Assembly: GCA_965215195.1 (NCBI GenBank)
Contig: CBDCDC010000002.1
Location: 3,520,001 to 3,584,000 of the forward strand
Direction of reading: 5' to 3'
Length of the DNA stretch: 64,000 nucleotides
From: Candidatus Latescibacterota bacterium
GTDB lineage: Bacteria > Latescibacterota > UBA2968 > UBA8231
The first letter of the stretch is position 1; each line of letters begins with the position of its first letter. Positions 1-64,000 of this stretch are shown piece by piece. The position numbers were made by a program, and so were the translations under genes. The notes under the pieces were generated by a model. The model was not told the DNA's origin and made no database searches. It was given only the letters and a program-made list of their open reading frames with translations.

Positions 1-668
1 CGGTCGTCCCGTATATTGATCTCCACCCCCTTAGTCAGAAAGGCCAGTTCGCGCAGTCGTATGGCGATAAACTCAAAGCTGAATTCCACGTTTTCAAATA
101 CCTCGGCGTCCGGCTTGAATTCTATGATCGTGCCGGTCTGGTCTGTGTCGCCGATGACCTCCAAGCCCGTTTCAGGTATGCCACGGGAGTAGCGCTGCAG
201 GTGGACTTTGCCCTTTTGCCAAACTTCGACCGTACACCACTCGGACAACGCGTTGACGACCGAAGCACCCACGCCATGTAGTCCGCCAGAGACCTGATAG
301 GCTTTCTTGTCGAACTTGCCGCCGGCGTGAAGCATAGTCATTACTACCTCAACTCCCGATTTATTTTCGGCAACGTGGAAGTCGGTCGGGATGCCTCGCC
401 CGTTATCTTGGATGCGGGCAGTACCTCGGGTGGTGATTGTTACGTCAATGCGCGAGCAGCGCCCGGCCATGGCCTCGTCAATGCTGTTGTTGACGATTTC
501 TTTTACCAGCTCGTGTAGTCCATTTTCGCTCGTATCGCCAATGTACATGGCCGGGCGCTTGCGTACCCCTTCGAGCCCCTTGAGAACCTGTATGGCGTCG
601 GCTGTATATTCCTCCTCCTGCGCTGCTTCCGCTGCTTCCTTGGAGAAATTTCTGGCTGGTTCCGTCAT
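1..668 (-). CDS. gyrB: DNA gyrase subunit B, N-terminal part (runs off window start)
   Basis: Manual translation from ATG at 668: MTEPARN...YTADAIQVLKGLEGVRKRPAMYIGDT..GLHELVKEIVNNSIDEAMAG; AAGGAGGAG RBS; follows recF and DUF721. Not in the ORF track because it is truncated. Confidence 0.95.
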   Translation of the reverse strand, partial: MTEPARNFSKEAAEAAQEEEYTADAIQVLKGLEGVRKRPAMYIGDTSENGLHELVKEIVNNSIDEAMAGRCSRIDVTITTRGTARIQDNGRGIPTDFHVAENKSGVEVVMTMLHAGGKFDKKAYQVSGGLHGVGASVVNALSEWCTVEVWQKGKVHLQRYSRGIPETGLEVIGDTDQTGTIIEFKPDAEVFENVEFSFEFIAIRLRELAFLTKGVEINIRDD

Positions 669-1024
669 CTACTCCTCCTTTTGTTCTCCACACTTTCAGA
701 CTGGTTTAGCAACTTTAACCCCTTGACGACCTTCTTGCCCAGCAACGCGTTGATCCGTGCTGCAATGTCCCGCTGCATAAAGTTTAGTTGGGTTCGCCAT
801 ACAGCAGATGGCACGGCCACTTCCAAATATCCCTTGGACAAGCGCAGTGGACTGGTGTACTGAACTAAGGTGGGGCCCACTGCTTCTTCCCAAGCCATCC
901 GCGCCCGACACTCCACTAGCTTCTGATTGATCCCTAGATCCTCGACGACGACCTCGAGCAACTCATCCAAGAAGGTCGGAGGACCAACGCAGCGGCCCTT
1001 ACTTTTGTAGGTCGATCGACTCAA
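665..1024 (-). CDS. DUF721/DciA family replicative helicase loader-like protein
   Basis: W..AVGP.L...T.P..L..G.L.VAV.SAVWRTQL.F pattern; canonical position between recF and gyrB; stop overlaps the gyrB start (ATGA). Confidence 0.85.
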   Translation of the reverse strand: MSRSTYKSKGRCVGPPTFLDELLEVVVEDLGINQKLVECRARMAWEEAVGPTLVQYTSPLRLSKGYLEVAVPSAVWRTQLNFMQRDIAARINALLGKKVVKGLKLLNQSESVENKRRSR

Positions 1025-2090
1025 AACGGGCTACCTGTCTCGTATTAGGCTCTTGCGGGGTCGTCGCTATGACCTGTTCAAATTCACCAATTATGTCCAA
1101 TAGTTCTCCTATCCGGCCAGAGTCCAACTCTGAAAAGGCATCATCTAAGAGCAGTACGGGCTGCCGACCCGTTTGCTCCTCCATGTAACGAGCCTCAGCC
1201 AGCTTCCACGCTATGAGTACGGTTCTTAGCTGCCCCTCAGAGGCATAGAGATCGGCCTGTTCTTTATTCAACGTGAATTTCAAATCGTCGCGGTGTGGCC
1301 CACAGAGCGTATGTCCTATTTGAGCCTCCTGTTCCCTGCGGCGACTAAGTGCTTCGCGCAATTCGGCTCTAAGGCCCTCCAGATCCTGCTCCTTGGGACC
1401 TTGATAGACAACGGCGGCCGCTTCGCCTTGGCCGGTGGCGAAGCGGCCGTAATAGCGGACAAAGGGCGCACTCAACTTATTCAGCGCATCCAAGCGATAT
1501 AGTCGAAGTTGGGCACCCAAATCCACTAGCTGGGCATTCCATGGTTCCATTACTTGACTATCGACAAGCCCGCGTCTCGACTTCTTTGCGGTGCGCAACA
1601 AGTGGTTTCTCTGGGCTAACACGCGGTAATAGTGCTGCATATATCGCAAGTACGCTGCGCTAGACTGGGCGATAAGTATGTCGAGGAGCCGCCTTCGCTG
1701 GGCTGGGAAGCGCAGTACCAAGGATACGTCTTCGGGAGAGAAGTGAACTGTGCGGAAGGTACCCAGCAACTCCGATACTCGGGGCAAGGGACTGGCATCA
1801 GCAAATGCCTTCTTGCCTTCTTTCTTACTGTAAAAGACGCGTAATTGCTGGTCGTGGCGACCATCAGTACACAAGGCTCTGATATCAAAGAAATCCTCGC
1901 CGTGCGGCACGACGTGTTGATCCTTGGCCCCGCGCACTGACTTACCGATAGATAGGTAGGAAATCGCTTCTAGGATATTGCTTTTACCGCGGCCGTTTGG
2001 ACCAAAAATCAGCACGTGATTTGCTGCAAAGCTCAAGCGAATCGCGGCAAAATTGCGGAAGGGTCTAAGCGTTAATTCACGGATCCGCAC
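999..2090 (-). CDS. recF: DNA replication/repair protein RecF
   Basis: Walker A GPNGRGKSN, GPHRDDL, SEGQ and LLLDDAFSELD motifs; synteny. Confidence 0.97.
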   Translation of the reverse strand: MRIRELTLRPFRNFAAIRLSFAANHVLIFGPNGRGKSNILEAISYLSIGKSVRGAKDQHVVPHGEDFFDIRALCTDGRHDQQLRVFYSKKEGKKAFADASPLPRVSELLGTFRTVHFSPEDVSLVLRFPAQRRRLLDILIAQSSAAYLRYMQHYYRVLAQRNHLLRTAKKSRRGLVDSQVMEPWNAQLVDLGAQLRLYRLDALNKLSAPFVRYYGRFATGQGEAAAVVYQGPKEQDLEGLRAELREALSRRREQEAQIGHTLCGPHRDDLKFTLNKEQADLYASEGQLRTVLIAWKLAEARYMEEQTGRQPVLLLDDAFSELDSGRIGELLDIIGEFEQVIATTPQEPNTRQVARFESIDLQK

Positions 2091-2104
2091 TAGGCCTGCT
2101 TACC

Positions 2105-3268
2105 TCATCCTGTCGGCCGCAAGGGCATTAGCAAGCAGAAATAGTCCTCACCTTCCTTTTGTTCCACCGGTCGCAACAGGGCTGCTGTAACGTGGTCACT
2201 GAGCTCGAAACAGACCTCGGGCGCGTCCATTCTGCGCAGGATCTCCATCAGATACTGGGCGTTGTAGCCAACCTCTATCTCTTCAGAGGCGTATTGGGCC
2301 GGAACGACCTCCCTCGCTTCGCCACCTATTTCGGGGCTGGCGGCCGATAGCTCCACTTGGCCACTGTTTAGCTTAAAACGCACTTGACGCGTGTAGGAAC
2401 TGGAGAGGATGGATACCCGGCGGACGGCCGGCAGAAGAGCTTCGCTAGCTATTCTTAGTTCTTTTTCGTTATTTTGAGGAATGACTTGGTCATAGTTGAC
2501 ATAAGGTCCCTCGATCAGACGCGACAGCAAATGCGTATGTCCTATATCAAACAGTATCTGCGTCTCGCCTAGCGTGACGTTGACCGGCCCTTTATGGCTA
2601 CCCAGCAACTTGACGATCTGGTTCAACGCTTGGGGAGGGACGATGACCGCGGTCTCTTGGTCGCCCTGTACCTGATCCTGTAGAGCTATGTCTTTTTTGC
2701 AACAGGCTAAGCGCGACCCGTCGGTAGCCACCATCTTCATTCCCTCGGCATCGATGCGCCAGAGTACCCCGTTGAACACTGGTCGCGTATCATCCCCGGA
2801 GACGGCGAAGGCCGTCTTGTTGATCATGGCTACCAGAACATGGGTCTCGGCTTCGTCCTCTCCCAAACTCAGGCTTACGCCATCGAGGGCTGTCGGCATA
2901 TTCGGGAACTCTTTAGCCTCTATTCCCGACAGGCTATACGCTCCTTCGCTGCTCTCGGCGTCCCCGAGCCGCCCTGAGAGCTTGAGTCGCTCGTCCTGCA
3001 CCTCAATACTCAGTTCCGCCTCAGGCCATTCTCGGGTGATTTCTGCCAGCTTGCGGGCCGAAACAGTCGTCCTCCCTTCCTCTTCCACTATCGCAGGGAC
3101 TTGAGTCCGGATGGACAAATCTAAATCCGTCGCAGATAGAGATAGGGTTCTCTCATCGGCTTCAAGCAGAATATTGGCCAACACTGGTAGGGAGGGCTTT
3201 GAAGACACGGCTTCTAATACAGTATCAATGCCCCGCCATAACTCATTGCGATCTACTCTTAACTTCAT
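2105..3268 (-). CDS. dnaN: DNA polymerase III beta sliding clamp
   Basis: ATDLDL, VATDGSRLA, SRLIEGPYVNY and C-terminal LLMPLR motifs. Confidence 0.97.
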   Translation of the reverse strand: MKLRVDRNELWRGIDTVLEAVSSKPSLPVLANILLEADERTLSLSATDLDLSIRTQVPAIVEEEGRTTVSARKLAEITREWPEAELSIEVQDERLKLSGRLGDAESSEGAYSLSGIEAKEFPNMPTALDGVSLSLGEDEAETHVLVAMINKTAFAVSGDDTRPVFNGVLWRIDAEGMKMVATDGSRLACCKKDIALQDQVQGDQETAVIVPPQALNQIVKLLGSHKGPVNVTLGETQILFDIGHTHLLSRLIEGPYVNYDQVIPQNNEKELRIASEALLPAVRRVSILSSSYTRQVRFKLNSGQVELSAASPEIGGEAREVVPAQYASEEIEVGYNAQYLMEILRRMDAPEVCFELSDHVTAALLRPVEQKEGEDYFCLLMPLRPTG

Positions 3269-3315
3269 AAAGCTTCTCGGATTATCCTTTTGAGAACATT
3301 GTAGAAACTTAAATA

Positions 3316-3344
3316 AAGTTAGGTTTTATACCTATTTATGTCAA
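3316..3344 (-). promoter_or_regulatory. Putative sigma70 promoter for dnaN
   Basis: Minus strand TTGACA-17 nt-TAACTT about 50 nt upstream of dnaN. Confidence 0.6.
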
Positions 3345-3828
3345 GCAATTTTACATATACATTATATATAGTGTCCCATTTTTAACACAAAATAGAACAT
3401 AAGAGCAGGTGTGTAAAAAAATAAGAATAGTGTGTGTGTTTAAGAGAAAATAACCCACACCAGTCTTTCCAATAAAACTACACTTTTTTGTGTTCTTTTG
3501 TTTTAGTGGTTCTAGTTGTGGTGTGGATATGTGGATAACTGTCTTAGGAATTTATTTCTATGTGATAAAACATATTGTTAATGAAATACTTATATTATAA
3601 ATGGGAAACTTTGCAGTAGGCATTCATCTGTGGATTGTGGAGTGGAAAGATCAGGTTTTTCACACGCAAGAGGTTAAAAATGACGGTTTTCTTTTTTGTT
3701 CAGACTTATCCACATTGAATCAATACCTAGGCGGGGATAGATGTTAATAGTTTTCCACTGACAAATAGGCACTATGGTAGTGAAAAATACAGACTAAGAG
3801 GACCGAGAGAACTAAAGATGGGGATGGC
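3345..3828. other. Replication origin oriC (dnaA-dnaN intergenic)
   Basis: Very AT-rich; perfect DnaA boxes TGTGGATAA 3530-3538 and TTATCCACA 3706-3714; near-consensus boxes at 3522-3530, 3629-3637, 3656-3664 and 3751-3759; AT-rich candidate unwinding element around 3345-3430. Confidence 0.9.
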
Positions 3829-5220
3829 CTAGCGGTTTTGCCGGCGGATGGTATTGGACAAATCCTCGATTTGTCTGGCGAAGGCGGGATCGTTTTTATA
3901 CTTCGCCTCAACCGTGCGTACAGCGTGGATGACCGTGCTGTGATCGCGGTTGCCGAAGTGCAGGCCGATGGTAGTGAAGTGGCTGCCGATGAGACTCCTG
4001 ACTAGAAACATAGCAATGTGTCGTGCCCTTACCACGTCTTGCTTGCGTCCTTTTCCAGTGAGTTGCTCCTGAGTCAGATTAAAGTGATCGGCAACGTGCT
4101 GTTGGATCGCCTCAATGCTCAGTTCCGCTAGGCTGGGGCCCTGTTCTTGTATAATATGCTTGGCCGCCTCTAGGTCGAGTTCCTTCTGATGGATTGAGCA
4201 GTAGGCCATTAAGCTAATCAACGTACCTTCGAGTTCGCGGACATTCGATCGGATGTGATTGCCCAACAGAGCCGCCACATCATCGGGAATCCGTATGCCG
4301 TTGCGCTCGGCCTTCTTGTGGAGAATGGCAATCCGGGTCTCGAGCTCGGGCGTATCTATTGCGGTGGACAGACCCCATATGAAGCGGGATTTCAGCCTTT
4401 CTTCTAACCCATCGAGATGGCCGGGAGGACTGTCACAGGTCATGACAATCTGCTTTTCGGACTGGTGCAAGGCATTAAAGGTGTGAAAGAACTCATTTTG
4501 GGTCTGTTCGCCGTGGAGCAGAAACTGGATGTCATCGATGAGGAGGATGTCCACGCTGCGATAAAAGTTCTGAAATTCACTGGCGGTCTTGGAGCGTATT
4601 GATTGGATGAAATCGCTCATAAACTTTTCCGAGGGGACGTAAACGACCTTCTCGGCGAGGTTGAGGTTATGAGCGTGATGCCCAATCGCTTGCAACAGGT
4701 GCGTTTTGCCTAGTCCTACCCCTCCATAGATCACGAGGGGATTGAATTCCGTCTTACCCGGGGCATTGGCTACGGCTAATGCCGTTGCATAGGCAAATCG
4801 ATTGCTAGCACCAGTGATGAATTCTTCAAAGGTATAGCGCTTGTTTAGCGATTGGGCGGGAGTTGCTTCTATTTTTTTTTGTTCATCTTCTATGGTTTCT
4901 CCTTCATTCGCAGGTAAGCCCTGCTCAATAGGGAGTACTCGATCTCTACTAGGTTGGGGTGCTTGTGCAACGACAAAGGATATCTTTGGAGTCAGTGCTG
5001 TCTCTTCCCGTACTACTGATCGGATCATCTGCAAGTAGTTCTCCTCTATCCAAGCGGCAGAAAATGCGCTGGGAACTTGGATGACCAACAAGTCTTCGTC
5101 GAAGCGGATTACTGAAGTCTGGCTAAACCAATTAGCAAAACTCTGGGGACGGACTTGACGCTCTATGTTGAGCAGACATTGAGCCCAGAGTTCTTGGGGA
5201 TCCTGTATATTCAGCACCAT
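3829..5220 (-). CDS. dnaA: Chromosomal replication initiator DnaA
   Basis: FNPLVIYGGVGLGKTHL, LLIDDIQF, NVRELEG and RDHSTVIHA motifs. Confidence 0.98.
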   Translation of the reverse strand: MVLNIQDPQELWAQCLLNIERQVRPQSFANWFSQTSVIRFDEDLLVIQVPSAFSAAWIEENYLQMIRSVVREETALTPKISFVVAQAPQPSRDRVLPIEQGLPANEGETIEDEQKKIEATPAQSLNKRYTFEEFITGASNRFAYATALAVANAPGKTEFNPLVIYGGVGLGKTHLLQAIGHHAHNLNLAEKVVYVPSEKFMSDFIQSIRSKTASEFQNFYRSVDILLIDDIQFLLHGEQTQNEFFHTFNALHQSEKQIVMTCDSPPGHLDGLEERLKSRFIWGLSTAIDTPELETRIAILHKKAERNGIRIPDDVAALLGNHIRSNVRELEGTLISLMAYCSIHQKELDLEAAKHIIQEQGPSLAELSIEAIQQHVADHFNLTQEQLTGKGRKQDVVRARHIAMFLVRSLIGSHFTTIGLHFGNRDHSTVIHAVRTVEAKYKNDPAFARQIEDLSNTIRRQNR

Positions 5221-5341
5221 TTATTAAAGCGGAGGTCGCAATTTTTAAGGGGGATTTTCAACCTATAAAGAAGGCATATGGCAGTCAAGAGTCTCCCTCG
5301 GGGTTGCCATTGAAATTCGTTAGCGTTCAAAGAGTTAAGTA

Positions 5342-5370
5342 TTGACACCAATTAGCATAGCCACTAAATT
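5342..5370 (+). promoter_or_regulatory. Putative sigma70 promoter of the rpmH operon
   Basis: TTGACA-17 nt-TAAATT upstream of rpmH. Confidence 0.65.
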
Positions 5371-5421
5371 GAACCGTTTCTACGTATGCTGCGCATAACT
5401 AACGCGAGGTGGAATTTTATT

Positions 5422-5556
5422 TTGAAACGCACTTTTCAGCCTAGCAACAGGCGTCGCCGCAACAAGCACGGCTTTCGCAAGCGCATGAGCACTCCGGCCG
5501 GTCGCAATATCATCAATCGTCGTCGTCGGAAGGGCCGCAAGCAGTTAGCAGTCTAG
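5422..5556 (+). CDS. rpmH: 50S ribosomal protein L34
   Basis: Manual translation from TTG: [44 protein letters not shown] (44 aa, below the ORF track cutoff). Confidence 0.97.
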
Positions 5557-5562
5557 CGTTTA

Positions 5563-5835
5563 GTGGCTGCTTGGGTTAGAGGCCGCTGCTTTTGGATCCG
5601 CTGCGGTCGAGAAGATCGCGGTCAAATTTTTGTCGTCCGACGCAAACTGGGCAATGCTGTAAAGCGCAATCGGCTCAAGCGGCGCCTGCGCAGCATTTGC
5701 CGAAGTCGCCCGTACTTTCCTCGTAGTCTAGTCGTCTTCTGCCAACCGTCAGCCATCGAAGCTCCCTTTGCTGACTTGGAAAGGGAACTGGACTCCTTGG
5801 TAGCAAAAATCCCTATTTCTCTTGTCCCACGATGA
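5563..5835 (+). CDS. rnpA: Ribonuclease P protein component (short)
   Basis: RNR motif [17 protein letters not shown]; position between rpmH and yidD. Confidence 0.85.
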
Positions 5836-6041
5836 AGCAAATCGCCATTTTCCTCGTCCGCGCCTACCGCCTTCTCCTGTCTCCATACCTTCCCCCATCC
5901 TGTCGTTATCGACCTACTTGTTCCCAATATGCCGAAGAAGCACTAGATAAGTACGGGCCATTCAAAGGCGGGATGCTTGCGCTAAAGCGAATTAGTCGAT
6001 GCCATCCTTGGGGAGGGCATGGATTTGATCCTTTGCGCTAG
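5832..6041 (+). CDS. yidD: Membrane protein insertion efficiency factor YidD
   Basis: [11 protein letters not shown]...[15 protein letters not shown]. Confidence 0.95.
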
Positions 6042-6086
6042 TCGTATGTTAATAACATGTTGTTTATAAAAGGGTAAGTAAAACCT

Positions 6087-7799
6087 ATGGAAGATAAGCG
6101 GACCCTGTTGGCCTTTCTCTTTATCGGCCTGATTTTCCTCTTGCTTCCCTACTACAATGAATGGATGGGGCTCAATCCTAAGCCTCAGTCTCCGTCTCAG
6201 GCACCCGTGCAGCAAAAGCCGGTGCCTGAAACAGAACCTGTTGCTGACGAGCAATCTGAGGCCGAGCACCTACGAGATCCCGAGCCTACGGAACAGTTCC
6301 ACTCGGAAAGGCCAGCACCCGTTAAGCCTCGGGGCATTGAAAGGGTCGAATCGGCCGAAAGTCCGTCCTTTACCCCGGAAGAAATTGTAGTGCAAACTCC
6401 GCTTCAGAGCTTTGTTATCTCTACAAAGGGCGGTACTATTATATCGTGTAAACTCTTAAAATACAGATACGTAGATGGAAGTACTGTCGAACTGCTACCT
6501 CCAACCGGCAGCGGCTTGGGAATTCATCTACAAAGAGCGAACGACCGGAAGGATATTTCCTCGGCGGAGTTTGTTGCCAACCTGTCGAGTCTGCAGGTTG
6601 GCCCCGGTGAAGAGCGCTCCTTAATTATGGTGGCCCAACTCGGTGGCGGCAAGAGACTGGAAAAGGTATTGACCTTTAATGGGGATCGCTATGGATTCGA
6701 ACTCCAAGTGCGCCACGAAGGGTTTGACGACGATACCGAAGCCATACTCACTTGGGAACGTGGCATAGCATTTACCGAGCACGAGCCGGAAATTGACCTA
6801 CCCGAAATGCGTACTTTCGCCTATATAAACGAAGAACGGGTCGAACTCAAGGTAGATGATGGGGAAACGGACGAATTGGAGGACAAAGGATTGCTAAAAT
6901 GGGCGGGTATTCGCAACAAGTACTTCTTGATTTCCTGCGTCCCCGCCGATAGAGAGCAGCGTTCCCGCGTCGTCCTACAGGGCAATCACCAAGGATCGAA
7001 TTTGCTGCCCGACTATTCTTTTCAAATAGGTCGGCGACTCGAACGGTCTATTTCTTGGAATAACACCATTTATCTAGGTCCACTCAACTACGACGAGCTC
7101 ATCGGCTATGAGGCTGAACTAGAGCAGGCCATTGATTTCGGATGGCCGATCGTAAGTCAAATAAGCCGCTTTCTTCTTATTCTATTCATAGCGACGTATC
7201 AATATATCCCCAATTATGGTTGGATCATCGTCCTTTTCGCCGTTGTTATCAAGATTCTCGTCTATCCGCTTACGCACAAAACGTATGAATCTGCGGCGAA
7301 AATGCAGGAGATTCAGCCGAAAATTGCTGCACTACGCGAGAAGTACAAGAACGACAATCAACGCCTGAGCCGCGAAACCATGAAGCTCTATAAAGAAGAA
7401 GGAGTCAATCCTCTTGGGGGGTGTCTGCCTCTCTTGTTGCAGATGCCCATTTTCATTGCGCTTTATAATCTTTTTGGCAAAACAATCGAGTTGCGCCAGG
7501 CACCCTTTACTCTTTGGATACAGGATCTCTCCCTGCCTGACGAGTTGCTGATCGGCGGTTTTGGTCTTCACATTCTGCCATTATTAATGGCCGTCTCCAT
7601 GCTCGTCCAACAGAAGATGACTATGAAGGACCCCAAGCAGGCCGTTCTAGTTTACATGATGCCAGTACTGATGATTTTTATCTTTTGGAGCATGTCGTCG
7701 GGATTAGTGCTATACTGGACTACCTTCAATGTCCTGACCATTGGCCAGCAGCTATTGGTCAATCACTTTAAGAAAAAAGCCGCTCCTTCCAGCCCTTGA
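6087..7799 (+). CDS. yidC: Membrane protein insertase YidC
   Basis: N-terminal TM, periplasmic domain, GVNPLGGCLPLLLQMPIF, WIQDLS, GLVLYW. Confidence 0.96.
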   Translation: MEDKRTLLAFLFIGLIFLLLPYYNEWMGLNPKPQSPSQAPVQQKPVPETEPVADEQSEAEHLRDPEPTEQFHSERPAPVKPRGIERVESAESPSFTPEEIVVQTPLQSFVISTKGGTIISCKLLKYRYVDGSTVELLPPTGSGLGIHLQRANDRKDISSAEFVANLSSLQVGPGEERSLIMVAQLGGGKRLEKVLTFNGDRYGFELQVRHEGFDDDTEAILTWERGIAFTEHEPEIDLPEMRTFAYINEERVELKVDDGETDELEDKGLLKWAGIRNKYFLISCVPADREQRSRVVLQGNHQGSNLLPDYSFQIGRRLERSISWNNTIYLGPLNYDELIGYEAELEQAIDFGWPIVSQISRFLLILFIATYQYIPNYGWIIVLFAVVIKILVYPLTHKTYESAAKMQEIQPKIAALREKYKNDNQRLSRETMKLYKEEGVNPLGGCLPLLLQMPIFIALYNLFGKTIELRQAPFTLWIQDLSLPDELLIGGFGLHILPLLMAVSMLVQQKMTMKDPKQAVLVYMMPVLMIFIFWSMSSGLVLYWTTFNVLTIGQQLLVNHFKKKAAPSSP

Positions 7800-9184
7800 A
7801 ATTTCAGCCGGATCTCGAGTCCTTGATACAGCCGGATACTGTTGTCGCTATCTCTACGCCACGGGGGGAGGGGGGGATCGGGATAGTGCGTTTGAGCGGG
7901 CCTGCCGCCCTATCAATTGGCCAGCAGCTTTTTTGCTCCCGCCCTCCGCTAGGTAAGCGGATCCGATACGTCGAATACGGGCGTATATGGGCTGGTGGTC
8001 GAGCAATCGACACTGGCGTCGCTTGGGTCTTTGCAGCTCCTCATTCTTATACCGGTGAAGATACCGTCGAGATTAGCTGCCACGGCAGTATGGTCGTATT
8101 AGAGTCAGTCGTCGAGGAAGCGCTTCGCTTGGGTGCTGTCGCCGCCGCCCCAGGTGAGTTTACTCGTCGAGCTTTTCTCAACGGCCGGTTGGACTTATTA
8201 GAAGCTGAGTCTGTAATTGACCTCATCCAAGCCAGTTCTAAAGCACATCTCGACAATGCCTATGGCTTGGCCAGTGGCCGTTTATCTAAGATGGTAAAAG
8301 AGATTAAGAGACAGCTAGTTAAGACGCTATCACTGCTCGAGATCGGGCTCGATTTTTCCGACGAAGACATCGATAGTATTGGGCGTCGAGAAATACAGAC
8401 CGCGCTGCGCGAGGCAGTTGAGTCCTCTTTGCGGCTTGCCGAAACATTCGAGGGAACAAGGCGTCGCCAAGAGGGATATTTAATAGTACTCATCGGGTGC
8501 CCCAACGTAGGTAAATCCACCTTGCTCAACATTTTGCTCGGCGAAGATCGGGCAATAGTCACTCCCTTACCGGGAACGACGCGAGACTTAGTAGAAGGTC
8601 GGACTACATGGGCAGGAGAGACGATCCGGCTGGTCGATACAGCTGGGATTAGGCAAAGCCACAACCTGATCGAAAAAGAGGGAATCGAACGAGCGGCTCA
8701 GGCGGTTGGGGAAGCTGACGTGGTTTTGGCGGTATTCGACAGTTCGACCGAGGCGTGTGAGGACGATATGGCTGTGTTGGGCCTGCTCCCGTCTGATAAG
8801 AAGTCAATTGCTGTCTTCAACAAGATTGATTTGCCGGGTACTAGTACTCGATCTAAAATTGAAGCACGGACCTCGGTATCCGTTGAAATATCAGCACTTA
8901 GGGAGTTCGGTATTGAGAAATTAAAGAGGGAAGTGACGGCCCAATTGCCCCATAGGGCGGAAATAGATGGAATCGGGATCACCCGTCAACGCCACCAAGA
9001 TTGCCTTTTGCGGGTAGCTAAATCCGGTGCTGTCGCAGAGGAACTTCTGAGGTCCAGCCAGCCCGATGAGTGCGTCGTAGCCGAACTTCAAGACGCCTTG
9101 AATGCCCTAGGTGAGATGCTGGGAGAGACAGTAGAAGAGGAAGTTCTCGATTCCATCTTCTCCCAATTTTGCATCGGCAAGTAA
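7796..9184 (+). CDS. mnmE: tRNA modification GTPase MnmE
   Basis: GEFTRRAFLNGRLDL, GCPNVGKS, GTTRD, DTAG, C-terminal FCIGK. Confidence 0.97.
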   Translation: MKFQPDLESLIQPDTVVAISTPRGEGGIGIVRLSGPAALSIGQQLFCSRPPLGKRIRYVEYGRIWAGGRAIDTGVAWVFAAPHSYTGEDTVEISCHGSMVVLESVVEEALRLGAVAAAPGEFTRRAFLNGRLDLLEAESVIDLIQASSKAHLDNAYGLASGRLSKMVKEIKRQLVKTLSLLEIGLDFSDEDIDSIGRREIQTALREAVESSLRLAETFEGTRRRQEGYLIVLIGCPNVGKSTLLNILLGEDRAIVTPLPGTTRDLVEGRTTWAGETIRLVDTAGIRQSHNLIEKEGIERAAQAVGEADVVLAVFDSSTEACEDDMAVLGLLPSDKKSIAVFNKIDLPGTSTRSKIEARTSVSVEISALREFGIEKLKREVTAQLPHRAEIDGIGITRQRHQDCLLRVAKSGAVAEELLRSSQPDECVVAELQDALNALGEMLGETVEEEVLDSIFSQFCIGK

Positions 9185-9200
9185 TGTTCCACGTGGAACA
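9185..9200. promoter_or_regulatory. parS centromere-like site (ParB binding)
   Basis: Perfect palindrome TGTTCCACGTGGAACA, matching the parS consensus. Confidence 0.93.
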
Positions 9201-9247
9201 CTTGCGTTGGTTCGATGCGGCTTGGAAAATTTCGTGGAGCAGTTCAA

Positions 9248-9263
9248 TGTTCCACGTGGAACG
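9248..9263. promoter_or_regulatory. Second parS site
   Basis: TGTTCCACGTGGAACG, one mismatch to the palindrome. Confidence 0.88.
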
Positions 9264-9272
9264 TGTTTTGAT

Positions 9273-9863
9273 ATGGTAATTCAGCTACCATCAGAGGTTC
9301 GCGAGGACTTTGATCGGTTAAAAAGAAAAGAAATTCTCTCTTGTTCTTTTGAGGATGTATGGCCTAAGCTGGAAATGTATCTATATCTCTTGAGCCGGTG
9401 GTCGAGAAGAGTCAACCTTGTCTCTCGGCGAGAGTTGTCTGTCGTAGCAACTAAGCACTTGAGACAGGCGTTGACTATGGTCCCGGTCGTAGTAAGTATC
9501 CCTCGTCGGCTGGTTATGGATGTAGGATCGGGAGCTGGATTTCCAGCTATTCCATTGAAGATCGCTCTTCCCGACTCATACTTTGTTCTCGTCGAAAGCA
9601 GGAGGAAGCGGGCACACTTTCTCAAGGAGGTTGTACGATCTGTGGGACTTGACTGCATAGAGGTTGTAAACGACCGGATAGAGAATTTGAGTCCCATGGG
9701 AGCGGATCTGGTCACTGCGAGAGCGGTGGCTTCTCCGGATAAACTGCTTGATTTAGTACAAAGACATTTATCTCCTCACGGTTGGATTCTTTCAACACTT
9801 CGTTCGGGGTCGTTGGCATGGAGGACGGATCGAATCGGGAGTACATTGGGGCTATTCCACTAG
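9273..9863 (+). CDS. rsmG: 16S rRNA m7G527 methyltransferase RsmG (GidB)
   Basis: W...VNLVS, DVGSGAGFPAIPL, LVES..KR..FL, VTARAV; start set to ATG 9273 downstream of the parS sites. Confidence 0.9.
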   Translation: MVIQLPSEVREDFDRLKRKEILSCSFEDVWPKLEMYLYLLSRWSRRVNLVSRRELSVVATKHLRQALTMVPVVVSIPRRLVMDVGSGAGFPAIPLKIALPDSYFVLVESRRKRAHFLKEVVRSVGLDCIEVVNDRIENLSPMGADLVTARAVASPDKLLDLVQRHLSPHGWILSTLRSGSLAWRTDRIGSTLGLFH

Positions 9864-9913
9864 TTGCTGTAAGCCCAAATGATCTGGCGTTCCAAGTGTA
9901 GTTTTACCCATAT

Positions 9914-10220
9914 TTATCCACACTTAAAATTAAAAGACCTACGGGATTTAGGTCCTTTGAGGAGGCTTATATGTCTATATGTCTAATTTTATCCAATAGA
10001 TAGGCTATAAATTCAGCAGCGAAGTATTGAGTAGAGTTGACAAGATATGATGTGGAAAACTTGTTCCTAAGAAAGTGGAAAACTCTGCGGTAAATCCTTT
10101 GAAAGAAAAGAAAAAACAAGTATATTTTTAACTGACGTTACGCAGTCTCTCTCTATCTTGTGGATTATCGAAGCCTGTTGCTCCAAGGTATTGGGACGAA
10201 ATTGAGGATTTTCTGGAAAA
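9914..10220. promoter_or_regulatory. Second DnaA-box cluster
   Basis: TTATCCACA 9914-9922, TGTGGAAAA 10051-10059, one-mismatch boxes at 10074-10082, 10159-10167 and 10212-10220 in an AT-rich intergenic region. Confidence 0.65.
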
Positions 10221-10236
10221 CTGCGTAACATCAGTT
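10130..10236. repeat. 17-bp inverted repeat (candidate structured RNA or leader)
   Basis: AACTGACGTTACGCAGT (10130-10146) and ACTGCGTAACATCAGTT (10220-10236), one mismatch. Confidence 0.7.
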
Positions 10237-10298
10237 TTTAACGTGAGTTTCCGAGGACACGGGTTCTCAATACAAGCACCTACAAAATAGGTTCTTTT

Positions 10299-10916
10299 TT
10301 GCTAGATAAATATCTGAAAAAGTGGTGTTTGGTCCTCCTTAGACCGTTGGCGCACTTGTTTATTCGCTTGGGCTTCAGGCCCGATTGGCTGACGCTGATG
10401 GGGCTAGTTATGAACGTGGGGGCAACTGTGGCTTTTGCCAAGGGTCATTTACAATGGGGGGCTCTCATTATGATGGTTGCGGGCCTCTGCGACATCTTGG
10501 ATGGACAAGTTGCAAGAGAAGGCCGCAAGGAGACCAAGTTCGGAGCCTTATTGGATTCGACTACAGATCGATACTCTGAGATATTCATTTATTTTGGAAT
10601 CGGTGCGTATTTGATTGGCCGCGATGAGTGGGTTGCCTCGGGTATCCTCTTTTTTGCCATCACTGGTTCGCTGATGGTTAGTTATGTAAGGGCTCGTGCA
10701 GAGGGGCTGGGCGAGGATTGTAAGGTGGGCTTTATGCAGCGCCCGGAGCGTCTAATTGCCTTGGCCGTGGGGAGCCTGATGGGCCATCAAGGGTTGGTTT
10801 TTGTGCTGGTTTTATTGGCCGTTACGACCAACTACACGGTTGTTGAGCGGCTCGCTCATATCCGCAACAGGCTGAAATCTGGTCCCAATTCGCCCGCTTC
10901 AGTCCAGCAGTCCTGA
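10299..10916 (+). CDS. CDP-alcohol phosphatidyltransferase family protein
   Basis: DILDGQVAR...FGALLDSTTDR signature; SYVRARAEGLG resembles the phosphatidylinositol-phosphate synthase-like subgroup. Confidence 0.9.
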   Translation: MLDKYLKKWCLVLLRPLAHLFIRLGFRPDWLTLMGLVMNVGATVAFAKGHLQWGALIMMVAGLCDILDGQVAREGRKETKFGALLDSTTDRYSEIFIYFGIGAYLIGRDEWVASGILFFAITGSLMVSYVRARAEGLGEDCKVGFMQRPERLIALAVGSLMGHQGLVFVLVLLAVTTNYTVVERLAHIRNRLKSGPNSPASVQQS

Positions 10917-10940
10917 TAAGGGCTAAGGTTTTCTGCCATC

Positions 10941-11582
10941 GTGTCCCGGGGTCATTTCATCGTTTTTGAAGGGGTTGATGGCAGTGGAACTACAACCCAA
11001 TCCCACCTGCTGGCGTCGTATTTAAGGGAAGCGGGTCTTCCGGTTACGCTTACCAGAGAGCCAGGCGGGACGCCGATCGCAGAGAGGATTCGCCAGCTTG
11101 TTCTCGACCCAAGCCTAGAGGGTCTATCTCCTACGGCGGAACTCTTCCTCTACGCAGCTAGTCGTTCGCAGCACGTAGAAGAGGTGATCGCACCGTCGCT
11201 TAATCGGGGAGAGGTGGTTGTTTGTGACCGCTATATTGCATCATCGCTAGCCTATCAGGGATATGGGCGCGGTTTGGATTTGGAAGTGGTCGAACAAGTC
11301 AATCGGCTGGCAGTGGGGGCGTGTTTGCCGGACGCGACAATATATCTGCTCTTGCCCATAGAAGTGGCTTGGGCACGCCTAAGGCGACGGGACGTCGCAG
11401 ATCGGTTAGAGCAAATGGGAATGGCACTCCAAGAGAAGGTCTCCCGAGGCTACCAAGAGATTGCCAAAAGAGATCCAGCAGGCTTGGTTTTTGACACGCA
11501 GTTCGAGATAGATCGGCTAGCTGAAAGAATTCAGGATGCACTGCGCCAGCAGTGGTCGTGGTTTCCCGAGGAGAAAAAGTAA
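10941..11582 (+). CDS. tmk: Thymidylate kinase
   Basis: FEGVDGSGTTT, TREPGGT, CDRY..SS.AYQG. Confidence 0.95.
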   Translation: MSRGHFIVFEGVDGSGTTTQSHLLASYLREAGLPVTLTREPGGTPIAERIRQLVLDPSLEGLSPTAELFLYAASRSQHVEEVIAPSLNRGEVVVCDRYIASSLAYQGYGRGLDLEVVEQVNRLAVGACLPDATIYLLLPIEVAWARLRRRDVADRLEQMGMALQEKVSRGYQEIAKRDPAGLVFDTQFEIDRLAERIQDALRQQWSWFPEEKK

Positions 11583-11584
11583 TC

Positions 11585-13426
11585 ATGCGACACATCTTAG
11601 TGGGATTGATTTTTTTGTTTGCAAGTGGGGGCGCAATCCATGCTGCGACTACGGAAGATCCGTATGCTGAGGTAAATGCCAGTTGGGAGCGTTTCGGGGC
11701 CGTGTATTCGCGCATTCTGGAAAATTATTACGCCCGTCTGGATCAAGAGGAAGTTATGGGCGCAGCCATCAAGGGCATGCTCGGCCAACTCGATCCATAC
11801 AGCGAGTACTATGACGAGGAAGGTTTGCGCCAGTTGCGCCAAGACACGACGGGCAAGTTCGCGGGATTGGGAATTACGGTTGCCATAAAAGATCGTTTTC
11901 CCGTGGTAATTTCCCCTATTGAGGATACTCCTGCCTTTCGGGCCGGGCTGAGACCGGGCGACTTGATCGTCGCCGTTGAGGGCAAAAGTACTTTGGATAT
12001 GCAGCTTGAGTCTGTGGTCAATGCGCTGCGTGGGGACCCTGGAACAAAGGTCGCAATCTCGGTCGCCACCCACTTGGGAGCAACGCCGCGCGAAATTGAA
12101 ATTCAAAGAGAAATCATCAGGATCAAGAGCGTTGTGCTGGTAGAGGAGCTCAAAGGCAAAATCGGGTATATTAGCATGCGCCGGACGCGCTTTTCCGAGC
12201 ATACCTCCAGTGAAGTGGAAGAGGCGATAAAAAGCCTCCCTCGGGTTGAAGGGCTAATTTTAGATCTGCGAGGAAATCCAGGGGGCTTGTTTAGTCAAGC
12301 CACCCAAGTTGCGGATTTGTTTTTACCCCAAGGGGTGCCGATCGTTTCTATTAAGGAACGCGAAGGGCGGAGAGAAGAAGTTAAGTATGCCCACCGTCAC
12401 TCTATTGCGCGAGATATACCCTTGGTAGTTCTGATTGACGAGGGTAGTGCCAGCGCGTCCGAAATCGTTGCTGGAGCCATCCAAGACAATGATCGAGGAG
12501 TGATTGTCGGATCTGCATCCTTTGGCAAAGGTTCGGTACAGACCATATTCGACCTACGCGACGAGGTGTCTAGTGCTCTAAAGCTGACGACGGCACTCTA
12601 CTACGCGCCAAGTGGGCGCAGTATCCACCGCGAACAGGATATAGCTAGGCCAGTGCATCGCGTTCTGTTCGGCCAAAGGGAACTACCTCATCAGTTAGTA
12701 ATGGACCTCGTTTTGCGTTCCGAGAATAGGGCTAAGGCCCTTTCTGCACTCCAAACCCATTTTGACATGGATTCTGAGTCCGCAGAGAGCATTCTCTTGA
12801 TCCGTTTGGGCGATTTAGTGGGTAAATCCGAGATAGGAGCGGCTGGATTGTCGGATACTATTGCAAAAACCTATTATACTCAGCGAGGCCGCGAGGTCTT
12901 CGGCGGCGGCGGTATTAAGCCAGATATTAGTGTTGAGTCGGAACCATTTCCTCCCTACGTACAAGAGTTGGAGCGTCGCCGGCTCTTCTTTGACTTTGTC
13001 ATAGATTATGTATTAGCTGACTCGTCTTGGGCTGAGGAGCATCCAAGCTTGACCGTCAGCGATGAGATGATTAAGAGCTTTATGGAGTTCGTCCAGGACA
13101 GAAGGCTGGATCAAGGCCAAGAAGGGTTGAGTCAAATAGAAGAACTCGCGGACTTGGCTGAGGAAATGGATTGGGGTACGGCGGCACAGGAGTCGATCCA
13201 TCAACTGCGAACAGCGGTGAAGCAGGAGTGGGAGCAGCGATATAGCAGCAAGTTAGAACCTTATATAAAGAGTGCTTTACGTCGAGAACTAGTCTTGCGT
13301 TTCAGGGGCAGAAGGGCCCAACTCCTCGAAGAATTGCAAGAGGATGTACAGCTAGCGAAAGCTATAGAGGTACTCGCAGATCAAGACCAGTATTTGGGGG
13401 TATTGGCCGCGGAAGAAGCTAAGTGA
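11585..13426 (+). CDS. S41 family carboxy-terminal processing protease (PDZ)
   Basis: Signal peptide, LDPYSEY, PDZ GLGI, LDLRGNPGG, SASASEIVAGAIQD, SFGKGSVQ. Confidence 0.93.
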   Translation: MRHILVGLIFLFASGGAIHAATTEDPYAEVNASWERFGAVYSRILENYYARLDQEEVMGAAIKGMLGQLDPYSEYYDEEGLRQLRQDTTGKFAGLGITVAIKDRFPVVISPIEDTPAFRAGLRPGDLIVAVEGKSTLDMQLESVVNALRGDPGTKVAISVATHLGATPREIEIQREIIRIKSVVLVEELKGKIGYISMRRTRFSEHTSSEVEEAIKSLPRVEGLILDLRGNPGGLFSQATQVADLFLPQGVPIVSIKEREGRREEVKYAHRHSIARDIPLVVLIDEGSASASEIVAGAIQDNDRGVIVGSASFGKGSVQTIFDLRDEVSSALKLTTALYYAPSGRSIHREQDIARPVHRVLFGQRELPHQLVMDLVLRSENRAKALSALQTHFDMDSESAESILLIRLGDLVGKSEIGAAGLSDTIAKTYYTQRGREVFGGGGIKPDISVESEPFPPYVQELERRRLFFDFVIDYVLADSSWAEEHPSLTVSDEMIKSFMEFVQDRRLDQGQEGLSQIEELADLAEEMDWGTAAQESIHQLRTAVKQEWEQRYSSKLEPYIKSALRRELVLRFRGRRAQLLEELQEDVQLAKAIEVLADQDQYLGVLAAEEAK

Positions 13427-13494
13427 ACGGCGATAAGCGAGGCGTTGAAATCGTCTATACCATTATATATGACTACTAAGTGTGAGGGTAGATC

Positions 13495-15018
13495 GTGCAA
13501 ACAGAGATTTTTATCAACCAAGGCATTCACGAATCCCGCATTGCCATCTTGGAAGAGGGGCGTCTAGCGGAAGTCTGGATCGAAAGACCCGAAAATGAGC
13601 GGACGGTAGGGGACATATACAAAGGGATTGTAACGGCCGTTTTGCCCGGGCTACAGGCCGCCTTTGTCGAGATAGGCCATGACCGCACCGCGTTCCTCCA
13701 AGTGCGCGATATGGTGGAAGCTGATAGAGGAGAGACCGATGGAGCGCGTAACGGGCGCCGCTCTCGCCATCGCGGTTATCCTCCTATTCAAAACCTGATC
13801 AAGAAGGGCGAAGAGGTACTGGTGCAGATCACCAAAGAGCCCATCGGCACTAAAGGTGCCCGTGTGACAACGCAGCTATCGCTTCCGGGTCGTTTTATGG
13901 TGCTGATTCCGGGAGGCAATTGGGTTGGCGTCTCGCGCAAGATCATCAGTCGGAACGAACGCAAGAGATTGAGAGATCTGGTATTCAAAATCAAGCCCGA
14001 TGGCTACTCAGTAATTGTGCGGACCGAAGGACAGAACCAAAGCGAACGCGAGTTCAAACGCGATATAAAGCAGTTGGAGAGAAACTACGAGCGTCTGCTC
14101 AAGACCAGCAGGAAGGTTGGAGTGCCTGCCTTAGTATACAAGGAAATGGGCATGACCTCCAGCATAATACGCGACCTTTTCACTGACAAGGTGGGACGGC
14201 TAGTCGTCGACAGCAAAGAGCTGTACAAGGAGATCACGGCTTATTTGCGACAAGTTTCACCTGAATTGCGCCAAAGGGTTGAGCTTTACCGAGATCGTCG
14301 GCCCATCTTCGACGCCTTCAACATTGAGGAAGATATCGAAAAGGCCACCAACCGAACCGTGTGGTTGCGGAGGGGCGGAGCTTTGGTCATCGACTACGCC
14401 GAGGCGGGGACCTTCATCGACGTGAACTCAGCTCGTTACCTCGGCTCAGACGATCAGGAGGAAAACAACCTTAATACCAACCTGAAGGCCGCTCGTGAGA
14501 TTGCCCGCCAGCTCAAGCTCCGCGACATTGGCGGCATTATCGTCATCGACTTTATCGATATGAATGAGGAGCGCAACCGCAAAAAGGTCGTTGACTGCTT
14601 GGTCGAGGAGTTCAAAAGGGATCGGGCGAAGGTCTCTATCAGCCCGCACATCAGCGAGTTTGGCTTGGTCGAAATGACTCGCCAGCGCGTCCGTCCAAAC
14701 CTTTTGCACACTCATAGCGAACCTTGTCCCATTTGCAGCGGTACAGGCCGGATTATGGGGCCGGACACAACCCTGACTTGGATTGAACGCTGGCTTCAGC
14801 GTTCCTATGCTGCTACCCGCGAAAGGCGCTACGTGTTAAAGGTTCATCCCGATGTGGCCACCTATATGCTAGAAAATCGCGAGGAACGGCTCAAGTCCTT
14901 GCGCAAGGCGACTAAAGCTCGCCTCCAAATTGAGACCGATTCCACTTTGGGACCCCAAGACTATCGTTTCTTCTCAAGCAAACGCAGCTTAGATGTGACG
15001 GCCGAATTTCGGGTTTGA
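13495..15018 (+). CDS. Rne/Rng family ribonuclease
   Basis: S1 domain IYKG.V..VLPGLQAAFV, IDVNS, LRDIGGIIVIDFIDM, Zn-link CPICSGTG. Confidence 0.95.
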   Translation: MQTEIFINQGIHESRIAILEEGRLAEVWIERPENERTVGDIYKGIVTAVLPGLQAAFVEIGHDRTAFLQVRDMVEADRGETDGARNGRRSRHRGYPPIQNLIKKGEEVLVQITKEPIGTKGARVTTQLSLPGRFMVLIPGGNWVGVSRKIISRNERKRLRDLVFKIKPDGYSVIVRTEGQNQSEREFKRDIKQLERNYERLLKTSRKVGVPALVYKEMGMTSSIIRDLFTDKVGRLVVDSKELYKEITAYLRQVSPELRQRVELYRDRRPIFDAFNIEEDIEKATNRTVWLRRGGALVIDYAEAGTFIDVNSARYLGSDDQEENNLNTNLKAAREIARQLKLRDIGGIIVIDFIDMNEERNRKKVVDCLVEEFKRDRAKVSISPHISEFGLVEMTRQRVRPNLLHTHSEPCPICSGTGRIMGPDTTLTWIERWLQRSYAATRERRYVLKVHPDVATYMLENREERLKSLRKATKARLQIETDSTLGPQDYRFFSSKRSLDVTAEFRV

Positions 15019-15043
15019 CAGAAAGAATTCCGACCTATACCTT
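15015..15043 (+). promoter_or_regulatory. Putative sigma70 promoter of rplU-rpmA
   Basis: TTGACA-17 nt-TACCTT. Confidence 0.6.
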
Positions 15044-15094
15044 TAAAGATTTCTTGGTTGATTGCGAAGCAGTCTTAGCTTAGGAGCGCGATTC

Positions 15095-15412
15095 ATGTAT
15101 GCAGTTGTCAATATCGCCGGCCATCAAGTCAAAGTCGATAGAGGTCAGTGTCTGCGCGTACCCCGGCTTCAGGCCGAAGAAGGTAGCACCGAGGAATTTA
15201 CCCACGTACTGCTAGTTTCCGGCGGTGACGAGATCAGGGTTGGCAGTCCCACGGTCGAGGGGGCCAGTGTTTCGGCGACGATCGTCAGCCATGGCCGCGG
15301 AGACAAGATCGTCGTTTTCAAGAAAAAGCGGCGCAAGAAATACCGGCGGCGCAATGGCCACCGCCAAGATTACACCGAGATTCGGGTCGAGGACATTGTT
15401 CTCCCGAACTGA
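15095..15412 (+). CDS. rplU: 50S ribosomal protein L21
   Basis: MYAVV..AGHQVKV...KKKRRKKYRRRNGHRQDYT; AGGAG RBS. Confidence 0.96.
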   Translation: MYAVVNIAGHQVKVDRGQCLRVPRLQAEEGSTEEFTHVLLVSGGDEIRVGSPTVEGASVSATIVSHGRGDKIVVFKKKRRKKYRRRNGHRQDYTEIRVEDIVLPN

Positions 15413-15433
15413 GTGTGAAAGGACATAGGTATT

Positions 15434-15688
15434 ATGGCTCATAAAAAGGGCGTCGGCAGTTCTAAAAACGGGCGGGATAGCAATGCCCAGCGTCTAGGCG
15501 TTAAGCGCTTTGGCGGAGAGAAGGTCAGCGCAGGCACGATTATCGTGCGGCAGCGCGGTACGCGCATTCATCCGGGCGTTAATGTCAAGAAGGGCGGGGA
15601 CGATACGCTCTTCGCCACAATTGACGGGCAGGTGCAATTTGAGGCTTTTGGCAAGAAAGGCAAGCGGGTGAGCGTTTACGCTGTATAA
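15434..15688 (+). CDS. rpmA: 50S ribosomal protein L27
   Basis: [24 protein letters not shown]. Confidence 0.98.
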
Positions 15689-15721
15689 GCCGTCATAACG
15701 CGCACTAATCCATAGGAATTG

Positions 15722-15758
15722 AAACAGGCTCCACCAGAATGGTTGAGCCTGTTTTTTT
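15722..15758 (+). terminator. Rho-independent terminator
   Basis: AAACAGGCTC...GAGCCTGTTT stem followed by a T run, between convergent genes. Confidence 0.85.
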
Positions 15759-15804
15759 GACGTTGTGTCTGGGTGATTGGACACATAGTACTCGCTTGGG
15801 ATTC

Positions 15805-16557
15805 TCACTCCTCCAGCATCAGGTGCGATTTAGGCTCCCAGCCCAAGACTGTTCGCGCTTTGGACATATTCATTTCGCGGTGGTCGGCGTCGCCCGATAT
15901 GAAGAAGACGTCGCAGCGGCCATGGCCTGTACATACGTAGTCTAGAGCGGCTAGGTAGGCCTTAGCCAAATCCTCCTCGTCAGTAAAATAAAGGCCGCCG
16001 GGGGGGTAGTGTGGTGGATTTTTGGCTTGTTCTAGGAATTGCGCCCGGGAGCGCGGGCCGGTGATGCGAAGGACCGCCAAGTTCATGTCAAATTGGCGAG
16101 CGAAGTAACGACAAATGCTCTCGGCTAGCCCCTTAGTGAAGCCGTACACACTAGGGCCATCGAGCGGTACTTCCTCCTCGGACGGATAATAGGAGCGGGC
16201 GCGGTAGTGGGCACTCATGGTGGAGGTGTGGATGCCTCTTTTGATACCTAGCTTCCAAGCTGTGTACAGGAGCAGGTGCAGTCCCAGACAGTTGACCGTG
16301 TAGTTATCGACGATCTGGGTCTCGGTCTGGTGGCTGTCGAGGCCGCCTTGGCCGCTCTTCATGGTCAAGTTGATGAAAGCGTCCACCCCGTCTAGGGCGC
16401 AGGCGAGGGCCTCTGGGTCGGCGATAGAGCCTTCGATACATTCTACCTCATGCCGAGGCTTGGCTATGTCCAGTACGCGTAGGTCGTGATGGCGTTTAAG
16501 GTAGGGAGTAGTACAGGTGCCGACGTGGCCGGCCCCGCCGACTAACAAGATTTTCAC
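15805..16557 (-). CDS. NAD-dependent epimerase/dehydratase (extended SDR)
   Basis: GGAGHVG Rossmann motif, catalytic YGFTK. Confidence 0.88.
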   Translation of the reverse strand: MKILLVGGAGHVGTCTTPYLKRHHDLRVLDIAKPRHEVECIEGSIADPEALACALDGVDAFINLTMKSGQGGLDSHQTETQIVDNYTVNCLGLHLLLYTAWKLGIKRGIHTSTMSAHYRARSYYPSEEEVPLDGPSVYGFTKGLAESICRYFARQFDMNLAVLRITGPRSRAQFLEQAKNPPHYPPGGLYFTDEEDLAKAYLAALDYVCTGHGRCDVFFISGDADHREMNMSKARTVLGWEPKSHLMLEE

Positions 16558-16907
16558 GGGCTACCTCCTCGGGGTTTTTGGATATGGCTGAATATTACGG
16601 GACTTTTCCGACGATCAACAGCCCTAGTTTGGTACTTGCGCTGGTCGCTTCCTAGCTCGCCTTGCTGATAGAGGGAGGTTTTTATACTCTTTTGCCTAAG
16701 TACGCGATACCTCCTGTGGGTACGTTCGTGCTTGATGGTAGGACGCCACTGAATGCGAATATTGAATTATATAGCCGTAAATATTGATAAATTTGATAAA
16801 CCATAGCCCCTGTTGGCAGGCAAGCTGCCCGCGTACCCGGCGGAAACCTTAGTGTCGTGTACTAAGCTCTTTTGCTTCCTTTCCACCCAATAAAATAGAT
16901 AATGCTC

Positions 16908-18065
<1,158 letters not shown>

Positions 18066-18078
18066 GAGGAATACAGAC

Positions 18079-18948
18079 ATGAGCGTTTTAGTCGATGAAA
18101 ACACCAAGGTCTTTGTGCAGGCAATTACTGGGTCGGAGGGATCATTTCACACTCGACAAATGCTGGAATACGGCACGAAGGTGGTCGGAGGAGCAACGCC
18201 AAGCAAAGGCGGCCAAGAATTTGAAGGCATTCCGGTGTTTAATATGGTCGCCGAAGGCGTCGAGGCCACTGGTGCCAATGCTTCAATCATCTTTGTACCA
18301 GCCCCCTTTGCCGCCGACGCCATCATGGAAGCGGTCGATGCCGGTATAGAGCTAGTGATCTGTATCAGCGAAAACATTCCCGTGAGCGACATGGTTAAAG
18401 CCTATCATTATGTACAGGCGCACTCTACTCGGCTGATCGGGCCTAATTGCCCTGGCGTCATCTCGCCAGGGAAGTGCAAAATCGGCATTATGCCCGACTT
18501 TATTCACCAGCCCGGTCGCGTGGGTATTATCTCGCGCAGTGGAACGCTGACCTATGAAGCCGTGGGGCAGCTTACGGAGCGGGGCCTAGGCCAGTCCACT
18601 GCCATCGGCATTGGCGGCGACCCAATCATCGGTACGCGCTTCGTGGACGCGCTAGTGCTCTTTAAGGACGACCCCGAGACCGATGCGGTCGTGATGATCG
18701 GCGAAATCGGCGGCACGGCTGAAGAAGAAGCGGCCGCCTATATCAAAGAATGCTACGACAAGCCTGTCATTGGCTTTATCGCGGGACGCACGGCACCACC
18801 GGGGCGGCGGATGGGACATGCAGGAGCCATTATTTCAGGTGGTAAGGGAACGGCCGAGGACAAGATGGCGGCGATGCGGGAAGCGGGGATTCACATCTGC
18901 GAGAGTCCCGCGGAAATTGGGGAAACGGTAGAGAAGGTACTGAGCTGA
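18079..18948 (+). CDS. sucD: Succinyl-CoA ligase alpha subunit
   Basis: [24 protein letters not shown] (phospho-His). Confidence 0.98.
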
Positions 18949-18966
18949 TTTAATCTCTGCGGGTTG

Positions 18967-19045
18967 AATTCCCCGCTGCTTGCGGTGTATTCTATTCCGC
19001 ATGAGCGAGTTTCTAATACCCTGCTGCTTGCGGCGGGGTAATTTA
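18967..19045. repeat. Pair of REP-like GC-rich palindromic units
   Basis: CCCCGCTGCTTGCGG (18971-18985) and TACCCTGCTGCTTGCGGCGGGGTA (19017-19040). Confidence 0.6.
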
Positions 19046-19088
19046 TTTGGGGAACGTTTTTCTGCTTAAGTGCCTCCCCTCCAACAGT

Positions 19089-19919
19089 TCAATTACAATC
19101 GGGCGAAGAGAATTCCCTCCTAGTCAGCAGCGGCATAATGGCGGGTTGGCGGCTGAGAAGTAGGAGGCCGGCAAGCAGGATTAGGCTGGCGAGCAGGGCC
19201 AAGGGCATGGGGAGATGTTGGGAGGGGCCTATGCCATCTATGCCTAAGTAAGTGCGCAAGTTGATCCCGGTTATCGAAGCCAAGTTGTTGACCGCGTGGG
19301 CGAGCATGGCAGGATAGATGCTGTGAGTCCAATAGACTAGAGCACCTAGGAAGAGCCCAAAGAGGAAGAGAGGGATCAGTTGCCAAGGGTTGAAGTGCGA
19401 AATGGCGAACAGCAGGGCCGAACTGCCTAGTGCCCAGCGCGGTCCATAATGGGCGTAAAGGCTCGTGAACACAAGCCCGCGGAAGAGAGGCTCTTCGCAA
19501 AACACAGGGGCTAGCACTAGTGTTATCAGTGCCTTCGGGATATTCGCTAGTCCGCGGACAATCTGAATCTCCAGCAGGTTTTTCTGGAAGGATGGCGGCA
19601 TAGATAGGTCTATCAGGCCGAGAAAATAGGCCAGATACAAGTCGAATTCGGCGACTACGAGGCTACAGCAAATAGTCACCGGAATTGTCAGCAACAGGGT
19701 CGTAGCCGGCGTAGCGTTGAACAGAAGCAGGTCTTCGGCGATTAGGCGGTGACGGCGAATATAAAGGACTACAAACCACAAAAGGGTACATTCGGCGGCA
19801 ATAATACCAGCGTGTAGGGATAAGAGGCCGACGATGGGCCAAACAACGAAGTGGGCCAGCAGGAGAGCAGGTAGAGTTACGCGGAGAATCTGGGAGAATC
19901 TGGGATAGTGAGCAGGCAT
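19089..19919 (-). CDS. CPBP (CAAX/Abi) family intramembrane metalloprotease
   Basis: EEPLFRG, FAISH and HAVNN motifs, multiple TMs. Confidence 0.9.
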   Translation of the reverse strand: MPAHYPRFSQILRVTLPALLLAHFVVWPIVGLLSLHAGIIAAECTLLWFVVLYIRRHRLIAEDLLLFNATPATTLLLTIPVTICCSLVVAEFDLYLAYFLGLIDLSMPPSFQKNLLEIQIVRGLANIPKALITLVLAPVFCEEPLFRGLVFTSLYAHYGPRWALGSSALLFAISHFNPWQLIPLFLFGLFLGALVYWTHSIYPAMLAHAVNNLASITGINLRTYLGIDGIGPSQHLPMPLALLASLILLAGLLLLSRQPAIMPLLTRREFSSPDCN

Positions 19920-19998
19920 AGAGCTAGGGAGTTCTTTTGTTCGAGCTAGTCTCTCTGGTTGGGAAATGATGCCATGAAAAATAGAGGCTACTAGGCGA

Positions 19999-20943
19999 TT
20001 AGCAAGCCGACTTTGAATGGGCAGCCGCCTTTAGATAACCCCGAGTGCGGCTGGACCAGAACAAATAACTAAAAACCAGATCCGGGACATAGGTTTTCAC
20101 AAGCCAGCGGGCCAACCAGCGGATTGGGTAGTGAATCGGCGACAACAGGGCTAGCTGGAGCGCGAGTCGCCGAGGAGAAAATCCACAGGCCCTGATAAAG
20201 TCCAGCCGGAGTACGGCGTCAAGCTCGGGATGCTTGTGCAAAAGGATGGGGATTGACTTGCTACCGTAAGTTTGCATCAGGCGGCAGAGTGGCTCCAATG
20301 AACGCAAGTGATAGTGGTAGGACAGGGCTTCAGGAGCATAGTAAAGCGGAATACCCGCCAAATGGAGGCGATACCCTAATTCTAGGTCTTCGCCGCCATA
20401 AGCAGTGAGGTCCTCGTCGAAAAAACCTACGCGGAGCAGGGACGACCGGCGAACTGAGGAGTTGCCGGTGACGAAGCACTTGAAAGGTATGGGCTTATCC
20501 GCGTCGACCCTGTGGGGCCCCCTCCCTTCGAGATAGCGGGTCAGGGATGTAGTGGGAATTTCACGGGCAAAGCGGATGTTGCCGATAAAAACGGCTTCCG
20601 CGTGGTTTTGATGCCGCTGGGCATGGGCGCGGAGAAAATTCGTGCCGACGGTCATGTCGCTGTCGAGAAAGACGACGAGGTCGCCGCTGGCGACCCGAAG
20701 TGCTGCGTTGCGCGCCCGAGCGCGTCCCTGATTCTGTTCGTTGCGCAGCAGCCGCAATTGTAAAGGCGCGACCGCCGCATGCAATTGCTCGGCATCCAAG
20801 TGGGGGGAGGCGTCGTCCACTACGATGATTTGAATCGCCTCGTGGGGATAATTTTGCTGCGACAGGGTCTTAAGTGCTGCTTCGAGGCGCTCAGGCTCGC
20901 CATAGGTAGGCATTACGACGCTGAGCGTCAGCGGGATATTCAT
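19999..20943 (-). CDS. Glycosyltransferase family 2
   Basis: SVVMPTY, IIVVDDAS, FLDSD, GGEDLELGYRL; start set to ATG 20943 overlapping the upstream stop. Confidence 0.9.
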   Translation of the reverse strand: MNIPLTLSVVMPTYGEPERLEAALKTLSQQNYPHEAIQIIVVDDASPHLDAEQLHAAVAPLQLRLLRNEQNQGRARARNAALRVASGDLVVFLDSDMTVGTNFLRAHAQRHQNHAEAVFIGNIRFAREIPTTSLTRYLEGRGPHRVDADKPIPFKCFVTGNSSVRRSSLLRVGFFDEDLTAYGGEDLELGYRLHLAGIPLYYAPEALSYHYHLRSLEPLCRLMQTYGSKSIPILLHKHPELDAVLRLDFIRACGFSPRRLALQLALLSPIHYPIRWLARWLVKTYVPDLVFSYLFWSSRTRGYLKAAAHSKSAC

Positions 20944-22055
20944 GCTAAAGTTTCGTAAAGCTGGGTGAGTTGAGCGGCTTCCCGTTCCCAATTATAGTGC
21001 TGGGCTGCCTGCAAGCTCGCCTTGGCACAGGCCTCTCGCTGCTCTGCATTGTCCAAAAAAGCGGTGATCTGCTCTCGAATGGCAACTATATTGGTTGGAT
21101 CAACCGTAACTCCGGTACGCGTTTCGCGGACGATGCGCTGCATTTCAGGAAAGTTGCTGGCTAGGATTGGTAACCCGGCCATCATATATTCAAAGAGTTT
21201 GTTGGGCAGAGAGTAGTAGAAGCTCTTGCCCGTGCCTTTGATCAGACACAGCCCCAAGTCGGCCGAGCAAGTATAATTGTGAAGTTGGTGAAAGGGCACC
21301 CGGGGAATAAAATAGACCCGATCGTCTAGCCCGGCAGCGCAGACTTGGTTCCGCAGGGCCTGTTCGCTAGGTCCGTCCCCAATTAGAACTAGGGCGGCGG
21401 CAAGCCCAGCGGCGGCCTCAATTTGCTCGCGCAAGCCATTTTCGGTGAGGAATCCTCCTTGATAGAGCACAATAGGGCGATCATCGGGCAGGTCCAGCGT
21501 TCCGCGTATCAGGTTGCTTTGGACCTTATGGCGGAATAACGGCAAATTGTGCAGAACAACGACCTCGTCAAGGCGGTAGCGCTCCTTGAGTGATTGGGCG
21601 ATAGACCCGCTGACGGTAATGACTCGATCTACCCGTCTTATCAGCCGCCGCTCCAACAAACTCCAGCAGGACCGCATCAGCGGTCGGTTGACAAGTGAGG
21701 ATTGTTCGGTCCAAAATTCGTGTGCGTCGTAGACGATGGGCAAATCTAGTCGCTGTGCAGCTCGCACTGCTGGCCAGAGCGAGTCTAGGTCGTGGGCGTG
21801 ATAAGCATCCGGATGGGTAGCGACCAGCAGTGGATAGGCTCGTTGCCAAAACAAAGGGTAGAGGCGGCGCAGTGAGCGGCTTCGGTCTAGCGGAATCGAA
21901 TGGATTTCAAAATCGTCCCATCCCTTGAGAGGAGTTGGCTTGAACGAGGAGGCGACAATGACGACTTGGTGACCAGCACGGCGCAGCGAAGTGGCCTCTC
22001 GGTAGATGCGGTAGTCGAAATTCAGGTCGGTGAAGGCGACCATACAGATACGCAT
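20940..22055 (-). CDS. Glycosyltransferase family 4
   Basis: HAHD, VYDAHE, SLPNKLFEYMMAGLP; start set to ATG 22055 (MRICMVAF). Confidence 0.9.
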   Translation of the reverse strand: MRICMVAFTDLNFDYRIYREATSLRRAGHQVVIVASSFKPTPLKGWDDFEIHSIPLDRSRSLRRLYPLFWQRAYPLLVATHPDAYHAHDLDSLWPAVRAAQRLDLPIVYDAHEFWTEQSSLVNRPLMRSCWSLLERRLIRRVDRVITVSGSIAQSLKERYRLDEVVVLHNLPLFRHKVQSNLIRGTLDLPDDRPIVLYQGGFLTENGLREQIEAAAGLAAALVLIGDGPSEQALRNQVCAAGLDDRVYFIPRVPFHQLHNYTCSADLGLCLIKGTGKSFYYSLPNKLFEYMMAGLPILASNFPEMQRIVRETRTGVTVDPTNIVAIREQITAFLDNAEQREACAKASLQAAQHYNWEREAAQLTQLYETLA

Positions 22056-22080
22056 GGCGTATAAAGGAATCGGTATAAAG

Positions 22081-22119
22081 ATAAATAAAAAGCAGCCCAT
22101 TTTTAGATGGGCTGCTTTT
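22081..22119 (-). terminator. Intrinsic terminator (could act bidirectionally)
   Basis: AAAAGCAGCCCAT-ttttag-ATGGGCTGCTTTT; U-rich tail on the minus strand. Confidence 0.85.
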
Positions 22120-22284
22120 CAAAGAGTGTGGCGGCCAGACGGTGTGATCTTGAAACGCAAGTGAGATCCTCAAACGAGGCGGTGTGGGGAGGTAATTTTG
22201 AAGATCTCAACGACCCGAAAAGGGAAATCCGAGCTTCGCGAATCAGGATTTTGGCCACGCTAGCGGACCGCCACACTATTTGAA
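22085..22284 (-). ncRNA. Candidate structured non-coding RNA of unknown family
   Basis: Own promoter and terminator; closing stem (22268-22284 pairs with 22118-22134); internal hairpins including a 13-bp stem whose single non-Watson-Crick pair is G-U only on the minus strand. Confidence 0.65.
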
Positions 22285-22288
22285 ACCT

Positions 22289-22317
22289 AAAATACACACG
22301 CTAGATTGTGTTGTCAA
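22289..22317 (-). promoter_or_regulatory. sigma70 promoter with ACAC-N8-GTGT palindrome in the spacer
   Basis: Minus strand TTGACA-ACACAATCTAGCGTGTG (17 nt)-TATTTT. Confidence 0.75.
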
Positions 22318-22354
22318 GTAGAAAAACACATGCACAGAAAACCATAGCGGGGTC

Positions 22355-22383
22355 TTGCACACTTACCAGTGTGTGCATATCTT
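22355..22383 (+). promoter_or_regulatory. XRE gene promoter overlapped by TGCACAC-N8-GTGTGCA palindrome
   Basis: TTGCAC-17 nt-TATCTT; perfect 7-bp-arm palindrome at 22356-22377. Confidence 0.7.
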
Positions 22384-22421
22384 AATGGAGAAAATGGTTG
22401 AAAATAGCAGAGGGATCGCGA

Positions 22422-22955
22422 ATGCAGTTTGCGGAAATGATCAAGGAAGCCCGGTCACGAGCCCATCTGAGCCAGCAGGGATTGGCCGCGCAAGTCGTGA
22501 CGGCACGAAAGCCCAATGGCGTATGGGCAACCTATATAGGACAAATTGAGAAGGGGGAGAAGGTTCCTTCCGACGAAGTATGTATCAAGTTGGCCGAGGT
22601 TTTGGAACTCGACTATAACAGAGTGTTGATTGCTGCTTATGAGGCCAAGGCGGGCTCGGAGGAGGGACGTGCGCTCTATGGCAAGATGATGCGCTCGTTG
22701 TCGGACCCAGTGGTCAATAAGCTCCTGTCTAGCGAAGAGCCTTTGGATCCAGCCCTCTTAGGGGTGCTCTCCAACCCAGAAATCGCGGCTCTGCTCGGGG
22801 ATCAACCGTGGTTAGAGGCAGTTGCCCGGGCGCGCAAGAAACAGAAGGAACGCGATGTGTTGAGGCTGCTCGCTCTAGTAGAGGCGATGGACGACAAACA
22901 GTGGGATATGGTAATGGGCATAATAGGGACTTGGAACTTAGAACCGCCTAATTGA
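22422..22955 (+). CDS. XRE family helix-turn-helix transcriptional regulator
   Basis: IKEAR...LSQQGLA...YIGQIEKGEKVPS....KLAEVL HTH plus an uncharacterised C-terminal domain; AGAGGGA RBS before ATG 22422. Confidence 0.88.
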   Translation: MQFAEMIKEARSRAHLSQQGLAAQVVTARKPNGVWATYIGQIEKGEKVPSDEVCIKLAEVLELDYNRVLIAAYEAKAGSEEGRALYGKMMRSLSDPVVNKLLSSEEPLDPALLGVLSNPEIAALLGDQPWLEAVARARKKQKERDVLRLLALVEAMDDKQWDMVMGIIGTWNLEPPN

Positions 22956-23028
22956 GGGGGCAGTTCCGCTTGGGAGGATTAGGGGAACCATCGACGAAAA
23001 AGTTAAAGTCTGATGGAGAGCGAAGGAG

Positions 23029-23484
23029 TTAGAAGTCGGGTAATTTATACTCGCCGCGCTCAATGGCTCGCTCTAACTCTTGGTGGAAGGTGCTGTCTAG
23101 GTGGGAAGTAATTTTCCAACCACTGGAATCGCGAAGAAAATAAAAGAATGGCGACGTGCGCTCATCGTCTAGCGTAGAGGAATCGAAGAGTAAGTAACCT
23201 ATGCGCTCGTTGATGATGCGCTCTTCGGCGATTTCGCGCCGCAGATGAGCCTTTATCTCGGCTGGTGTCTTTTGCCGCCATCGTTCGGCAAAGCCCTGAC
23301 GATCTTCTCCCTCCATTTGCGAAGAATTGAAACATTCCCCAAGCAGGTCAAAGTCGCTGTTTTCTAGGGCATATTTATAGGTCTGAAAGGTCTGGGCCGG
23401 GTGGGAGAACCGTTGGTCTACTTCTTCGCTATGGCAGCCGAGAAAGATGAAAAGGACGATGCAAAGGAAGGGTTGTAGGACCAT
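23029..23484 (-). CDS. Hypothetical lipoprotein (possible NTF2-like fold)
   Basis: Hydrophobic N-terminus with LGC lipobox from ATG 23484; F.R...GWKI ending pattern. Confidence 0.6.
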   Translation of the reverse strand: MVLQPFLCIVLFIFLGCHSEEVDQRFSHPAQTFQTYKYALENSDFDLLGECFNSSQMEGEDRQGFAERWRQKTPAEIKAHLRREIAEERIINERIGYLLFDSSTLDDERTSPFFYFLRDSSGWKITSHLDSTFHQELERAIERGEYKLPDF

Positions 23485-23565
23485 AGTGTGCAGCGCACGG
23501 ATTAGTATCCTGAGCAACGTCAACGACTTGGTAGGAGTTATGTCTGCGTCCATCGAGATTGGGCT

Positions 23566-24261
23566 TCAGGGCTTGGCTTTATTAACGAGCAATTCGATGG
23601 CATCGCGCAGCCGGGCGGCGTCTTCGTATTCTTCGCAAATAACGGCCTGCTGTAGCTGGTCCTGAAGCAGGCTGAGTTCGTCTTTCTCTTTTTTGAGAGG
23701 CTGCCGGGCTTCGGCCTTTTCGGCGTTCCGCTTAGGTGGACGGATGTTGGCCGTCTCAGATTCTACACTGAGAGATTTAGAAATCTGCGTTTCAAACTCG
23801 TAGAAGCGGTTCAGTGTGTGTTCAACGTCCAAGTCGGTCTCCAAAGGCTCCAAGCCCACCTCGTCAAGCAACGTATGAGAAACGTAGATAGGCGAATCAG
23901 TGCGCAAGGCCAAAGCAATTGCGTCGCTGGGACGTGCGTCAATGTCTTTTATTGTGTGATTCTTCTCAATGACGACTCTCGCGTAGTAAATTGAGCGATG
24001 CACGTTGTGAATGACAACTTGGCGCACATTTATCGCAAGGTAGTTGACCATAGAAGAGAGCAAGTCGTAGGAAATCGGGCGTATAGGTCCATCGTTTTCT
24101 AGCCGCATCCGAATGGCGGCCGCTTCAAATTCGCCGATGGGAATGGGCAAGAGCCGCGGCAGTTCACCTTCCTTCTCGCCTAACCATACCAAGGGCCTGT
24201 CCTCGCGCAAATAGGGACTAACCTTGACCACGGACATCTCGACTAAAGAGGTATTACTCAT
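23566..24261 (-). CDS. Bifunctional nuclease (DUF151) with C-terminal UVR domain
   Basis: LPIPIGEFEA, RPISYDL, IDARPSDAIALALR; EEYEDAARLRD UVR motif. Confidence 0.9.
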   Translation of the reverse strand: MSNTSLVEMSVVKVSPYLREDRPLVWLGEKEGELPRLLPIPIGEFEAAAIRMRLENDGPIRPISYDLLSSMVNYLAINVRQVVIHNVHRSIYYARVVIEKNHTIKDIDARPSDAIALALRTDSPIYVSHTLLDEVGLEPLETDLDVEHTLNRFYEFETQISKSLSVESETANIRPPKRNAEKAEARQPLKKEKDELSLLQDQLQQAVICEEYEDAARLRDAIELLVNKAKP

Positions 24262-24880
24262 TAATCATCTCCCTGTTGAGACGGCTAATCTCGTCGCGAA
24301 GCCGCGCCGCCTCCTCGTAAACTTCTTCGGCAACGGCTTGGCGCATGCGTCTTTTGAGTTGTTCTAGCTGATTGACGGCTGGTGCGGCGATGATAGGCTG
24401 CTCTTCTCGCGGTGCGGTCACGGGTTTGGTGATGGCCTCAACGTCAGCTTTAACCCATTCATCGTCGTCGGAGCGAACGCAGCCTACCTCTTTGAGGATC
24501 TCGACAGCGGCGTAGATCGGCGCACGAAAGCGCAAGGCTAGGGCAATGGCATCGCTGGGACGTGCGTCGAGCGTATGAGTCCTGCCCTCGTCGTCGACGA
24601 GATGAATCTCGGCGTAGTACGTTCTTTCGCGTAAGTTAAAGTCGGTGATTTCGACCCGGACTACCCGGGCATCGACGTCGTCGAGAATCCGATGGGCTAG
24701 GTCATAACTGATGGGTCGTGCGGGTTGCCGCTTGCTGTGGGCCATAGAAATGGCTGCCGCCTCGAAGCGGCCGATGACAATGTGCAGATAATAGTTGCCT
24801 TCGACTTCTTTGAGCACTACTTCAGGGTATAAAGATTGAGATTTGCTGCTTAAGACCCCCTTGACTTCCATCAGAATCAT
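24254..24880 (-). CDS. Second bifunctional nuclease (DUF151) with UVR domain
   Basis: IVIGRFEA, RPISYDL, LDARPSDAIALALR; EVYEEAARLRD. Confidence 0.9.
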   Translation of the reverse strand: MILMEVKGVLSSKSQSLYPEVVLKEVEGNYYLHIVIGRFEAAAISMAHSKRQPARPISYDLAHRILDDVDARVVRVEITDFNLRERTYYAEIHLVDDEGRTHTLDARPSDAIALALRFRAPIYAAVEILKEVGCVRSDDDEWVKADVEAITKPVTAPREEQPIIAAPAVNQLEQLKRRMRQAVAEEVYEEAARLRDEISRLNREMINE

Positions 24881-24952
24881 AACGGTACACTGCGGTTTAA
24901 TAGGCGATTGCCAATTGACTTGGGGAAATATAATACGACCTCAAAGCAAGTG

Positions 24953-25132
24953 TCAACTAACTCGTGCCTCTTCGCCATTTGGCAAATCTCCCTTTTTGTT
25001 TTTTAACTTCAACTCAAGTTCTGCAAGTTGGCGGCCCAGTTCCTCGGTGCGTCGGCTTAGGTGCGCCAAATAAGAAAAAAGCACGATCCACACGGCCGCG
25101 AAGGCGGCAAATAAATAGTGGAGATTGTCCAT
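24953..25132 (-). CDS. ccmD: CcmD-like small membrane protein
   Basis: Manual translation MDNLHYLFAAFAAVWIVLFSYLAHLSRRTEELGRQLAELE... (59 aa), directly after ccmC. Confidence 0.8.
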   Translation of the reverse strand: MDNLHYLFAAFAAVWIVLFSYLAHLSRRTEELGRQLAELELKLKNKKGDLPNGEEARVS

Positions 25133-25138
25133 AGGATC

Positions 25139-25810
25139 CTACGTTTCGTCAATTAGTTTTTGCCGCAGGAGAGCCACGGCTTTTTCGATGCGGGCTAGTT
25201 CCATGCGTTGCGCTAGGAGGCGAAAGAGCAGCAGGAAGAAAGCTGCGTAGCAGATCCACTTGGTGTATTGCATTGTCGGATCGAGTTCTACGTTGCGCGG
25301 CGGGTGTAGCTGTTGGTCGGCGGCCCACAGATCGACAGCATAGTACACCAAAGGAACATTGGCGAAGGCGAGAATGCCCAGTACAGCACTGATGCGTTGT
25401 ACTGGGGTAGAGTGAGCTCCGTATCCTCGCACCATTAGGTAGGCCACGTAGATGGTGAAAGTAATCAGCATTGAGGTTAGGCGCGGCTCCCATCGCCAGT
25501 AAACCCCCCAGATGGGTTTGGCCCACAAGGGCCCAGTGATCAGCACGATCAACGCAAAGATCACGCCCAACTCGGCGGAGCATAGCGCTAGACGATCCCA
25601 CTTGTCCTCGCGGGTGCGCAGATACTGTACGCTGCCGACGAATACAAGAAAAAAGGCCAGAAACGAAGAAATCGCCGCCGGCACGTGAAAATAGAAGATT
25701 CGTTGGACGATTCCCATTTCCTTTTCAGTCGGGACCCATAAAAAAATCGCGCCCAAGGCAACGAGCATGAGCAAAAAAACCAAACAGGAAAATAGAACCG
25801 AGCGCATCAT
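25139..25810 (-). CDS. ccmC: Heme exporter CcmC
   Basis: IFYFHVP and WWD-like motif WAKPIWGVYWRWEPRLT. Confidence 0.93.
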   Translation of the reverse strand: MMRSVLFSCLVFLLMLVALGAIFLWVPTEKEMGIVQRIFYFHVPAAISSFLAFFLVFVGSVQYLRTREDKWDRLALCSAELGVIFALIVLITGPLWAKPIWGVYWRWEPRLTSMLITFTIYVAYLMVRGYGAHSTPVQRISAVLGILAFANVPLVYYAVDLWAADQQLHPPRNVELDPTMQYTKWICYAAFFLLLFRLLAQRMELARIEKAVALLRQKLIDET

Positions 25811-26484
25811 TCCTCGATTGCGTATTCAAAGAGCATTAGCGATAGCACTGTGAAAACTACCGCGTACACCCCCAACATTTGTAGGTGCGGAAAGAGCTTT
25901 TCGCAACAGTCATTGGCCAGCACTAGCCCCGTCGCCTCCACGCAGGCAATCAACGCCGGCAAGAGCATGGGCAAGAGCAAAAGCGGCAGCAGTAGTTCGC
26001 GCAAACGCATGTTGTTCGACAGTGCCGCAAAGAGCGTACCGACCGACGCCATACAAGCCGAGCCTAGGACAAAGACGGCCAGCAGAGGGAGCAAGAAGAA
26101 ACTCAGGGACAGATTAAAGAAGAGGGCGAAAAAGGGCAAACTCAGCAATTCGACTGCTAGAAGAAAAACAAAATTGCCCAGCATTTTGCCTAGATAGATG
26201 GCACCGCGGTCTCCCGGTGCTAACAGCAGCGCGTCAAGCGCGTCGTTTTCGCGTTCGTCGGCAAAAGAGCGGCTCAAACTCAGCAGGCTGGCGAAGACAT
26301 AAGACGACCAGAGCGTACCAGGCCCAATCTCGCGTAGAGCGGCCCCGCCTAGATCAAAGGAAAAGTTGAATACCAGCAACATTAACAATATAAAGAAGAC
26401 CATCGGGCTGAGACGCGCCTTAGTCCGCCACTCGGCTTTCAGATCCTTGCGCAGTATTGCCAACGCACGTCCGAAAAAGCTCAT
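25807..26484 (-). CDS. ccmB: Heme exporter CcmB
   Basis: KDLKAEWR, F.DERENDALD.LLL, LLP.LLLP. Confidence 0.92.
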   Translation of the reverse strand: MSFFGRALAILRKDLKAEWRTKARLSPMVFFILLMLLVFNFSFDLGGAALREIGPGTLWSSYVFASLLSLSRSFADERENDALDALLLAPGDRGAIYLGKMLGNFVFLLAVELLSLPFFALFFNLSLSFFLLPLLAVFVLGSACMASVGTLFAALSNNMRLRELLLPLLLLPMLLPALIACVEATGLVLANDCCEKLFPHLQMLGVYAVVFTVLSLMLFEYAIEE

Positions 26485-27197
26485 GGGTCGGCGTCGAGAT
26501 AGGGTGTGCAGAGCCTGTGCAGTTGGTCCAGATCATGCGTCAGGACTTGGTCCAAGCGCCATTGCCCGCGTTCGATCACCAACAGGCGATCCACTAGACC
26601 ATCGGCTTCGTCGAGGCGATGAGCTACCAAGACGCAGGTGCATCCCTCTTGCCGAAGGCGGCGCAAAAGGCGGTGCAATGCAGCGCTGGCACTGATGTCA
26701 AGGCCGGTAAACGGCTCGTCAAGCAAGAGAATGGAGGGACAATGCAGGATAGCACGGGCAATAGCTAGACGCTGCTTCATACCGCGAGAGAACGAACCCA
26801 CGCGCTGGTTGAGCTGCTCATTCAAACCAACAGCCGTTAAGGCCGTAGCGAGCCGTTCGTCTGGGTTATCCAATCCATAGAGCTGGGCGAAGAAGCGCAA
26901 GTTCTCCCTCGCCGTCAGTTCGTCGTAGAGCAAGGTCTGATGCGAGAGCAGGCCGATCTCCGCCCGTGCCTCGGGGGTGCGTTGGGGATCGCGACCGTTG
27001 ATCTTCACTCTTCCCTCCGAAGGTCGGCAGAGGCCGGCCACCAGTCGCAGCAGGGTACTCTTGCCCGCGCCATTGGCACCAACGACCAGTACCGCTTGAC
27101 CTCGCGGGATGACCAGATCAGTGGGATGCAGGGCTGTGCGGGTGCCGAAGCGCTTGGCAGCACCCTCTAGGACGATTGCGTCGTCTCCACTCATCAA
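26481..27197 (-). CDS. ccmA: Heme ABC exporter ATP-binding CcmA
   Basis: GANGAGKST, FSRGMKQR, LLLDEPFTGLD; adjacent to ccmB. Confidence 0.92.
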   Translation of the reverse strand: MMSGDDAIVLEGAAKRFGTRTALHPTDLVIPRGQAVLVVGANGAGKSTLLRLVAGLCRPSEGRVKINGRDPQRTPEARAEIGLLSHQTLLYDELTARENLRFFAQLYGLDNPDERLATALTAVGLNEQLNQRVGSFSRGMKQRLAIARAILHCPSILLLDEPFTGLDISASAALHRLLRRLRQEGCTCVLVAHRLDEADGLVDRLLVIERGQWRLDQVLTHDLDQLHRLCTPYLDADP

Positions 27198-28267
27198 ACT
27201 TCAAGTGCTTGAGTCAGGGCAACAGCTTCGCGCATCAGATGCGCCCGCTGGTCAATGTAATGCGGATCTTCGGGCCGCCCGACAAAAGAGTCGTCGAGCC
27301 GAGCGAGTTCCTCAATGAGATGCTGCCGCCGTTCCAGCGTCCGGGTGCGATCGGTGCTTGAGTATTGGCGGCTCAATGCCAGTGCGACACCACCCGCGAG
27401 GAATGCGCCTGCCAGCACAGCCCATTTGAGCGACCAACGCAGCGAGGGGGCAAAGGGTAAGGGAATCGCCACCTGCTGGCTTGGCTGTAGGTTTTCTATG
27501 GCAACTTTCCGGTATTGGCGGCCGTGCTGCTCAATAATACCTAGATCGATAAAAGGTGGTTTGATCTCCATGGAAGGGGGATCGAGAAAAACCTCCAAGC
27601 GGTTGGTAGGATAGATCACCTGATGCACATAGGGACTGGCGAATTTGCGTACGTCGATAGAAAAAGAAAAGCTCCGCTGCGAGCGGCCCGGAGGCAGAGG
27701 CTGGTTGTCGAAGAAACGGCCTTCTCCGGCTTGGTGAAGCAGACCCGAGTGGCTTTGGAGATTGAAGATGCTCTTTGGCAAGGCAAGCTCAGTCACTTGA
27801 CGCTCGCGCCCGTCGCCGTTGCCCGAGTAAGTGCGCTCTAGGGTGTTGTGAATTTGCAGGAGCTGGATACACTCAACCGCGTTCTCGCGCAAAGAGAAAA
27901 AGAGATGATGAGTACCGATGCGGATGCCAGAGGGATCGCTGGTCTTTTCGTAAACCTCGAGGATGATCTGTTGCTGTACACCGACCTCAAGGGTTGAGGA
28001 GAAGTAGGGGATGCCATCGTAGAAGGCGGCTAGCCCGAAGTGGAGTCCGCTCTGTAGGAAGGGACCGGCAAAAGAGAAGTGCCCCTCGGCGTCGGTCTCC
28101 TTGCGCCGCATCTCGAGAATCTGTCCGTCTTGGCGGACGTAGAAGGCCACGGGGATGCCCGGGACTCGCGCTTGGGTGAAGGGATTGAGTACATAACCGT
28201 TGATCGCCGCACCCCACAGATCGGAAGCACAAAGGACGACTGCGACGCAAAGCGAGCGCAGGGCCAT
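27194..28267 (-). CDS. Hypothetical exported, C-terminally anchored protein in the ccm operon
   Basis: Signal peptide, carboxypeptidase-regulatory-like N-terminus (TDAEGHFSF), C-terminal TM followed by LIEELARLDD. Confidence 0.7.
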   Translation of the reverse strand: MALRSLCVAVVLCASDLWGAAINGYVLNPFTQARVPGIPVAFYVRQDGQILEMRRKETDAEGHFSFAGPFLQSGLHFGLAAFYDGIPYFSSTLEVGVQQQIILEVYEKTSDPSGIRIGTHHLFFSLRENAVECIQLLQIHNTLERTYSGNGDGRERQVTELALPKSIFNLQSHSGLLHQAGEGRFFDNQPLPPGRSQRSFSFSIDVRKFASPYVHQVIYPTNRLEVFLDPPSMEIKPPFIDLGIIEQHGRQYRKVAIENLQPSQQVAIPLPFAPSLRWSLKWAVLAGAFLAGGVALALSRQYSSTDRTRTLERRQHLIEELARLDDSFVGRPEDPHYIDQRAHLMREAVALTQALEV

Positions 28268-28270
28268 GGC

Positions 28271-28708
28271 TCAGCTAGGTTCCACTAGAGAGGACCCGCA
28301 TTGCGGACAGAACAGATCGCCCTCGCGGCGCAGGGTCCCGCAGCCGCGGCAACGAGGAACGGCGGTTTTTTGGCGCAGAGCCGCGACCTCGTCCTCTATG
28401 CGTCGTTCGAGTTGATGGCTGCCCGCGCCGTTGAGCCGATCCAACTCGCCTATAACTGCCAGCGTCTCGGCCTCCAACTCGGCGAAGAGGCGCTGAAAGT
28501 CCTCTGCGGACACTTTACCGAGCTTGTGGTCAAATTCCAACTCGACGATCTCGCCCAAGAGCTGCTCCTTGCGCTCAAAGAGCTGTCGCGTCTGCCCGCC
28601 CGCCGCACCCGCCCGCCCGCTCATTAGGAGGGGATGTCCCAGATAGAGCAATAGCCCCAATAGCAGGACGAGTGAACACAATATAGATAAGAGTTCCATC
28701 GCATTCAT
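28271..28708 (-). CDS. CcmI-N-like membrane protein with zinc ribbon
   Basis: N-terminal TM, ELEFDHKLGKVSAEDF, CRGCG...FCPQCG. Confidence 0.75.
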   Translation of the reverse strand: MNAMELLSILCSLVLLLGLLLYLGHPLLMSGRAGAAGGQTRQLFERKEQLLGEIVELEFDHKLGKVSAEDFQRLFAELEAETLAVIGELDRLNGAGSHQLERRIEDEVAALRQKTAVPRCRGCGTLRREGDLFCPQCGSSLVEPS

Positions 28709-28747
28709 TATATACGACCCTCGCAGGCCCGCACCTGTTCGGTCGAA

Positions 28748-31204
28748 CTAACCATCGTCGTAGTGATCCAGCTCTCGTCTCAGGCGAACCGCGTCTTGGC
28801 TATGGTCGGCTGGGGGGGGCTTGGACGGTAGAGGTGCTTGGCCGTGGTCCTTCCAGCGAACGAGCAGTGTGCGCACTAAGGCGACGCCAAACAAAAGAGC
28901 CACAAAGGGCGCGACCCAAGCTAGCAGGTTAAAGCCCTTTTGCGGTGGGGTGGCTAAGACCCGCAGGCCAAAACGCGCTACATAGCCATCGACGATCTGC
29001 TGCCGAGTCTGGCCTTGGTCTAGGGCTAAGCCAATTGCCTCGCGTTCGGGTACGGCGAAGTCGGTACAAAGACAGGTAGCTAGGGATTCCCGAGGGCAAT
29101 TACCGCAGAGACAGACCAACTCCTCAGCCACGCCTTTGATTTCCGCTGTTGTCGCCGCCCCTACCGGCGAGAAGCCCAAGGTCAACGCAACGAGTACGGA
29201 CACGTAGGTACGAGACCTCCGTGCGATGGCCGAGTCCATTGCGGTCTCCCGATCGATCCGAGCCAACCGCCGGTCTCGCGGCGTGGGCCACATCGCCCAC
29301 AGTGCGCCGAGCACTAGGACGACCGCACCGAGCCACACGAAGTTGATTAGCGGGTTGATATAGACTTGGAATTTGGTGCTCCGGTCTTCGGCAGACCCCA
29401 CTAGAATTACATAGAAGTCCTCGCGCCATGTCGAGTAAATGGAGACTTCAGTGGTACCTTGGTCAAAAGCCGGGTAGTAGCGTCGCTCCGGCAGCAGTGT
29501 GCCGAGGAATTGATCGTCGCGATGCAGGGCCAAGGCTGCGGCAGTAGTGCTATGGTTGGCGTTTTCTGCGAAGGCCAGCGACGCGAAAGTAATCTGGTAT
29601 TCGCCGACTTGATGCGAAGCCCCTTGGTCAAGGACGACTTCGGCTTCTTGGGTAAAGGCTTTGCCGGTGAAGCCAGCAAAGAGCAATACCAGCCCGAGGT
29701 GAGTCAAATACCCGCCGTAACGCCGCCGGTTCTTGGCGCAGAGGCGATACAATGCCACCGGATAAGGCTCGCCCGTACTGTGCATCCGCGCTCGCGCTCC
29801 AGCGTGGAACTCGGAAGTGAGCGCGACGAGGACGAAGACGCACAGCCCGAATGACAGCACGACATAGGGATCGCGTACGCCGATAGCAAAAAAGACCCCG
29901 CAAGAAAGTGCGCCCACCGTCACCGGGCGGGTGAAGTTTTTGCGCAGGCTTTCGCTGGAGGTGCGACGCCAAGCGAAGAGCGGACCAGCACCCGTCAACA
30001 ACAGGAGCACTAGGCCGATGGGAATCGTGACTTGGTTGAAAAAGGGGGGGCCGACTGTGATTTGCTCGTCGGTCAAGGCTTCGGAGACCAGCGGGAAGAC
30101 CGTGCCCCAGAACACGGCGAAGAGCATCCCCAAGAGAATCCAGTTGTTGAGCAAGAAAGCTGTCTCGCGCGAGGCAAAAGATTCCAAGCGGTTCTCGGCT
30201 TTGAGCAGGGGTACCCGCAGCCACAAAAGCCCAAAAGAAAAAATCAGCGTCAGGACTAGGAACGTGCCAAAAAAAGGGCCGATATTGGATTGGGCAAAAG
30301 CGTGAACCGAGGAGATGATGCCACTGCGGGTCATAAAGGTGCCGAACAGACACAGCGCGTACGTGAGGATCGCCAGTGCCACGTTCCATACCTTGAGCAT
30401 GCCCTTGCGCTCTTGAATCATAATCGAGTGCAGAAAAGCGGTGGCGATCAGCCAAGGCATCAGCGAGGAGTTCTCCACCGGATCCCACCCCCAATATCCA
30501 CCCCACCCCAGCTCGACATAGGCCCATTTGCCGCCTAGCAGGAGACCAAAGCCGAGAAAAGTCCAAGGAATGAGCATCCAGCGACGAGAAGCGCGGAGCC
30601 AAGTAGCGTCCAGCTTGCCGGTCAAGAGCGCGGCGATGGCAAAGGCAAAGGGTACGACCATGCCCACCATCCCCAAGTAGAGCATAGGCGGGTGAATGGC
30701 CATGACGGGGTGTTGTAGAATCGGATTGAGCCCGCGGCCGTCCTCTGGCGTAAAAGGGAGGCGCTGGAACGGGTCGGCGGCAAAGAGATGCACGATGCAA
30801 AAGAAGAAGCTGGTAAGGGATAGGGTCGCCATCGCGTAGGGCATCAATTCGCGATAGCGCCGGCGGTAGAGTGCTGCCAAGCCCGCCGAGTAGATGGATA
30901 GGATCCAGCCCCAAAACAACAGCGACCCGTTTTGCCCGCCCCACAGCGCCGTTATTAAATAGAACAAAGGCATGGCGCGATTGCTGTTTTCGGCCACGTA
31001 CTCGACTTGGAAGTCGTGGGAGATGAGAGCGTACCACAACGCGAGAACCGCCAGTGTCAACAGGGCACAGGTCGCCAAGACCCCGTTTTCGCCCGAGCGC
31101 ACTAGCCCCAAGTGGCCACGCCTCGCCCCGAAGGCCAACGCCAGAACCCCATAGCCGGACGCTAGAAGTGCCAAGCACAAGGCAAAAAAGCCGATAGCAA
31201 CCAT
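28748..31204 (-). CDS. ccmF: Cytochrome c synthetase CcmF fused to a CcmH-like domain
   Basis: HPPMLYLG, WGGYWGWDPVENSS, SVHAF; C-terminal LVCLCGNC...V.RFG..VLATPP..GFNLLAW. Confidence 0.93.
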   Translation of the reverse strand: MVAIGFFALCLALLASGYGVLALAFGARRGHLGLVRSGENGVLATCALLTLAVLALWYALISHDFQVEYVAENSNRAMPLFYLITALWGGQNGSLLFWGWILSIYSAGLAALYRRRYRELMPYAMATLSLTSFFFCIVHLFAADPFQRLPFTPEDGRGLNPILQHPVMAIHPPMLYLGMVGMVVPFAFAIAALLTGKLDATWLRASRRWMLIPWTFLGFGLLLGGKWAYVELGWGGYWGWDPVENSSLMPWLIATAFLHSIMIQERKGMLKVWNVALAILTYALCLFGTFMTRSGIISSVHAFAQSNIGPFFGTFLVLTLIFSFGLLWLRVPLLKAENRLESFASRETAFLLNNWILLGMLFAVFWGTVFPLVSEALTDEQITVGPPFFNQVTIPIGLVLLLLTGAGPLFAWRRTSSESLRKNFTRPVTVGALSCGVFFAIGVRDPYVVLSFGLCVFVLVALTSEFHAGARARMHSTGEPYPVALYRLCAKNRRRYGGYLTHLGLVLLFAGFTGKAFTQEAEVVLDQGASHQVGEYQITFASLAFAENANHSTTAAALALHRDDQFLGTLLPERRYYPAFDQGTTEVSIYSTWREDFYVILVGSAEDRSTKFQVYINPLINFVWLGAVVLVLGALWAMWPTPRDRRLARIDRETAMDSAIARRSRTYVSVLVALTLGFSPVGAATTAEIKGVAEELVCLCGNCPRESLATCLCTDFAVPEREAIGLALDQGQTRQQIVDGYVARFGLRVLATPPQKGFNLLAWVAPFVALLFGVALVRTLLVRWKDHGQAPLPSKPPPADHSQDAVRLRRELDHYDDG

Positions 31205-31237
31205 AAAATGTCGGGAAAAGCCAAAAGGTGCTGTGGG

Positions 31238-31672
31238 CTAGCCGCTCGAGCTATTCATCGCCTGCACGTGGCCTTCATAGCTCTGTCCCTCGTACTTGGA
31301 GGGGCATTTGGCAAAGACGAGATCGGCGGCAAAAGTCTGGTCGGCTGGATGGTATTCGCCTTCGAGCACTACCAGTGCCTCGTCCTTGAAGGTATCGGGC
31401 AGCACGGTGTGTCCGACGTAGCGCACTCGCAGTGTGTGTTGCCCGTCGGTAATCGCGAATTCGGGGCGCGAGCGATACCGGTCCCACTCAATCGAACCGG
31501 GCACCACCGTGCTGCCGCCTAGCTGAATGCGCTGACCCTCGACCGTAGTTCCGTCCATCAGGGTTTGCAGCGTCATGTGGGTCGCCGTTGACTGTTGGAC
31601 GCCGGCAGCAAAAAGGTAGATCAAACCAGCGGCAACGACTAGGGAGCCGAGGGTGAATTTGTGCCGTCTCAT
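31238..31672 (-). CDS. ccmE: Heme chaperone CcmE, CxxxY variant
   Basis: V.Y.G..LPDTFKD...VV.EG...F.AD....KCPSKY. Confidence 0.9.
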   Translation of the reverse strand: MRRHKFTLGSLVVAAGLIYLFAAGVQQSTATHMTLQTLMDGTTVEGQRIQLGGSTVVPGSIEWDRYRSRPEFAITDGQHTLRVRYVGHTVLPDTFKDEALVVLEGEYHPADQTFAADLVFAKCPSKYEGQSYEGHVQAMNSSSG

Positions 31673-31741
31673 AGAAATAAATCTGCTCAATTTCCCTTTC
31701 TTGTGCAAACGAGTACGCCTGTTGGCGGGAAGTGGTCGCGC

Positions 31742-32881
31742 TCACACTTCGAGCACCTTGGGCAGGCTGGATAGGTTTTCGTAGCCGCCTTTGCAAACCA
31801 CGACCGTATCTTCGATCCGCACGCCTCCTAAGCCTCGGTAGTAGAGTCCCGGTTCCATCGTCACGACATGGCCCGACTCGAGCACGTCGCCGTGCGGGCC
31901 GATCTTCGGCCCCTCGTGGATCTCCAGACCTAGCCCGTGCCCCGTGCCGTGGAAGTATCCCTGCATATAGCCGTCTTTCTCTCCGGTCTCGTAGCCGGCG
32001 GCACCGAAAAACCGTTGGATTGATTCGTGAATAAGGTGGCCTTCGGCCCCCGGGCGGATGTGGTCTAAGCCCAATTGTTGCGCCTCCAGCACGGTTTCGT
32101 ACAGGTGCCGCAGCAGCTTGGGTGCCGGCCCCTTGCAGACGGTCCGCGTCAGGTCTCCGTAGTAGCCGCTCGCCTCGTCGCGTGGAAAAACGTCGATGAT
32201 GATGGTCTCACGGGTGCGCAAAGGTCCAAAGCCCACTTGGTGTGGGTCGCAGCCTTGGTCGCCTCCGGCGATGATGGTACGTTCGCCAATACTGTCGCAG
32301 TCCATTAGGGTCTGATGCACCATGCGCCGCAACCGCTCTGAAGTGAGTACGTCGCCGTTGAGGAAGAGTATGCCATCGCGCACATCGGCTGCGCGCAGCC
32401 CCTCAATCGCCGTTTGCATGCCCGCTTCGGCGGCCCGCATTGCCCGGCGCATGCCCTCAATCTCTACGGCGTCCTTGATCTTGCGCTGGGGAAAGAGCGG
32501 CTCGGCCGCAATGGCGAGTTCGATGCCCTCCTCCCACAGAAAGTCGGCCGTACCAAGGGGAAAATCAGCGGGTACTTGCAGCTTCTCCAAGCCGAGGTCG
32601 CGCAAAAGTTCCACCAAGACGGCTTTGCCGTTGGGCCGCTCCTCGCCCCTTTCCTTGAGCTGATTCTCGTACTGGGCATAAGGCAATACCCGGTTGACGC
32701 AGGCTTGGTCGCGTGCGCGGTCGATTTCGAGCTTGTGGGCGAGCATGAGTTTTTCGCTGGGAGTCCACAGAAAGACAAAGGGATCGGGAGCGCGAAAGCG
32801 GGTGGCGTAAAACAGATTGGCGCAGCGTTCGCTGCTGCCGATCATCAGCAGGGCATCGGCACCTTTTAGGTCGGGTGTCAT
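31742..32881 (-). CDS. Xaa-Pro aminopeptidase (M24)
   Basis: IIIDVFP, GDLTRT, HGTGHGLGLEIHE, TMEPGLY, GVRIED. Confidence 0.93.
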   Translation of the reverse strand: MTPDLKGADALLMIGSSERCANLFYATRFRAPDPFVFLWTPSEKLMLAHKLEIDRARDQACVNRVLPYAQYENQLKERGEERPNGKAVLVELLRDLGLEKLQVPADFPLGTADFLWEEGIELAIAAEPLFPQRKIKDAVEIEGMRRAMRAAEAGMQTAIEGLRAADVRDGILFLNGDVLTSERLRRMVHQTLMDCDSIGERTIIAGGDQGCDPHQVGFGPLRTRETIIIDVFPRDEASGYYGDLTRTVCKGPAPKLLRHLYETVLEAQQLGLDHIRPGAEGHLIHESIQRFFGAAGYETGEKDGYMQGYFHGTGHGLGLEIHEGPKIGPHGDVLESGHVVTMEPGLYYRGLGGVRIEDTVVVCKGGYENLSSLPKVLEV

Positions 32882-32886
32882 GGTTT

Positions 32887-34362
32887 TTACTCCGGGATAC
32901 TCAGCGCCCGGACATCGATTCCGGTATCGGGCCGCCAAAACCAGAACAACGCAGACTGTCCCGTTTCCAGCCCGGAAACAAAGCGCACAAATTGCTCCAG
33001 CGAGGTAACGCGCTCCTGGTCCACTTCGGTGATCACGTCGCGTACTTGAATGCCTTTGTCCGCGGCCAGCCCCTCCGGCTCTACTTCAACTACCACCACT
33101 GGCTCCTCGCCTTGTTCAAAACCCAGTTCTGCGGCCAGTTCGCCGGCAAAGCCCAGCTCGGTAGCCAACTCGGCGGGCAAAGACTCAACTGAGAACCCTA
33201 GCTGTGCTAGCCGCTGATGCCCCTCGGAGAGGAGCCGGTCCTCTTCGCGCTCGCCGAGCACCACGGCGACTTGGTGGAGCTGGCTCTGACGCACGATTTG
33301 CAGGTTGACCGTCTCGCCCGGGTCGCGGCTGTAGATCAGCGTCTGTAGGTGGTTGAAGTGGTTCACCTCGATACCATTGAGCGACAGTATGACATCTCCG
33401 ACGAGCAGGCCACCGCGCTCGGCGGGGCTGTTGGGCTGCACTTCTTTGAGGCAAACGCCCCGCGGCCGCTCCATGTCGAGGCCGTGCTTGCGGATTAGCT
33501 CTTGAGTCATCTCAGATTCCATGGTCACGCCCAAATGGCCGCGTACGATCCGTCCGTGGACCAGCAGATCATCTACCACTTCGTGCGCTAGGTTTATCGG
33601 CACGGCCAGCCCGTAGCCGATGTAGTAACCAGTGCGCGTTGAAATGGCCGTGTTGATCCCTACAACTCTGCCCTGTAGGTCGAGTAGAGGGCCGCCGGAG
33701 TTGCCGGGGTTAATCACGGCATTGGTCTGGATGAAACTCTCGATAGCGTAGCGATTTTCACTACTGCGGTTGAAAATGCCTGTTTGGCGCCCTAGGGCAC
33801 TGACGATGCCGTGCGTCAGCGTTGACCCCATGCCCAAGGGATGCCCGATGGCCAACACCCAGTCGCCGATTTGCAAAAGGTCTGAGTCGGCCAACTGCAC
33901 AGTAGGCAGCCCCTGCGCCTCAACCTTGAGCAGGGCGATGTCAATCAGCGAGTCGAAGCCGATGATCTTAGCCTGATAGGTGCGGCGGTCAGAGAGGGTG
34001 ACTTGGATGGAGTCGGCACCGGCGACGACGTGGTAATTGCTCAGAATGTAGCCATCGTCGCTGACGATAGTACCCGATCCTATGCCGCGGAAGTCTTCGT
34101 CGGGGACTTCTGGGTGGAAGGGGGGCAATACGCGCTTCTGCCAAGGTCGGGCCGTCGCCGCGATTAGAACCACGGCCGGGCGCACTTGTTCATAAGCTCG
34201 GCGGAAAGCTCTGCTGAGATCTGCTAGTGGCTGGGTGCTCTCCACTGGCATTTGCGCCCCGGTCGGCCGGGCACTTGCGAACGACGCGGCAATAAAGATG
34301 CTCACCCACGGACGACAAGTGCTGAACAGAGCGGAGGCATTTAGCGAGTCTCGCCGCTTCAT
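32887..34362 (-). CDS. HtrA/DegP serine protease with two PDZ domains
   Basis: SNYHVV, DIALLK and INPGNSGGPL triad; start uncertain. Confidence 0.92.
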   Translation of the reverse strand: MKRRDSLNASALFSTCRPWVSIFIAASFASARPTGAQMPVESTQPLADLSRAFRRAYEQVRPAVVLIAATARPWQKRVLPPFHPEVPDEDFRGIGSGTIVSDDGYILSNYHVVAGADSIQVTLSDRRTYQAKIIGFDSLIDIALLKVEAQGLPTVQLADSDLLQIGDWVLAIGHPLGMGSTLTHGIVSALGRQTGIFNRSSENRYAIESFIQTNAVINPGNSGGPLLDLQGRVVGINTAISTRTGYYIGYGLAVPINLAHEVVDDLLVHGRIVRGHLGVTMESEMTQELIRKHGLDMERPRGVCLKEVQPNSPAERGGLLVGDVILSLNGIEVNHFNHLQTLIYSRDPGETVNLQIVRQSQLHQVAVVLGEREEDRLLSEGHQRLAQLGFSVESLPAELATELGFAGELAAELGFEQGEEPVVVVEVEPEGLAADKGIQVRDVITEVDQERVTSLEQFVRFVSGLETGQSALFWFWRPDTGIDVRALSIPE

Positions 34363-35930
34363 CCGAGGTCGTATTCCTTCAATTTCCGGTAGAGGGTACG
34401 AGCACTAATGCCGAGGATTGCCGCCGCCTTCCGGCGATTGCCGCCGACGCGGTCGAGTGTCTGCTCGATGGCTTCCCTCTCCCGGTCTTTGAGTGTGGGC
34501 AAAGGCTCAATAGCTGCATTCTCGGGGATGCGTATTGCCGCGGGCTGGGGCTCTGCGGGATTGTATGGGGCACCCTCAACCGGGTAGATCGGTTGACTTG
34601 ATTCCTCTGGTGCTACCGGCTGAACGACCGCTGGTGCTACGGGAGGTGTAGAAGACGGCATCACGGGGGCATTGCGCTCAACCGTGGCTCTTAGTTCAGC
34701 GACCTCGCGCTTGAGATCCAAGAGAGCAAAGTAGATCAACTCGCGCTCGGATTGATCCGGCGTCTTGCTGGTTGGCACTGGCAAATGGCGCGTGGGCTGG
34801 ATCCTGAGGTGAGGCAACAAGTCTTCGGGTTCGACGAGGGCACGCGGGGCGAGGAAGACCAAGTGCTCAATTAGGTTGCGCAACTCGCGCACATTGCCAG
34901 GCCAAGCATAGCTTTGCAAAAGGTCAATCGCCGCAGCCGAGAATCCCTCTAGGCGGCTCTTGTTATCCTCGGTCAACTCGCCGATAAAGCGCTCGATCAA
35001 GAGGGGAATGTCCTCGGCCCGGCGGCGCAGCGGGGGAATGTCGAGCTCGACGACCTTGAGCCGATGGTAGAGGTCGAGGCGGAACTCGCGCTGGTCAACC
35101 GCCTTTTGTAGATCGCGATTGGTCGCGGCAATGACGCGAATGTTCACCGCGATAGACGCACTGCCGCCGATGCGGGTAACCTCGCGCTGTTCGAGGACCC
35201 GCAAGAGACGCACTTGCGCCGCCAGCGACATCTCGCCGATTTCGTCTAGAAAGACCGTTCCGCCGTTAGCTTGTTCAAAGAGGCCTCGGTACTGGGCGCG
35301 GGCGTCGGTGAAGGCCCCTTTCTCGTGCCCGAAGAGTTCGTTCTCCAACAGATTCTCCGGAATAGCACCGCAGTTGAGCGGACGGAAAGGATGTTCGCGC
35401 CGGCTGCTGTAGCGATGTATAGCTTCGGCAACTAGGTCCTTGCCCGCGCCGCTTTCGCCCGTCAGTAGAATAGAGGAAACCGGCGTCGGTGCCACGATTA
35501 AGATGCGTTCGCGCAATTGGCGCATTAAGGGCGACTGACCCACCAGCTCGGCCCCGTGCAAAAAATCCCCTCGCTCTAGCAACTGGTCCAGATGTTGGCG
35601 CAGGACTTCGGCCTTAAAGGGCACGGCGACTTGGTCTTTGAGAGGCGAGCCCCACAAAAGTCGGTCCCAGTTCTCGTCGGCATTGCCCAAGCCCAGTACG
35701 GGCACATCGCGATGCTGGTCGAGTGCGGCGACGCCCGCTGCTAGGACGGCGGGCGGGAGTTCCATATCAAAGGCGACCAGATCCACCCCGCGCCGCAGCA
35801 ACGGCCCAAGTGCATCGCCATTAGCCGCGTTGAGTACGCGCAACCGCACGTCGTGGAGCGCAGACTTGAACTCCGCTTCCAGCTCTGCTCGCTGGGTCAA
35901 GAGCAAAATGTGACTTTGAGTCGGGGCCAT
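34359..35930 (-). CDS. sigma54-interaction (NtrC-like) AAA+ regulator with Fis HTH
   Basis: GESGAGKD, ELFGHEKGAFTDA, FLDEIGE, WPGNVREL, LGISARTLYRKL; start set to ATG 35930 after AGGGAG. Confidence 0.92.
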   Translation of the reverse strand: MAPTQSHILLLTQRAELEAEFKSALHDVRLRVLNAANGDALGPLLRRGVDLVAFDMELPPAVLAAGVAALDQHRDVPVLGLGNADENWDRLLWGSPLKDQVAVPFKAEVLRQHLDQLLERGDFLHGAELVGQSPLMRQLRERILIVAPTPVSSILLTGESGAGKDLVAEAIHRYSSRREHPFRPLNCGAIPENLLENELFGHEKGAFTDARAQYRGLFEQANGGTVFLDEIGEMSLAAQVRLLRVLEQREVTRIGGSASIAVNIRVIAATNRDLQKAVDQREFRLDLYHRLKVVELDIPPLRRRAEDIPLLIERFIGELTEDNKSRLEGFSAAAIDLLQSYAWPGNVRELRNLIEHLVFLAPRALVEPEDLLPHLRIQPTRHLPVPTSKTPDQSERELIYFALLDLKREVAELRATVERNAPVMPSSTPPVAPAVVQPVAPEESSQPIYPVEGAPYNPAEPQPAAIRIPENAAIEPLPTLKDREREAIEQTLDRVGGNRRKAAAILGISARTLYRKLKEYDLG

Positions 35931-35952
35931 GGTACTCCCTGCTGGCGTCGCC

Positions 35953-38900
35953 TCAGTTGAGGGTTTCCAGCTTGTGGCGCAGGGTCTCAATCCGCTCGCG
36001 GGCTAGCTGCCCCTGTGGACTCTGGCCCCCTTCGCGACGAGCGATGCGCTCGTAGATGGTCATGGCTGTGGCGTGTTCGCCCAGCGATTCGTGGCAGCGG
36101 CCGCGCTGGAAATCCGCCGAGGTAATCCACATGCTGAGTCCTTCGGCGCCGTGGTAGCTGACTTTGTAATAGGCTTGGATAGCCTTGCGGTACTCGCCCA
36201 TGTTCTGATAGGATTCGCCGATGTAAAACCGGGCTTCGGAAGCGTCGTTGCCATTGAGTAGCTGTTGGGAGAGCAATTCATCTAGCTGTTCAATGGCTTG
36301 GGCGTATTGGCCCTTACTCTTGAGGATGATACCCAGTTCGAGTTGGACCTCGATGGCTTTGGGGTGCTCGGGGTACTGGCTCAGTAGCTGATTGGCCACT
36401 TGGTGAGCGGCCTCGTACTCGTGGGCACTTTGGTAGCTCTTGAGGAGCTTCCACATCGCATCTTGGGCCTGTTCGCGACTGACTTCTGGCGCATCTAAGG
36501 CGTGCTTGTAGGCTCCTGCCGCTTGCAGAAAGTTGTGCAGCGAAAAGTGGTAGTCGCCTAGGCGCAAGTAGGCGTCAGCTACTTGGGGACTCGTCGGATA
36601 TTCCCGCACAAAGCGCGATATGGCTTCCAACGCGTACGCCGCCCCTTCCTCGCTGGGCGTCACCTTGTTGCGCTTCCACAAGGTCACGGCCATCCAATAG
36701 GCCCCGTCGTCAGCCCACTTACCTCCTTGCTTTTCCACCGCTTGAAACAGCTCGTGAGCCTTCTTGTAGTTACCAGCCTGCAAATAGTATTTCCCCTCTT
36801 CGACCCGGAAGTGTTGACGCCACTCCGTCTCCTCCTTGAACCGCTTGGCAAAGCGCTTGGCTGCTTTGCGCCCCTCCTCTATGCGCTTGAGTCGGAACAG
36901 GGCGAGGATAGCTTGTCCGTGGATCAGGGTATCCTCGCTTTGCTCCAGCAAGGGCTGATATAGCTGGTAGGCTTGTTTGTATTGCTGTCGGGCAAAGGCG
37001 ATGTGGCCGGCCCGCGCCGAGGCTTCGGCCGCCAATCCGCCGGATGCAAACTCTCGGCCGACCTTGCGGAAGAGCCGAGATGCTTTGTCTTCTCGACCTA
37101 ACCTCAGTTGCAATACCGCTTGGGCAAAGTAAATGCTGTCTAGCCCTGCCGGGTTTGGTTCTTCGGCGAGTATTTGCCGATAGGTCTCCATGGCCTCGCC
37201 ATAGCGGTTGAGGTGGTGGTAAGCGCGGCCGATTCGTCGGAGGATCGGCCCTTTGTCGTCGGTGATCGTCGAGCTGGAGACCAGCGGTTGGTACAGCTCA
37301 ATGGCAGCGGCGTATTGACCGAGCTGAAAATAGATGTCGCCCAACAGTTTCTGGGCGGCGCGGCGCTGGGGAAAGGCCGGGTAGCCCCAGCGCAATTCTT
37401 GCAGTCGGGCGATGGCTTCTTGGGGCCGCTCCTGCGCCAAGCGAATATGGCCCAACTCAAAGAGCACCGGTGCCGTCAGCGGACTGTCGGGGTAGTCTTG
37501 CAGGACGCGACTGAGCAAGTCGGCCGCTGCTTGGTGTTGGCCTTTTTGCACTAGGCAAAGACTCTTGCCGTACAGGGCGCGGGGTACGAGCGGACTATCA
37601 GAAGAAAGCTGGCGGAGTTGGTCGTAGGCCGCAATGGCCCCGTCGATCCAAGTGGTATCGGTCGCCCCGAGCTGGCGGCGGGCATCGCCTAGCTGCAAAA
37701 GGGCTTGGTCTAGGTGGGCCCCTCGGCTCTCGGAAAATTCGGCGACGAAAGCGGCAATCCCCTCTTCGAGATTTGATAACCGCAGCGAATCGGGGCTGTC
37801 CTCGGCTTCGATTTTAATGAGGCTAAGTCGTGCGCGCCGGACCCATGTGCTGTCGGCGGGAGATTGCTCGGCGAGGCTGTCAGTGGAAGACCGCTCGGCG
37901 AGAATGCGGTATTCTCGCCGAGCAAGGGTCCGCAGCGAGTCTGCGCTGGCAGGCTGCGCCTCTAGCTGGCGTTGGCGGGCGAGCCGGAGCAGGCTTTCGG
38001 CCAGAAAGTACTGTGCTTCGTTGTTGTAGTGGTCGTCTGGATAGACCGTGGTGTAGTGTTTGAAGGATTGGGCGGCCGCTACAAAATCGTGGTGCGAGAA
38101 AAGCACCCGGGCGACATCTAGCTGCACTAGCTGGCGCGACTTGCCGCTCAACTCGTCGATCCAGGATTTTTGTAAGGCTTGGTTGAGGCCGGCCGGGTCT
38201 AAGACGGTGAATTCGCGCAAATACTCGATTCGCTGGCGCACCTCCTCGCTCTGGCGGTCGGCGGGGAAGAGTTCGAGGAAAGCCACGTATTCGCGCAGTG
38301 CCGTGCGCGGCTGTCCACTTTGCTCAAAGGTTTGGGCGAGGGCGAATTGCGCTTTGGTTGCTACCTCGTCCCGACCCGAAGCTAGCTGGCGATAGAGAGC
38401 GATGGCTTCTTCGTAGTAGCCGGTTGAGGCATAGAGTGCGGCGAGCTCGAAGCGCACGGCGTCGGCGTCGGAAGCCGTATCGGCTTCCCGCAGGTAGCGG
38501 CGATACCAAGTTATCGCGCGGCTGTGGTCTCCACGCTGCTTGTAGAGGACGCCCAGTTCCCTCAGAGCACTGATGGCTTCGGGGCTGGTCACGCCAAGGC
38601 GCGGTGAAGCGCCGGTCTGGATCAACCCTTGAAACAGACCTACCGCGAGGGCGAATTGTCCGGCTTGGCCTAAAGCGATGGCTCGGCCTAGCTGCGCCTT
38701 GAGGTAAGCAGGGTGTCCGGGTTGGAGCATGGTGCTTAGCTCGTTGTAGTGGGCGATGGCTTTGCGCGTCTGATGACTCTGGCGGCGGGCATCAGCTAGT
38801 CCTAGGAGCGCGTGTTCTTTGAGGGAGCGGTCGTCAATTTTCTTAAACGCCCGCTGATAGGCGTCCCCAGCTTGGCTAAAGAGGCTCGATCCATAGAGAT

Positions 38901-39663
38901 AGTCTGCGCGATCTAGATAGGCGCTGTCGGTCTGCGCTGCCGCGGGAAAGCGGCGCTCCAGCGATTTGAACCGCTTCTCAGCGATTTCTCTGTTGCCCAT
39001 AAAGAGTGCAATGCGCCCGCCGAGGAGCAGGGCGCTAGGGGCTTCTGGCGGCGGCGGTGTAGTGGCGGCGATTTGCCCGAGTAGCTGTTGGGCTTCTTCG
39101 GCCCGACCAGCGGCAAAGCGCAACTGAGCCAGCCGGTAGCGCGCCAAATGCACTTGGGCAGAAGTCGCGTAGTCGGTCAACAGACGTCCATAAGCCGCTT
39201 CGGCTTGCTGCAAATTTTCGGCGCGGGTATAATTAGCCGCTGCGTCAATCAGGGCACTGGCGGCGAATTTGCTGGCACTGAAACGACGCTGCACCTCTTC
39301 GTATGAGCGGGCAGCCAGCAGGTATTGACCTTGCTCGGCCAAACAAGCCGCTCGCTCGCGCCGTGCGTCGGCCGTGTTCAAGTGATCGGGATGTTCGAGA
39401 TAAAACGTCTCGTAGGCCGGTGCCGCTAGGTCGCAACGGCCGCTCTGGCGGTACGCATGCGCCAGCATCAACCGGGCTTCGGCCAGTTGCGGATTATCGG
39501 GATAGTTGCGAATAAACTCGGCGAATAGCGCGGCGGCCGTGGCATAGTCGCCGGCGTCCCGGAAGAGATTGCGGGCTAGTTTGAAGTCGTCCTCTGCGCT
39601 CGTTTGCGCCCAGCTCTGGGTGCTTAGGCAGAGGAGAAGCACTAATATCAACTTTGGGAACAT
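35953..39663 (-). CDS. Large exported tetratricopeptide-repeat protein
   Basis: Signal peptide MFPKLILVLL...SWA, many TPR/YP.S repeats over about 1230 aa. Confidence 0.88.
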   Translation of the reverse strand: MFPKLILVLLLCLSTQSWAQTSAEDDFKLARNLFRDAGDYATAAALFAEFIRNYPDNPQLAEARLMLAHAYRQSGRCDLAAPAYETFYLEHPDHLNTADARRERAACLAEQGQYLLAARSYEEVQRRFSASKFAASALIDAAANYTRAENLQQAEAAYGRLLTDYATSAQVHLARYRLAQLRFAAGRAEEAQQLLGQIAATTPPPPEAPSALLLGGRIALFMGNREIAEKRFKSLERRFPAAAQTDSAYLDRADYLYGSSLFSQAGDAYQRAFKKIDDRSLKEHALLGLADARRQSHQTRKAIAHYNELSTMLQPGHPAYLKAQLGRAIALGQAGQFALAVGLFQGLIQTGASPRLGVTSPEAISALRELGVLYKQRGDHSRAITWYRRYLREADTASDADAVRFELAALYASTGYYEEAIALYRQLASGRDEVATKAQFALAQTFEQSGQPRTALREYVAFLELFPADRQSEEVRQRIEYLREFTVLDPAGLNQALQKSWIDELSGKSRQLVQLDVARVLFSHHDFVAAAQSFKHYTTVYPDDHYNNEAQYFLAESLLRLARQRQLEAQPASADSLRTLARREYRILAERSSTDSLAEQSPADSTWVRRARLSLIKIEAEDSPDSLRLSNLEEGIAAFVAEFSESRGAHLDQALLQLGDARRQLGATDTTWIDGAIAAYDQLRQLSSDSPLVPRALYGKSLCLVQKGQHQAAADLLSRVLQDYPDSPLTAPVLFELGHIRLAQERPQEAIARLQELRWGYPAFPQRRAAQKLLGDIYFQLGQYAAAIELYQPLVSSSTITDDKGPILRRIGRAYHHLNRYGEAMETYRQILAEEPNPAGLDSIYFAQAVLQLRLGREDKASRLFRKVGREFASGGLAAEASARAGHIAFARQQYKQAYQLYQPLLEQSEDTLIHGQAILALFRLKRIEEGRKAAKRFAKRFKEETEWRQHFRVEEGKYYLQAGNYKKAHELFQAVEKQGGKWADDGAYWMAVTLWKRNKVTPSEEGAAYALEAISRFVREYPTSPQVADAYLRLGDYHFSLHNFLQAAGAYKHALDAPEVSREQAQDAMWKLLKSYQSAHEYEAAHQVANQLLSQYPEHPKAIEVQLELGIILKSKGQYAQAIEQLDELLSQQLLNGNDASEARFYIGESYQNMGEYRKAIQAYYKVSYHGAEGLSMWITSADFQRGRCHESLGEHATAMTIYERIARREGGQSPQGQLARERIETLRHKLETLN

Positions 39664-39738
39664 ATCAATTCTCAAGTGTATGCCAATCTGACACTTAATA
39701 TATAATTGTACAGTAAAATGCGGTCAAGGTTTGCAGCG

Positions 39739-40596
39739 ATGGAGGGTCTGCTAGTCGAAAAAGCATACGCAAAAATAAACTTAGGGCTTAAGGTCCTCGG
39801 CCGCCGCCCCGATGGCTATCACGAGATCCTCAGCGTGGCCCAATGCGTGGATTTAGCGGACGTCTTGTACTTTGAATTCGCTTCCTCCGATCAGTTGACC
39901 TGTAGCCTCGATAGCCTATCGGTGGGGCCGGATAACTTGGTGCGCCGCGCAGTTGATGCCTTTCGCGCTCAACTCGACCGCCCGGCCCAATCGTTCCGCA
40001 TCCACCTAGAAAAGAACATACCCATAGGCGCGGGCCTAGGCGGGGGTAGTGCCGACGCGGCCGCAGCCCTGCGAGCGCTCAATCGCTTGTACGACCAGCC
40101 ATTCTCGAACGCAGACCTCCGCCAGATCGCCGCCACCCTTGGCTCGGACATTCCCTTTCTAGTGGAAGGCGGCACCGCCCTACTAAGAGGCCGGGGCGAG
40201 ATACTCGAAGAGCTGAACTGGGAGGGCGCGGTCTTTTACGTACTGGCGTTCCCCGAGGTCGAAGTCAGCACGGCGTGGGCTTATGAGCAACTCGGCTCCA
40301 TCTTGACAGAAAGTACTCCCTATTTTAACTTTACTGCTTCCCTGAGCGGCGGGTGCATTGACCACGACAGGTTATTTGAAGTGCTGGAGAACGACTTCAC
40401 GCCCGCGGTAGATCGCACCTATCCCATCGTCGCAGACCTTCGTTCTCAACTGGACCGAGTTGGTGCTCGCGCCACGTCAATGTCGGGCAGCGGCTCCACT
40501 GTTTACGGCATCTTCGACGACCGGAAGACCGCCTCTCAGGTGCAGAGCGCACTGCAAAGGCAAGGTTGCCGGTCTTTTTTATGCCAGCCGGTCTAG
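39739..40596 (+). CDS. ispE: 4-diphosphocytidyl-2-C-methyl-D-erythritol kinase
   Basis: AKINLGL...RPDGYHE, KNIPIGAGLGGGSADAA, LGSDIPF, MSGSGS. Confidence 0.96.
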   Translation: MEGLLVEKAYAKINLGLKVLGRRPDGYHEILSVAQCVDLADVLYFEFASSDQLTCSLDSLSVGPDNLVRRAVDAFRAQLDRPAQSFRIHLEKNIPIGAGLGGGSADAAAALRALNRLYDQPFSNADLRQIAATLGSDIPFLVEGGTALLRGRGEILEELNWEGAVFYVLAFPEVEVSTAWAYEQLGSILTESTPYFNFTASLSGGCIDHDRLFEVLENDFTPAVDRTYPIVADLRSQLDRVGARATSMSGSGSTVYGIFDDRKTASQVQSALQRQGCRSFLCQPV

Positions 40597-40626
40597 CTCG
40601 GGGCAGTGCGAGGCATAGACATAGGT

Positions 40627-40701
40627 AGCCCGGTCGTTCAACTGGTAGGACAACGGATTTTGGTTCCGTTTATCGAGGTTCGAGTCCTCGCCGGGCTGCC
40701 A
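40627..40701 (+). tRNA. tRNA-Gln (TTG)
   Basis: Acceptor AGCCCGG/CCGGGCT, anticodon arm ACGGA-TTTTGGT-TCCGT, TTCGAGT T loop, encoded CCA; canonical position after ispE. Confidence 0.95.
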
Positions 40702-40746
40702 TTATGCCATTGATATTTGATCGAGTTTTTTTGAGGAGATGTTCCG

Positions 40747-41436
40747 ATGCCACAAGTTCCACTACAAATCCAAGTGCGCGAGCAGGTCGCGCTCAAAGTC
40801 CAGTCCCGCCGGGAGCAGGGCAAGGGTCCGGTGGGCCAAATGCGTCGCCTGCAAGGCCAGTTGCCCGGGGTGATCTACGGTCACAGTCAGCCCGCTGAGG
40901 CCTTCAAGACGGATGCCCATGGCTTGGAGCGCATTCTGAGCAAGGGGGGGCAAAACGCGATCATCTTGGTTGAGCACGAAGAGTCCGGCAGAGTCCCTGA
41001 GCAGGCCCTGATCCGCGACATCCAATACCACAAGGTCCGCGGCCATGTGTTGCACTTAGACCTCTTGCGCATCGATCCGGGCGAGACGCTGCGCGCCAGT
41101 GTCCCGCTCCTGACTGAAGGGGTGCCCGAAGGCGTCCGCAACGAGGGCGGGGCCTTGCAGCAGACGCTGACCTCAATCGAAATGGAATGCGTCGTTTCGG
41201 AAATGCCCGCCGCGATGGTGATCGACATCTCTTCGCTGGTCATCGGCGATAGCCTGCACGTGAGCGACCTCCTCGAACAAGAGCCGCGCATTACCACCGA
41301 CTCGGCCCGCACGATTGTCAATATCTTGGCCCCGCGCTTGGTCGCAGCCGAGGCAGAAGCCGAGGAGACCGAAGTTCCCGAGGGTGAAGGAGAGGCAGTC
41401 GAAGGCGGCGAGGATCGCGAAGGTGGCGAAGAGTAG
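40747..41436 (+). CDS. rplY: 50S ribosomal protein L25/Ctc
   Basis: RRL..QLPGVIYG, IRDIQYH...LHLDL, IGDSLHVSDL, acidic tail. Confidence 0.93.
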   Translation: MPQVPLQIQVREQVALKVQSRREQGKGPVGQMRRLQGQLPGVIYGHSQPAEAFKTDAHGLERILSKGGQNAIILVEHEESGRVPEQALIRDIQYHKVRGHVLHLDLLRIDPGETLRASVPLLTEGVPEGVRNEGGALQQTLTSIEMECVVSEMPAAMVIDISSLVIGDSLHVSDLLEQEPRITTDSARTIVNILAPRLVAAEAEAEETEVPEGEGEAVEGGEDREGGEE

Positions 41437-41438
41437 GT

Positions 41439-41996
41439 TTGCAAGTAGCCTTGGGTCTGGGTAATCCCGGTGTGCGCTACGCGGCGACGCGGCACAACAT
41501 AGGCTTTATGATGGTAGATCACCTAGCGGCCCGCTGTGGTGTTGACTGGCAGCATCAAGCAGACGTACAGGGCCAAGTTGTCCGAGTAGTGCTGGGCGGT
41601 CGAGAAGTGCTATTGGCCAAGCCCCAGACCTATATGAACCACAGCGGCCGGACCGCCGCGGCCCTTTGCGCCCAATGGGAGGTGCTTCCCGAAGACGTAC
41701 TGGTCATCTTCGACGACTTCCTCCTCGACTTCGGACGCCTGCGCTTTCGCCGCGGCGGGAGTGATGGCGGGCACAATGGTTTGGCTTCGGTACTCGAAGC
41801 GCTCAACACTGAGGCTGTACCGCGCCTGCGTCTAGGAATCGGTATCCCACCCGCAGGTGCTGACATCATCGACTACGTACTGGATCCGTTTTCCCCAGAG
41901 GACGAGGTAGAAAACTTGATTGAGCGCGGGAATGCGGCGCTCGAAATGTACTACGCCGAAGGCATTGAGGCGACCATGAACAGGTTCAATGGTTAA
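41439..41996 (+). CDS. pth: Peptidyl-tRNA hydrolase
   Basis: GLGNPG..Y..TRHNIGF, KPQTYMN.SG, GGHNGL. Confidence 0.95.
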   Translation: MQVALGLGNPGVRYAATRHNIGFMMVDHLAARCGVDWQHQADVQGQVVRVVLGGREVLLAKPQTYMNHSGRTAAALCAQWEVLPEDVLVIFDDFLLDFGRLRFRRGGSDGGHNGLASVLEALNTEAVPRLRLGIGIPPAGADIIDYVLDPFSPEDEVENLIERGNAALEMYYAEGIEATMNRFNG

Positions 41997-42030
41997 AAGT
42001 AAAGGAGCCGAGGGAGGGTTATAAACGCAT

Positions 42031-44073
42031 ATGGAAATCTGGACAAGCGCAGCGCCATTCATAGGTCTGGGCGGGTTGCTTTGCTCGCTCTTGCTCTACT
42101 TTTACATCAAAAAAGCTCCGGCCGGTACTCCAGAGATGGTGGAAATCTCAGAGGCCATCCACGAGGGAGCCATGGCCTTTCTCAAACGCGAGTACACGAT
42201 CCTCGCCGGGTTTATTGTCATCGTCTTTGTCCTCCTTTTTGCCTTCGTCGGCTCCCACACCGCGTACGCTTTTTTGTTGGGAGCCGTTTGCTCTATCTCG
42301 GCCGGTTATACCGGCATGAAGGCGGCCTGTCACGCCAATGTGCGCACTGCTCAAGCGGCCAACCAGTACGGCCAAGGGCCGGCACTGGGCATCGCCTTTT
42401 CGGGCGGTGCCGTGATGGGGCTTGCGGTGGCGGGCTTGGGGCTTTTCGGCGTTGGGGCGCTCGCGAGTGCCTTTGGTATCTGGGACGATATAAGCCAAGC
42501 ATCTACGATCAATGGCTTCGCTATGGGGGCCTCTTCGATTGCTCTTTTCGCGCGCGTTGGCGGCGGTATCTTCACCAAGTCCGCCGATGTGGGTGCCGAC
42601 TTAGTGGGCAAAGTGGAGGCGGGAATTCCCGAGGATGATCCCCGCAATCCGGCCGGTATCGCCGACAATGTCGGCGATAACGTCGGCGATGTCGCCGGCA
42701 TGGGTGCCGACATCTTTGAATCGTATGTCGGATCGGTCATCGCCACCATTGCCATCGCCGCCACCGCGTCCGCGTCATTGCTGGCCACTCTCGCCCCCGG
42801 CATCTCCGATCCAACCGATGCAAAACTCGCGGCCATGAGCTTCCCGCTGATCGTCATTATGATCGGTATAGCCGCATCGCTTTTGGGCGTTTTAATGGTG
42901 CGGATACTGCAAAATTTTGACCCGGGTGCCGCATTGCGCTACTCGACTTGGGTTGCAGCCGCACTAATGATTTTGGGTGCTTGGTGGGTCGCCGGGACAA
43001 TCGGCTTATCCAATCAGCCGGTGTGGGCACTGTGCGCGGGCTGTTTGGCCGGGATCGCGATTGGCCTTTTTACCGAGTACTACACCGCCGGCAAACCCAT
43101 CCGCACCATCGCTGAAACCTCCAAGACCGGCGTGGCGACCAATATTATTTCCGGTCTGGCCATAGGCATGGAGAGCGTCGTCCTGCCGACCTTGGGGATC
43201 GTCGTCGCCATTGGCTTGGCCTTCCACTTTGCCGGGCTTTTTGGGATTGGCATCGCGGCCGTCGGTATGCTGGCCACAGTAGGTATCACCATGTCGGTTG
43301 ATGCCTATGGCCCCATCGCCGACAATGCCGGCGGCATTACCGAAATGGCGGGCTTGGGCGAAGATACTCGCAAGATCACCGATGGCCTCGATTCACTCGG
43401 CAACACGACCGCGGCCATGGGCAAGGGGTTTGCCATTGGTTCGGCGGCGTTGACCGCATTGGCGCTTTTCTCGGCGTATTCTTCGGCCATCGAAGTCGAA
43501 ACGGGTGAGCCGGTGGTCATTGACGTGACTACGCCGGAAGTCGTCGTCGGGCTTTTTATCGGCGCGATGATTCCCTACCTAGCAGCCTCCATCACCATGA
43601 CCTCGGTCGGCAAGGCCGCCTTCAAGATGGTCGAGGAAGTCCGGCGTCAGTTCCGCGAGATCGAGGGGCTGATGGAGGGCAAAGCTAAACCCGACACCCG
43701 GCGCTGCGTGGAGATCAGCACGACGGCGGCCCTGCGCGAAATGATTCTACCGGGCCTCTTGGCGGTGTTGGCTCCGGTCGCCGTTGGCTTTGGTCTCGGC
43801 CCCGTCGCCTTAGGCGGAATGCTCGCCGGGGCGACGGTCAGCGGCGTACTGCTGGCGCTGATGATGGCCAATAGCGGCGGGGCTTGGGACAACGCCAAAA
43901 AGTGGATCGAAGAGGGCCATCTGGGAGGCAAGGGCTCCGACCCGCACAAAGCCGCTGTCGTCGGCGATACGGTCGGCGACCCATTCAAGGACACTTCGGG
44001 GCCGTCTCTGAACATACTCATCAAGCTGATGTCGGTGATATCTCTCGTCCTGGCACCGCTTTTTGTCGTCTGA
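42031..44073 (+). CDS. hppA: Membrane-integral pyrophosphatase, probably Na+-translocating and K+-dependent
   Basis: [42 protein letters not shown]. Confidence 0.95.
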
Positions 44074-44111
44074 GGAATGGCCTCAGACTAGAACCAAGAA
44101 AGCGCAATACA

Positions 44112-44627
44112 ATGAGAAACTACGAACTCGTATGTATCTTGGACCCCCAAGTCGGCGAGGGCCAATATGAGCAAGTCGTCGAAAAATACGAGGCACATCT
44201 CGAAGAAAACGGCGGGCAAGTCGCCCGGATCGACAATTGGGGCCTGCGGCGTCTGGCCTATACCTCGACTAGCCTGAAGAATCGGCACCAAGGCTACTAC
44301 GTGCTCTATCAGTTTTCCGCCGCGCCGACAGCGATCGAAGGATTGGAGCAGACGCTCAAGCTCGACGAAGCGGTGCTGCGCTATCTCATCACCGCTGTCG
44401 AAGGCGAGTTTATCCACGTGCCTCAGCTAGCGGCCGACAATTTCCTCGAAGAAGCCTTTGCCCGACCGACCCGTGGCCCGAGGGACCGAGGCGGCCCCCA
44501 CCGGGACTCCCGCGGCCCGAGGGACCGCACCGACAGCCGCGATACTGCCTCTGAAGACGAGAAACCTAATAAGGCGGCAGATGCTTCACCAGAAGAGGCT
44601 GTCGTCCAAGAGTCCGACGACTCTTAG
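44112..44627 (+). CDS. rpsF: 30S ribosomal protein S6 with long C-terminal extension
   Basis: MRNYELVCILDP...WGLRRLAY...GYY...LKLDEAVLRYL; start set to ATG 44112. Confidence 0.93.
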   Translation: MRNYELVCILDPQVGEGQYEQVVEKYEAHLEENGGQVARIDNWGLRRLAYTSTSLKNRHQGYYVLYQFSAAPTAIEGLEQTLKLDEAVLRYLITAVEGEFIHVPQLAADNFLEEAFARPTRGPRDRGGPHRDSRGPRDRTDSRDTASEDEKPNKAADASPEEAVVQESDDS

Positions 44628-44642
44628 AGTCGTCGTGCGCCG

Positions 44643-45455
44643 ATGCTGATTCTGCTGGGCATAGCGCTGGCGGTCGTTTCGTTTTTGGCCAGTTTGCGCT
44701 ACGGCTCGCTTGGTGCCCTGCTCTTGATCGGCCCGCTTTGCTTGTTCACCACCATGCTGCTAGGCGCCACGTTGGGGCTGGTGCCCATTATGGGGTTGCT
44801 CGCCGTTTTGCAAATAGAGCGTCAGCAGACCTACGGTCGCGTCATAGCCATGGCCTGCACACCGGCGGCGGGCTTGTGTCTCTGGCAGTTAATTCAGGGG
44901 CACGATGGCGTACATCGCCAAGAGCAGGCGGCCGCCATCTTGGAGCAGTTTCAAGCCTTGGGGATGGACGTTGAGGAAGGCGGCCAGATGCTACGCGCGA
45001 TGGTCGACGCGGGCCTGCGGGTGCAGCCGGCCATCGAGATGGCGACCCTACTTTTAACGTTTGTCTTAGCGTATCGGTTGAGCGAGAGCTTGGCCTTGCG
45101 GCTGGAACTGTCACTGCCCGCTCCCCTGCCGCTGCCCTTGTGGCGGCCTTGGGAAGAGCTGATCTGGGTGTTGATCGCAGCCTTGGGCCTAAGCCTTTTG
45201 AGTGATGGGTTGTGGGCCGATTTAGGCCTCAACCTGATCGTGTTGGTGGGGATTATCTACGGGGTTCAAGGATTGGCCGTGCTGCGCTTTTTCGCCCAGC
45301 GCCAAAGGGTGCCGCTTTGGGTTGAGCTATTTTTTTACGTAGGGCTTTTTTTTATAGCAGGATTGGCGCTTTTGCTCTTGGCTGGATTGGGGCTTTTGGA
45401 TACTTGGTTCGATTGGCGTCGGCTGCGCCCAGTCCCCACAGAGGAAGAAGCATAA
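44643..45455 (+). CDS. DUF2232 (YybS-like) membrane protein
   Basis: Polytopic, QGLAV and GLLDTWFDWR motifs; usual position before rplI. Confidence 0.85.
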   Translation: MLILLGIALAVVSFLASLRYGSLGALLLIGPLCLFTTMLLGATLGLVPIMGLLAVLQIERQQTYGRVIAMACTPAAGLCLWQLIQGHDGVHRQEQAAAILEQFQALGMDVEEGGQMLRAMVDAGLRVQPAIEMATLLLTFVLAYRLSESLALRLELSLPAPLPLPLWRPWEELIWVLIAALGLSLLSDGLWADLGLNLIVLVGIIYGVQGLAVLRFFAQRQRVPLWVELFFYVGLFFIAGLALLLLAGLGLLDTWFDWRRLRPVPTEEEA

Positions 45456-45499
45456 GGCTCAAACAACATCGCCGTTTTCTATGAAGTGGAGGACAAGTT

Positions 45500-45943
45500 G
45501 TGAAAGTGATTCTGTTAAAGGACATTGAAGCCTTGGGTTCGGCCGGCGAGGTCGTGGAGGTGAAGAACGGGTATGGTCGCAACTTCCTGATTCCCCGCAA
45601 TGAGGCATTGGTCGCCACCGCCGCCAACATGGCCCAGTTCAAGTCTAGACGCAAACAGCAAGAGACTTTGGCCGAGCGCGATCGCCGTGCCGCCGAGGCC
45701 CTCGCCAAGAAGCTGGAAACGGAGTCTATCACCGCCCAGGTCAAGGTCGGCGAGGAGGATCGCCTCTTCGGTTCGGTAACCTCCCAGAATATCGCCGAAT
45801 TGCTCAATGAAAAGGGCTACGAGATAGATCGCCGCGCCATCCATCTCGAAGATCCCATCCGCGAACTGGGTGTTTACAATGTCGAAGTGCGCCTCTACCC
45901 AGAGGTAGTAGCAGCGGTCAAGCTCTGGGTCGTCAAGGAATAG
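45500..45943 (+). CDS. rplI: 50S ribosomal protein L9
   Basis: MKVILLKDI..LG..G.VV.VK.GYGRNFLIP, LFGSVT. Confidence 0.97.
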   Translation: MKVILLKDIEALGSAGEVVEVKNGYGRNFLIPRNEALVATAANMAQFKSRRKQQETLAERDRRAAEALAKKLETESITAQVKVGEEDRLFGSVTSQNIAELLNEKGYEIDRRAIHLEDPIRELGVYNVEVRLYPEVVAAVKLWVVKE

Positions 45944-45983
45944 TGCGGCGCTAGGCACCCTCCCTCCTCAACGGAGGTAATTC

Positions 45984-46913
45984 ATGCCAAGCAGGGTCTT
46001 GCTCCTTTGCTGGATGTGCGCGGCGGTCACCGGCTGCGGCCCGGAACATTCGGAAGGCCCTTTCGCGCACGTCGGGCAGGAAGTATGGCGCACCGTAAAT
46101 AGAAGCCACCGGGGTGCTGACGGCGTCTTGGTGCAAGCGACCTTGCACACCTTTGCCTATGAGATCGCCCGCGCCTATGCGCGTGCTGAGCGCGAGAATT
46201 TGGGGCAGGAGCAGCTCGAATACCGCATCAAGCAGCTACTCTACTCCTACGTTGATGGCACCTACCCGGCCGAAGACGGCACGGACATCAACAGCCTCTA
46301 CCTTCAATATCTGATCTACGTAAATCCGTCCTTCGATGTGCGCAATCCCCTGCAGAAACGCGCCTTCGACATCTGGAGAGCCGAATACATACGCCGGGTC
46401 GTCGATGCCATCTACGACCCCAAGTTTCCCATCCTGCGCGACCAGTACGACGACCGTTGGGGCTTGACGCTCTACAGTCGCTTAGTCTTTACCGTTTACC
46501 TGTCGAGCGGAGAGTCTCAGCTCAAGCCATATATTGCCGATATTGGTGCGCGTACGTTCTTGGTCGATCAGCGAGGTGCGCGTTTCCAGCCCAGCGGGAC
46601 GTTTAATTCCTATCCTTACGAGAGTGACCGGCCCGAAGGTGAGATACTCGACGGCAAGACCTACTACCGAGTCTTCTTTCCCAATCGCAAGAGCGACGAC
46701 AAGGCACCTATTGTCCGGCGCGACGACGGTTATCTCGAGTTGCAGATCGAGAACTTGGGTGACGTCCCATTGCGAACCCTGCGCTGGGAGTTGCCGCTCG
46801 CGTATCCAGAAATGCCTTCGCGGCGCTTGCCGACCGAGGCCGAGGTGGCCGAGCGCAAGGCAGCAGCACGGGCCGAGCGCGAGGCGCGAGCAGAAGCAAT
46901 GCGGACAAAATAG
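45984..46913 (+). CDS. Hypothetical lipoprotein
   Basis: GGAGGT RBS, AAVTGC lipobox-like sequence, 309-aa ORF with no recognised motif. Confidence 0.75.
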   Translation: MPSRVLLLCWMCAAVTGCGPEHSEGPFAHVGQEVWRTVNRSHRGADGVLVQATLHTFAYEIARAYARAERENLGQEQLEYRIKQLLYSYVDGTYPAEDGTDINSLYLQYLIYVNPSFDVRNPLQKRAFDIWRAEYIRRVVDAIYDPKFPILRDQYDDRWGLTLYSRLVFTVYLSSGESQLKPYIADIGARTFLVDQRGARFQPSGTFNSYPYESDRPEGEILDGKTYYRVFFPNRKSDDKAPIVRRDDGYLELQIENLGDVPLRTLRWELPLAYPEMPSRRLPTEAEVAERKAAARAEREARAEAMRTK

Positions 46914-46967
46914 CGCCGTGAGTCTCGTTGGTGCTATATTTCTGCGTAATACAGACGAGAGTATTTC

Positions 46968-47066
46968 GGGAGCGGATGCGTGCCTGGTGGCTGCCGCGGA
47001 CTTCAAATCCGTTGCGGCGTAGCGAGAGTTGCGCTGGGTGGGTTCGATTCCCACACGTTCCCGCCA
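46968..47066 (+). tRNA. selC: tRNA-Sec (TCA)
   Basis: Anticodon arm GCGGA-CTTCAAA-TCCGT, long variable arm, GGTTCGATTCCC, extended acceptor stem, GCCA end, 99 nt. Confidence 0.95.
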
Positions 47067-47096
47067 GATTTTAAGTAATGGATAACAGTCGGCTGT

Positions 47097-48533
47097 TCAT
47101 TGTGAGTCGGTCTGTTCGATCTCCCAACTGAAGTGATTGTTAGCTGGATCATTGTAATCAACGTAGACCGTCGGGTCCGTCGCGTTGAGGAATTCCTCGA
47201 GATTAGTATAGCCGTCGTTGTCGCGATCTGTGGAGCCATCGGTGGGATCGGCCGGATCTAGCTTATACCGGGTCTCCCAAGCGTCAGGCATACCATCGTG
47301 GTCTCCATCGGCAGGCGGTTGAGCAGGGGCCAAGTCGGGCCAGCCGCCAACCGTTTCCTGCGAGTCGATGATGCCTAAACTCTCACCATACGTACCACCA
47401 TAAGTCGCTGTCCCGGATTCGACTTCGGCGACGATGCGTTCATCGTGCGCGTCGCGGCGGGGCAGGAAAGCACCTACATGCTTGAGTACGCGCCGGTATG
47501 CGAGTGCGGGAGAATCGGTGCGGACGGGCGCGACCTCGAAAGCGCCCTTGGCGCGAAAGTGATCTAAGGGAAAATCTTTGTCAGGATGGACGCCAAGCCA
47601 GTTGTCTGCTGTGACATCGGGTGCGCCGATAACGAGATTGTCGGCAATCCACCAGCGCTCCAGTCCTTCAGAGCCCTCGTAGGGATTAGCCACGCGGGCG
47701 CGGACATTTTCGCGGGTTGCAGGACCGGGTTTGAAAACGTTGTTGACCAGATTGATGCGCACGTCGCCCTCGCCGCCGTAGACGGAGTTGTAGCCCCAGT
47801 TATAGATGACGTTGTTACGCAGGTCGACGAATTGGGTGAAGGGTTCGCGGCCGGCGATCCGCGGATTGCGGCTGGAGTGGTGCGCCAGCAGGTTGTGGTG
47901 GTAGCTGGTGCGCTGGCCACCCCAAATGCCGCCAAAGCCGTGGGCTCCTTTGTCGTGCACCGACTCCCGGAGGCTTTCCGAGATCAGGCACCATTGGACG
48001 GTGACGTCCTCCCCGCGATAGACCGAGACGCATTCGTCCACGCTCCAACTGGCGGAGCAGTGGTCGATGATGATGTTCTTGTGGTAGCGGCTGCCGATGG
48101 CGTCCATGTCTTCGCCGGTAGTATCGCCGAGTCGGACGCGCAGGAAGCGCAGGATGACTTGGTCGGCGTTGATGCTGAGTTGGTAGTCGCGCAGGCAGAT
48201 GCCTCCGCCAGGAGCAGTCTGGCCGGCGATAGTGATATAAGGCTCGCTGATCTTGAGCGGGCTGCGCAGGCGAATTGTGCCACTGACGCGAAAAATGACG
48301 ATTCGAGGACCGGTAGCCTCGACAGCGGCGCGCAGGCTGCCGGGACCGCTGTCGTCGAGGTTGGCGACCTCAATAACGCGACCACCCCGGCCACCAACCG
48401 TTTGGGCACCGGCACCTTCGGCACCGGGAAACGCCGGAATCGCAGGGGCCTCGGCACCTACAGCCACGCCGACGGCAGTGAGTACGAGGGTTGCTGCGAT
48501 GAGAAACACGAATGGGTTTATAGGGCGATTCAT
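47097..48533 (-). CDS. Secreted pectate lyase (PL1-like)
   Basis: AFPGAEG.G....GGRGG, TIAGQTAPG.GI, IIDHCSASWSVDE, RNPR, D.D.DGMPD.WE. Confidence 0.9.
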   Translation of the reverse strand: MNRPINPFVFLIAATLVLTAVGVAVGAEAPAIPAFPGAEGAGAQTVGGRGGRVIEVANLDDSGPGSLRAAVEATGPRIVIFRVSGTIRLRSPLKISEPYITIAGQTAPGGGICLRDYQLSINADQVILRFLRVRLGDTTGEDMDAIGSRYHKNIIIDHCSASWSVDECVSVYRGEDVTVQWCLISESLRESVHDKGAHGFGGIWGGQRTSYHHNLLAHHSSRNPRIAGREPFTQFVDLRNNVIYNWGYNSVYGGEGDVRINLVNNVFKPGPATRENVRARVANPYEGSEGLERWWIADNLVIGAPDVTADNWLGVHPDKDFPLDHFRAKGAFEVAPVRTDSPALAYRRVLKHVGAFLPRRDAHDERIVAEVESGTATYGGTYGESLGIIDSQETVGGWPDLAPAQPPADGDHDGMPDAWETRYKLDPADPTDGSTDRDNDGYTNLEEFLNATDPTVYVDYNDPANNHFSWEIEQTDSQ

Positions 48534-48888
48534 AGCATAAGAGCCTTGTAAAAATCAATATCAGAAGACGATCCTAGCCTTTTGTCTGTATCTGTCCGGC
48601 AAGGACCCCAAACAGTTCGTTTGGCCGCCAAATGGCGCGTCTTGAGGCGGATTGAAGGCATGGGCGCTAGCTGAAGAGTCCGGTTATGAACTGTGTAACC
48701 AATGGTGCTAGTAGGTTGACCGGTGGTCGCGGTCGTTCCTACGCTGGCTGAGAGTATCCCATCTTCAGCCTCGGAGCGTCCTGATGACCACGGCCGATTT
48801 TATAATAACCAATGGTGCTAGTGAGTTGACCGTGGTCGAGGTAGTTCCTACGCTGAGGGTGTCCCCCCTTCCAGCGAAGGAGCGTCCC

Positions 48889-49674
48889 ATGACCACGGCC
48901 GAGTTTATAATAGCCCTCTTCTATCGGATCGACAACCAGATGGGCGATGTGCCCAAACACCCCCAAGCCGCCTTATATCCCAGCGAAACGGTGACCCTGG
49001 CGGTTCTATATGCGCTCAAAGGGGACGGCAAACGGGCGTTTTATCGCTGGGTAGTGCGCGATTGGCGCGCCTTTTTCCCGCGCCTGCCCGAACGCACCCG
49101 CTTGTTCCGCCTGTTTGTCGCCCATGCGGACTGGACCGATCGCTTTCGAGCGGACCCCACCCCCTTAGGCGTGATCGATAGCTATGGCATCGAGTTGATC
49201 CATCCAGTACGCGAAGGCCGCTCCGCTCACCCTATCGGCCAGAAAGGGTTGTCCAATCACCGCTGGATCGTCGGCGGCAAGCTGGGCTTGATCGTCAACC
49301 AGTGGGGCTTGATCGTCGATTGGGATTGTAACACGGCCAATGTCCACGATTCGGTCTTTCACCCGATGATTGGTCGCTACGAAGAGCAGATGATCCTCCT
49401 CAGCGACCAAGGCTTTCATGCCAAAGAAGGTGATCCGGCTAATCTGAAAGTGTGTCCCCGCAAAACCTGGGGCGACCGGATGGTCATCGAGACCGTCTTT
49501 TCGATGCTGACCCGCATCGGCCGGTTCAAGCGACAGACCCATCGAGCTTGGGCCTACTTTAGAGCGTATCTGAGCGCGGCCATGGCCGCCTTTAACCTGC
49601 TGGCACAGTGGCATGGATTGCAACCGGATGAAAATGGATTCGTCCGGTTGTCCATCGCGGAATTTAGCTTGTAG
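48889..49674 (+). CDS. IS982-like DDE transposase
   Basis: FP.LPERTRLFR, IDSYGIE, G.KL, ANVHD, DQGF, R..IETVFS; ATG at 48889. Confidence 0.85.
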   Translation: MTTAEFIIALFYRIDNQMGDVPKHPQAALYPSETVTLAVLYALKGDGKRAFYRWVVRDWRAFFPRLPERTRLFRLFVAHADWTDRFRADPTPLGVIDSYGIELIHPVREGRSAHPIGQKGLSNHRWIVGGKLGLIVNQWGLIVDWDCNTANVHDSVFHPMIGRYEEQMILLSDQGFHAKEGDPANLKVCPRKTWGDRMVIETVFSMLTRIGRFKRQTHRAWAYFRAYLSAAMAAFNLLAQWHGLQPDENGFVRLSIAEFSL

Positions 49675-49761
49675 CCCACTAGTGTCTTTTGACAACTAAA
49701 GTTATGGATGCGATATTCATGTCGAATCTCCAGCGCGAACTGATACCTGAGGAGTCTAGAT

Positions 49762-50202
49762 ATGAAGAAATATATCGTGCGTCTCCCCGACGAAGCGCGT
49801 CAGCAGTTAGAAGCTCTGGTCAGCACAGGTCACGCCCCAGCCTACAAGATCAAACACGCGAATATACTTTTGAAAGCCGATGCAGCAGGGCCCTGCTGGA
49901 CAGATAGGGCTATTGCGGAAGCATTCGCCTGCCATAGAGTCACCGTCGAAAACGTTCGGAAACGTTTTGTAGAGCACGGGATGCAGGCGGCCTTAGAACG
50001 TAAAAAGCGCGTACAGCCGCCCCGCGAGAAGATTCTGGATGGAGCCGGTGAAGCCCGTTTGATCGCGCTGGCTTGTAGCCATCCCCCCGAAGGACGCAAC
50101 CGCTGGACATTGGAGTTACTGGCCGACACGTTGGTCGAACTCAACGTGGTGGACTCCATTTCGTATCGCACGGTGGGACGGACGCTAAAAAAAACGAATT
50201 GA
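49762..50202 (+). CDS. IS630 transposase OrfA (HTH)
   Basis: ILLKADA, IAEA...TV..VRKRFV, PPEGRNRWTLELLA; ends at LKKTN over an A8 run. Confidence 0.9.
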   Translation: MKKYIVRLPDEARQQLEALVSTGHAPAYKIKHANILLKADAAGPCWTDRAIAEAFACHRVTVENVRKRFVEHGMQAALERKKRVQPPREKILDGAGEARLIALACSHPPEGRNRWTLELLADTLVELNVVDSISYRTVGRTLKKTN

Positions 50203-50885
50203 AGCCGCATCTGCGTACCTGTTGGGTGATTCCACCTGAACAAAATGCAGCCTTTGTAGCCTGCATGGAAGATGTTCTGGATCTGTATCATCGGCCCTAC
50301 GATCCGAAAAGGCCTTGGGTGTGCATGGATGAGCAGCCCATCCAGTTGATTGGAGAAACCCGTATCCCGCTGCCCGCACGGCCTGGACACCCCCAACGGT
50401 ATGATTACGAATACGCGCACAATGGCACAGCGGTCAATTTTCTGTTTACAGACCCCTTGGCCGGTTGGCGCAAGGTCAATGTGCGCTCACGCAAGACCGC
50501 TGTGGACTGGGCTTTTGAAATCAAAGAGCTATTGGAGGTGGATTATCCAGATGCTGAAGTGGTCTTGGTGGTGTGTGATAATCTCAACACGCACACGATT
50601 GCCGCTTTGTATGAAGCGTTTGAACCGGCCCAAGCGCGCCGGTTAGTTAGACGACTTGAGTTGCATTACACCCCCAAACATGGCAGTTGGCTCAATATCG
50701 CTGAAATTGAGTTGCGCATTTTGTCCCAGCAATGTCTAAATGCGCGCATACCCGATGAAGAGACCTTGAAGGCGGAAACCCACGCTTGGGAACAGGCACG
50801 CAACGAAAACCAGAAAGCCGTGGACTGGCGGTTTACCACCGATGATGCGCGCATTAAACTGAAACGGCTTTACCCAAAATTTTAA
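50199..50885 (+). CDS. IS630 transposase OrfB (DDE), joined by -1 frameshift
   Basis: CMDEQP, DYEY..NGT, CDNLNTH, TPKHGSWLNIAEIE, DARIKLKRLYP. Confidence 0.9.
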   Translation: MKPHLRTCWVIPPEQNAAFVACMEDVLDLYHRPYDPKRPWVCMDEQPIQLIGETRIPLPARPGHPQRYDYEYAHNGTAVNFLFTDPLAGWRKVNVRSRKTAVDWAFEIKELLEVDYPDAEVVLVVCDNLNTHTIAALYEAFEPAQARRLVRRLELHYTPKHGSWLNIAEIELRILSQQCLNARIPDEETLKAETHAWEQARNENQKAVDWRFTTDDARIKLKRLYPKF

Positions 50886-51088
50886 GTGTCAATAGATACT
50901 AGCACCATTGGTTAATAGCCCTGTTTTATCATATCGACAAGCAGATGCCGAACGCGCCCACTCAGGGTGCGCCTTGTTCAATCTACCTAGCGGAGAGGGT
51001 AAGGAGAAATACCTATTCTCTGCAATGTGCAGCTCTTCCAGCTTAGTTTTTTGGCCGGTCAGAATCTCGAGGAAGAGAGAGACAAGCG

Positions 51089-53734
51089 ATGAAATGGACT
51101 TTGGCAGCGGTGGCGTTGTTGATGGCGGCACTGGCGTGGGCTCAGGACCCGGCGGTGGTGCCAAGTGCATCCGGGACAATTCCGACGGACCGTCCGGGCG
51201 AGAACATCGCACTAGGGGCGAGCTACACGATAGAGCCGGGGCCGAATTACGGGCTTTGCTCGGACCCCGGTGATCACGAACAACTGACGGACGGGGTCTA
51301 CACGGAGGGCTATTTCTGGGCGCAGATATCGACCGTGGGCTGGCAGGAAAAGACGCCCTCGATCCTGACGCTGGATTTGGGTGCGGTGAAACCGATACGC
51401 GGGGTATCGTTCCACACGGCGGCGGGTTTTGCGGACGTGAGGTGGCCGCTGACGATCCGCATCCTCGTGGCGGGTGAAGACAGGGAATTCCATGAAATCG
51501 GGGACTTGGTGCAGTTGAGCGCAGAACAACACGGTCCGCTCGTACCGACGAAGGCGAGCGATGCCATGTGGGCCCAGGGCGGCGCGAGTTTCAATGAAGC
51601 CGAGATACACCATCATTACGACCTCCACCGGGATCGCTACCCACCGGAGCTCACCGCCGAAGTGCGTCAGCAGATCCTCCGAGATCTCGATGAGGAGCGC
51701 ACCGCTAAGTATGGGACCTATCGGTACTGGACGGACCGGTTGCGGACGCACGGGCGATATGTCAGCCTCGTTGTGTGGAACGAGCCGTATACATTCGTGG
51801 ACGAGATCGAGGTTTACGCGGGAGAGCCGGAGTGGGTGGGTGAGCCGATGCCGGGGCCAGTCATTGCAGACGTGAAGGAGTATGTGCGCCGGATCGCCAT
51901 CCAGAAAGGGATTCGGACGCGCCTTGTGCGGGACATTGAGGCCCTGAAAGAAGCGGTGGAAGAAGAGGATGTCCCGGCGCAGACGCAGGGCGATGTGCTG
52001 AGCGAGTTGGCGTCTGTGGAAGGGGAGTTGGGGCTGGCCACCGCGTTCGGGGATGACTTCCAAGCCGTGCTGCCGTTGAATCCGTGGCACGAACGGGTGT
52101 TGCGTACGCAGGCGTGGCTCTGGCGCGCCAGAGGATTTGAGCCGCTCACGTTCTGGTGCTCGAATCTGTGGGATCCGCTGCCGCTCATCGGCACGCCGGA
52201 CGCGGCGGCGGAATTGGCCGTCGAGGTGCATCTGATGCGCAGGGAATACCGCGCGGCGGCGTTCAATGTGAGCAACAGCAGTGACGAGCCGATGCAGGTG
52301 ATGTTCCGCTTGAGCGGGCTGCCTGGAGGCGACAATCCGGGGTATGTGACCGTTCACGAGGTGGCTTGGACGGACACGCGGTCCGGGGTGCCGGTGGCGG
52401 CGGCCCTGCCAGAGGTTGTTGTCGAGAACGATCTGTATGCGGTGACCGTGCCCTCGGGCATGACGCGGCAGGTGTGGCTGACATTCCATCCGGTGGAGGT
52501 GGAGCCGGGCACCTACGAGGGCGAAGTCGTCGTGGAGTCTGTGTCCGGGGGCAGGAAATTTCCGTTGCGCATGTACCTGTATCCCTTGGATTTCCCGGAG
52601 CAGCAGTCGCTGCATCTGGGCGGATGGGACTATACGGATCAGGTCGGTCATTTCCGCTTTGTGACAGAGCAGAACCGGTTGGCGCTCATTGAGCACCTGC
52701 GCGACCATTTCGTCGACTCGCCGTGGGCCCTCAAACTGGCGCTGCCGCGGGGTACGCACAATGCGCAGGGGGCAATGACGGCACCACCCGCCACCGACCA
52801 CTTCGATGCGTGGATCGAATTGTGGCCGGATGCAGCCCAGTACCTCGTGTTCGCGAAAGTGGGCGACCATTTCGAGGCGTGGCCCATGGGCACGCCAGAA
52901 TTCACGACCGCGGTGAAGGCGTGGGTGACGTTCTGGGCGGAGCATATGGTGGCGAAGGGGTTGAAGCCGGAGCAGTTCGCGCTGCTGCTGGTGGATGAGC
53001 CTGACGAGCCGTGGATGGACGAGCGCATTCTGGCGTGGGCGAAGGCGATCCGCGAAGCAGACACGGGCGTCCGCATCTGGGAGGATACGAACCACCGGGA
53101 CATGGACGACGCGGATCAGGAGATGATTGATGCGTGCCACGTGTTGTGCCCGAACTATTCAGCCTTCCTGAGACAGGGCGAGGACTATCGCGACTACTAC
53201 CTGAAGAAGCGCGATCAGGGGATCGGCTTGGAGTTCTATGCGGCGTGGACGGGTCGAGTTTTTGATCCGTACGCGGGCCGGCTTATGGCGTGGTCGAGCT
53301 GGCGCTATGGGGCGACGGCAATCTACATGTGGTCATTGGGCGACACGGCCGGCGCGTCATCGTGGAACGAGTACCTGACTTTCAAGGATCCATACACGCC
53401 CTTGTTTATCGCCGAGGACTCGGTGACGGCCGGGAAACACCTCGAGGCGGTGCGGGAGGGGGTGGAGGACTACGAGTATTTCGCGATGTTGGACCAGGCG
53501 ATCAAGAACGCGTCTGCGCAGGGGGCGACGGGGCCGGAGGTGGAGGCGGCACATCGCCTGCTAGAGAGCCTGCCGGCCAAGGTCTGTGATGCGGCGGGCC
53601 ACGTGGGTGGGATGGACTCCGCCCAGCCGCTGGGCGGCTTTCACTGGCTGAACGAAAAAGTGGACCGCACACTGGCGGACAAGGCGCGGATCCAGGTGTT
53701 GGAGACCTTGACGGCACTGGTTGAGCATCACTGA
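51089..53734 (+). CDS. Secreted protein with discoidin/CBM-like N-terminus and GH123/DUF4091-like C-terminal region
   Basis: Signal peptide; NIALG..Y, QLTDG, LDLG, FVDEIEV; DEP; E..REGVEDYEY. Confidence 0.65.
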   Translation: MKWTLAAVALLMAALAWAQDPAVVPSASGTIPTDRPGENIALGASYTIEPGPNYGLCSDPGDHEQLTDGVYTEGYFWAQISTVGWQEKTPSILTLDLGAVKPIRGVSFHTAAGFADVRWPLTIRILVAGEDREFHEIGDLVQLSAEQHGPLVPTKASDAMWAQGGASFNEAEIHHHYDLHRDRYPPELTAEVRQQILRDLDEERTAKYGTYRYWTDRLRTHGRYVSLVVWNEPYTFVDEIEVYAGEPEWVGEPMPGPVIADVKEYVRRIAIQKGIRTRLVRDIEALKEAVEEEDVPAQTQGDVLSELASVEGELGLATAFGDDFQAVLPLNPWHERVLRTQAWLWRARGFEPLTFWCSNLWDPLPLIGTPDAAAELAVEVHLMRREYRAAAFNVSNSSDEPMQVMFRLSGLPGGDNPGYVTVHEVAWTDTRSGVPVAAALPEVVVENDLYAVTVPSGMTRQVWLTFHPVEVEPGTYEGEVVVESVSGGRKFPLRMYLYPLDFPEQQSLHLGGWDYTDQVGHFRFVTEQNRLALIEHLRDHFVDSPWALKLALPRGTHNAQGAMTAPPATDHFDAWIELWPDAAQYLVFAKVGDHFEAWPMGTPEFTTAVKAWVTFWAEHMVAKGLKPEQFALLLVDEPDEPWMDERILAWAKAIREADTGVRIWEDTNHRDMDDADQEMIDACHVLCPNYSAFLRQGEDYRDYYLKKRDQGIGLEFYAAWTGRVFDPYAGRLMAWSSWRYGATAIYMWSLGDTAGASSWNEYLTFKDPYTPLFIAEDSVTAGKHLEAVREGVEDYEYFAMLDQAIKNASAQGATGPEVEAAHRLLESLPAKVCDAAGHVGGMDSAQPLGGFHWLNEKVDRTLADKARIQVLETLTALVEHH

Positions 53735-53913
53735 CCACGACTTGTCGTGCGCTCGCAATCTATTTCAGCAGCCGAACGTCTTTGTCCCCCTACGGCCTGC
53801 CAGAGTCCATCCCTGACATATATACGTGCCATCACGCCGCTGAGGAAATGAAACGGATGAACCTATGACGTGCGTTAAGGCGTGGGGCTTCACCGTTGCA
53901 GAAGAAGCTGTCG

Positions 53914-54079
53914 GTCCACGGGGGCAGGTGCCGTTCCTCCAAGAAAGTCGCTGTTTTGAAGCGTCGGGCAGCATGACGTGCTCCACCTCAATATGCACGA
54001 AGACGAGACGGACAAGACCGCGATGTTTTCGCGGAAGTGCCTGACCTGTCACGAGCAGTCCTTAGTACACGACCCCTAA
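53914..54079 (+). pseudogene. Frameshifted fragment of a multiheme c-type cytochrome
   Basis: Across two frameshifts: VHG/QVPFLQESRCFEASGSMTCST/NMHEDETDKTAMFSRKCLTCHEQ; intact CxxCH at 54038-54052. Confidence 0.7.
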
Positions 54080-54562
54080 AGTAGACGACCCTTACTTTGA
54101 GTACGCCTTTTCTGCTGTTTCCGCTGGGTCCGGGATCGAGGGCGTCTCGCCCTCGACGAGGGCAAGATGCCCTCGATCCTTGGCAGGCTGAAGGCTGGTG
54201 TCGTGTAGTAAGCGAGTAGTCCCACGCTGAAGAGTCCGAATTAGCGCAGGGCGACCGCTGTACCGAATGCCACATGCCCGATCAGCTAGCGAGCAATCTA
54301 CTGGTGTACCACGAGGGAGAGGAGTGGTTCCTGTCAATGGCCAATCACCGCATCGGGATCTGCGCACCGTCTATCGCGTTAGAAAGGGGGAACACTTGAT
54401 CAAACAAGCATGCGGACATGGCTTTCTCCTTGACTTTCACATGCGTACCTTTCATTAGATCATAGTGCGTTTGGCAACATCAACGACTCTAGAGCAGCTA
54501 GCCACGCTTGGGGGTGCTTGACATTTCTAATGATATCAGGTTCCGCCAAATTTTTCTGCCAG

Positions 54563-56524
54563 ATGACGACAGGAATGTTCCTGCTTGTCTTAATTGCCCT
54601 CGCTCTCAATGCGCGCGACGCTTCGGGCGTGATCGTCTACCGCATCGGCACGCCCTTTTCCAAGGCGGAAAAGGATAGCTTGGAGAGGATCGGCATCGAT
54701 TTCAGGGAGCTCGGCTGGTCGGAAAACTCGCAGCTAGAGGACGCCCTTGACCCGGACTCGCTACAGGCGGGCGTACTGCAGCCCAATTTCTTCGCCGAAG
54801 ACGAGGATATCGCCGCAACGCTGTTGAGCAGAGACGGCTGGGTGGCAGTGCAGCGGGAAGCTGGTAGGAGCAACTTCGACCAGGCGATCGGAAACCTGCT
54901 GGTCGATCAGGACCCGAGTACGGCGCACACGTGGAAGGCCATAGATCAAGCGACCCTCGACTTTCGCGCCGCCTGTTGCAACGACCCCGGTGCATCGTTG
55001 AGAGTGCATTTCGATCTAGGCGGACGATTCCTCATCAGAGAGGTGAGACTGCGGCCTCTGGCGGACAGGTCGGATCACTTCTTGGAGCAATTCGTCATCG
55101 GTGTCAGCGACGAGAGATACGGTATAGTTGGCCACGTCCCGAATCTCCCAACTGTTGTGGAGGTAGAGGGCAATACTGAACCCGAAGTCAGCGTGATGCT
55201 CAATCGACCCGTGACGACCAACTTTGTGCAGTTGCGGATCCTTCGGCAAACGCCCAAGGAGATCGGGCTGGCCGCTTTCGAGTTGTACGGGGGGGGATAC
55301 GTGAGGAAGGCCTCCTATGAATCCGACGTCATCGAACTGGACGACATCGCCAGTCTAGGCGAGATCCGCTGGTTGGGACAGCAGGATCCCCACGCCCAGG
55401 TCGCGATCCGCACCCGGGCAGGAACCGATCCGCACCCGGTCATTTTCTGGGAGACCCGCCCCGAGCAGCAGGACATCGTCAGGTTTCTCCAAGGGGGCGG
55501 CGATCTGAGTCTGACGGAGTACAAGCGCCGGTATCACAAACTGGCTGATTTCCTCAAACCGGAAGACGAGCAGGACAGGATGCGTCCCGACACGGAGCAC
55601 TGGAGCTTCTATTCGAGTCCGTATGCGTTCGGGCATCCTGGGGTCCCTATTGCATCCCCCGGGCCGCGGAAGTTCGTCCAGCTCAGAGTGGATTTTGCCT
55701 CTACCACCGTCGCAGAGGGGGGCAAGATCGACTACATAGAGTTCAAGGCGTCGGTCCCGCCGTTGGTTCGCCGCTTGGTAGGGGAGATTCACCCGACCGA
55801 GACCGAGGTGGGCGAAGCGACGCAATTTACGTATTACATCAGTCCGACGATCCGGTCCATCGACAGCAGTTTTGACGGGGTGGAGATCGCGACGCCTTCA
55901 GGGGTGGTGTCGGTTGATTCGCTGCGCCTAGCCGGCATCAATCAGGAGGATTTCTCGTGGACTATCCACGCAGACGGTCTGGGGTTTGAGGGTCTGCTCC
56001 CGCGCCGGCTGGAGCCGACGGACAGCGGTGCGCTGGTGGAGGTGGTGTTCACCGCTCCGGTACTGAGAGAAGTGGGCACCCTGTTTGCAGGCCGGGTGTT
56101 CGACTCGACTAGGCCGCACGAGGTGCGGCAGCGGGTCGTGCCGGGCAATGCTACCGATGAGATCGAAGGCGATCGTTTGTCGGTGAGAACGGCCCTGAGC
56201 GAGTCGCTGGTGTTTTCGCCGCGGATCTCGCCGAATCCGTTCACGCCGAACGGCGATGGGGTGAATGAGGTGGTGAACATATCGTACAAGCTGCTGCGGT
56301 TGACCGCAGCGGTGCCGGTGTCGCTCGAGATCTACGATCTGTCGGGCCGGCTGGTGAGGTGGGTGTATAAGGGGGAGGATCCGGTGGGTGAGTACAGCCA
56401 CGTGTGGGATGGCCGGGACGACTCGAACGGGCTGGTGCCGCCGGGGCTGTATCTGTACCGGCTGGTGGTGGACGTGCAGTCAGAGAAGGAGACCCGCAGC
56501 GGCGTCGTTGCGGTGGCCTATTGA
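54563..56524 (+). CDS. Secreted protein with C-terminal FlgD-Ig / sorting-like domain
   Basis: Signal peptide; PNPFTPNGDGVNE...IYDLSGRLV...WDGRD..G..VPPGLYLYRL. Confidence 0.8.
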   Translation: MTTGMFLLVLIALALNARDASGVIVYRIGTPFSKAEKDSLERIGIDFRELGWSENSQLEDALDPDSLQAGVLQPNFFAEDEDIAATLLSRDGWVAVQREAGRSNFDQAIGNLLVDQDPSTAHTWKAIDQATLDFRAACCNDPGASLRVHFDLGGRFLIREVRLRPLADRSDHFLEQFVIGVSDERYGIVGHVPNLPTVVEVEGNTEPEVSVMLNRPVTTNFVQLRILRQTPKEIGLAAFELYGGGYVRKASYESDVIELDDIASLGEIRWLGQQDPHAQVAIRTRAGTDPHPVIFWETRPEQQDIVRFLQGGGDLSLTEYKRRYHKLADFLKPEDEQDRMRPDTEHWSFYSSPYAFGHPGVPIASPGPRKFVQLRVDFASTTVAEGGKIDYIEFKASVPPLVRRLVGEIHPTETEVGEATQFTYYISPTIRSIDSSFDGVEIATPSGVVSVDSLRLAGINQEDFSWTIHADGLGFEGLLPRRLEPTDSGALVEVVFTAPVLREVGTLFAGRVFDSTRPHEVRQRVVPGNATDEIEGDRLSVRTALSESLVFSPRISPNPFTPNGDGVNEVVNISYKLLRLTAAVPVSLEIYDLSGRLVRWVYKGEDPVGEYSHVWDGRDDSNGLVPPGLYLYRLVVDVQSEKETRSGVVAVAY

Positions 56525-56541
56525 TAATCGTTTTTTTTAGC

Positions 56542-58155
56542 ATGACCAGCACTGAGTTGCGTCGCCAATGCTGTCGACGGAAAGCTCGCGGTGGCGGCCC
56601 CAATACTGGGGCCGGACTGCTCGTCGGCTGCGCGGCATTCGCCATCTGCTTCTTGGTATGCACCCAGAAGCTTCTCAGCGAGGAGTCCGACGGACTCGTG
56701 GCGTCGCCAATGCCGTCGACGGAAAGTTCCCGACAGAGTGAACACCACTACAGACTCGGTCTGCGCCATGCGCAGAGCGGTGACTTCCAGAGCGCCGAGC
56801 GGGAATACAGGAAAGCGATCGAGATGGACTCGAATGACATTCGCCCGCACGACGGCCTCGGTTTCATCTATGCTTTGCAGAACAGATTCCGAGAGGCAGA
56901 GGCAGAATTCGAGAGAGTACTGGAGATCAACCCCGACTATGCGCCGTCTCTCTACAAGCTGGGAAAGATCTTCCTGATCCGCCAAGATCGCGAAAAAGCG
57001 AAGGATGCCTACGAAAGAGTGATCGCATCTGAGCCGACATACTTCCCCGCTCATCACGGGCTCGGCATGATCTACTCGCAGGAGGGAAAACCGGCGGCGG
57101 CGGCGGAGCACTTCAAGACTGTGCTCCGGCTCAAGTCCGACTACGGCCCCTCTCGCTATCGACTTGGAGCCATCTATCTTCAGGAACAGGAATACGCGAA
57201 AGCGATAGAAGAACTACAGCAGGCTGCACAGCTAATCGAGAATGAACCGTCAATTCACTACATCTTGGGAAATGCGTACATGGCCATCGGCAGACTGAGC
57301 GAAGCAGCAGACGCATTTGCCGCAACCCTGCGGCTCGACCCCCGCCGTGCAGATGCGCACGACAAGCTGGGGCTCGTCTACACCGAACAATCACACGTGC
57401 CCTTGGGAGCGGCAATGGCAGACCAAGACAAACTCGCTGCCGCCGTGAAGGAACACCGCGAGGCGGTTGAGCTGGCCCCCGACAACGGCTGGTTCCAGCA
57501 CAACCTCGGCATGGCCTATGAGCGGCAGCGCAACTACGAGGAAGCGGCGGCCCAGTACAGAAAGACCCTGACGGTGGAGCCCGACCTTGCGTACACGCGC
57601 TATCGCCTCGGTATGATTTACTTTAGAAACAGGAAATACGAGGAGGCTATCGACCAGTACAGGCAGGCAATTGAGCGCGGGCCGGACAACACGCTCTTCC
57701 ACTACGCCCTCGGAGCTGTGTATGCCCGGACCGGAAGGACCGAAGAGGCGATTGCGGAGTATGAGAAGGCCATCGGACTTGACTACTTCAACGCAGAAGC
57801 GCATTTCGGTCTCGCTAACGCCTATCTCAAGCAAGGGAATCGCGAAGAGGGCGAGAGGGAGATGCAGATATACTGGAAGCAGCGCGAAGGCAACATCGCC
57901 GAACTCGAGCGCAGCGTCGCCTTGGCCCCGGACAATCCTCAGTTTCACTTCGCGCTCGCTGTGCAGTACTCCAGACAGGGGCGGGACATCAGCGCCATCA
58001 ATGAGTACAAGCTCGCCATTGCTCTCGACCCTGCCAATGCCGAATACCATCGCCGTCTCGGCGACGCCTACCTGAAAACGGGCAGGTACCATGAAGCGGA
58101 TGAGCAGTTCCAGCTCGCTCGCCGACTGGAGCCGGCAGACGAGAACGGACCCTGA
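56542..58155 (+). CDS. Tetratricopeptide repeat protein
   Basis: About 13 canonical 34-aa TPRs (LG..Y...A...Y..A....P); start uncertain. Confidence 0.88.
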   Translation: MTSTELRRQCCRRKARGGGPNTGAGLLVGCAAFAICFLVCTQKLLSEESDGLVASPMPSTESSRQSEHHYRLGLRHAQSGDFQSAEREYRKAIEMDSNDIRPHDGLGFIYALQNRFREAEAEFERVLEINPDYAPSLYKLGKIFLIRQDREKAKDAYERVIASEPTYFPAHHGLGMIYSQEGKPAAAAEHFKTVLRLKSDYGPSRYRLGAIYLQEQEYAKAIEELQQAAQLIENEPSIHYILGNAYMAIGRLSEAADAFAATLRLDPRRADAHDKLGLVYTEQSHVPLGAAMADQDKLAAAVKEHREAVELAPDNGWFQHNLGMAYERQRNYEEAAAQYRKTLTVEPDLAYTRYRLGMIYFRNRKYEEAIDQYRQAIERGPDNTLFHYALGAVYARTGRTEEAIAEYEKAIGLDYFNAEAHFGLANAYLKQGNREEGEREMQIYWKQREGNIAELERSVALAPDNPQFHFALAVQYSRQGRDISAINEYKLAIALDPANAEYHRRLGDAYLKTGRYHEADEQFQLARRLEPADENGP

Positions 58156-58166
58156 GCTGACACCGG

Positions 58167-59876
58167 ATGGTTCGCGGATCTCGCCTCTACACCTCTGGGC
58201 TCTATCTCATCTCGCTCTCCCTCTGTGGCCCCTTGCAGGCCGACGACGGGTTCGTGCTCGGCACCCGCGTACAGTTTGTCGATGTCTCGGCCGAGGTCGG
58301 CGTCACCTTGATGAACGTCTCCGGTGATGGCGAACAGCAGTACGTGGTTGATGCCTTCATGGGGGGGTCGGCCTTCTTCGACTACGACCGGGATGGGGAC
58401 CTAGATCTGTATGTGCTGAACGGGTCGAGAGTGGGAGGATTTCCCGGCCGGGATCGTCCGCGCAATGCCCTCTACCGCAACGAGGGTGCGACGTTTTCGA
58501 ACGCCACAGAAGAATCGGGTCTCGGGGACACCGGTTGGGGAATGGGCTGCGCTGTCGCCGATTACGACAACGACGGGGATGGGGACATCTACGTGACCAA
58601 CTACGGCAGCAACGCGCTGTACGAAAATCGGGGAGATGGGGTCTTTGCCGATGTCGCGCAGCGCACCGGAGTCTTCGGAGATGAGGCATTCAGCACTGGA
58701 TGTGCTTTCTTCGACTACGACCGCGATGGTGATCTCGACCTGTATGTGGCGAACTACGTCGATTTCGATCATTTCATGGAAACCACTCCCGACAGGAGGC
58801 ACGAGTGGCGGGGGTTGACCGTCCATTTCGGACCTCACGGGATGCGGGGAGAGGCGGACGTATTCTACCGCAACGAGGGCGAAGGCGTCTTTTCCGATGC
58901 GACGGCCGTAGCCGGTCTTGTGGAGCGCGACATGCTGTACGGACTCGGTGTAGTTGCGGGAGACTACGACAATGACGGCGATTCGGATATTTACGTGGCC
59001 AATGATACGGGGCCCAACTATCTCTACGAGAACAAGGGCGACGGGACCTTTACCGACGTGGCTTGGATGAAGGGTGCGGCATACGGCGAGGGCGGCGAGC
59101 CACAGGGATGCATGGGCATCGCCTTCGGGGACTACGACAACGACGCGTATCCAGACATACTGGTCACCAACTTTTGGGAAGAGACGAACACCTTGTATCA
59201 CAACGACGGAGGGCGGTTTTTCTCGGATCGCACTTTCGATGCGGGAGTGGGGTTGGAGAGCTTCCAGTTCCTCGCTTGGGGCACCGGGTTCTTCGACTAC
59301 GACAACGATGGCGACAAGGATCTTTTCGTCGCCAACGGCCATGTCTATCCGCAGATCGACAGGGCGAACTTGGGAGTCAGCTATGCCCAGACCAATCAGC
59401 TGTTCGAGAACGTGGGGGATGGCACCTTTGCCGAAGTGTCCCGGACCTCGGGCGCGGGACTACAGATCGAGAAGGTAAGTAGGGGCGCTTCTTTCGGGGA
59501 TTATGATGAGGATGGCGACCTCGACATATTCATCTTGGAGCTCAACGATCTCCCGACGCTGCTGCGCAACGACGGGGGGGGTCGAAACAACTATCTGATA
59601 GTGCGAACGGAAGGCACCGAGAGCAACAGAGACGGCATCGGCGCTCGGGTAAAACTCCGCTGCGGGGACGCGACTCAGGTCGCTGAGGTGCGGAGCGGTT
59701 CGAGCTATCTATCGCAGAACGACTTGAGGGTCCACTTCGGCTTGGGCGAATGCACTACTGTAAACCGGCTGGAAGTATTCTGGCCGAGCGGTCTGGTCGA
59801 GAGCTTTGCAGATCTGTCCTCCAACAGGGTCTTGGTGATTCGCGAGGGAAGCGGAATCGTTCAGCAGAGCCAGTGA
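58167..59876 (+). CDS. CRTAC1 family FG-GAP/VCBS repeat protein with ASPIC/UnbV domain
   Basis: Repeated DYDNDGD.D.YV.N; SNRDGIGARV, SYLSQ...HFGLG, V.WPSG. Confidence 0.92.
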   Translation: MVRGSRLYTSGLYLISLSLCGPLQADDGFVLGTRVQFVDVSAEVGVTLMNVSGDGEQQYVVDAFMGGSAFFDYDRDGDLDLYVLNGSRVGGFPGRDRPRNALYRNEGATFSNATEESGLGDTGWGMGCAVADYDNDGDGDIYVTNYGSNALYENRGDGVFADVAQRTGVFGDEAFSTGCAFFDYDRDGDLDLYVANYVDFDHFMETTPDRRHEWRGLTVHFGPHGMRGEADVFYRNEGEGVFSDATAVAGLVERDMLYGLGVVAGDYDNDGDSDIYVANDTGPNYLYENKGDGTFTDVAWMKGAAYGEGGEPQGCMGIAFGDYDNDAYPDILVTNFWEETNTLYHNDGGRFFSDRTFDAGVGLESFQFLAWGTGFFDYDNDGDKDLFVANGHVYPQIDRANLGVSYAQTNQLFENVGDGTFAEVSRTSGAGLQIEKVSRGASFGDYDEDGDLDIFILELNDLPTLLRNDGGGRNNYLIVRTEGTESNRDGIGARVKLRCGDATQVAEVRSGSSYLSQNDLRVHFGLGECTTVNRLEVFWPSGLVESFADLSSNRVLVIREGSGIVQQSQ

Positions 59877-60140
59877 CGGCGGCCTGACGTGTATGGAACG
59901 CAACCGATCACCATCGGGGGGCAAAATAGTCACGACTCAACTCATCAGACGGTGTTTGCCCAACTCTTGATTGCAACAAAGAATCGCCCCTCGCTGGTTA
60001 GGCGGCTTCGTCGCTTTTGCCGGTGCAAAAACAGCATACTCTGCTTCCGTAAAATCGCAATAGCGCTCATTCTGGGCTTTCCCCTACTGGAGGAACTGTA
60101 CAGTTGGGAACCAACGACGAGGTTGAGCAAAGGGGAGATC

Positions 60141-61565
60141 ATGTTCGAGCAAATCGGCAAAGGTATCAACGTGGATGTCTCCCATCTTGAAGGTGGTCCA
60201 CCCGAAAAGGTGTTGTATGATCCTGCCCAGTATGATGCCGTCCAAGCAGCGGGATTCCAAAGCGTCCGCTTCTTCGTTGGTGCTGGGGAAGATCCTGCTA
60301 TCTACAAAAACAGGATACAGGACGCGCTTGACCGAGACCTTGCTGTCGTGATCTGCTTGTGGGGGAGCGGTCAATGGGCATCGAAGCCGAAAGAAGGGAT
60401 ACAGGAGTTTGTCGCAATTTGGGATAGAATTGCGAAGTACTACAAGGACTACCCCGGTAGCGTTGTCTTTGAACTTTGGAACGAACCGGCGGGGCTGATA
60501 GTGGAACCGGGAGGGATTCAGGGGATAAAGGACGGCAAAACCGTTATGGAATACCTCAACGCGGCGATCCCCATCATCAGGAAGACCAACCCAGACCGCA
60601 CTCTCGGAATCGGCGGACCTGGCTTTAACGGGTGTCGCGAACTCGAGGAATTCGTCACACCGGAATATCTGACGTACAGGCTGGAAGACGGCTCAGGGTT
60701 TGAGGACGACACCAATATCATCGGCATCTTCCACATGTATCAACCTCACAAGTTCACGCATGGAACCTCGGGACTAGGCGAAGTTCCTCGGTGGAAGGAT
60801 GAAGTGAGAGAGCAGATGGCACACCCGGTGGCATGGTCGAAGAAATGGAGGAAGCCTCTGCTTCTGAGCGAATGGGGCGCTTGGGTGCCGCCCTGCCATA
60901 CGGTTGAAGACTTCAAGGCCTATATTGGGTTTGTGGTCGACGAATGCAAGAAACACAACATCGGCTGGATGTATTATTGTGCAGGTTTCAACAACCAATG
61001 GGCCTTCAACATTCTCAATACCGAGGACGGTTGGAACCAGGACGCACTTGATATCCTTACGGAAGTCACGGCCCCCCCGCCTCCGCCTATGTCGCCACTC
61101 ATCAATTCGGAGTTCAGCAGCGGAACTGATCACTGGACTAGCGAAGGGTCCGTGCAGATGTCCATGGCGAGGAGCGCAGGCCTGAGCGGCTTGGCTGCAC
61201 TCAAAGTGGAAATCAAAAAATCGGACCGTGCCGAAATCTATCAGGAAACCCCGAAGAGAGAGTGGAGTCCTCCGGGTAGATACCTGATCTCCCTGAGAAA
61301 GGGAAGGCTCTATAAGGTATCCTTCTTGGCCAAGTCCGTGGGTGGGATGGGAACTCTCAAAGTGCGATTGGCCGACGTCTCCGGTTCGAGCGATGGGTTT
61401 TGGACATCCCCGCCGGTGACAATCTCGAACGCAAAAAGGGAATATACGATTGAGTACAAGCATACCGGCAGGGATGTAAGAGATGTCCGGGTGGCGTTCC
61501 TGTTTGGCGACAGAGACCAGGTTACCCTGCTGGATCGAATTGCACTGCACGGCTATCGGGAATAG
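60141..61565 (+). CDS. Glycoside hydrolase family 5 with C-terminal CBM4/9-like domain
   Basis: GFQSVR, FELWNEP (acid/base), HMYQP, LSEWG (nucleophile), Pro linker, INSEFSSGTDHW; AGGGGAG RBS before ATG 60141. Confidence 0.85.
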   Translation: MFEQIGKGINVDVSHLEGGPPEKVLYDPAQYDAVQAAGFQSVRFFVGAGEDPAIYKNRIQDALDRDLAVVICLWGSGQWASKPKEGIQEFVAIWDRIAKYYKDYPGSVVFELWNEPAGLIVEPGGIQGIKDGKTVMEYLNAAIPIIRKTNPDRTLGIGGPGFNGCRELEEFVTPEYLTYRLEDGSGFEDDTNIIGIFHMYQPHKFTHGTSGLGEVPRWKDEVREQMAHPVAWSKKWRKPLLLSEWGAWVPPCHTVEDFKAYIGFVVDECKKHNIGWMYYCAGFNNQWAFNILNTEDGWNQDALDILTEVTAPPPPPMSPLINSEFSSGTDHWTSEGSVQMSMARSAGLSGLAALKVEIKKSDRAEIYQETPKREWSPPGRYLISLRKGRLYKVSFLAKSVGGMGTLKVRLADVSGSSDGFWTSPPVTISNAKREYTIEYKHTGRDVRDVRVAFLFGDRDQVTLLDRIALHGYRE

Positions 61566-61672
61566 GTAGCAGCACTCGGAAAACGCGGATTACAGATCTG
61601 GCTAGCATCAGCCTAGAGACGACGGCTAAGGCCACCCCTCAGGCACTTTATTATTGAGGAGCGCGATGACCC

Positions 61673-63337
61673 CTACCGCACGGTAAACGCTGCCTCGAGC
61701 CTGTCCTCGTGGATTGACACCTCTGACTCGTAGCGGCTGTGCAGTTCCTTCATGTACTCGTTGAACGCGTTCCGGTGTCTCTCGCGTCTGAGCTGAGATC
61801 GGACCTTCATCTCAGCTTCGGCAAAGGTCTCGCGCTTGCGTTCCCGGGAGAGCACCTTGAAGATGGAGTAGCCCTCCTGCACCTCGACCGGTCCCGTGAG
61901 CTCGCCGATTTCGGCCTCAACCGCAGCTTCCACAAAACCGCCGAACTGGGGCGATTCGTAACGATGCACGTGGAATCGACCCTCGTCATCACGCACCTCA
62001 AGCGCGCGAATCGAATGTCTCTTCGCTAGGTCGCCCAAGGCGGTGCCGTCCTCAATCATCCCTTTCAACTGTAGTGCTTCTATTTCTGTTCTTACGAGGA
62101 TTTCCTGCACCTCGGTCTGTTCGGGATGCAGGAATCTCTCAGCGTTGTCCTCGTAGTACTGGCTCAGGTCGTCTTCAGTGATAGTCACTTTCTCCTTTAA
62201 CATCTTGGACCTGAGGACCCTTACCAATAGCTGTTTTCCCTGCTCTTTGAGCCATCGGGCCACTTCCTCTTCGCGATCGATCCCCTGGCGCACAGCCGCC
62301 TCCTGAATCATCACGTCCGGGACGATGTACTGCTCGACGAAGGAGGCCACCTGATCGGCGTCGCGGAGTGTCTTTAGGCCATTGCCCTTGCGGCTTTTGG
62401 CCGCGCCAATGAGGTCGGTAGCTGTGATCTGTCCGCTGTCGTACTGGTAGAGTACGATCGCAGATGGGTCGTGGCCGACAGCCGCCGCACCGGGGCGCAG
62501 TGCCTCAACGGCAGCGGCTATGCCGTCTCGGACCGGCTCAAGGCGGTATTTGTCCCTCAATTCCGCCACCAGCTCGGCCTTCGCGATTCTGCGCTTCTTT
62601 CGTTCGAGTTCTTTAGCGACTTTCATCCGCTGCTGCGGATTGAACTGAGCGGTCGTCTCATCGAGAATCTTGAAGATGGCGTATCGGTCACCGATTCGAA
62701 CCGGATCCGACACCGAGCCTACAGCGAGCCCGAACAGCTTCTCGGCGAGGCTGGGAATCATCTCGTACCTAGTGGTGAACCGGCCTGTGTCCCCGCCCCG
62801 GGCAGCGGTCTCTTCGTTCATCGACAGCTTCCTCGCGACATCCGCGAAGCTCGCCCCTTCCTCGATCTCCCTCGCGGCCTTCTCTGCCGTCGCGAGGTCG
62901 GCGACCAGGATGTCGCCTAGTCTGACAGCGCGGGCGAGCCCCTCCCGGTCTATGTACTCTTCTACTTCACCGTCTTCTACCGTTGCGTCGATCGCTCTTC
63001 GCTCGTACTCAAGGACGAGCTTCGCCTTCCTGATCCGGATCATCTTGGTCAGGTAGGCCGAGCTCTTCTCGAGGCCTTGGCTTCGGGCTTCCAGCAGCAG
63101 CAGTTCTATGTCGATCATGGTCTGTAGATGGTCTCTCAACGGCATCTTCCCGGCCTCCTCGCCCTTGGCGTACTCGGGCAGTTTGGCGAGGAAATCCCGC
63201 ACGTCCTGGACAGTGATCGTCTGGTCTCCAACCGCCGCGACCGTGGGATTTTCATCCTGCGGTCCGCAGCCTGTGCAAACTAAAAGGATCGCTAGGCTGC
63301 CTAGCGATCCGTAGGATAGAGAAAAAGCCCGCATCAA
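61673..63337 (-). CDS. Lipoprotein foldase with two PpiC/parvulin domains
   Basis: VCTGC lipobox, VA.VG...IT, GASFADVARKLS...GGD.G, second parvulin-like repeat. Confidence 0.85.
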   Translation of the reverse strand: MMRAFSLSYGSLGSLAILLVCTGCGPQDENPTVAAVGDQTITVQDVRDFLAKLPEYAKGEEAGKMPLRDHLQTMIDIELLLLEARSQGLEKSSAYLTKMIRIRKAKLVLEYERRAIDATVEDGEVEEYIDREGLARAVRLGDILVADLATAEKAAREIEEGASFADVARKLSMNEETAARGGDTGRFTTRYEMIPSLAEKLFGLAVGSVSDPVRIGDRYAIFKILDETTAQFNPQQRMKVAKELERKKRRIAKAELVAELRDKYRLEPVRDGIAAAVEALRPGAAAVGHDPSAIVLYQYDSGQITATDLIGAAKSRKGNGLKTLRDADQVASFVEQYIVPDVMIQEAAVRQGIDREEEVARWLKEQGKQLLVRVLRSKMLKEKVTITEDDLSQYYEDNAERFLHPEQTEVQEILVRTEIEALQLKGMIEDGTALGDLAKRHSIRALEVRDDEGRFHVHRYESPQFGGFVEAAVEAEIGELTGPVEVQEGYSIFKVLSRERKRETFAEAEMKVRSQLRRERHRNAFNEYMKELHSRYESEVSIHEDRLEAAFTVR

Positions 63338-63366
63338 GCACCTCCACTCAAGCTCGCGTCTATGCC

Positions 63367-64000
63367 CTAATCTAGACCGGCGTACATCGTGGCAAAGGAT
63401 ACGCTGCCCGTCTCGGTCTCGTTATCTATCGATCTTCTGGTCAATCTCATACCCATGTTCGTCAAAAGCCGGTAACCGAGGTAGTTGGTGACGTTCGAGA
63501 ACTGCACCGCTCCGACGATCTCGGTGAAATCGTCGAGCAGTCCCTCCTTGACCGCGGTCTCCGATTTGCGTAGCTGGTTGAAGATCGTGTACTCCACACC
63601 GGCCTGCATGGTGGAAGAAGAGAACAGCGGCCATCGCGCCAGCAGGGAAAGCTGCAGCGTGTCTTCCCTGCGCTTGGGATCAGACCTGAGCGCCGGAGCC
63701 TCCAGCCTGAGTTCGTTCTTTATTCTCGGCATGAGATCGACATAGGCGACCTTGCGCTCGAGGTCCACCTTGTTGATGAGACCGAAGAAGGTGTAGTCCT
63801 CGCGCAGATCGGGCTGTCGTTCGTTCTGGTGCCAGCGATCGTATTTGAACTTACTCACGAAATTCACATCCTCGATCTTGGTGTACTTGAAGCTCATGAA
63901 CGTGGAGTTTATCCATGTGTCCTGAGCCGCGAGGGGATCAACGGTTGGAACGTTCCGCCTCTCGAACTCGTTCCACTGGCGAAGATCGTTCTCGATGTTG
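63367..64000 (-). CDS. C-terminal part of a large hypothetical protein (possible beta-barrel), truncated by the window end
   Basis: Frame is open from the window edge (NIENDLRQW...DPLAAQDTWINSTFMSF...) to the stop at 63367; alternating amphipathic strands. Confidence 0.7.
   Translation of the reverse strand, partial: NIENDLRQWNEFERRNVPTVDPLAAQDTWINSTFMSFKYTKIEDVNFVSKFKYDRWHQNERQPDLREDYTFFGLINKVDLERKVAYVDLMPRIKNELRLEAPALRSDPKRREDTLQLSLLARWPLFSSSTMQAGVEYTIFNQLRKSETAVKEGLLDDFTEIVGAVQFSNVTNYLGYRLLTNMGMRLTRRSIDNETETGSVSFATMYAGLD

What the first reader, a model, noticed from the sequence alone, without database searches (positions are those of the whole stretch)
22085..22284. Unassigned multi-hairpin RNA with its own promoter, terminator and an exposed anti-Shine-Dalgarno loop
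Seen on the minus strand: TTGACA-17-TATTTT, then a transcript whose ends pair (UUCAAA-U-AGUGUGGCGG with CCGCCACACU-C-UUUGAA). It encloses hairpins AAAUCCUGA..UCGGAUUU, CCC-UUUUC-GGG, a 13-bp stem UGAGAUCUUCAAA/UUUGAGGAUCUCA (with a G-U pair supporting this strand) and CUUG..CAAG, then a strong terminator. The 22-nt loop AUUACCUCCCCACACCGCCUCG contains the anti-SD ACCUCC, and CACACCG occurs twice. Knowledge: C-rich loops are how several sRNAs pair with ribosome-binding sites. Inference: a trans-acting sRNA. Alternatively, since the terminator ends about 30 nt before the GT4 start, it could be an attenuator or riboswitch for the GT4-GT2-CPBP genes.
Basis: partly seen in the sequence, partly recalled or inferred. 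Interest (0 to 1): 0.85.

Follow-up and report, generated by a model that had tools for sequence, protein, structure and literature searches.

The report
Abundant C-rich-loop sRNA with partner sRNA
This is a real, previously undescribed small structured RNA of one family of uncultivated Latescibacterota bacteria, made just upstream of a sugar-transferase operon, whose large C-rich loop matches, base for base, a second tiny G-rich RNA encoded elsewhere in the genome.

Summary
The feature is real. On the minus strand, a near-consensus promoter (22317-22289) and an intrinsic terminator (22121-22086) bracket a ~199-nt transcript. It folds far better than shuffles (z -6.7) and matches no Rfam family.

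Comparative analysis used 37 unique sequences, then 31 more diverse ones. It supports a closing stem P1, an irregular rod, and a three-way junction with two hairpins that carry C-rich loops.

The RNA is single-copy and was found in 47 of 64 sampled genomes of one family and in 0 of 86 genomes of other families. In 30 of 31 unique loci it lies directly upstream of the same GT4-GT2 operon.

The main new result is that the 22-nt loop is complementary (17-21 bp) to the conserved 5' part of a ~50-nt sRNA. That sRNA has its own promoter and terminator and is encoded 770 kb away. One compensatory G:C to A:U change supports the pairing.

Metatranscriptome contigs hint at a very abundant, processed ~133-nt core.

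Best reading: a trans-acting, base-pairing C-rich sRNA with a dedicated G-rich partner, comparable to RoxS/RosA or Yfr1/Yfr2, made from the leader of the GT operon. The direction of control and any mRNA targets are unknown.

The parts
22356..22377 (.). Palindrome TGCACAC-N8-GTGTGCA between the XRE gene and the RNA promoter. Putative operator of the XRE-family regulator (inferred).
   Evidence: Found by the repeat finder. Conserved as CACACTTGTAAGTGTG across genus loci.
22294..22330 (.). CACA/TGTG inverted repeats overlapping the promoter: TGTGTT-N12-AACACA, and ACACA-N8-TGTGT inside the -35/-10 spacer. Putative operator sites.
   Evidence: The spacer sequence is almost invariant in the 29 loci aligned there. 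Further CACAC..GTGTG copies lie in the leader of other genera.
22289..22317 (-). Sigma-70-type promoter TTGACA-17-TATTTT of the RNA.
   Evidence: 10 of 12 positions. A TTGAC(A/T)-17-TAnnnT promoter lies 0-100 nt upstream of the closing stem in all 25 lineages inspected.
22085..22283 (-). Predicted primary transcript, about 199 nt including the terminator.
   Evidence: The start is inferred from the -10 box, not measured.
22266..22278 (-). P1 closing stem, 5' strand (UAGUGUGGCGGUC).
   Evidence: Pairs with 22124-22136. Helix 2 is 99.3% paired, with 3 pairs changed on both sides.
22124..22136 (-). P1 closing stem, 3' strand (GGCCGCCACACUC).
22135..22267 (-). Approximate abundant processed core of about 133 nt (P1b, P1c, P2, P3, P4). 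The ends are inferred.
   Evidence: Adapter letters abut 22127/22129/22133 in X16. A permuted 3'-to-5' joint in X17 places the ends near 22135 and 22267. High-depth contigs cover only this part.
22213..22234 (-). P3 hairpin GCUCGGA/UUCGGGU with C-rich loop L3 (UUUCCCUU, 22220-22227).
   Evidence: 98.1% paired; U.G to U-A and G.U to A-U variants. The CCCC core of the loop is kept in most divergent members.
22162..22209 (-). P4 hairpin, a 13-bp stem enclosing loop L4.
   Evidence: 99.8% paired, with 4 pairs changed on both sides.
22175..22196 (-). Loop L4, AUUACCUCCCCACACCGCCUCG. Pairs with the partner sRNA encoded at G000:C2:4311018-4311072 (minus strand), which lies outside the window.
   Evidence: Invariant in the 30 blastn-found loci.
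22086..22121 (-). Intrinsic terminator (AAAAGCAGCCCAU..AUGGGCUGCUUUU plus a U run).
   Evidence: A hairpin follows the core in the 26 lineages inspected, with a clear U run in most, and its sequence varies between lineages.
20940..22055 (-). GT4-family glycosyltransferase, the first gene downstream on the same strand.
   Evidence: Pfam Glyco_transf_4 and Glycos_transf_1. Downstream of the RNA in 30 of 31 unique loci.
19999..20991 (-). GT2-family glycosyltransferase.
   Evidence: Pfam. Follows GT4 wherever the locus is long enough.
19089..19919 (-). CPBP / Rce1-like membrane protease.
   Evidence: Pfam PF02517.
22422..22955 (+). Divergently transcribed XRE-family HTH regulator of 177 aa.
   Evidence: Pfam HTH_31/HTH_3. 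Upstream of the RNA in 17 of 31 unique loci.

Best explanation
The locus encodes a family-specific, trans-acting, base-pairing small RNA.

How it is made:
- A strong promoter drives a precursor. In this genus the promoter is probably controlled by the neighbouring XRE regulator, through CACAC/GTGTG palindromes.
- Most transcripts stop at the intrinsic terminator.
- The conserved closing stem P1 and the terminator are then removed. This leaves a stable core of about 133 nt: a rod ending in a three-way junction with two hairpins that display C-rich loops.

What it pairs with:
- The large loop L4 (CCUCCCCACACCGCCUCGU) pairs over 17-21 bp with the 5' part (ACGAGGCGGUGUGGGRGG) of a separate sRNA of about 50 nt.
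- That sRNA has its own promoter and terminator and is encoded between a GalE-like epimerase gene and a zwf-like gene.
- By analogy with RoxS/RsaE and their G-rich sponges RosA/RsaI, the C-rich RNA is the likelier regulator, acting on G-rich sites that resemble Shine-Dalgarno sequences. The tiny G-rich RNA would be its dedicated anti-sRNA. The reverse is also possible, with the abundant RNA sponging the tiny one.

Link to the operon:
- A minority of transcripts read through the terminator and supply the GT4-GT2-CPBP mRNA. The RNA is therefore also the leader of that operon.

Shown: the structure, the distribution, the synteny, and the existence and conservation of the complementary partner.
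Inferred: the processing, the abundance, the direction of control, any mRNA targets, and the role of XRE.
For: Structure:
- z = -6.71 against shuffles.
- In 37 unique sequences, 93.5% of cells are paired, against 38-46% when the partners are slid. 13 pairs are changed on both sides (shuffle mean 5.8; 0 of 500 shuffles reach it).
- Many G-U pairs fit this strand only.

Distribution:
- CM R1 found it in 47 of 64 sampled genomes of the family and in 0 of 86 genomes of 13 other families of the phylum. There is one locus per genome. It is single-copy in the own genome.

Partner RNA:
- The only long complement of L4 in the 6.13-Mb genome is a 14-mer (plus 3 more pairs after a bulge) at C2:4311018-4311072. 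It lies between a promoter-like site and a hairpin with a U6 run.
- That ~50-nt element is conserved by itself where the flanks are not.
- Its promoters (TTGACA-17-TAnnnT) and terminators recur in other genera.
- Its terminator helix covaries: 98.4% paired, with 4 of 10 pairs changed on both sides (the alignment was fitted to the model).
- CM R2 found an independent locus in 50 of 76 family genomes. A pattern search added 2 more genera.
- In all 19 genomes paired, and in G161 and G160, the conserved seed pairs with L4.
- Six pairs were scored: 17-21 bp, dG -34 to -44 kcal/mol, against shuffled seeds at -14 to -18 (sd about 3, best -28.6).

Intermolecular covariation:
- In genus g3 (G032, G160) the seed reads CGAGACGG and L4 reads CCGUCUCG, a G:C to A:U change.
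- Four other single changes are wobble-compatible: G118 and G032 in L4, G098 and G034 in the seed.
- L4 is near-invariant in the genera where the partner was found and variable in g19, g6, g2, g25 and g16, where it was not.

Expression hint:
- In RNA runs of three studies, contigs that cover only about 22127-22266 have depths of 4.9e3 to 1.7e5. Contigs on GT4 in the same runs have depths of 13-72.
- Adapter letters abut 22127-22133.
- One contig (depth 72) bridges GT4, the spacer and the terminator into the 3' part of the RNA.
- The tool warns that contig depths are a poor measure of expression.

Analogues in print:
- C-rich sRNAs with G-rich sponge RNAs (PMC8216469, passages read).
- Yfr1's unpaired ACUCCUCACAC (PMC2190773, passages read).
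- Yfr1 and Yfr2 carry complementary motifs (PMC6778093, abstract in the search listing only).
Against: - The expression, strand and ends of the partner sRNA were not measured.
- In genus g18 (G120, G100) the seed has U to A with no change in L4, giving an A.A mismatch in the middle of the duplex.
- The compensatory change is a single evolutionary event. Cross-pairing energies differ little (-31.5 and -34.8 against -33.8).
- In g19 (4 genomes searched with a pattern complementary to their own L4 variants) only the antisense of the RNA itself and coding-region hits were found.
- G115 and G113 keep a near-consensus L4, yet no partner was seen among the loci shown.
- No mRNA target stands out.
- Strict linkage to GT4 (30 of 31 loci) and the lack of room for a separate GT4 promoter in this genome (about 31 nt) would also fit a purely cis-acting leader.
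- P1 is highly conserved in sequence, which a mere processing stem does not explain.
- The read evidence comes from contigs of relatives at 85% likeness or more. It does not give the strand, and one RNA run (X15) shows no high-depth contig.
Confidence: 0.55

Rival explanations
1. Mainly a cis-acting 5' leader or attenuator of the GT4-GT2-CPBP operon. The structured RNA senses a ligand, a protein or the tiny sRNA, and sets how many polymerases pass the terminator. This would be a riboswitch-like or sRNA-controlled termination, or a processive-antitermination element of the kind known upstream of polysaccharide operons (EAR and put RNAs, recalled). The abundant core would then be only the stable by-product of terminated transcripts.
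For: - The RNA is on the same strand as a GT4 homologue and 51-269 nt upstream of it in 30 of 31 unique loci, even where GT4 identity has dropped to 48-53% and the XRE gene is gone.
- A terminator hairpin is kept in nearly all lineages.
- Only about 31 nt separate the terminator from the ATG here, and neither a good promoter nor a Shine-Dalgarno sequence is visible.
- One RNA-run contig bridges GT4, the spacer and the terminator into the 3' part of the RNA.
Against: - In 20 lineages the terminator arms pair with the core no better than shuffled arms do, and never at a consistent place. There is therefore no classical terminator/antiterminator switch.
- The most conserved nucleotides lie in two apical loops, not in junctions.
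- One of those loops has a conserved trans partner.
- Core-only contigs have depths 100-2000 times those of GT4 contigs (weak evidence).
Confidence: 0.25
2. One reading: an anti-Shine-Dalgarno sRNA whose C-rich loops block the ribosome-binding sites of several mRNAs. The tiny RNA would be irrelevant or only one of many targets.
For: - Both loops keep a YUCCCC core even in lineages where no partner was found.
- The organism has a canonical anti-SD 16S tail.
- It uses SD-like motifs upstream of a share of its ORFs: 36% against 12% in a control window, in a crude ORF set.
- A few RBS-like sites have 11-12-nt complementarity to L4, for example GUGGGGAGGU followed 8 nt later by AUG at C2(-)2202368.
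- C-rich sRNAs work this way in Firmicutes and cyanobacteria.
Against: - The number of 12-mer complements (8) is about what chance gives (about 8, my arithmetic).
- No target is conserved or enriched.
- The 19-nt invariance of L4 far exceeds what an SD seed needs, and it equals the conserved part of the partner.
- ACCUCC itself is not kept in divergent members.
Confidence: 0.15
3. A protein-binding housekeeping RNA, for example a very divergent 6S-like RNA or a sequestering RNA for a protein that binds C-rich RNA. No 6S RNA is detectable in this genome.
For: - RF00013 finds nothing above its cut-off in the whole genome. The best hit is 16.8 bits against a cut-off of 46.4, at another place.
- The RNA appears very abundant (weak evidence).
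- It is single-copy and conserved.
Against: - The architecture is a three-way junction, not a closing stem, central bubble and terminal stem.
- The closing stem seems to be absent from the abundant species.
- It is restricted to one family, found in 47 of 64 genomes. A housekeeping RNA should be wider.
- No 6S hit lies at this locus even at E<=10.
- The loop has an RNA partner.
Confidence: 0.05

Closest known systems
RoxS/RsaE-type C-rich sRNAs with their G-rich sponge RNAs RosA (Bacillus subtilis) and RsaI (Staphylococcus aureus). PMC8216469, passages read.
   Same: - An sRNA displays C-rich unpaired regions.
- A separate, stand-alone RNA carries complementary unpaired G-rich regions.
- Processing of the RNAs is part of the system.
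- The pair is taxonomically restricted.
   Different: - There is no sequence or Rfam relationship.
- The C-rich RNA here is a core of about 133 nt with a three-way junction, cut from a precursor that is also an operon leader.
- The G-rich RNA is the small one (about 50 nt) and has a single seed.
- The duplex is 17-21 bp, much longer than the C-rich/G-rich contacts described there.
- It occurs in a different phylum.
- No mRNA targets are known.
Yfr1 of cyanobacteria and its counterpart Yfr2. PMC2190773, passages read. PMC6778093, abstract in the search listing only.
   Same: - An abundant sRNA with an ultraconserved unpaired C-rich motif ending in CACAC. Yfr1 has ACUCCUCACAC, the window has CCUCCCCACAC, and locus L103 has CCUCCUCACAC.
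- A second sRNA family carries a nearly complementary conserved motif.
   Different: - Yfr1 is 54-69 nt, with the motif between two stem-loops rather than inside a hairpin loop.
- There was no Yfr1 hit in the Rfam scan. The weak Yfr10 hit (19.1 bits against a cut-off of 43) lies on the terminator.
- It is not from a cyanobacterium.
- The likeness is best read as convergence.
Riboswitches and leader attenuators with intrinsic terminators.
   Same: A structured 5' leader closed by a P1 stem, followed by a terminator, directly upstream of the same operon in nearly all carriers.
   Different: - No antiterminator alternative was found.
- Conservation is concentrated in apical loops.
- There is a trans RNA partner.
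- The core apparently accumulates to a high level.
6S RNA (RF00013).
   Same: Length class, paired ends, apparent abundance.
   Different: Fails the model and the rod-with-central-bubble architecture.

Membership tests
Any Rfam 15 family | Covariance-model score at or above the family's gathering score | tested here: not met
   - Whole window: only tRNA-Sec and one tRNA.
- 21950-22450 at E<=10: ncr1175 at 27.5 bits (cut-off 60), Yfr10 at 19.1 (cut-off 43), antisense_SR1 at 12.8 (cut-off 45).
- Partner sRNA: four hits of 11-14 bits, all far below their cut-offs.
6S RNA | Match to RF00013 | tested here: not met
   No 6S hit at the locus at E<=10. The best hit in the genome is 16.8 bits against 46.4, at another place.
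6S RNA | Long rod made of a closing stem, a large central bubble and a terminal stem | tested here: not met
   The consensus structure is a rod ending in a three-way junction with two hairpins.
6S RNA | Binds the RNA polymerase holoenzyme and templates pRNA | not testable with these tools
   Needs biochemistry.
Yfr1 | 54-69 nt, with two stem-loops flanking an unpaired 16-20 nt that holds ACUCCUCACAC (PMC2190773) | tested here: not met
   The motif is similar but sits in the loop of a 13-bp hairpin within a 133-199-nt RNA. The window has CCUCCCCACAC.
Riboswitch / terminator attenuator | Lies in the 5' leader of the regulated genes, on the same strand | tested here: met
   GT4 lies 51-269 nt downstream in 30 of 31 unique loci.
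Riboswitch / terminator attenuator | The terminator competes with a conserved antiterminator pairing | tested here: not met
   In 20 lineages, duplex energies of the terminator arms with the core are no better than shuffled arms, and the positions are inconsistent.
Riboswitch / terminator attenuator | Binds a small ligand | not testable with these tools
   Needs in-line probing.
C-rich sRNA with G-rich partner/sponge (RoxS-RosA kind; a functional kind, not a homology family) | Unpaired C-rich regions in the sRNA | tested here: met
   L3 and L4 are loops of covarying hairpins and hold almost no G.
C-rich sRNA with G-rich partner/sponge (RoxS-RosA kind) | A separate RNA gene with a complementary G-rich region that is conserved | tested here: met
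   Transcription of the partner is inferred from its promoter and terminator only.
C-rich sRNA with G-rich partner/sponge (RoxS-RosA kind) | The C-rich regions pair with mRNA ribosome-binding sites | tested here: inconclusive
   Only chance-level 11-12-mers were found. SD motifs are used by this organism.
C-rich sRNA with G-rich partner/sponge (RoxS-RosA kind) | The two RNAs bind in vivo and one changes the level or activity of the other | not testable with these tools
   Needs experiments or raw-read chimeras.

The most novel reading that the evidence does not exclude
The very abundant species is a covalently closed circular RNA. The conserved P1 stem would bring together two cut sites of a longer precursor, and the excised core of about 133 nt would be ligated end to end. 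This would be a nuclease-resistant bacterial circular sRNA that titrates a dedicated linear partner sRNA while the same transcription unit feeds an envelope-glycan operon.

The permuted 3'-to-5' joint seen at a depth of about 1.2e4 in one RNA run, and not found in the DNA of five genomes of the genus, does not exclude this. Ligation or template switching during library preparation explains it equally well.
Probability: 0.1. Interest if true: 0.9.

Novelty: new member of a known kind. Interest (0 to 1): 0.65.

Why it matters
No cultured members of Latescibacterota turned up in what I read, and I found no description of regulatory RNAs for the phylum in the searches or in the passages checked.

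This locus gives a testable two-RNA module:
- A structured C-rich RNA that appears to be among the most abundant transcripts of these bacteria in sponge-labelled metatranscriptomes.
- A dedicated G-rich partner with a 17-21-bp match.
- Both genes sit next to sugar-nucleotide or glycosyltransferase genes.

It would extend the logic of a C-rich sRNA with a G-rich anti-sRNA, known from Firmicutes and cyanobacteria, to a distant phylum. It also offers two new covariance models for annotating MAGs. In addition, it raises the question of how one transcription unit serves both as an sRNA precursor and as an operon leader.

Tried and rejected
Divergent 6S RNA: rejected.

Classical riboswitch expression platform: no antiterminator was found.

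Pseudoknot between L4 and the P1 5' strand: considered by eye on A1/A2. GGCGR and YCGCC do not covary consistently (L038, L033, L111 and L112 break the pairing). Dropped.

RNAcofold of the core with the tiny RNA: unsuited. Pairs between a hairpin loop and a second strand are pseudoknot-like and are not modelled. The ddG values there say nothing either way.

Partner for loop L3: one 14-mer complement at C2(+)2566587, at about chance level. Not followed up.

Secondary blastn hits of the tiny-RNA query (q111-140 in G003, G006, G011, G020, G024 and G028): the four fetched (G003, G011, G020, G028) lie inside a coding region resembling threonine aldolase (my reading of the translation). This is chance likeness.

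Weak R2 hits outside the family cover only the hairpin part of the model. L152, L153, L162, L163 and L164 have no promoter or seed context. All were dropped as false.

Search for a compensating partner in g19 genomes: only the antisense of the RNA itself and coding-region hits were found.

In G113, G115 and G036, no sRNA-like hit was seen among the 6 best loci each. 209 further 2-mismatch matches were not listed.

A tiny ORF in the partner (AUG inside the terminator stem): the AUG is not conserved, since GGCUAGAG and GGCUAUAG variants occur. Rejected.

Reads:
- The parts without cover are told here only, as the tool asks. These are 22267-22400 in X16, X17 and X20 (promoter and P1 5' strand), 22024-22104 in X16, and 22051-22131 in X20. 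They fit a processed core but prove nothing.
- X15 shows even low depth (5-88) across the whole stretch, with no high-depth contig.
- No DNA run was laid.

Literature:
- ('Latescibacteria' + 'small RNA'): 1 irrelevant paper.
- (loose min_terms): nothing on this phylum among the 20 papers listed.
- ('Latescibacter' + 'metatranscriptom' + 'sponge'): 25 papers, of which 12 were listed. None is about ncRNA by title or abstract.
- PMC12993501, searched for ncRNA, small RNA, non-coding and riboswitch: 0 occurrences.
- Supplements were closed and not seen. They might list highly expressed unannotated transcripts.

The Gemmatimonadota titles of 10 of the 38 exact-match loci are not evidence for a second phylum. 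Seven of them (L040, L041, L043, L046, L054, L061, L063) have core sequences identical to loci of genomes that the genome search places in the window's family.
Full report
**What is in the sequence.**
- On the minus strand, a TTGACA-17-TATTTT promoter (22317-22289) and an intrinsic terminator (22121-22086; 15 pairs, then a T run) bracket about 199 nt.
- The stretch 22085-22290 folds to -80.8 kcal/mol. Dinucleotide shuffles average -50.9 (sd 4.45), giving z = -6.71, and 0 of 200 shuffles fold as well.
- The Rfam gathering scan of the whole window finds only tRNA-Sec and one tRNA.
- A permissive scan of 21950-22450 finds three sub-threshold hits, two of them lying almost wholly on the terminator.
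- Neighbours: a divergent XRE-family HTH gene (22422-22955, + strand). Downstream on the same strand lie GT4 (22055-20940), GT2 (20991-19999) and a CPBP/Rce1-like protease (19919-19089).

**Whose genome.**
- The invariant 25-mer of the big loop occurs exactly in 38 public contigs. 26 are titled Candidatus Latescibacterota/Latescibacteria, 10 are titled Gemmatimonadota, Gemmatimonadetes, Gemmatimonadaceae or Gemmatimonas, and 2 are titled 'uncultured bacterium'.
- Seven of the Gemmatimonadota-titled loci are identical in the RNA core to loci of genomes that the genome tool places in the window's own family. I read those titles as labelling differences, not as evidence for a second phylum.
- The genome has 60% G+C and a canonical 16S 3' end, GGAUCACCUCCUUUCU.

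**Distribution.**
- blastn finds the element in 28 of 30 other genomes of the genus, in 2 of 6 genomes of other genera of the family, and in 0 of 24 genomes of other families of the class.
- It is single-copy in the own genome. The second match is the palindromic terminator read on the other strand.
- Covariance model R1 finds it in 47 of 64 sampled family genomes and in 0 of 86 genomes of 13 other families of the phylum. There is one locus per genome. The tool notes that stricter filters were in use.

**Structure.**
- Of the 68 loci, 66 held both sequence anchors. Two (L060, L069) were cut by the locus end and dropped. The 66 gave 37 unique cores, alignment A1.
- RNAalifold predicts 39 pairs, 9 of them with compensatory changes.
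- I tested a structure of seven helices: P1 outer, P1, P1b, P1c, P2, P3 and P4.
  - 93.5% of cells are paired, against 38-46% when the 3' partners are slid by 1-3 columns.
  - 13 pairs show a change on both sides (shuffle mean 5.8; 0 of 500 shuffles reach it).
  - P1, P2, P3 and P4 are 97-100% paired. P1b (76.7%) and P1c (81.2%) are weaker and partly realigned between genera.
- The architecture is a closing stem P1 (GAGUGUGGCGGUC/GGCCGCCACACUC), an irregular rod (P1b, P1c, P2) and a three-way junction. The junction bears P3 (loop AUUYCCCCUU) and P4 (12-13 bp, loop of 22-28 nt).
- The abundance of G-U pairs fits this strand only.

**Divergent members.**
- 18 further loci were fetched and aligned to R1 together with 20 of the earlier loci, chosen for diversity. 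The 38 sources gave 38 forward matches and 7 weak reverse-strand matches, which I dropped. 31 sequences are unique.
- The loop consensus is CCUCCCCACA-YCGCCUCGU. It does vary in the most distant genera, where ACUCCCUACAUCGCC, AUUCCCCACGUCGCC, GAUCCCCAUAUGGCC and others occur.
A YUCCCC core and CCUCGU are.

**Synteny.**
- tblastn on the 31 unique loci finds a GT4 homologue starting 51-269 nt after the core in 30 loci. In L099 there is none within the 1.5 kb held.
- GT2 follows wherever the locus is long enough.
- XRE is upstream in 17 of the 31. One of the other 14 loci (L033) is cut.
- A hairpin follows the core in the 26 lineages inspected, with a clear U run in most, and its sequence changes from lineage to lineage. 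The U run is weak in L110, L113, L115 and L117.
- Every one of the 25 lineages inspected has a TTGAC(A/T)-17-TAnnnT promoter, but at 0-100 nt from P1. P1 therefore closes a domain inside a longer precursor.
- In lineages with XRE, CACAC/GTGTG palindromes lie in and around the promoter.

**The partner RNA.**
- I scanned both strands of the own genome for complements of the 22-nt loop. This returns the antisense of the locus itself, one 14-mer and eight 12-mers. By my arithmetic, about eight 12-mers are expected by chance.
- The 14-mer continues for 3 more pairs after a 1-nt bulge. It lies at G000:C2:4311018-4311072 (minus strand), about 770 kb from the window. It sits between a promoter-like site and a GGCCAUGGCG..CGCUGUGGCC hairpin with a U6 run.
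- blastn of that region matches 41 of 71 family genomes. In the more distant genera only the ~50-nt element itself matches, at 81-94% identity for the clearer matches, and not its flanks.
- In those genera it reads ..ACGAGGCGGUGUGGGGGG.. behind a clean TTGACA-17-TAnnnT promoter.
- Alignment A3 has 23 unique sequences. The invariant columns are exactly the stretch complementary to L4, plus the base of the hairpin.
- The hairpin covaries: 98.4% paired, with 4 of 10 pairs changed on both sides. The alignment was fitted to the model.
- Model R2 finds an independent full-length locus in 50 of the 76 family genomes:
  - g1: all 31, including the own genome
  - g20: 7 of 8
  - g24: 5 of 5
  - g18: 2 of 3
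  - g3: 2 of 2
  - g17: 1 of 1
  - g4: 1 of 1
  - g7: 1 of 2
  - g19: 0 of 10
  - g23: 0 of 3
  - 8 smaller genera: none
- A pattern search adds G130 (g26) and G034 (g5), which have different terminators.
- R2 also hits the reverse strand of the big RNA's loop in many genomes at about 28 bits. This is the complementarity seen from the other side.
- The partner lies between a divergent GalE-like epimerase gene and a zwf-like gene in the two genera inspected (g1, g20). The names are my reading of the N-terminal motifs.
- Rfam has nothing for it.

**Test of pairing.**
- In the 19 genomes for which I paired the two RNAs, and in G161 and G160, the seed pairs with L4.
- Six pairs were scored with loop and seed alone: 17-21 pairs at -33.8 to -43.5 kcal/mol. 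Shuffled seeds give -13.8 to -17.9 (sd about 3, best -28.6).
- In genus g3 (G032 and G160) the seed reads CGAGACGG and the loop reads CCGUCUCG. This is a G:C to A:U double change, one event seen in two species.
- Other single changes keep a wobble pair: L4 A to G opposite U in G118, L4 C to U opposite G in G032, and seed C to U opposite G in G098 and G034.
- Against: in g18 the seed has U to A with no change in L4, giving an A.A mismatch.
- Against: in four g19 genomes a pattern complementary to their own diverged loops found only the antisense of the RNA itself and coding-region hits.
- Against: G115 and G113 have a nearly consensus loop, but no partner was seen among the loci shown.
- Overall, L4 is near-invariant in the genera where the partner was found and variable where it was not.

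**Expression.**
- Six metatranscriptome runs hold a small share of the sampled words of 21700-22500. Four were laid as Logan contigs at 85% likeness or more.
- In X16, X17 and X20, from three studies, contigs that cover only about 22127-22266 have per-contig depths up to 1.6e4, 1.7e5 and 4.9e3. Contigs on GT4 in the same runs have depths of 18-50, 72 and 13-17.
- The tool states that contig depths sum over relatives and cannot rank genes, so this is a hint only.
- Other positive observations:
  - Adapter letters abut 22127, 22129 and 22133 in X16. Fragments therefore end inside the P1 3' strand.
  - One X17 contig (483 nt, depth 72) runs from GT4 through the spacer and terminator into the 3' part of the RNA of an L023-type relative. 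This is a read-through transcript or DNA.
  - One X17 contig (depth 1.2e4) joins the 3' region (to 22142) to the 5' region (from 22260) through 14 letters. These letters match an L023-type relative, with the junction just inside P1 on both strands.
- That junction was not found in the DNA of five genomes of the genus, allowing up to 3 mismatches.
- I infer a processed core of about 133 nt (about 22267 to 22135). Whether the junction reflects a circular RNA or ligation or template switching in the library cannot be told.
- X15 shows no high-depth contig.
- Strand and exact ends are not given by contigs.

**Cis or trans.**
- The terminator arms pair with the core no better than shuffled arms in 20 lineages, and never at a consistent place. 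A classical terminator/antiterminator riboswitch is therefore unlikely.
- The strict linkage to GT4, the 31-nt gap without a visible promoter or Shine-Dalgarno sequence, and the bridging contig suggest that the GT operon is fed by read-through.
- I conclude that the unit is both an sRNA precursor and an operon leader.
- The organism does use SD motifs: 36% of 2898 crude ORF starts against 12% in a control window. Pairing of the C-rich loops to ribosome-binding sites therefore remains possible, but no target stands out.

**Comparison with what is known.**
- The closest functional analogues are C-rich sRNAs neutralised by G-rich sponge RNAs: RoxS and FsrA with RosA, and RsaE, RsaG and RsaD with RsaI (PMC8216469, passages read).
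- Another analogue is the cyanobacterial Yfr1, an abundant sRNA with the unpaired ultraconserved ACUCCUCACAC (PMC2190773, passages read). Its motif is nearly complementary to that of Yfr2 (PMC6778093, abstract in the search listing only).
- The RNA here is not a member of any of these families. It shares no model match and has a different size, fold and phylum.
- I found nothing in print on regulatory RNAs of Latescibacterota (searches; passages). Supplements were not available.

**Unexplained.**
- P1 is nearly invariant in sequence even though it seems to be removed.
- L4 and the seed are permuted versions of the two P1 strands (CCACAC+CCGCC and GGCGG+GUGUGG).
- The role of loop L3 is unknown.
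- The meaning of the permuted junction is unknown.

**Verdict.**
- A real and new RNA family with a newly found partner RNA. The kind of system is known.
- Confidence is high (about 0.9) that the structured RNA and the complementary partner gene exist.
- Confidence is moderate (0.55) for the trans-acting pair model as stated.

Noticed in passing
G000:C2:4311018-4311072 (minus strand; outside the window; loci L119/L120): A conserved sRNA-like gene of about 50 nt with a promoter, the G-rich 5' part ACGAGGCGGUGUGGGRGG, a terminator hairpin and a U run. It lies between a GalE-like epimerase gene and a zwf-like gene and is complementary to loop L4. It became part of the finding.
   Followed up: yes
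window 46968-47062 (+): A tRNA-Sec gene (71.9 bits), so the organism probably makes selenoproteins.
   Followed up: no
window 23566-24261 and 24254-24880 (-): Two tandem paralogous genes, each with a bifunctional-nuclease domain (BFN_dom) plus a UVR motif, next to the XRE gene.
   Followed up: no
L023 and L024 (genomes G001, G022), 3' side of the RNA: The P1 3' strand is duplicated (GGUCGCCACAU then GGCCGCCACAC). P1 can therefore form in two registers in these two species.
   Followed up: partly
L026-L029 and other genera (L047, L050, L057, L038), between the promoter and P1: A leader of about 85-100 nt is inserted between the conserved promoter and the RNA. It carries a further CACAC..GTGTG palindrome, which may be an extra operator.
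   Followed up: partly
L109, L111, L112, L114 (genus g19), spacer between the terminator and GT4: A direct repeat TTGACC-N8-9-TTTTGACCAC is conserved in the spacer. It may be a regulator site or a separate promoter for GT4 in that genus.
   Followed up: no
Downstream of the partner sRNA terminator in several genera (L150, L151, L154-L158, L216): A short conserved motif (A/T)TTGCTCGG(A/G)ACC follows the terminator. Its meaning is unknown.
   Followed up: no
G000:C2(+) about 2566587 (outside the window): A 14-nt complement (GCCCGAAAAGGGAA..) of loop L3 plus its stem, in a low-GC intergenic-looking stretch. It is at about chance level.
   Followed up: no
window 22053-22070 (-), start of GT4: The GT4 start CCAUGCGUAUCUGUAUGG can form a 6-bp hairpin that holds the AUG, and no Shine-Dalgarno sequence precedes it in any lineage looked at. 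The pairing is broken in L043, so it may be only a coding constraint (MRICMV).
   Followed up: partly
Partner sRNA in genera g1 and g20: The 5' part can fold on itself (CUCACAC/GUGUGGG, loop GAGGCG). This would present GAGGCG for a loop-loop kiss with CGCCUC of L4. Other genera lack this 5' hairpin.
   Followed up: partly
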